DNA of 24,450 bases from Chloroflexota bacterium (GTDB taxonomy: Bacteria > Chloroflexota > Dehalococcoidia > UBA2979). The translations under genes were made by a program, and so were the position numbers. The stretch spans positions 1-24,450 of the forward strand of contig JAQCIU010000044.1 in assembly GCA_027593235.1 (NCBI GenBank). The letters are read 5' to 3'. Shown here one piece after another: positions 1-24,450 of this stretch (position 1 is the stretch's first letter; each line of letters starts with the position of its first letter). The notes below the pieces were generated by a model. It worked only from the letters and a program-made list of their open reading frames with translations, ran no database searches and was not told the origin of the DNA.

Positions 1-208
1 GCTCCGCCGCCGCCTCCCGGGGCTGCGCGGTCTCGCTGATTCGGGCCGCGCCTGCTGCTCCGCTGGTCCGTCCGAGGCCGGTTCACCCCACTGACTGTTG
101 TCGCACGGGATCCCGCCCCCGGCGTGCTCCGACATACGATGCATCGAGCGCCTCGTCGGGGCGGGCACTCGGCGCTGATGCTCGCAGTGAGAGGCTCGTC
201 GTCGTGCG

Positions 209-1771
209 GTGGACCCCGATCCGTTTCAGCGAGACTCTGACCTGGGCCACGTGAACGCGACCCACGATCGTTCGATCGGCCTCTTCGGAGCGACCGCGAT
301 CGGTGTCGGTGCGATCGTCGGCGGCGGCATTCTGGCGCTCGCCGGAGTCGCGTTCTCTTCGACCGGGCCGAGCGCGATCCTTGCGTTCTCTCTGAACGGC
401 GGCATCGCGCTGCTCACCGTCGCAAGCTTCGCCGATCTCGCGAAGCGCTTTCCTCAGTCCGGCGGCACCTACACCTACGCGAAGAACGTGCTGTCGATCG
501 AAGCCGCGTTCCTGGTCGGGTGGGTCGTCTGGTTCGCCTCGATCCTCGCCGGCGTGCTCTACGCGCTGGGGTTCGCCGCCTTCGCCATCGAGGGCCTCGT
601 TCGGGTCGTACCCGAAGGTGCCGAGAGCTGGTTGCTGAGTGCTGGCGCGCGCATCGGCATCGCGCTCGTCACGACCGTCTTCCTCGCTGGCGCGCTCGTC
701 CGTCGGCCCTCGGGCGGCGGTAACGCCGCGACGATCGGGAAGTTGATCGTCTTCGCGATTCTGATCGTCGGCGGCGCATGGACGCTCGCCGGCACTTCTC
801 CCTCCGTGGTCACGCAGCAGCTCGATCCCTTCTTCAGCGCGGGGCCGACCGGACTGGTGCAGGCCATGGGCTACACCTTCATCGCCCTCCAGGGGTTCGA
901 CCTGATCGCCGCCGCCGGCGGCGAGGTCCGTGATCCGCAGCGCAACTTGCCGCGCTCGATGTACCTCTCGTTGTTCATCGCGCTGCTCGTCTACCTGCCG
1001 CTGCTCTTCATGATTGCGACCGTCGGCACCCCGGCGGGCGAGCCGATCGGACGAGCGGCAGCGACCGATGAAGCCGGCCTCGTGGCCCTCGCCGCCGAGC
1101 ACTTCATCGGGCCGGCCGGGTTCTGGCTGGTGATCGGCGCGGGCGTCCTGTCGATGCTCTCCGCGCTACAGGCCAATCTCTTTGGTGCTTCACGGATCGG
1201 CCTTGCGATGGCGCGCGATCGCACGCTTCCGCGGGCGCTCGGTGCATTGCGACCGGGTTCCGGCGCCCCTGGCGTGGCGGTCGCGGTGACCGCGGGCATC
1301 GTGTTGCTTGGCACGATCGCCGTGCAGGACGTGTCAGTGGCGGGCGCCGCCTCCAGCCTCGTCTTCCTAGTCTCGTTCACGATGGTGCACTGGGCCGCCA
1401 TCCTTGCCCGCCGCCGATCCGGGGAGCGCCGCTCACTCCGCCCCTACATCGGCGGTTTGCTCTGCGTCGCGCTCGCCGTCTTCCAGGCGCTCGCGGTACC
1501 CACGGCTGGCATATTGATCGGCGTGCTGTTGGCTGTCGGCATCATCTTCTACGTCACGGTCCTCGCCTCGGGCGCTCGGCTGGCCGACTCCAGCGCGCAG
1601 GCCCGCGACGCGGATCTCGCCCGTCTACGCGGTCGCAGCCCGCTCGTGCTCGTCCCGATCGGCAACCCGGCGAGCGCCGCTGGTCTGGTCGACCTCGCGG
1701 CGATCGTGCGCACGCCAGGCGTCGGCCGCACCTTGCTGCTCTCGGTCGTACGCACGCTCAGGGGCAACTGA
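209..1771 (+). CDS. APC-family amino acid permease (N-terminal part of a probable permease-USP fusion)
   Basis: GATAIGVGAIVGGGIL TM1 motif, FPQSGGTYTY, GFDLIAAAGGEVRDPQRNLPRS, MARDRTLP and many hydrophobic helices; the C-terminus begins a USP-like fold (VLVPIGNPASA) and stops abruptly at TGA 1769-1771. Confidence 0.9.
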   Translation: MDPDPFQRDSDLGHVNATHDRSIGLFGATAIGVGAIVGGGILALAGVAFSSTGPSAILAFSLNGGIALLTVASFADLAKRFPQSGGTYTYAKNVLSIEAAFLVGWVVWFASILAGVLYALGFAAFAIEGLVRVVPEGAESWLLSAGARIGIALVTTVFLAGALVRRPSGGGNAATIGKLIVFAILIVGGAWTLAGTSPSVVTQQLDPFFSAGPTGLVQAMGYTFIALQGFDLIAAAGGEVRDPQRNLPRSMYLSLFIALLVYLPLLFMIATVGTPAGEPIGRAAATDEAGLVALAAEHFIGPAGFWLVIGAGVLSMLSALQANLFGASRIGLAMARDRTLPRALGALRPGSGAPGVAVAVTAGIVLLGTIAVQDVSVAGAASSLVFLVSFTMVHWAAILARRRSGERRSLRPYIGGLLCVALAVFQALAVPTAGILIGVLLAVGIIFYVTVLASGARLADSSAQARDADLARLRGRSPLVLVPIGNPASAAGLVDLAAIVRTPGVGRTLLLSVVRTLRGN

Positions 1772-2502
1772 CCGAGGATCATCCGGCACTGCGCGATGCC
1801 CAGCACGTGCTCAGCGAAGCGTTGCTCCGGAGCCTCGAGCGCTCCACCGCCGCCGAGACCCTGATCACCGTCGCCACCGATATCTGGGACGAGATCGGGC
1901 GCGTCGCCGCGCTGCATCGCTGCGAGACGATCCTGATTGGCCTTCCGGAATTGGGTACCCCCGGGACGCTCGAGCAGCTCGAAGCCCTGATCCGCGACGT
2001 CGATGCGGACGTGATGGTGGTCCGCGCACCGTGGCGCTGGCGCCTGGCCGACGTTGAGCGCGTCCTGATCCCCGTCGCCGCTGGCCGCGGCCACAACCGG
2101 CTTCGTGCGCGCCTGCTCGCCAGCTTGAGTCGCGACAGCGACCGCTCACTCACCTACCTGCGCACCGTGCCCGCCCACAGCTCGCCCGACGCTCGACGCC
2201 GTGCCGAACGCACGCTCCTCGCAGTCGCGCGCGACGAGGCCGTCGGTACCTACGAGGCGCAGATCGAGGCGACCACTGAGCCCGCCGAGCCGATCATCCG
2301 CCTGGCAGCCGACGCCGACCTGCTGATCATGGGCCTGCAACCGTGGCGTCAGCAGCAGCACGCCGTCTCCATGGCATTCGAGGTCGCCCGAGCAACCGAC
2401 ACCCCGCTCGTCCTGATCTCGCAACGACGCTCACGCGCCAGCGCGCTGCGCTCGCGGCTCACGCCCCAGCGCGGCGACGAGCCCCCGCCGCCCGCGAATT
2501 GA
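1756..2502 (+). pseudogene. Tandem universal-stress-protein (USP)-like domains, frameshifted continuation of the permease
   Basis: The frame of ORF 1807..2502 is open upstream through ~1756 (AQGQLTEDHPALRDAQHVLSEA). USP-like motifs: CETILIG, DADVMVVR, ERVLIPVAAG, ADADLLIMG, TPLVLI. No convincing RBS before GTG 1807. Confidence 0.75.
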
Positions 2503-2550
2503 CTAAAGTCGGCGCTATTCAGGGCCGTTCATCCCTCACACCCGCGGCCG

Positions 2551-3303
2551 GTGAGCGACGACGATGCAGCGATGACGAACATCGACGCCGCCCCCGTGAT
2601 CGCCCAAGCATCGGAGCTCGCTATCTCCCGCTACGGGCGCTATCGCCGCCCACTCGACGCGGAGCCCGCGTCGGCGGAGGACCCGACTGCCAGCGGAAGG
2701 TCCCTGCAGGCGGAGGCGACGCGGCAGAGCCTGATGCGCGCTGCCCGCGCGCTGTTCGGAGCAGCCGGGTATGAAGCGACCGCGCTCGGCGACATCGTCA
2801 AACGGGCAGGCGTTACGCGCGGCGCGCTCTACTACCACTACGAAGGCAAGTGCGCCGTCTTCGAGGCCGTTTACCGAGCGGTTCAAGCCGAACTCAGGGA
2901 CCGGGCCATCGAGGCATATGGCCGCGACCGCTTGACGACTCCGGCATCAGCGCGCGTCCGTGCCGGCCTCGACGAGTACCTCGAGCAGTCGGCGCAACCC
3001 GAGGTGCAACAGATCATCTTCGGAGATGGCGTCGCCGTCCTCGGCTGGGAGCATTGCCGCGCGATCGAGCGCGAGTACAGCCTTGGTGCGCTGCTGACCG
3101 GCCTCGACCTCATCCGCAACGAAGGGACGATCGCCGCCCCGGCGGACCTCGAGGTCAGCGCCTACATCCTCGCCGCGGCCCTCAGCGAGGCCTCGTATCT
3201 GATTGCTCACGCCGACGACCGCGAAGAGAAGCGCGCAGCGGTTGCCGCCGTAATCGAGAACATGCTCGACGGCCTGCTGAGTTTGTCGCGCATGCCGGCG
3301 TAG
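2551..3303 (+). CDS. TetR/AcrR-family transcriptional regulator
   Basis: HTH signature AARALFGAAGYEATALGDIVKRAGVTRGALYYHYEGK; start uncertain (GTG 2551 or ATG 2572). Confidence 0.92.
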   Translation: MSDDDAAMTNIDAAPVIAQASELAISRYGRYRRPLDAEPASAEDPTASGRSLQAEATRQSLMRAARALFGAAGYEATALGDIVKRAGVTRGALYYHYEGKCAVFEAVYRAVQAELRDRAIEAYGRDRLTTPASARVRAGLDEYLEQSAQPEVQQIIFGDGVAVLGWEHCRAIEREYSLGALLTGLDLIRNEGTIAAPADLEVSAYILAAALSEASYLIAHADDREEKRAAVAAVIENMLDGLLSLSRMPA

Positions 3304-3366
3304 CAGACGGGAATCCCGTGAAGAGACAGAGCGCGCCGGCCGGCCGCGGTGAGCAGCCCTCGATAG

Positions 3367-4341
3367 CTACGCGCCGCGGAGCCGAGGATCGAGGACGTCG
3401 CGGATCGCATCACCGAGGAAGCTGAACGCGATCACCACGGTCGAGATCGCGCCACCCGCAAACACCGTCAGCCACTGGTGGAACTCCAGGCTCGCCCGAC
3501 CCTCGTTCACCATCTTCCCCCACGACACCACCCCACGAGGGCCGACCCCGAGGAACGAGATGGTCGCCTCGAAGAGGATGTACGCGCCGATGCCGATCGA
3601 GAATGCGATCAGGACGGTCGACGCGATGTTCGGGAGGATGTGTTGCAGCAGGATGCGAGGGTTCGAGGCGCCAAGTGATCGCGCGGCCTCGACGTAGTCC
3701 GTGCTCTGCACCACGAGCGTCGACGATCGAACAATCCGCGTCGCGGTCGGTACCCCGACCACGCCCATCGCGAACACGGCGTTCCGCACGGACGGCTCGG
3801 CAACCTGCACCAGCAGCAGGAGCAGTACGAGGCCCGGGAACGCCTGTAGCGCGTCGATCAAGCGCTGCGTCACCAGGTCGAATGGCCCGCGGTAGAAGCC
3901 GGAGGTCACCCCGACCAGCACGCCCAATCCCACCGCGATCGCCGACGCTCCGAGGCCCACGATCAACGAGAGGCGAGCGCCCCAGACGATACGAGCGTAG
4001 ATATCGTGCCCGGCCCGCGTCGTCCCGAACCAGTGCTCCTTGCTTGGCGCCTCGAGTCCGTTCACCACCAGCCGTGACCCGCGGTCTGAATCGGCTGCCA
4101 GTTCAGCGAGCGATGGGTTCGATTTTTAGTTCAGATTCGGTTCGGCGAACACATAGTTCGGGTCGTAGCGCGAGACCAACGGAGCGAAGACGGCGATGAG
4201 GATCACGGCGATCACGACGCCAAGCGCGACGGCCCCGGCCGGCTTCTTGCGGGCGAAGCGGATCAGCCAATCCAGCGGCGGTAGTTGGATCCCTCGACGC
4301 CGATCAATGGCAAGACCGGAAGAAACCGCGTCCTGCGTCAA
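3367..4341 (-). pseudogene. Peptide/nickel ABC transporter permease (DppC/OppC-like) interrupted by an in-frame TAA at 4126-4128
   Basis: ORFs 4126..4341 and 3367..4068 are in the same frame: ...FAEPNLN*KSNPSLAELAADSDRGSRLVVNGLEAPSKEHWFGT. OppC-type N-terminus (RFARKKPAG + TM), EAA loop DYVEAARSLGAS, C-terminal LGDAIRDVLDPR. Confidence 0.88.
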
Positions 4342-4505
4342 CGTGCCGGCACGCCGCTGTTGCCGTCCACCCCACGCGACGTCTCCATCCGCTCAGTCGA
4401 TCGCCTGGCGCTGGCAGTGTTGGACTGCAATCTCAACGTCGTTCCCCCGTTCGTCGGGCACCTCGATCGCGCCGCCAGCGCGGGCCCATCGAGGGCGGTG
4501 CATGC

Positions 4506-4580
4506 TGGTGAGCCCGGAGAGGATCGAACTCTCGACCGATGGATTAAAAGTCCACTGCTCTGCCACTGAGCTACGGGCCC
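4506..4580 (-). tRNA. tRNA-Lys (anticodon TTT)
   Basis: Reverse complement GGGCCCGTAGCTCAGTGGCAGAGCAGTGGACTTTTAATCCATCGGTCGAGAGTTCGATCCTCTCCGGGCTCACCA has an acceptor stem, D arm, CTTTTAA anticodon loop, GTTCGA T loop and encoded CCA. Confidence 0.97.
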
Positions 4581-4672
4581 ACCAGCAGTATTCACGCCAG
4601 CCCGCTCCGGGGAAAGCCGCGCCCGCCGCGGCCTTGCTGTCGTTCCGCGTCGCCGGCCACCACGGCCGGCCA

Positions 4673-6538
4673 CTACAGATCGTGCGCGCGCATCCAGTGC
4701 TCCAGCATTGCCCAGCGCCAGAACGCGTTCCACTCCAGCAGCCGCGGCCGGCCCTGGGCCTGGTATCGCACGTAGGCGCGCCGCAGCTCCCCCGCGTCCA
4801 CGTACCCGCGCTCCGCCGTCCGAGGTCGCTCCAGCAACTCTCGGATCGCCGATCGCGATCCCGTCAGCACCCCGTGCTCGTAGAAGCTTCCCGGGTGCGC
4901 CTTGATGCCGCTGTCGCGTGCGTAGTCCGGCACCGTCCCGCGCATCGCCTCACGCAGCACCCACTTATCCGTGCCCTCCACCGTGATCCGCGCTGGTGGG
5001 ATTGAAAGCACCCAGTCCGCCAGCCTCCGGTCCGACCACGGATCGGCGTAGCGGATCCCCGCCTGTGCGTTCAGCCGTTCCAGGTACTCCGCGCTCGCCG
5101 CGTGACCCGGCCACGCGATCGCCTCGTGCCGCCGTCGGCGCGCCTCCCCCGCCAACCTCGAGGCCGGGACCGCCTCCACCGCTCCGTGCTCCAGGCCATG
5201 CGCGACCAACGCGTCGGCGCGCACCCACGGCGGCAGTGCCACCCCGCCCGGTACCGCCCGCCGGAACCAGTCACGCGCTGCCGTCGACCGATAGCGCGCC
5301 CAGAGCGCGGCCGGCGCCCGCCGCAGCAGGTCGCGCTTCAGCACCGCGCGGGTCGTCGTCCGTTCACGGCTCGCTTGCCGGCGTGCTTGCGCCAGCACGT
5401 TCATCGGCCCTCCGCGCCGCAGGACCCCCAGGTAATCGAAGATCCCCTCCGCGAACAGCGGATCGCTGCGGTGGCCTGTCATCATTAGCTGAACGCCGTC
5501 GCTCGCCGCCTGCTCCGCCGCGTGCCGCATCAGCAGGTGACTGTGGAGTAATTCCGGTCCATCCAGATCCGGCGCGCGATTCGCGAAATCCGCCAGCGGG
5601 AACGCGTCCGCGCCTGGGATCACGGTGTTTGGCTGACCCAGCAGCGTCGTCAGCGGATCGCTGATCGAACGTTCGTCCGCCTCTGGAAACCCGTCGTATC
5701 CGAAGCTGTACGTGTGCAGCAGCGGTAGCCCGGGATCCTCCGCGCGCAACGCCGCCGATACCGCCGCGATCGAAACCGAATCAAGCCCGCCGCTCAGCAG
5801 CAGCCCCGGCTGTGCGGTCGCCCGCACCCGCGCGCCCACCACCGTTCGTACCAGCTCCTGAAGTTCCAGCGCGTACTCCGCGCCTGACGCGCGATCAGTT
5901 GCGTGCCGCGGCGGTTGCCAGAATCGCCGCGACCGAACGCCAGCTCGATCGGCTCGCAGCACGTGGCCTGGGCGCAGCCGCCGCACGGCCTCGAAGGGCG
6001 TCCAGCCTGGCGAGGATGTCCGTCCCGCGAGCGACGCGATCAGCGATCGGTCGTCCACCTGGCGTGGCACCAGCCCCGTCGCCAGCAACTGACCGATCTC
6101 GCTGCCCGCCAACAACCGATCGCCGATCGCTGCGTAGAAGAAGGGGCGCGTGCCGAAGATGTCCCGCGCGGCGAACATCGATCCCCGCGGTGCGTCCCAG
6201 ATCGCGAACGCGAAGTCACCCAGCAACTCCGCGGCGCAGTCGTCGCCCCAGCGGTCGAAGGCGGCCAGGATCAGCTCCGCGTCGGAATCGGTCGTCGTCC
6301 GATCGAGCCGTCGCGCCAACGCCGCTCGCTCGTCCAGACGGCTGTCGGCGACGATCAGCCGGCCGCTCTCATCCGTCGCGACGCTGGCGCCGTCACCCAG
6401 CGCCGTCGCTGCCGCCCGCGCGACGCTTGCGCTTGTGCGGCCCGGCCCACGGTGCGCTGCGCCGTCCGCCAGCGGCGTCACCGCCGATCGAGGATCCCAC
6501 GCGGACGTCAGGCTGACCGCGAATCCGAAACCAGCCAT
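4673..6538 (-). CDS. Asparagine synthetase-like protein, probable lasso-type isopeptide-bond-forming cyclase
   Basis: GATase-II-like N domain (DSDAELILAAFDRWG, LLGDFAFAIWD, ARDIFGTRPFFY), PP-loop LLSGGLDS, DKWVLREAM. N-terminus is MAG rather than MCG, so the glutaminase Cys is absent. Confidence 0.85.
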   Translation of the reverse strand: MAGFGFAVSLTSAWDPRSAVTPLADGAAHRGPGRTSASVARAAATALGDGASVATDESGRLIVADSRLDERAALARRLDRTTTDSDAELILAAFDRWGDDCAAELLGDFAFAIWDAPRGSMFAARDIFGTRPFFYAAIGDRLLAGSEIGQLLATGLVPRQVDDRSLIASLAGRTSSPGWTPFEAVRRLRPGHVLRADRAGVRSRRFWQPPRHATDRASGAEYALELQELVRTVVGARVRATAQPGLLLSGGLDSVSIAAVSAALRAEDPGLPLLHTYSFGYDGFPEADERSISDPLTTLLGQPNTVIPGADAFPLADFANRAPDLDGPELLHSHLLMRHAAEQAASDGVQLMMTGHRSDPLFAEGIFDYLGVLRRGGPMNVLAQARRQASRERTTTRAVLKRDLLRRAPAALWARYRSTAARDWFRRAVPGGVALPPWVRADALVAHGLEHGAVEAVPASRLAGEARRRRHEAIAWPGHAASAEYLERLNAQAGIRYADPWSDRRLADWVLSIPPARITVEGTDKWVLREAMRGTVPDYARDSGIKAHPGSFYEHGVLTGSRSAIRELLERPRTAERGYVDAGELRRAYVRYQAQGRPRLLEWNAFWRWAMLEHWMRAHDL

Positions 6539-6587
6539 CTGCCGACTCCCTGCCTGCGCCTGTGATCCGTCCGAGGTGGAACCTGAC

Positions 6588-6617
6588 GTGACAATTTATG
6601 GAAACGATTGCTAGTGT
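6588..6617 (+). promoter_or_regulatory. Possible sigma70-type promoter for the small peptide ORF
   Basis: GTGACA-18 nt-TAGTGT with TG one base upstream of the -10 (extended -10), in a locally AT-rich patch. Confidence 0.35.
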
Positions 6618-6679
6618 GAAGGCCCGCCGGCGCGGCTACTGGTCGCGCTGCCAAGATCGACCAGAAGTTAGGACCCAAC

Positions 6680-6781
6680 ATGCAGTACCGTCAGCCACGC
6701 ATCGAGCGACGCGAGTCGCTGAACGCCCTGATGACCAAGCTGTCGCACGCTGACCTCGCGGATGGCGCCCAGGCCAGCTAA
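6680..6781 (+). CDS. 33-aa putative RiPP (lasso-like) precursor MQYRQPRIERRESLNALMTKLSHADLADGAQAS
   Basis: Not in the ORF track (too short). AGGA RBS upstream, GC3-rich codons, YxxPxI leader motif, Thr19 followed by a segment with Asp at putative core position 8. Divergent from the Asn-synthetase-like gene and followed by a terminator. Confidence 0.7.
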   Translation: MQYRQPRIERRESLNALMTKLSHADLADGAQAS

Positions 6782-6821
6782 GACATCGATCGGGGGGAGC
6801 GCTCCGCGCTCACACCTGAAC

Positions 6822-6855
6822 AAGAGGCGGCCGAAAGGTCGCCTCTTTGTTGTTT
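6822..6855 (+). terminator. Intrinsic terminator
   Basis: AAGAGGCGGCC-GAAA-GGTCGCCTCTT hairpin followed by TGTTGTTT. Confidence 0.8.
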
Positions 6856-6984
6856 GCGTAGGAATGTCCGCTGGTCACTGGACCGCCGCGACGTCCGCGG
6901 TAACCGGTACATCGAGGACTCAGGAACACCGAGGTTTGAGTGCCGCCCGCCTGCGCGACGGGCGCGTCGTCGGATCCTGCGGGG

Positions 6985-7173
6985 TTACGCCTTCCGCGGT
7001 GCGCCTTGGCCGCGCTGACGGAGCCAGCGGCCCTGCGGTCCGGACTGGTGATCGACAAACTCCTTGGTCGCGCCGCAGGTCTTGCAGACCCCCGTCGTTC
7101 CACCCGCGCGGGGTGAAGGCAACATCCAGTGGTGAACGCACTCTTCCGTCTGGGACTGTTGTTGAGTTGTCAT
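6985..7173 (-). CDS. Small Cys/His (putative zinc-binding) hypothetical protein, 62 aa
   Basis: MTTQQQSQTEECVHHWMLPSPRAGGTTGVCKTCGATKEF... with a CxHHW-x13-CxxC pattern and basic tail; GGAG RBS before ATG 7173. Confidence 0.7.
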   Translation of the reverse strand: MTTQQQSQTEECVHHWMLPSPRAGGTTGVCKTCGATKEFVDHQSGPQGRWLRQRGQGAPRKA

Positions 7174-7531
7174 CGTCTGCTCCGTCCGTTCGCCCTCAGG
7201 CATGCGTTCGTTGCCTCGGAGTGCGCGACATCGTGTCGCGCTGGGGAGCGCTCCCGAGGCGTGAGCTGAACGGTCGGCAAATCCCCGCCGCCGTCTCCTG
7301 ATCGCGTACCTGTGCGGGACCCGATCAGTGCCGTGACGCGTGCGAGGCGATCACGGTTCTCCATCTGCACTGCCCGGGCAAGCCCCGGGCCGCGAGTGGC
7401 GTCACCATACCGCGTTCGAATCAGCCTCGCTCGAATGTCGTGTCAAGCCGTCCCCATCCGCGATTGACAACACAGGCCCGCTCGCCCCTAGATGCACGCC
7501 TCGTTCGCGAACAGCCCGCTCGGAGATCTCG

Positions 7532-9970
7532 ATGCCCGAACCAAGCGCCGCGCTCGCCGCACTGCGCGTCATCGATTGCTCGGAAGGCGTCGCCGGACCA
7601 TTCGCCGCGCGGCTCCTCGGTGACCTCGGCGCGGACGTCGTCAAGGTCGAAACTCCGCGCGGCGATCGGGCTCGTCGCCTCTACCCGGAGCAAGATCCCG
7701 CCCGGCTTGGCTCACTCTTCGATTACCTCAACTGGAACAAGCGCGGCGTCACCATTGATCTCGCGGGCGCGCCCGGCCGCGACGCGCTCTCGACCCTCCT
7801 CGCCTCGGCGGATGTGCTGATCGACAGCGACCCCCCGGCCAACGAGGGTGTACTGAGCGCAGTGCACATCGCGGAGCAGTATCCCGCGCTCGTCCACGTC
7901 TCCGTAACCCCCTTTGGGCAGGACGGCCCGCGTGCCGGCTGGCGCACCGCCCCGATCGTCGATTGGGCGATGAGCGGCTACATGTACTTCGCCGGCGATC
8001 CGGCGCGCCCACCGCTGATGCTTCCCGGCTACCAGGCCGAGTTCCACGCCGGGCAGGCTGCCGCGATCGCTGCGCTTGCCGCCCTGCACGAACGCGACCA
8101 ATCGCGCCGCGGACAGCACGCCGATATCTCCGTTCAGGAAGCGGCGCTCACCACCCACGCCTGGAACGCCGTCGCCTGGACACATGCCGGGCAGGTCCTG
8201 CGCCGGCTCGGCTCTGACCTCTTCCGTTGCAGCGACGGCTGGGTGCACTGGATGCGCCGCGCCAACGAGCCGAACGTCCTCGTCCTCATCGACCGACCCG
8301 ATCTGCTCGACGACCCGCACTACCTCGAACTCGAGACCTGGCGCGATCCCGACTCCGATCTGTGGCACATGGTCCGTGCCTGGTGCGCCGAGCAGCCGAT
8401 GCTCGAGGTCTATCGGCGCGCCCAGGAACTCCGGATCGCCGTCGCGCCGGTGAATACCGTTGCCGATCTGCTCGCCTCGGAGCAGCTCGCCGTCCGCCAT
8501 GGCTTCGTCGCCCCGCACCCCGACGCGCCAACGCTCCGCTACCCCGCGCCACCACTTGGGCTCACCACTAGCCCGGCTACCGTCCGCCGCCCGGCGCCCC
8601 ACCTCGGCGAACACGACGGCACGATCGAGGCCCGCCCCGCACCTGCACCCGCACCCGCACCCGCACCCGCACCCGCACCCGCGGCCGCTTCGGCAGCGCG
8701 CCGCGCTGTCCCCGGCTCGGGCGCCCTCGCCGGTCTGCGCGTCATCGAGGTCACCGCCAACTGGGCCGGGCCGCTCGTCGGCCGCCACATGGCCGATCTG
8801 GGTGCCGAGGTGATCAAGGTCGAACACGCCCAGCGGCCCGCCACCCGGGCTCTCTGGTACCCCGGCAACGAACCCGGCAAGCGCCCGTACAACCGCGCCG
8901 GGTACTTCAACAACCTCAACCGCGGCAAGCTCGATGTCTCGCTCGATCTCGCTGCCCCGGAGGGCCGCGACCTCTTCCTTCGCCTGGTCGAACTCGCCGA
9001 CGTCGTCGTCGAGAACAACAGTGCCCGTGTCATGCCCAACCTCGGTCTCGGCTGGGACACGCTCTCCGCCCGCAACCCGCGGCTCGTCATGGCCTCGATC
9101 TCCGGCTTCGGCGCCTCCGGCCCCGAACGCGACTACGTCGCCTACGGCGCGAACATCGAGGCTGCTAGTGGCCTCGCAGCGGTCACCGGCTATCACGACG
9201 ACGACACGCCCTATCGCGCCAACACCTTCTACGCCGATCCGATCAGCGGGAACTACGCGACGATCGCTGTGCTCGCCGCCCTCCGCGCGCGGGACGCGAG
9301 CGGCCACGGCCAGTGGCTCGATCTCTCGCTCAACGAATGCGCCGCCAGCTTCTTTGGCGACGCCTTCATCGAGCACCAGCGCACCGGCGCGCTCCCTCCG
9401 CGACGTGGCAACCGCCACCCCGTCTACGCCCCACAGGGCGCCTACCAGACCGTCGGCGACGACGACTGGCTCGTCCTCACGGTGCGCGATGACGAGGAGT
9501 GGCACGCCCTCTGCACCGCCCTCGATCGCCCAGACTGGCTCGCGGATGCCACGCTTGCCACGCTCGAGGGTCGGCGCGCTCGCCACGACGAACTCGACGC
9601 GGCGATCAGCGGGTGGGCGGCCAACCTCGATCATCGCGAAGCCGCGGCCCTGCTCCAGGAGGCGGGCGTTCCCGCCGCTCCGGTGCTCGCGAACTACGAG
9701 TTGGTGACCGACGCGCACCTCCACCGCCGCGCCTTCTACATCCCGATCGAGCACCCCGAAGCCGGTGTGCTCCCCTTCGCCGGCATGCCCTGGAAGCTCA
9801 GCCGCACGCCCGGCCACGTCGCTCGTGCGGCCCCTCGCTTCGCCGAACACAACGCCTACGTCCTCGGCGATCTACTCGGCCTCGACGCCGATGCGATAGC
9901 CGCCCTCGAGGCCTCCGGCGTCGCCGATCGAAACCCGATCGTCGGGCCGATCATCCGCGTCGTTCCGTAA
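7532..9970 (+). CDS. Family III (CaiB/BaiF) CoA-transferase with two fused domains
   Basis: Two copies of the family signature: ALRVID..AGPFAARLLGDLGADVVKVE..LNWNKR and GLRVIE..AGP..ADLGAEVIKVE..LNRGK, each ending AP.(L/F)(G/A)EH. GGAG RBS before ATG 7532; the ORF-track start at 7340 looks overextended. Confidence 0.93.
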   Translation: MPEPSAALAALRVIDCSEGVAGPFAARLLGDLGADVVKVETPRGDRARRLYPEQDPARLGSLFDYLNWNKRGVTIDLAGAPGRDALSTLLASADVLIDSDPPANEGVLSAVHIAEQYPALVHVSVTPFGQDGPRAGWRTAPIVDWAMSGYMYFAGDPARPPLMLPGYQAEFHAGQAAAIAALAALHERDQSRRGQHADISVQEAALTTHAWNAVAWTHAGQVLRRLGSDLFRCSDGWVHWMRRANEPNVLVLIDRPDLLDDPHYLELETWRDPDSDLWHMVRAWCAEQPMLEVYRRAQELRIAVAPVNTVADLLASEQLAVRHGFVAPHPDAPTLRYPAPPLGLTTSPATVRRPAPHLGEHDGTIEARPAPAPAPAPAPAPAPAAASAARRAVPGSGALAGLRVIEVTANWAGPLVGRHMADLGAEVIKVEHAQRPATRALWYPGNEPGKRPYNRAGYFNNLNRGKLDVSLDLAAPEGRDLFLRLVELADVVVENNSARVMPNLGLGWDTLSARNPRLVMASISGFGASGPERDYVAYGANIEAASGLAAVTGYHDDDTPYRANTFYADPISGNYATIAVLAALRARDASGHGQWLDLSLNECAASFFGDAFIEHQRTGALPPRRGNRHPVYAPQGAYQTVGDDDWLVLTVRDDEEWHALCTALDRPDWLADATLATLEGRRARHDELDAAISGWAANLDHREAAALLQEAGVPAAPVLANYELVTDAHLHRRAFYIPIEHPEAGVLPFAGMPWKLSRTPGHVARAAPRFAEHNAYVLGDLLGLDADAIAALEASGVADRNPIVGPIIRVVP
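8636..8683 (+). repeat. Hexamer microsatellite (GCACCC)n encoding a Pro-Ala linker
   Basis: GCACCT followed by six perfect GCACCC units (8645-8680) between the two CoA-transferase domains. Confidence 0.95.
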
Positions 9971-10071
9971 ACCGGCTGTCACCTCCGGCCGGGCTCGCGA
10001 AACGCAGCGCCGGCCGTGCCGTGTGTAGTTGAGGTGCATCGAGAAAGGGCGCACAAGCACAACAGAAGTGA

Positions 10072-10100
10072 TTTACACCCGTGAATCAAGCACCTATATT
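10072..10100 (+). promoter_or_regulatory. Sigma70-type promoter of the ABC operon
   Basis: TTTACA-17 nt-TATATT in an AT-rich intergenic patch, ~70 nt upstream of the SBP start. Confidence 0.6.
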
Positions 10101-10173
10101 CTAGACCAAGGAACACATCGCATGCGATGTGCCAATGCTGGTGGCACGCGGCCACCCTGGAGGGAACCCGCTC

Positions 10174-11901
10174 ATGGACGGAAACTACTGGACTAGGCAA
10201 CGGCTCTCGCGGCGCTCGATGCTCCGCGGTGCTGCCGTCGGGACCGCCGGTGTCGCCGGCGCCGTGCTCATCGGTTGTGGCGACGGCGATGGCGATGGCG
10301 ACGCGACCGCAGCGGCGACCTCTGCTGGCGGTGGCAACGCGACTGCTGCGGCCTCCGGGACCGCGGCCGTTGCCGAGGGCGGACCGACGCGTGGTGGCAA
10401 GCTCACCCTGCACATGGGTACCGAGCCCCGCAGCCTCGACCCCCACTTCGAGACCTTCACCCCGGCGCCCGCCAACGCCACCTCGAACAACCTCGTCCGC
10501 TTCACGTCGGACCTCACCTCGATCGTCCCGGACGCTGCGGAACTACCGGAGCAGCCGGACGAGCTGACCTACATCTTCAAGCTCCAGCCCGGCATCCACA
10601 TGCACGATGTCGCGCCGCTCAATGGACGCCCGCTGACGTCCGAGGACGTGAAGTACACCTTCGAGCGCCAGTCCAACCAGGCCGGCGATGAGGCCGGTAC
10701 CTATCAGCACGCCTACTACTTCAAGGACAAGCTCACCAGCATCGAGACGCCGGACGATCAGACCGTCGTCTTCAAGACTGCTGCGCCCTATGCCGCCTTC
10801 ATGAACTACATGGCCAGCCCGTGGAGTCCATTGATCGCCCGCGAGTACGTTGAGGCCAACGGTGACCTCACCGAGTACATCGGTTCCAGCGGGCCATACA
10901 TCTTGAAGGAATGGCAAAAAGAAGTTCGGATGACGTTCGAACGGAACCCGAACTACTGGAAGAACGCCGATCTGCCGTGGCTCGACGAGCTCGAGTTCCT
11001 GATCTCACCGGACCCCGACACCGCCGCGACGCAGTACATCGATGGTGCGTTCGGGGCGTACGTCGCCGGGCAGAGCCAGCTCAGCCGGGTCCAGGGCGCG
11101 AAGGGCGACGCCGCGCGGTACAACGCTGTTCCCAGTCAGTTCTGGCGTCAGTTCCGGATGTCCCCGACGGACGCGGAGTTCAGCTACCTCGACTACGCCG
11201 GAACCGAGAACGAGACCGGTGCCATCTTCGATGACATCCGTGTCCGCCAGGCGATCTGTCAGGCGATCGACAAGCAGCAGGTCCTGGACCTCGTCTACTC
11301 CGGCGACGGTCAGGTCGCCTACGGCCCGATCCTGCCGCAGTTCACCAACTGGGCGCTCAAGGAAGAGCTGGTCCCGTACGACCTCGCTGAGTCGCAGAAG
11401 CTCATGGCCGCCGCCGGCGTCAGTGAGATCCGCGGCCCGATGATGTGGGCGTCTTCCAGCCCGCAGTCCGACCAGATCGGCGAGATCCTCAAGGAGCAGC
11501 TCGCGAAGATCGGTGTCGTCACGGACCTGGAGCCGATGGAAACCGCTGCGTACTACAACGTTACGTACAAGTACCGTTACACCATGTCGCACCACGTTCC
11601 GCTGAACAGCCCGGAGCCGGATGAGAACCTCTCTTCCTACTTCGGTGAGAAGTCGACGTACTTCAAGCACTTCAACCCGGACATCTTCGCGCTCGTCAAG
11701 AAGCAGTCCGAGACCGTTGACTTAGAAGAGCGTCAGGCCATCGTGAAGGAAGCGCAGGAGAAGATCGTTCTCGATTACCCCATCCGCTTCATGTTCACGA
11801 CGAACACCCATCAGTTCATCAACAACGAACTGAAGGACTACGCGATCTCGCTGGACCGCTACGATAACTACGGTGTCGAGACGGCCTGGCTCGACGCCTA
11901 G
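10174..11901 (+). CDS. ABC transporter substrate-binding protein, family 5 (Tat lipoprotein)
   Basis: GGAGGG RBS, twin-arginine LSRRSMLRG, lipobox LIGC, Ala/Thr-rich linker, RGGKL..EPRSLDPH, PLTSEDVKYTFER, GPYILKEW..FERNPNYW, FDDIRVRQAI..AID. Confidence 0.95.
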   Translation: MDGNYWTRQRLSRRSMLRGAAVGTAGVAGAVLIGCGDGDGDGDATAAATSAGGGNATAAASGTAAVAEGGPTRGGKLTLHMGTEPRSLDPHFETFTPAPANATSNNLVRFTSDLTSIVPDAAELPEQPDELTYIFKLQPGIHMHDVAPLNGRPLTSEDVKYTFERQSNQAGDEAGTYQHAYYFKDKLTSIETPDDQTVVFKTAAPYAAFMNYMASPWSPLIAREYVEANGDLTEYIGSSGPYILKEWQKEVRMTFERNPNYWKNADLPWLDELEFLISPDPDTAATQYIDGAFGAYVAGQSQLSRVQGAKGDAARYNAVPSQFWRQFRMSPTDAEFSYLDYAGTENETGAIFDDIRVRQAICQAIDKQQVLDLVYSGDGQVAYGPILPQFTNWALKEELVPYDLAESQKLMAAAGVSEIRGPMMWASSSPQSDQIGEILKEQLAKIGVVTDLEPMETAAYYNVTYKYRYTMSHHVPLNSPEPDENLSSYFGEKSTYFKHFNPDIFALVKKQSETVDLEERQAIVKEAQEKIVLDYPIRFMFTTNTHQFINNELKDYAISLDRYDNYGVETAWLDA

Positions 11902-11923
11902 CGCCTGACCCGTCAACCGGGAT

Positions 11924-11951
11924 CGCGACTGGGGGATATCCCCCAGTCGCG
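11924..11951. repeat. Perfect 28-bp palindrome between the SBP and permease genes
   Basis: CGCGACTGGGGGAT|ATCCCCCAGTCGCG; no U-tract follows. Confidence 0.85.
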
Positions 11952-11988
11952 GTTCTCGGTGGGACGGGCGATTGTTCAGGGGGAACCG

Positions 11989-12939
11989 GTGCAGCGTTAC
12001 TTTGCGCGGCGCGTGATGCTCGCGATTCCGACCATCTTTTTCGTGATGTTTGCAACCTTCGCCATGGTCCGCTTCGTACCCGGCGATGTCGTCGAGCTGA
12101 TCCTCGCCGAAAACCCGTACGCCACGGAGGAAGATGCGAACGCGCTGCGCAAGCAGCTTGGCCTCGATCAGCCGATCCCCATCCAGTTTGCGCGCTACGT
12201 CGGTGATCTCGCGCAAGGCGACATGGGCGAGTCGCCGTGGACCGGTCGTGCGATCACGACCGAACTCAAAGGCCGCCTCCCAATCACCCTCGAATTCGGC
12301 CTCTTCGCCGTAATCCTGGGACTCTTCGTCGCGTTGCCCGTGGGCATCATCTCCGCCATCAGGCAAGACACCCTCATCGACTACGTCGCGCGGAGCTTCG
12401 CGATCCTCTCGCTCTCCGTCCCCTACTTCTTCACCGCCACCCTGCTCGTCATCTTTCCCGTCATCTGGTGGGGCTGGTCACCGCCGCTCACCTATGCCGG
12501 CTGGTCCGAGGGCATCTGGGACCACGTCTACTACATGTTCTTCCCGGCGCTGCTGTTGGGTGTGAACCTCTCCGGTAGCGTGATGCGCATGACGCGCACC
12601 ATGGTCCTTGAGGTGATGCGCCAGGACTACATCCGCACCGCCTACGCCAAAGGCCTCCGCGAGCGCACCGTGCTCACCCGCCACGCCATGAAGAACGCGC
12701 TGATCCCGGTGGTCACCATCATCGGTCTGCAGGTGGGCACCGCGCTGAGCGGCACGCTGATCATCGAAACCATCTTCAACATGCCCGGTGTCGGTCGGTA
12801 CTTCATCGGCGCGATCCTGGCGCGGGACTATCCGTCGGTGCAGGGCGTCGTACTCGTCCTCGCCACCGTCGTTGTCTTCGTCAATCTCGCAGTCGATCTC
12901 GTGTACGCGGCGATCGACCCGCGCATCTCTTACGCCTAG
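11989..12939 (+). CDS. Peptide/nickel ABC transporter permease (DppB/OppB-like)
   Basis: RFVPGD, LGLDQP, RLPITLE, EAA loop QDYIRTAYAKGL, HAMKNALIP, RDYPSVQG, DLVYAAIDPRI; GTG start after AGGGGG. Confidence 0.95.
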   Translation: MQRYFARRVMLAIPTIFFVMFATFAMVRFVPGDVVELILAENPYATEEDANALRKQLGLDQPIPIQFARYVGDLAQGDMGESPWTGRAITTELKGRLPITLEFGLFAVILGLFVALPVGIISAIRQDTLIDYVARSFAILSLSVPYFFTATLLVIFPVIWWGWSPPLTYAGWSEGIWDHVYYMFFPALLLGVNLSGSVMRMTRTMVLEVMRQDYIRTAYAKGLRERTVLTRHAMKNALIPVVTIIGLQVGTALSGTLIIETIFNMPGVGRYFIGAILARDYPSVQGVVLVLATVVVFVNLAVDLVYAAIDPRISYA

Positions 12940-12960
12940 CAACGACTCGAGGATTTATCG

Positions 12961-13902
12961 ATGGCCGCTCAGACCAGCGCGATCGACTTCGCCGCACCAA
13001 TCAAAGCCACGAAGAGCCGCGGCATCTGGGCGGACGCCTTCGTCCGCATCGTGCGCGAGAAGCCAATGGGCCTCTTCGGTGGGTTGCTCGTCGTGATGTT
13101 TATCGTCATGGCCGCCGGCGCCCCGCTGATCGCCCCCTTCGGTCCCAACGAACTGGGTGCGGGTGAGCGACTGATCGGGCCCAGTTCCAACATCTTTGGC
13201 ACCGATAACCTCGGCCGTGACATCTTCAGTCGCGTTGTCTACGGAGCGCGCGTCTCGATCACCATCAGCCTGGTCGCCGTCGGTGCCGCAACGTTCATCT
13301 CGCTCGGCCTCGGCATTGTCAGCGGCTTCTTCGGCGGCTGGGTCGACACCATCATCCAGCGCTTCGTCGACGGCTTCATCGCCTTCCCGGGCCTCGTGCT
13401 GCTCCTCGCCGTCGTCGCCGTGTTCCGTGGCGCGGAGGCTCCCTTCCTGCCGCGGGATGGCCTCTTCCGCACCGAGATCGTGTTGCTGATGATTACCATC
13501 GGCATGCTCCTCGGCGTTGGAAACTCCCGCGTGATCCGCGGCAGTACGCTGGTCGTCAGCAACGAGACCTACGTCGAGGCGGCCCGCGCGATCGGGGCAA
13601 GCAACACCCGCATCATGTTCAGTTACATCCTGCCGAACGTGATGGCACCGATGATTACGCTGGCGACGCTCGGCCTCGGGACCGCGATCCTGATCGAGGC
13701 GTCCCTGTCGTTCCTGGGGCTCGGTGTTCCACCGGATGTGGCCACCTGGGGCGGCATGCTGAACCGCGAGGCGCGCGCCTTCATGACCGAATCGCCTTGG
13801 ATCGCCGTGTTCCCCGGGCTCGCGCTGAGCCTCGCCGTGTTCGGCTTCAACATGCTCGGCGACGCGCTGCGCGACGTGCTCGATCCGCGCCTGCGGACCT
13901 AG
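12961..13902 (+). CDS. Peptide/nickel ABC transporter permease (DppC/OppC-like)
   Basis: FGTDNLGRDIFSRVVYGARVS, YVEAARAIGAS, ILPNV, EASLSFLGLG, FNMLGDALRDVLDPR; GAGG RBS. Confidence 0.95.
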   Translation: MAAQTSAIDFAAPIKATKSRGIWADAFVRIVREKPMGLFGGLLVVMFIVMAAGAPLIAPFGPNELGAGERLIGPSSNIFGTDNLGRDIFSRVVYGARVSITISLVAVGAATFISLGLGIVSGFFGGWVDTIIQRFVDGFIAFPGLVLLLAVVAVFRGAEAPFLPRDGLFRTEIVLLMITIGMLLGVGNSRVIRGSTLVVSNETYVEAARAIGASNTRIMFSYILPNVMAPMITLATLGLGTAILIEASLSFLGLGVPPDVATWGGMLNREARAFMTESPWIAVFPGLALSLAVFGFNMLGDALRDVLDPRLRT

Positions 13903-13999
13903 CCACCTCGAGGTCGGGCGCGCCGCGAAGGCGGACCTGACCCGCCGCACCTCCGGGGCTCGACGGCGAGCGCGTTGGCGCCTATCCACTGCTGGACAG

Positions 14000-14033
14000 C
14001 AAACAGCCCGCCGGGAAACCGGCGGGCTGTTTG
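14000..14033. terminator. Bidirectional intrinsic terminator between convergent genes
   Basis: CAAACAGCCCGCCGG-GAAA-CCGGCGGGCTGTTTG perfect 15-bp stem. Confidence 0.8.
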
Positions 14034-14052
14034 GCGTTGACCGGTGTGGTCG

Positions 14053-15687
14053 TTACGCGGCGAGTCGGGTCGCCCCGGCGCTCGCCTTGACTGCACCGAC
14101 CCAGACGAGGAAGTCGCCCAGTTCGGTGGAGAGGGTCTCCAGTCCTTCGGACTGGTTCGAGATCTCGCTCATCTGAGCGGTGACCTGCTGCGCGCTCGCG
14201 GCAATCTGCTCGCTTGCGGCGGCGTTCTGCTCGGCAACGGCGCTCACCGCTGCCAGGCTCTCGGTGACCTGCTCCGCCTGTTCACGCATCTCCACCGCAA
14301 GCTGGGTGTTCTGCTGCGCGAGCTGACCGACGTTCTCGATGATCCCGCTCATCTCATCCGCCGAACGGTCGGCGGAGTCGGCGGTGCGGGCGATCGTCTC
14401 GACGCTGGTGGTCAGGGCTTCCGCGGCACCAACGATGCGCTCGAGCGCTTCGCCGGCCTCACGGGCCTTCTCCATGCCGGTGCCGGCGTCGTCCTGCGCG
14501 GAGCGGATCGACTCCACGCTGCCGTCCATGCCCGCCTGGACCTTTTCGATCAGGGAGGCGATGTCCTTCGCGGCGTTGCTGGCACGCTCGGCCAGCGTAC
14601 GGACCTCGTCAGCCACGACCGCGAATCCACGGCCGTGCTCACCAGCGCGGGCCGCCTCGATCGCGGCGTTCAGCGCCAGCAGGTTGGTCTGGTCCGCGAT
14701 GTCGGAAATGGTCTGGGTGATGTTGCCGATCTCCTTGCCGGAGGCGGACAGCTCTTCGATCCGCTCGGACGTCGAGGTCATCGCCTCGTTGATCGTCTCC
14801 ATCGCGGCGATCGTCTCGGTGACGGAGCGGCTGCCGTCGCGCGCCGCCTGCATGCCCTCGGCGCTGCGAGCGCTGGCCTCCTGCGAGTTCGACGTCACCG
14901 ATGCCAGTGACTCCTTCACGCTGGCTGCCGACGCGCTGGCGCGCTGCACGCCATCCGCCTGCTCGCCCGCGCCGCTCGCCACGTTCTCGACCGACTGGGC
15001 GAGTTCCGCGACGCGGTCGTTCGAGTCATGGAGCTTCTGCGTCTGCTCGGTCGCGCCGGTCGCGATCTGCTGCACGCCCTGGGCGATCTCGCGGCTGGCC
15101 TCATCGACCTGACCGGAGCTGGTGCTGAGCCCGGCGGCGGCCGGAGCCAGCTTCCCATCCAGGTCCACCATGCGGTCGAACAGACCGGCGAGGTAGGCCT
15201 CCACGGCCAGCGTGGCGTCCAGCATGAACGCCTTCTCGAAGGAGAGGATCGTGTCCAGCAGCACCTGGCCATTCAGGTGCTTGGCAAGACGCGGGTAGAC
15301 GAGGCGGGAGTAGAGCGCGTAGTTGCCGACGTTCCAGCGCGGCTTGACGTCCAGCTCCGCGTGGCGGTAACCGACCTTCAGGACCGCGTCGAAGTGGGCG
15401 GCGTCCCAGCGCGCGGTCAGGAGCTGACGGAAGTAGCCGGCCTGCGCGCCTTCCAGCGCGCTCCGGGTGCTGCTCGCCAGCGAAATCTTCTCGCCGAGGA
15501 TCGGGTACTCGAACGAGAAGTCGTAGAACTCGCGGACGATCGCTTCAGTCTCGGGCTCAAGGAACTTCGCGGCGTTCTGAACCCGCTGGCGGTCGGAATC
15601 GTCGATCGCGAGCCAGCGGAGCCGCAGGGCCAGGTCCTGCGAATCGATGCCGAGCTTCTGGGTGAAACTAACTGACTGACTGACCAT
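14053..15687 (-). CDS. Globin-coupled sensor / soluble methyl-accepting chemotaxis protein (HemAT-like)
   Basis: N-terminal sensor globin (IVREFY; [19 protein letters not shown] with the presumed proximal His), MCP hairpin tip [39 protein letters not shown], no TM segment; GGAGGA RBS before ATG 15687. Confidence 0.93.
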
Positions 15688-15777
15688 CGTTGAGTCCTCC
15701 GGACCGTGCTGAATGTCGGTGCGTGCCGTCAATGCTGACCTGGTACGTGGCGGCTGCTGGGACGCGCCGCCGAGCAC

Positions 15778-16488
15778 CTACTGCGGAGGACCACGACGGC
15801 TCTTCACCGTCGTCTCGCCCCTTCGTCGCTCGCCTCCCCGGACCCGAGCGCGGATCACATCCGCCGAGTCCGCCAACCCCAGAAAAAACGCGTCGGCGAG
15901 TGAGTCACTCCACTGACGCTCATCCACTTCGGAACGGCCGATCCCGGCCGAGAACCGCACGTGCGCGACCACCTCGCTGATCTCCCGACGAACCGGAAGA
16001 AAGGATCGGATCGTCGCGGCCGGGCGTTGCCCAGCCAGGCGCGCCGCGGTGCCGGCCGCTCGGCCGTAGCTGCGGAGGCGCAGGCGGCATTCGCTGTCGG
16101 ACAGCCCGCCGCGCAGGGAAAACTCGATCGTCGCCAGCGCCTCGTCGTCCAGGCAGCGCGGCTCAACAACCTTCGTTGGTGCCGGCGTCGTGCCCGAGGC
16201 ACCTGCAAGCTCGTACACGTCGCGCGCGTCGAGCCGGCGGTGACCGCCGACCGTGCGGTAGGAACGAATCGCCGCTCGATCACTTCAGCGGCGAAGCGTG
16301 TTCGCGTGGACGCCCAGCACTCGCGCTGCCTCGTGGAGGGTCAGCCAGGTGGGTTCACCAAAGCCGGACAGGCCGGTCGTCACGGTGGACGCCGTGGTTG
16401 TCATCAAGTTCCGCTCCACGCGCTGCGAGGCTGCTGAACGATTGCTCGACCTCACGCCGTCTACGCTAGTGATCGGTATCGCTGACAC
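15778..16488 (-). pseudogene. MerR/excisionase-like HTH protein with an in-frame TGA at 16285-16287
   Basis: WLTLHEAARVLGVHANTLRR*SDRAAIRSYRTVGGHRRLD reads in one frame into ORF 15778..16218; the family consensus TLRRW..G...RT.GGHRR puts Trp at the stop. Start uncertain. Confidence 0.82.
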
Positions 16489-16616
16489 GGCCTAGGTGAA
16501 TCCCTGACCGAGGTGAACCGTCAGCGCGAAATCAGCGGCGATCGACGGCGCCAGGAGCGCGGCTCGACCGTACCGGGGCGCCGTCATCAGATGGCTTCCA
16601 GCACCGCGGAGGCCAC

Positions 16617-17399
16617 GTGACCGAACCCGAGCCCTTCTTCCGTCGAGCGTCCGCCCCCGGCCGCTTCGACCCCACTGAGATCGCGCGCGGCCCATGGGGC
16701 CACGAGACGCTGCACGGCCATGTGATGGGCGGGCTGCTTGCGCACGTCATCGAGGGCGCCCACGGCGACGAGGCGTTCGTTCCCGCGCGGCTGACCGTCG
16801 ATATGTTTCGCCAGCCGCGCTTCGCTCCGGTCACCATCACCACCGCCGTGGCACGAGACGGCAACCGCGTGCGGGTGATCGACGCGTCACTCCACGCCGG
16901 CGACGTTGAGGTCGCGCGCGCATCCGCGCTGCTGCTCCGTCAGACCGAGGATCCAGAAGGCGCCGTCTGGGCACCCGAACCGTGGGACGTCCCCTCGGCG
17001 GACTCGCTGCCGGCACCCGAGGGCGATCAGCTGCCCGTCTGGGAGACCCGCTTTGTCTCCGGGACCCCGCGCACCGCCGAGCGACGCGGCGCGTGGATGC
17101 GTGAAGTGCGCGCGCTGGTCGAAGGTGAAGCGCTCAGCCCCTGGGTGCGAAGTGCGATGGCTGCCGACTTCACCAACCCGCTGGCGAACTCCGGCGATCA
17201 GGGGCTGGAGTTCGTGAACGCGGACTACACGCTCTACCTGCACCGCCTGCCCGTTGGTGAGTGGCTCGGCGTGCAGGCGACCTCGCACCACAGCGCCGGC
17301 GGCGTCGCCGTCGCCACATGCGCCATCTACGACGAGGGCGGTCCGATCGGCCGCAGCTCCGTGGGCGCGCTTGCCAACGGACGCCAACCGCGCGGGTAG
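16617..17399 (+). CDS. TesB-like double-hotdog acyl-CoA thioesterase family protein
   Basis: ARGPW...LHG..GGLL, ARLTVDMFR, RDGNRVRVIDA, FVNADYTLYLHRLPVGEWLG; GGAGG RBS before GTG. Confidence 0.85.
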   Translation: MTEPEPFFRRASAPGRFDPTEIARGPWGHETLHGHVMGGLLAHVIEGAHGDEAFVPARLTVDMFRQPRFAPVTITTAVARDGNRVRVIDASLHAGDVEVARASALLLRQTEDPEGAVWAPEPWDVPSADSLPAPEGDQLPVWETRFVSGTPRTAERRGAWMREVRALVEGEALSPWVRSAMAADFTNPLANSGDQGLEFVNADYTLYLHRLPVGEWLGVQATSHHSAGGVAVATCAIYDEGGPIGRSSVGALANGRQPRG

Positions 17400-17577
17400 C
17401 CGCGCTCGACGAAGACAGGCCAACGGTGGTGAAGGGCGGAGACCCGCCGGCGACCGAGGACGGCGCCTCGAGCGGTCACGTCGTCCCCGGTCAGTGGCGG
17501 CGCGGCGTGCGCCGATCGACGCGGGAGATCATCCCGTTTAGACATAACGAACCGGCGGACGATCTGGATCTTCCGGG

Positions 17578-18177
17578 TTAGACCGGCTGTCGCACCCCGG
17601 CGAGTTCGAGGCCGCCATGCGTGTTCACGTTGAAGAGCGCGCGGTAGTCGTACCCGTTGCGGAGCCAGTCGGCGTCCGGATCCAGCCGGTCCGCCACCAG
17701 CAACACGCCGGCGACGACCGCGCCGGCGGCTTCGACGGCCTCGAGGGCGACGCGGATCGAGCCGCCCGTGGTTAGCGCGTCCTCGACGACCAGCGCGCGC
17801 GCGCCGGGTACGAGGACCTCGGTGCCGTTCTCCTGCAAACCCTGGAAGACCGCGGACTCGGTGCCGTGGTCCTTCTTCTCGCTCCGCACGTAGAACGTGT
17901 CGATGTCCCGTCCGCGCTCCAGCGCGGAGACCACGGCCATCTGCTCGACCAGTGGCACCGCTCCGACGGCAGGGCCACCCAGCGTGTCGAACTCGATGCC
18001 GGCAGCGAGGTCCCACAGCGCCCGCGCCAGCGTCACCTTCGCTCCGCCTGCCAGCATCCCTGCCTTGCCGTTGTAGTAATAGTGACTCTTTTTGCCGGAG
18101 GCGAGGGTGAAATCGCCGCGCAGAATGCAGCGGGCTTCGAGCGTTCGCCGCAACTCCTCGAGCGCTGATTGGTCCAT
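17578..18177 (-). CDS. pyrE: Orotate phosphoribosyltransferase
   Basis: GDFTLASGKKSHYY, GGPAVGAVP, VRSEKKDHGT, PRPP motif LVVEDALTTGGS; AAGGAG RBS before ATG 18177. Confidence 0.92.
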   Translation of the reverse strand: MDQSALEELRRTLEARCILRGDFTLASGKKSHYYYNGKAGMLAGGAKVTLARALWDLAAGIEFDTLGGPAVGAVPLVEQMAVVSALERGRDIDTFYVRSEKKDHGTESAVFQGLQENGTEVLVPGARALVVEDALTTGGSIRVALEAVEAAGAVVAGVLLVADRLDPDADWLRNGYDYRALFNVNTHGGLELAGVRQPV

Positions 18178-18194
18178 GACTGCTCCTTGCCCAC

Positions 18195-18314
18195 CGGCGC
18201 CGTTCGACGCACCGACCTGACTTACGGCGCCGTTCGGCGCACTGACCTGACTTACAGCGCCGTTCGGCGCACCGACCTGACTTACGGCGCCGTTCGGCTC
18301 ACTCACCTGACCGC
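18195..18314. repeat. 30-bp tandem repeat, about 4 copies, between lepB and pyrE
   Basis: Units near CGGCGCCGTTCGGCGCACCGACCTGACTTA start at 18195, 18225, 18255 and 18285 (last one degenerate, overlapping the lepB stop); no spacers. Confidence 0.93.
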
Positions 18315-19043
18315 CGATAGCTCCGCGGTCACTGCTGACTCCGGGTGCGGGTGCTGAACCATCCCGATCTGGTCAAACGGCCAGTAGCGGATGTCCGCCC
18401 GCCCGATCACCAGATCTTCCGGGAGCATCCCCCAGTTCCGCGAGTCGAAGGAGTTCTCTCGGTTGTCACCCATGACGAACAGCATGCCGTCAGGCACCAC
18501 CTGTTCGGGCAGATCCCCAGACCAGCTACCCGTCAGGTACGACTCGTTCTGCGGCACCCCATCGACGATGACCACGCCGTCCTGGATGGCCACGGTCTGG
18601 CCTTCGCTGGCGATCACCCGCTTGATGAAGTCCCGGCTGATGTCCCCGGGATAGATGAAGACCACGATGTCACCGGAGTCGGGCCGCCCGAATGGACGCC
18701 AATGGTCTTCATCGACTCCCGGGAGCCACGACAGATCCACGGAGAGATACGCCAGGCGATTCACGATCAGGAGCTGGTTGTTCTCGAAGGTCGGCTGCAT
18801 CGACTCGCCTTCGACGATGAAGTTCTGGCCAACCGCCCGGACCGCCAGGAACATGATGATCGCCAGCGCGACGACTTCCAGCGTTTCGGAAAGCTGCGAA
18901 AGCCCCCACGGCCAGACCGCCCGCATTGGGTGACGCGGGGCTGCGGGAATCCAGGGATCCACCTCATCCAACCCGGCGTGAGTCGTAAACGGGGGCCGAA
19001 GGGGTTGCGTGGCGAACGCGTCGTCGCCCGGGAGCTGCAGCAT
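18303..19043 (-). CDS. lepB: Signal peptidase I
   Basis: TM anchor, catalytic Ser in VEGESMQPT, catalytic Lys in DFIKRVIA, box E MGDNRENSFDSRNWG. Confidence 0.95.
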   Translation of the reverse strand: MLQLPGDDAFATQPLRPPFTTHAGLDEVDPWIPAAPRHPMRAVWPWGLSQLSETLEVVALAIIMFLAVRAVGQNFIVEGESMQPTFENNQLLIVNRLAYLSVDLSWLPGVDEDHWRPFGRPDSGDIVVFIYPGDISRDFIKRVIASEGQTVAIQDGVVIVDGVPQNESYLTGSWSGDLPEQVVPDGMLFVMGDNRENSFDSRNWGMLPEDLVIGRADIRYWPFDQIGMVQHPHPESAVTAELSAVR

Positions 19044-19049
19044 TGATCG

Positions 19050-19055
19050 AGTATA
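19050..19055 (-). promoter_or_regulatory. -10 element of a probable leaderless lepB transcript
   Basis: TATACT lies 6 nt upstream of ATG 19043 with no SD in between. Confidence 0.55.
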
Positions 19056-19167
19056 GACCGGCTCCCGCGAATCCCGCCGCTCGTCTCAACGCCGGTAACT
19101 GCTACGCTCTGCCCTTCGAGCACGGAACGAGGTCGCGGCGGCGGGTGAGCCTTGTTCCGGGACTCCG

Positions 19168-19821
19168 GTGAGCACGCGAACAGGCATGGTCGACCCTCCC
19201 AGCGTCAGGATCCCGGTGGATGACGCCGCACTCGAGGCGCTGATCGCGCGCGCCCAGGACGGCGATCTGCCGTCGTTCAACTCACTCGTGGTCCGCTTTC
19301 AGGATCCTGTCTACAGTCTCGCGTTGCGAATGCTCGGGTCGCAGGAAGCGGCGGAGGACGCGACGCAGGAGGCATTCATCCGCGCGTGGCGCCGGATCGA
19401 TACGTTCCGCGGCGGCCGCTTCCAATCCTGGCTGTTCACGATCGTCGCCAACCTCTCGCGTGACGAGTTGCGCCGCCGCGGCCGGCGGCCGCAGACCTCG
19501 CTGGACGCGGCGCGCGACGATCCCAACCGCGCGTCCCTGGACCCCGTCGACGATCGGCCATCACCCGAGGCGGTCGCCGAGCAGGGCGATCTGCGCGCGA
19601 TCCTGGAATCCGCGCTCGCCCAACTCCCAGACGACTGGCGCGAAATCGTGTTGCTGTCCGACGTGCAGGACCTGGCGTACGACGAGATCGCGCGCATTAC
19701 TGGATTGCCGCTTGGGACCGTGAAATCGCGCCTCAGCCGGGCGCGAGGGCGGCTACGGGACATCATTTCGGCCGCTGCGGAACCGAATGTGGTCCCCGGT
19801 CGTCTGAGTGATAGGCGGTGA
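19168..19821 (+). CDS. ECF (sigma70 group 4) RNA polymerase sigma factor
   Basis: AQDGDLPSFNSLV, AEDATQEAFIRAW, FQSWLFTIVAN, region 4 LAYDEIARITGLPLGTVKSRLSRAR; start may be ATG 19186. Confidence 0.95.
   Translation: MSTRTGMVDPPSVRIPVDDAALEALIARAQDGDLPSFNSLVVRFQDPVYSLALRMLGSQEAAEDATQEAFIRAWRRIDTFRGGRFQSWLFTIVANLSRDELRRRGRRPQTSLDAARDDPNRASLDPVDDRPSPEAVAEQGDLRAILESALAQLPDDWREIVLLSDVQDLAYDEIARITGLPLGTVKSRLSRARGRLRDIISAAAEPNVVPGRLSDRR
19779..19805 (+). promoter_or_regulatory. ECF-type promoter embedded in the 3' end of the sigma gene
   Basis: GGAACC-16 nt-CGTCT, just upstream of the anti-sigma start. Confidence 0.6.
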
Positions 19822-20987
19822 TCCCCATGTTTGGTTGGCTTAGTCGAAATCGCTCCCCTCAGGACCGCGGATCGCGGCGGGCCGTTGACGCCCCCCCGAC
19901 GCCGGCGGAACGACTCGACGAACTGCTCTCCGCTTACCTCGATGACGCGCTGACCGCGGCTGAGCAACTGGAGCTGGACGCCCGCCTGGCCGCCGATCCG
20001 TCCGCGCGCACGGCGCTTGATGGCATGCGTCTGGTCAAGGACACCCTCGCAACGCTGGAGGTGGTCCCCGCGCCACGGTCCTTCGCGATCCTCGCTCCAC
20101 CGGTGCCGGCCGCGCGGCGGGGCCTCGGGCGCTTCGATCTGATCGCACGCGTCGGCGCGATGACCGCCGCCGTCGCCTTCGTCGCCGTGCTCGCCGGCGA
20201 CTTCAGCAGCGGCGGCACGCCGCTCTCCGAGGGCACCAGCATCAGCGAGGTCGCGTTGTCCGCGGATCGCAGCGCTGCCCTCCCCGCCGGGGCCGCCGAG
20301 GCACCGAACGCCGCGCCTGCCGGTGATGCTGCCGCCGCGACCGGTGCCGCTCCAGACTCCACCCCCGCGCCCCAGACCGACCTTGCGGCTGCGGCGTCCT
20401 CCGGCGCCGCCCCCACGGCGGAAGGTACCGCCGAGGTCACCGCGGCCAGCGCGGAGATGAACGCCACCCAGGCGCCCACCCCCCTCGCACCGGGTGGCGC
20501 CGCCGCGGCCGACGCAACTGCTGAGGACGCCGGAACCGACGGCGATTCGCCTGCGGCTGACGACGCAACTGCACGCAACCTCGAGTCGGCTCCCGGTGGT
20601 ATTGGCGGCGGTCTCGAGGGCACGCAGGCGCCGGCGGGCACCGCCGATTCGGCTGTCACCGACCCACCCGTCGCCGCACCGGAAGCCGGATCCGCGGCAT
20701 CCAGCGCCAGCAAGAGCGACCCGACGACCGATGGCGCGACGGCGGACGCTGGTAGCGTCGCCAGCGAGTACGGCTCGGGAACCACGGACGGTGATGCGTC
20801 GTTAGACCAGCAGTCCGGAGAGACGTCCGCTACCTCCGCGAACGCGGATGAGGTCGGCGCTCTTTCCGCGGACGACCGCGAAGCCTCGGGCCTCGCGATC
20901 GCCCTCGGCGCGGTCACCGCTTCACTGGCGGCCGTGTCCGGCATGCTCTGGTGGCGACGTCGCAACGGGACGGCAGGTCCCGTCTAG
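19818..20987 (+). CDS. Putative membrane anti-sigma factor
   Basis: GTGA overlap with the sigma stop; ASD-like ELLSAYLDDAL and PAPRSF; TM helix; long Ala/Asp/Thr/Ser low-complexity region; second TM ending WWRRR. Confidence 0.8.
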   Translation: MIPMFGWLSRNRSPQDRGSRRAVDAPPTPAERLDELLSAYLDDALTAAEQLELDARLAADPSARTALDGMRLVKDTLATLEVVPAPRSFAILAPPVPAARRGLGRFDLIARVGAMTAAVAFVAVLAGDFSSGGTPLSEGTSISEVALSADRSAALPAGAAEAPNAAPAGDAAAATGAAPDSTPAPQTDLAAAASSGAAPTAEGTAEVTAASAEMNATQAPTPLAPGGAAAADATAEDAGTDGDSPAADDATARNLESAPGGIGGGLEGTQAPAGTADSAVTDPPVAAPEAGSAASSASKSDPTTDGATADAGSVASEYGSGTTDGDASLDQQSGETSATSANADEVGALSADDREASGLAIALGAVTASLAAVSGMLWWRRRNGTAGPV

Positions 20988-21053
20988 ACAGCTACCGGAC
21001 CCGGGCTGAACCCCCGCGGTCACGAGCATTCGCACTGGAAGGGAACCACCAAC

Positions 21054-21800
21054 GTATCAGACTCAAAGACCCTGGGAGCGTTAGGCGGCATCGTCGCCGT
21101 TATCGCGCTCCTCATCGTCACCATCGTCGTGGTGATGAATGAACCGGCCGCCCAGATCACCCTCAGTGGCCAGCAGTCCTCCGGCATCGCCGTCAGCGGC
21201 AGCGGTCGCGTCGCGGTCACGCCGGACATCGCCCGCCTGGACGTCGGCGTCGAGGTCACCGGCGACACGGTCGCCAGGGCCCGCGGCGACGCGGCAAGCG
21301 CGATGGAATCGATCATGTCAGCCCTCGTTGAAAACGGCGTCGCGGAAGCAGACGTCCAGACCCGCTACTTCAACATCTACCCGCAGTACCGCTACCGCGA
21401 TGAGACTGCTCCCGAGATCATTGGCTTCACCGTCACCAACCAGGTGACCGTCACCGTCCGCAACATCGACAACGCATCGGCCGTGCTGGACGCCGCGATC
21501 GAGGCTGGCGGCGACGCGGTTCGCGTCAACGGCATCACCTTCACCGTCGAGAACCCGCAGGAGTTCCTGGACGAAGCCCGCGCCGACGCGATCAAGGACG
21601 CTCGCGCCCGTGCCGAGACCATCGCCGACGCCGCTGGTGTTGACCTCGGTTCGGTCCGCTCCATCTCCGAGTCCACCTCGTTCGTCGATGAGCAGCGCTT
21701 CGCCGCGCCGGCCGCCGCCGACACCGGTGGTGGCACCTCGATTTCGGCCGGCCAGCAGGAGCTGACCGTCAGCGTCTCCGTCATCTTCGAGGTGAAGTAG
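21054..21800 (+). CDS. SIMPL-domain (DUF541/BP26) protein
   Basis: IAVSGSGRVAVTPDIARLDVGV, DVQTRYFNIYPQY, ARADAIKDARARAE.IADAAGVDLG, ISAGQQELTVSVSVIF. A hydrophobic signal/TM segment lies in frame upstream of the called GTG 21129; the presumed start codon at 21054 reads GTA. Confidence 0.88.
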   Translation, partial: VSDSKTLGALGGIVAVIALLIVTIVVVMNEPAAQITLSGQQSSGIAVSGSGRVAVTPDIARLDVGVEVTGDTVARARGDAASAMESIMSALVENGVAEADVQTRYFNIYPQYRYRDETAPEIIGFTVTNQVTVTVRNIDNASAVLDAAIEAGGDAVRVNGITFTVENPQEFLDEARADAIKDARARAETIADAAGVDLGSVRSISESTSFVDEQRFAAPAAADTGGGTSISAGQQELTVSVSVIFEVK

Positions 21801-22020
21801 CGAGAACGAGTCGTCCCGCGGATCGGACGCCCGAGGCGCCCGGTCCGCATCAATCAGCCGCACGATGGGCAGGGACACGACCCGCCCAGGTGGTTCCTGT
21901 CCATCGTGCTGTTTGCGAGGAAGCCGCGCCCCCGAGCGCGGCTTCCGTATGCCGGGGATACGGCTCCCGAGTCCCCGCGGCCTGCGCGTCAGCGAGACCG
22001 TCGAGGTCTGCCGCCCTCGG

Positions 22021-23232
22021 TCAGCTCAGCGCGAACGCCTCCGCCGCCAGTCCGGCGATATGCCTGCCGATCTCCAGCGATGAGGTCGCGCCCGGCGACG
22101 GCGCGTTCAGCACGTGGACGGCTTGCGCCGTCCGCTCGATCGCGAAGTCGTCCAGCAGCGTCCCGTCCCGTCGCACCGCTTGCGCTCGCACGCCGGCGCC
22201 GCCGGTCACCAGGTCGTTCGCAACGATCTCCGGGATCATCTTCTGCAGATCTTTCGTGAACACGGACTTCCGCAGCGAGCGGTTCACCTCGTCGATGCCG
22301 GTGCGCCACTCGCGCCGCGCCACACGCCAGAACCCGGGGAAGCGCAGCGTCTCCGCGAAGTCTCCGAGGTTGAAGTCGCGCTTGCGGTACCCCTCGCGCG
22401 CGGTCGCCAGCACGGCGTTCGGCCCGGCCTCCACGTAGCCCTTCACGTTGCGGGTGAAGTGGACACCGAGGAACGGCAGGTCCGGATCCGGCACCGGGTA
22501 GATCAGCCCGCGCACCAGCTCTTCTCGTTCCTTCCGGAGCGTGTAGTACTCGCCTCGGAACGGGACGATTTGCAGATCGTGATCGACGCCCATCAGCGAT
22601 GCGATGCGATCGGCGTGCAGGCCGGCACAGTTGATCAGGTGCTTTGCCTGCCACTCGCCACGGTCGGTCTCGATCACGACCCCGTCCGTCTGCGGCGTGA
22701 GGTCGGTGACGCGCGTCCCCAGCTCGATCTCGCCGCCGGCCGCGCGCACCTCGGTGGCGTACTGGCGGCTCACCGCCGAGAAGTCGACGATCGCCGTCGC
22801 CGGCGACCACAGTCCCTTGATCGCCGTCACGTGCGGCTCGATCTCCGCGATGCGCTCCGGGCCGACGACCTCCAACCCCTCGACGCCGTTCGCGACGCCG
22901 CGCTCGTACAGCGTGTCCATGCGCGGTAGTTCTGCCTCCCGGCCGGCGATGATCAGCTTCCCGCAACGGTCGTACGCGATCCCGTGCCGCTCGCAGAACG
23001 CGACCATCGAGGTCCGCCCATCGACGCAGAACTGCGCCTTCAGCGAGCCCGGGCGGTAGTAGATGCCTGAGTGGATCACTCCGCTGTTGTGGCCGGTCTG
23101 CTGACCGGCGACCTCCGCACCCTTTTCGATCACGGTCAGCCGCAATCCCGGGTGTGCCTCCAACAGATGCATCGCGCTCGACAGGCCGAGGATCCCGCCC
23201 CCGATGATCGCGACGTCGTAGCTGCCGTTCAC
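22021..23232 (-). CDS. lhgO: L-2-hydroxyglutarate oxidase family FAD oxidoreductase
   Basis: YDVAIIGGGILG, QTGHNSGVIHSGIYYRPGSLKA, PFRGEYY, IYPVPDP..PFLGVHFT, AGVRAQA, HVLNAPSPGATSSL; AAGGGAG RBS before GTG 23232. Confidence 0.92.
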   Translation of the reverse strand: MNGSYDVAIIGGGILGLSSAMHLLEAHPGLRLTVIEKGAEVAGQQTGHNSGVIHSGIYYRPGSLKAQFCVDGRTSMVAFCERHGIAYDRCGKLIIAGREAELPRMDTLYERGVANGVEGLEVVGPERIAEIEPHVTAIKGLWSPATAIVDFSAVSRQYATEVRAAGGEIELGTRVTDLTPQTDGVVIETDRGEWQAKHLINCAGLHADRIASLMGVDHDLQIVPFRGEYYTLRKEREELVRGLIYPVPDPDLPFLGVHFTRNVKGYVEAGPNAVLATAREGYRKRDFNLGDFAETLRFPGFWRVARREWRTGIDEVNRSLRKSVFTKDLQKMIPEIVANDLVTGGAGVRAQAVRRDGTLLDDFAIERTAQAVHVLNAPSPGATSSLEIGRHIAGLAAEAFALS

Positions 23233-23392
23233 CGCTCTCCCTTTCGATCGCCGTCGCGCACGTTCGCAGCGGCCGCCGGGCGAATCATACAAGTGACCGT
23301 TCGACGCTCTGCCGCCCGCGTCCGTATCGTCGTGCCCAGTTCGCGCCTCGGTGGTTCCGAGGGCGCCGGTTACCTCGAGGGATACGCACACC

Positions 23393-24433
23393 ATGCTCGA
23401 TCTTGCCGATCGTCTCGCCGCCTACCCGCGCGTCACGCTCTCCACCGCGCCGACCCCGATCGAAGAGGCGGCGCGCCTCGGTGAGTCGCTCGGCGTGCGG
23501 ATGCTGCTCAAGCGCGACGATCTCACCAGCATCCCGTTCGGCGGTAATAAGGTGCGCCAGTTGGAGTTCTACTTCGGCGAGGCGCGGGCGCAGGGCGCAG
23601 ATACCGTGCTCATCACCGGCGCCGTGCAGTCCAACTACGCGCGGGCCGCGGCGGCGGTCGCGGCACGGCTCGGCATGGAGGCGCACGTCCAGCTCGAAGA
23701 GCGCGTGCCGGGCATGGGCGAGACCTACTACGCCTCCGGTAACGTGCTGCTCGACGATCTGCTGGGCGCGGTACGCCACAGCTTTCCCGAGGGCGAGAAC
23801 GAGGCCGGCGCCGACGCCGCGCTGGGCGCGCTGGCCGCCGAGCTGCGAGCCGCCGGACGTCACCCCTATATCATTCCGCTCAGCCCGGACAACCCGCCGC
23901 TCGGTGCGCTGGGCTACGTCGCGGCCGCTGCCGAGATCTTGCAGCAGATGCCCGATCTGTCCGCCGAGGTCGACGCGGTGGTGGTGCCCTCGGGCAGTTC
24001 GCTCACGCACTCCGGGCTGCTGACCGGGCTGCGTGCCCTCGACCAGGGTGTGTCGGTGTACGGCATCTGCGTGCGCCGCGATGCCGTCAGCCAGCACGCG
24101 CGCGTGCTCCGCAAGTCCAGCGAGGTCACGGCGCTCCTCGGTGCCGAGGGGCTCGTTCGTGATGCGGACGTGCGCGTCTTCGATGACGTACTCGCCCCCG
24201 GCTACGGCCGCCTCAACGACGAGGTCTTCGAGGCGATCGCGCTGACCGCCCGTACGGAGGCGCTCTACCTCGACCCGACGTACACGGGTCGGACGATGGC
24301 CGGCCTGATCCACCTCGTACGCACGGGCGCGATCGAGGCCGGGTCGACGGTGATGTTCATTCACACCGGTGGCACGCCCGCCCTCTTCGCCTACGAACCG
24401 GAGCTGCGCGCGCGACTCGACGCCGCGCGCTGA
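23393..24433 (+). CDS. D-cysteine desulfhydrase family PLP enzyme (ACC deaminase superfamily)
   Basis: LKRDD..GGNKVRQLE (PLP Lys), GAVQSN, LDPTYTG, FIHTGG; GAGG RBS before ATG 23393. Confidence 0.9.
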   Translation: MLDLADRLAAYPRVTLSTAPTPIEEAARLGESLGVRMLLKRDDLTSIPFGGNKVRQLEFYFGEARAQGADTVLITGAVQSNYARAAAAVAARLGMEAHVQLEERVPGMGETYYASGNVLLDDLLGAVRHSFPEGENEAGADAALGALAAELRAAGRHPYIIPLSPDNPPLGALGYVAAAAEILQQMPDLSAEVDAVVVPSGSSLTHSGLLTGLRALDQGVSVYGICVRRDAVSQHARVLRKSSEVTALLGAEGLVRDADVRVFDDVLAPGYGRLNDEVFEAIALTARTEALYLDPTYTGRTMAGLIHLVRTGAIEAGSTVMFIHTGGTPALFAYEPELRARLDAAR

Positions 24434-24450
24434 GCCGCGGCGCGGGCGGC

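Follow-up and report, generated by a model that had tools for sequence, protein, structure and literature searches.

The cyclases of lasso peptides are thought to rely on a B1/B2 leader-processing pair. The lasso topology is defined by a ring of 7–9 residues together with plug residues (PMC8498205), and for pseudomycoidin the A and C genes alone suffice for cyclisation in vivo, with a B-less cyanobacterial cluster also mentioned (PMC6993621). A second system close to the one described here is that of the linear polyphosphorylated peptides (LPPs), encoded by lppA-K-B-S-D-N in Bacillota (Popov et al., Nat Commun 2026, PMC13381572). According to that paper, LPP precursors are 35–200 aa long and carry the pattern YxxPxVLxHQxIxFETxxS, with cleavage after T-1, phosphorylation on S3, and a linear product, while the catalytic residues of the protease LppS are S29, H68, and D93.

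The window, by which we mean the whole stretch of DNA analysed, is an entire contig of 24,450 bases from a Dehalococcoidia (Chloroflexota) assembly, G000. It carries a 33-codon gene next to a gene for an Asn-synthetase homologue, and the features of this pair are as follows.

4673..6538, minus strand: gene for a predicted lasso-type macrolactam synthetase (C protein), from translation, Pfam, NCBIfam, and a tree
6593..6620, minus strand: match to a sigma-70-like promoter consensus (TTCACA, 16 nt, TAAATT), directed at the enzyme gene and based on the consensus alone
6670..6673, plus strand: Shine-Dalgarno-like AGGA, six bases 5' of the precursor ATG, from sequence inspection
6680..6781, plus strand: gene for a 33-aa precursor peptide, from family alignment and profile search, intact in other runs
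6822..6847, plus strand: terminator-like hairpin with a T-rich tail, 3' of the precursor gene, from a hairpin scan and fold test

The 33-codon gene is a real precursor gene for a small modified peptide. We put the probability at about one half that the pair belongs to a dispersed RiPP system mixing the two known pathways, in which a lasso-type cyclase closes an LPP-type precursor to give a macrolactam of 8–9 residues with a five-residue tail.

The initial annotation had described 6680..6781 as a short frame with its own ribosome-binding site, a possible promoter, and a strong terminator, placed head-to-head with an Asn-synthetase-like gene that starts MAG and keeps SGGLDS. Translation agrees with this arrangement. 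The frame begins with ATG behind the AGGA at 6670–6673 and encodes MQYRQPRIERRESLNALMTKLSHADLADGAQAS, in which the leader covers roughly residues 1–19/20 (with Y3, P6, I8, R11, E12, and L17) and the core roughly residues 20/21–33 (with S22, D25, D28, and the C-terminal S33). The terminator was recovered as a plus-strand hairpin of 11 pairs at 6822–6847, followed by TGTTGTTTGC, with a fold z-score of -3.8 against shuffles. The promoter was not: a consensus scan gave none for the small frame, and the sole promoter-like match (6620 to 6593) lies on the minus strand, directed towards the enzyme gene.

The peptide belongs to a family of ten strong members, spread over four genomes, and three weaker Cys-bearing ones. 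The leader consensus of the strong members is MxYxxPxΦExRExΦxGLL, where M1, Y3, P6, R11, and L17 are invariant (10/10) and E9, E12, and G16 are found in at least 90%. The earlier view of the frame as a RiPP precursor whose leader carries YxxPxI is supported, and the precursor is conserved. Whole precursors are 29–33 aa long, and their variable cores are 9–14 aa, in line with the unusually short core that had been noted. In G001, a frame 50% identical to that of the window peptide occupies the same position and orientation beside the enzyme gene. An alignment of the intergenic DNA from the window, G001, and G003 gave no information, the conservation being confined to protein sequence. That the frame is a chance opening in intergenic DNA could be suspected from its shortness, from a GC-rich genome full of spurious ORFs, and from its absence in two syntenic relatives. 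We regard this as barely credible in view of the family-wide conservation, with profile E-values of 4e-18 to 5e-19 for the best members, the ATG start in all 12 family ORFs checked and the purine-rich Shine-Dalgarno-like stretch in 11 of them, the four genes in tandem on contig C28 of G016, and the co-occurrence with the enzyme.

This co-occurrence was evaluated among 99 genomes of the taxonomic family (Dehalococcoidia). The peptide profile matched only four (G000, G001, G003, and G016), and enzyme homologues at E<=1e-131 were found in the same four; in a sample of 401 class genomes, the peptide profile matched G000 alone. The two genes of the divergent pair adjoin each other both in the window and in G001. 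The G016 enzyme gene has two precursor genes ~3 kb away, and all three share a cluster that also encodes an RRE, a nucleotidyltransferase, a kinase, a protease, an acyltransferase, and a FadD-like ligase, and in which no other precursor type was seen. The proposed check for a conserved peptide beside cyclase homologues was positive in G001 and, at a distance, in G016; it was negative in G003 (enzyme 63% identical) and in the metagenome locus L095 (59% identical), where the precursor gene is absent beside the enzyme though the gene neighbourhood is the same.

These two empty loci bear on a different reading, in which the product stays a linear, LPP-like phosphopeptide and is no substrate of the cyclase, which would be a remnant of a lasso cluster in decay or would act on other precursors. 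Published LPPs are linear, and often their clusters are simply neighbours of lasso clusters (PMC13381572). The single strong precursor of G003 has no acidic residue, neither Asp nor Glu, and so could not be ring-closed. Asp or Glu occurs at core positions 7–9 in seven of the ten members, yet shuffled cores reach the same in 16% of trials, so ring-forming acids are not significantly enriched in the family cores. The search for paralogous YxxP peptides that had been proposed also returned two further ones in G000, on contigs C7 and C20. These two-Cys peptides have cores of 16–19 residues in which residue 7 or 8 is Asp, and such longer, lasso-like cores could be alternative substrates of the enzyme. 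Against this reading, the divergent adjacency is kept between the window and G001 even at 50% peptide identity, the G016 enzyme gene shares a cluster with two precursors and with no other precursor type, the enzyme is confined, among the 99 genomes, to those bearing the peptide family, and every close homologue aligned is an intact protein that retains the PP-loop. In each of the four precursors encoded near a cyclase gene, core residue 8 or 9 is Asp or Glu. On this evidence we consider a purely linear product unlikely.

The enzyme gene encodes 621 aa, with MAGFGF at the N-terminus and LLLSGGLDS further on, and Pfam assigns Asn_synthase and GATase_7/GATase_6 domains. It resembles AsnB (TIGR01536/PF00733) in its two-domain fold and in the SGGLDS ATP PP-loop, which is retained. 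It differs from AsnB in the loss of the glutaminase Cys (Cys2 to Ala, giving the MAG start common to all close homologues), in a lower score, and in its place in the tree. The top NCBIfam model was NF033535, for cyanobacterial-type lasso cyclases, at 261.9 bits (the G016 copy reached 315); because this is far under the cut-off of 525, the enzyme stands outside the curated family. TIGR01536 gave 171.4 bits against a cut-off of 267, and NF033561 gave 57 bits against 300, so neither curated lasso-cyclase cut-off was reached. A quick maximum-likelihood tree built from 25 rows, with support by SH-aLRT only, nested the enzyme clade with cyclases from loci encoding PqqD and Transglut_core3 (SH-aLRT 100) and split it from the MCG-starting AsnB of G000 itself (SH-aLRT 99). 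Judged from sequence, the enzyme is thus predicted to be a ring-closing enzyme of the lasso-peptide type, grouped with lasso cyclases and away from ordinary AsnB, as had been proposed. The G001 copy has two frame changes, each at a homopolymer run of G or C; as the assembly is a long-contig one, errors in sequencing may account for both. Three further close homologues (P0006–P0008) are encoded on contigs of 125–302 kb.

The adenylating domain might instead perform other chemistry, such as amidation or amine or acyl conjugation at the Asp side chain or the C-terminus, with no N-terminal ring. The Asn-synthetase fold serves several amide-forming reactions, and a PDB sequence search returned AsnB-type enzymes, a hydroxyamidotransferase, and CarA as the closest solved relatives, with no lasso cyclase among its matches. 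The cores are also shorter than in any sister lasso locus examined, and such chemistry could possibly be linked to the acyltransferase and fatty-acid ligase of the relatives, where all three cassettes keep an LPLAT-type acyltransferase and the G016 enzyme gene has a gene for a FadD-like ligase beside it. However, the enzyme is left with no ammonia source because the glutaminase Cys is missing, and it is nested inside the cyclases of B1/B2 clusters rather than on a separate branch. We therefore hold this alternative to be highly unlikely.

Among described lasso systems, the nearest are paeninodin and pseudomycoidin (PMC8498205, PMC6993621). They share with the present system a Cys-less Asn-synthetase-type cyclase, a YxxP-type leader, and HprK-like kinase and PF14907 tailoring genes, and the window core ends in Ser; three sister loci of the enzyme (L019, L034, and L114) have exactly the paeninodin/pseudomycoidin-type architecture. 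The present system departs from them in that no B2 gene was found in three of four genomes, that the cores are 9–14 aa against 19–53 aa in the sister loci or ~2.6 kDa for pseudomycoidin, that Thr at -2 and the leader Gly at Pro+6 are not conserved, and that the tail is too short and small for plugging. More generally, the window peptide has the lasso leader motif [Y/W]xxPxΦ (Y3, P6, and I8) and an acidic residue within core positions 7–9 (D28). The GAQAS tail, with neither a bulky residue nor Cys, would disfavour lasso threading. The window itself has no RRE and no B2: as stated before our analysis, no PqqD or Transglut_core3 gene was found among its 30 long ORFs.

Partners encoded elsewhere in the genome had been suggested, and they do exist. 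The only RRE (PqqD) and only B2 (Transglut_core3) genes of G000 are intact and adjacent on contig C26, where they belong to a separate, canonical lasso cluster with its own cyclase. The canonical precursor of that cluster has a leader that also starts MYERPTV, and the cluster encodes the only HprK-like kinase found in G000. These single copies lend themselves to an ordinary short lasso, in which the C26 B1/B2 pair would cut after K20 (Thr19 at -2), the enzyme would close L21 to D28, and the GAQAS tail would be threaded or free. Thr-Lys precedes the putative core in both the window and G001 peptides, as it does in L044 and L100, sister lasso loci whose leaders end in LTK; Ser is the last core residue, as in the kinase-bearing sister loci L034, L114, and L047; and the enzyme is of lasso type by model score and tree. 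Yet the C26 cluster already owns a cyclase, a five-residue tail of small residues cannot plug a ring, and G001, G003, and G016, which encode both enzyme and peptides, gave no match to B2.

The position of the cut also weighs against an ordinary lasso. Thr at -2, on which the earlier proposal of a core starting after K20 was built, is not a family feature: T19 would be at -2 only with cleavage after K20, and the alignment has an equivalent Thr in just two of the ten strong members. The conserved core feature is instead a Ser three residues past a hydrophobic-x-small junction, readable in all ten members and in a single alignment column for nine, which a short lasso would leave unexplained. In the window peptide the residues concerned are L17-M18-T19, then K20-L21-S22. 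Because the hydrophobic-x-small junction with Ser is the LPP motif, a T19/K20 junction is likelier than K20/L21, and D28 would be at core position 9 or, with the later cut, 8. Taken together, we find the ordinary short lasso unlikely. The earlier lasso-like interpretation of the locus is supported in part.

In the relatives, the search for RRE and peptidase genes gave a different result from the single copies on C26. PqqD was found in three of the four relatives searched (G001, G003, and G016), and B2, the transglutaminase-like peptidase, in none of four (G001, G003, G016, and G046). As G001, G003, and G016 have no B2 match, the peptide family as a whole cannot depend on B2. These three genomes have an LPP-type cassette instead, comprising an RRE, an HprK-like kinase, a nucleotidyltransferase (PF14907, in these three of four genomes searched and not in G000), a signal-peptidase-like protease, and an acyltransferase. 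The HprK-like protein matched TIGR04352 at 47–58 bits, under the model cut-off. The protease is 154 aa long, Ser28, His67, and Asp88 are invariant across 26 sequences, and it scored 25.2 and 23.0 bits against Pfam S24 (cut-off 23.3); its predicted structure (pLDDT 93) had the catalytic subunit of the human signal-peptidase complex as the best PDB match. In G003, an HprK-like paralogue lies directly 3' of a Ser-rich precursor on contig C125.

The cassette corresponds to LPP clusters (PMC13381572) in its PqqD-type RRE, HprK-like kinase, PF14907 NTP transferase, and archaeal/ER-type Ser/His/Asp protease, with Ser28 and His67 of the protease against S29 and H68 of LppS; family models and fold are the basis for the likeness to LppS, LppK, and LppB, and the model matches of the kinase and protease are weak. 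The precursors agree as well, sharing the YxxPxΦ leader, the hydrophobic-x-Thr/small junction, Ser at core 3, and a hypervariable C-terminus, and in the G001 peptide the Tyr-to-Thr and Tyr-to-Ser spacings, compared by eye, equal those of the printed consensus. Several differences stand beside this. LPPs are called restricted to Bacillota, whereas the hosts here are Dehalococcoidia; the LPP clusters have no macrolactam cyclase, whereas a lasso-type cyclase adjoins the precursor in the window and G001 and is in the cluster in G016; the precursors fall below the 35–200 aa range; and the cassettes of the relatives add the LPLAT acyltransferase. The LPP core set includes an MsbA-like exporter; no such or other ABC exporter was noticed adjoining the cassettes in L014, L200, and L201. 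The cassette is also missing from the window's own assembly: by tblastn, the RRE, nucleotidyltransferase, kinase, protease, and acyltransferase of the cassette gave no match in G000, nor did PF14907, although absence is not proven because the assembly is 89.66% complete. A broken cassette on G000 contig C12 was considered for a FadD-like match (residues 3–200 of the G016 ligase, 48%) and discarded, as no other cassette protein is there. A former union of the G003 cassette locus with the window's locus was likewise unsupported, the CoA-transferases being only 32% identical.

Returning to closure of an LPP-type precursor by a lasso-type cyclase, we infer the chemical steps, the cut site, and the choice of enzymes acting on the peptide in G000 as follows. 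A PqqD-type RRE would bind the YxxPxI leader of the 33-aa peptide, and an HprK-like kinase would phosphorylate Ser22 (core residue 3) and perhaps also Ser33 at the C-terminus. Cleavage after L17-M18-T19 would release the core from the leader; in the relatives this would be the work of the Ser/His signal-peptidase-like protease, and in G000 it may be that of an unassembled copy of the protease or of the C26 B1/B2 pair. The Cys-less Asn-synthetase homologue would then adenylate the side chain of Asp28 (core position 9, or 8 if the cut is after K20) and join it to the new N-terminal amine, leaving a macrolactam of 8–9 residues with a five-residue tail. With 13–14 residues, the product is too short, and its side chains too small, for the plugged state of a classical lasso. 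It would have a branched-cyclic form, at most with phosphate or sugar on the serines holding it in place. A very short, phosphorylated peptide of ring and tail is thus more probable than a classical lasso.

Beyond the single locus, a possible if tentative reading is that these genes define an as yet undescribed RiPP subclass bridging LPPs and lasso peptides, in which a signal-peptidase-type protease replaces B2 and the products are unthreadable macrolactams, made from cores of 9–14 residues and bearing phosphate. They may also bear sugar, and perhaps a fatty acyl group that the conserved acyltransferase and ligase would supply, with the precursor genes scattered over the genome. In these Chloroflexota, a lasso-type cyclase accompanies precursors and processing genes of LPP type, with no detectable B2. 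If the reading is right, the LPP and lasso pathways can be recombined, a second leader peptidase can be named as able to feed a lasso cyclase, and the products would be the smallest head-to-side-chain macrolactams from such an enzyme, offering minimal substrates for studies of lariat folding or its failure. Should the peptide not be a substrate of the cyclase, the locus would nonetheless represent a new family of very short, LPP-like precursors from beyond the Bacillota.

Two smaller observations concern the precursor gene and its terminator. The hairpin at 6822..6847 may also serve the convergent small gene 6985..7203 on the minus strand; a closely similar hairpin lies 3' of the homologue of that gene in L095, though no precursor gene is there. 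The 24 runs listed for the stretch are all of DNA, and it also occurs on contigs of 134–150 kb in runs X3 and X4. The precursor ORF was intact in contigs from two other public runs (X4 and X7), with one change, 6758 G>A, which gives A27T inside the core.

The window is one entire contig (C57) of 24,450 bases and comes from a 3.39-Mb genome bin (G000) that is 89.66% complete. The candidate locus and its nearest neighbours are arranged as follows.

Features of the window
4506-4580: tRNA-Lys (neighbour)
4673..6538, minus strand: enzyme gene; the 621-aa translation starts MAGFGF and contains LLLSGGLDS
6680..6781, plus strand: precursor ORF, encoding MQYRQPRIERRESLNALMTKLSHADLADGAQAS
6822-6847, 3' of the precursor ORF: hairpin of 11 pairs with a T-rich tail (fold z = -3.8)
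6985..7203, minus strand: small conserved Cys/His-bearing gene (neighbour)
7340..9970, plus strand: double family-III CoA-transferase (neighbour)

An oligopeptide ABC system is also among the neighbours. The precursor ORF diverges from the enzyme gene, 141 bases upstream of its start, and its ATG is preceded, at six bases, by AGGA. The initial annotation had credited this ORF with a possible promoter of its own; a consensus scan gave a promoter-like site for the enzyme gene only. A scan of 30 long ORFs agreed with it that the window holds neither an RRE nor a transglutaminase-like peptidase. The product of 6985..7203 has 72 aa, a CxHH...CxxC pattern and no Pfam family; it adjoins the cyclase gene in the relatives G001, G003 and L095 too (82–88% identical), and no counterpart turned up in the G016 locus.

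The proposal that the enzyme is a lasso cyclase homologue as opposed to an ordinary AsnB was supported by both HMM scoring and phylogeny. The protein has Asn_synthase and GATase_7/6 Pfam domains, and its top curated model was NF033535, 'lasso peptide isopeptide bond-forming cyclase' (261.9 bits), ahead of asparagine synthase TIGR01536 (171.4 bits), each score lying below the model cut-off. In a quickly computed maximum-likelihood tree (25 rows, SH-aLRT as the sole support measure), the window clade nests with cyclases of homologue loci of the B-gene type (SH-aLRT 100) and is split from G000's own MCG-starting AsnB on C36 (SH-aLRT 99). The MAG start is shared by all six close homologues (55–63% identical), and more distant ones (32–36%) start MSG. 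Twelve loci of 24–35%-identical homologues were examined for partner genes.

Partner genes at the twelve homologue loci
Transglut_core3 (leader peptidase, B2), 5/12: L019, L034, L114, L100, L023
PqqD (RRE, B1), 7/12: L019, L034, L114, L100, L044, L127, L084
HPr-kinase-like gene, also present: L019, L034, L114
PF14907, also present: L019, L114, L100
Neither B gene seen, 4/12: L096, L047, L050, L148

A classical precursor (YxxPxΦxxxG...T, core of 19–53 residues) was present in 7 of the 12 loci, and Ser is the last core residue of the L034, L114 and L047 precursors. A ~390–415-aa protein with a C-terminal PqqD domain and a remainder lacking any Pfam match was observed at three distant lasso-type loci (L100:6188-7414, L127:2213-3460 and L084:3896-5062); it may be a fused RRE-enzyme, and such loci sometimes have a discrete PqqD as well. 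Among 99 genomes of the taxonomic family, enzyme homologues at E<=1e-131 were confined to G000, G001, G003 and G016, with weak matches near 1e-31 in two further genomes. The G001 cyclase gene (L013, G001:C8; an assembly of 8 contigs) carries two frame changes, at ~9520 and ~11025, each at a homopolymer run (G or C), which are probably long-read indel errors and not the mark of a pseudogene.

The small ORF belongs to a peptide family. In G001, of the same genus (enzyme 58% identical), a counterpart encoding MRYERPRMRRESIKGLLTKRSPSDQSDDAA sits in the same place and orientation, flanked by the enzyme gene on one side and the small Cys/His gene on the other, and has its own hairpin after it. G016 belongs to another genus of the family; its enzyme is 45% identical, and two ORFs of this kind are located ~3 kb away from the gene for it. 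The idea of a conserved peptide beside cyclase homologues held in G001, and at that distance in G016, and failed in G003 and L095, where the enzyme and the genes around it are kept but the peptide gene is missing. A profile built from these four peptides (window, G001, two of G016) gave 12 matches in the 99 family genomes, confined to G000, G001, G003 and G016, and matched G000 alone in a sample of 401 genomes of the class. Further members comprise four genes on G016:C28, one on G016:C3 and one on G003:C125, with weaker two-Cys members on G003:C88, G000:C7 and G000:C20. The ten strong members share invariant M1, Y3, P6, R11 and L17, have E9, E12 and G16 conserved in at least 90%, and end in a variable stretch of 9–14 residues after the conserved leader. 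Of 12 family ORFs checked, all begin with ATG and 11 show a stretch resembling a Shine-Dalgarno sequence. Enzyme and peptide family co-occur in 4/4 genomes and in 0/95 others, the four being non-independent members of two genera. The precursor ORF is intact in contigs of other public DNA sequencing runs, with A27T in two of them; in the flanks, run X4 shows four changes within the 203 bases that follow the ORF and one inside the enzyme gene, and run X7 shows two upstream.

Partners encoded elsewhere had been suggested for this locus, and a genome search found one PqqD and one Transglut_core3 gene in G000, adjacent on contig C26 within a separate lasso cluster.

The C26 lasso cluster
L007 (G000:C26:31000-44756), ~5827..10363, minus strand: canonical lasso cluster, holding G000's only RRE and B2
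L007:10223..10363, minus strand: 46-aa precursor, MYERPTVTRLGLLADLTSAKSGYGNDGNEKAVGMANDFDILGKSDD
Other parts: PRMT/PrmA-like methyltransferase, B1 (PqqD), B2, HprK-like kinase, 553-aa cyclase, MFS transporter

The product could instead be a short lasso peptide of the ordinary kind, with this B1/B2 pair as its processing enzymes, a reading we regard as unlikely. Transglut_core3 had no match in G001, G003, G016 or G046 (0/4 genomes). G001, G003 and G016 each have a single strong PqqD gene with a PF14907 nucleotidyltransferase gene next after it, and all three keep around this pair an HprK-like protein (365–374 aa, TIGR04352 47–58 bits), an LPLAT-type acyltransferase and an ORF of 154 aa that carries a GxSMG motif. 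The last has ~50 homologues, mostly unnamed, with Ser28, His67 and Asp88 invariant across the 26 aligned. It scored 25.2 and 23.0 bits with Pfam Peptidase_S24 (cut-off 23.3), and its predicted structure (pLDDT 93) gave the human signal peptidase complex catalytic subunit, SipA and LexA C-domains as top PDB matches. In G016 the full cassette forms one unbroken run with the cyclase gene, two precursor genes and a FadD-like ligase gene.

This cassette resembles the system for linear polyphosphorylated peptides (LPP) of Bacillota, described in 2026 (PMC13381572). As presented in the article's main text, the LPP core set comprises LppS, an archaeal-type signal-peptidase-like leader peptidase (catalytic S29, H68, D93), a discrete RRE (LppB), an HprK-like kinase (LppK), an NTP transferase (LppN) and an exporter; the precursor motif is YxxPxVLxHQxIxFETxxS, cut after T-1 and polyphosphorylated at core Ser3 (PMC13381572). 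The Dehalococcoidia cassette matches that set in kind. The peptide family shares the Tyr, the Pro, a hydrophobic residue at Pro+2 and, further along, a hydrophobic-x-small junction (window: L17-M18-T19), with a Ser three residues past it (S22) readable in 10/10 strong members; the Tyr-to-Thr and Tyr-to-Ser spacing of the G001 peptide equals the printed consensus. Kinase, nucleotidyltransferase and sulfotransferase genes are also described as lasso tailoring genes (PMC8498205). Pseudomycoidin is reported as a case in which a lasso cyclase is active in vivo with the precursor alone, the untailored product being unthreaded, and there is a cyanobacterial cluster without B genes (PMC6993621).

We propose that the window holds two components, precursor and cyclase, of a hybrid system whose genes are dispersed, in which an RRE would bind an LPP-type precursor, Ser22 would be phosphorylated, the leader would be cut after Thr19, and a lasso-type cyclase would join the new N-terminus to Asp28 to form a ring of nine residues (eight for a cut after K20) with a GAQAS tail. 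Asp or Glu occupies core position 8 or 9 in 4/4 precursors near a cyclase gene. We give this full chain an even chance (~0.5), because the cassette was not found in the G000 assembly, G003 and L095 lack the peptide gene, the strong G003 precursor has no acidic residue, shuffled cores match in 16% of trials the acid at core positions 7–9 seen in 7/10 strong members, and the reading frame shifts at two homopolymer runs in the G001 enzyme gene. Our confidence is much higher that the small ORF is a genuine precursor and that the enzyme is of the lasso-cyclase type. A linear LPP-like peptide beside an unrelated or relict cyclase seems improbable to us. LPP products are said to be linear and the family restricted to Bacillota, and about one third of LPP peptidase genes lie near lasso genes (cyclase, B2), read by the authors as neighbouring lasso clusters (PMC13381572, main text). 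The cassette proteins (HprK-like, acyltransferase, 154-aa ORF, RRE, nucleotidyltransferase) had no tblastn match in the 89.66%-complete G000, nor was PF14907 found there. A stretch at ~C12:10180-10791 (minus; L202) matches only residues 3–200 of the G016 FadD-like ligase (48% identical). This is either an acyl-CoA ligase that has been shortened or has diverged, or a smaller gene in its own right.

The finding, drawn entirely from comparative genomics, is of real interest to RiPP specialists. The literature searched gave no account of a cyclase that goes with LPP-type precursors and a signal-peptidase-type protease where B2 is absent, or of cores as short as 9–14 residues, although Supplementary Data 2 of PMC13381572 could hold such cases; 'Chloroflex' and 'acyltransferase' each occur 0 times in that article's main text. 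On G016:C28 (L187), four family precursor genes (1890..2226 and 3653..3745, plus strand; three in tandem) adjoin a Sulfotransfer_4 gene (2354..3019, minus), a hint that sulfation may be an additional tailoring reaction. GNAT-made 'lipolassos', reportedly the subject of a preprint, involve a different enzyme family. The acid-free G003:C125 precursor (L189, 8183..8281, plus) is Ser-rich and directly followed by an HprK-like paralogue (8385..9371, plus; 32% identical to the cassette copy). G000 has another two peptides with a YxxP leader, at C7:846-959 (minus) and C20:8986-9093 (plus, contig end), and no biosynthetic gene lies beside them; their cores of 16–19 residues, with two Cys each and Asp at position 7–8, look more like classical disulfide-bearing lasso cores. 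Double-domain family-III CoA-transferases (~870 aa) lie beside the cyclase locus (window, G003, L095) and beside the G003 cassette (L201:7630-10233, plus), a recurrence that is probably coincidence since the two copies are just 32% identical. Finally, 14053..15777 (minus) of the window encodes a HemAT-like haem-based sensor, in which a protoglobin domain is joined to a methyl-accepting chemotaxis signalling domain; it is unrelated to the finding.
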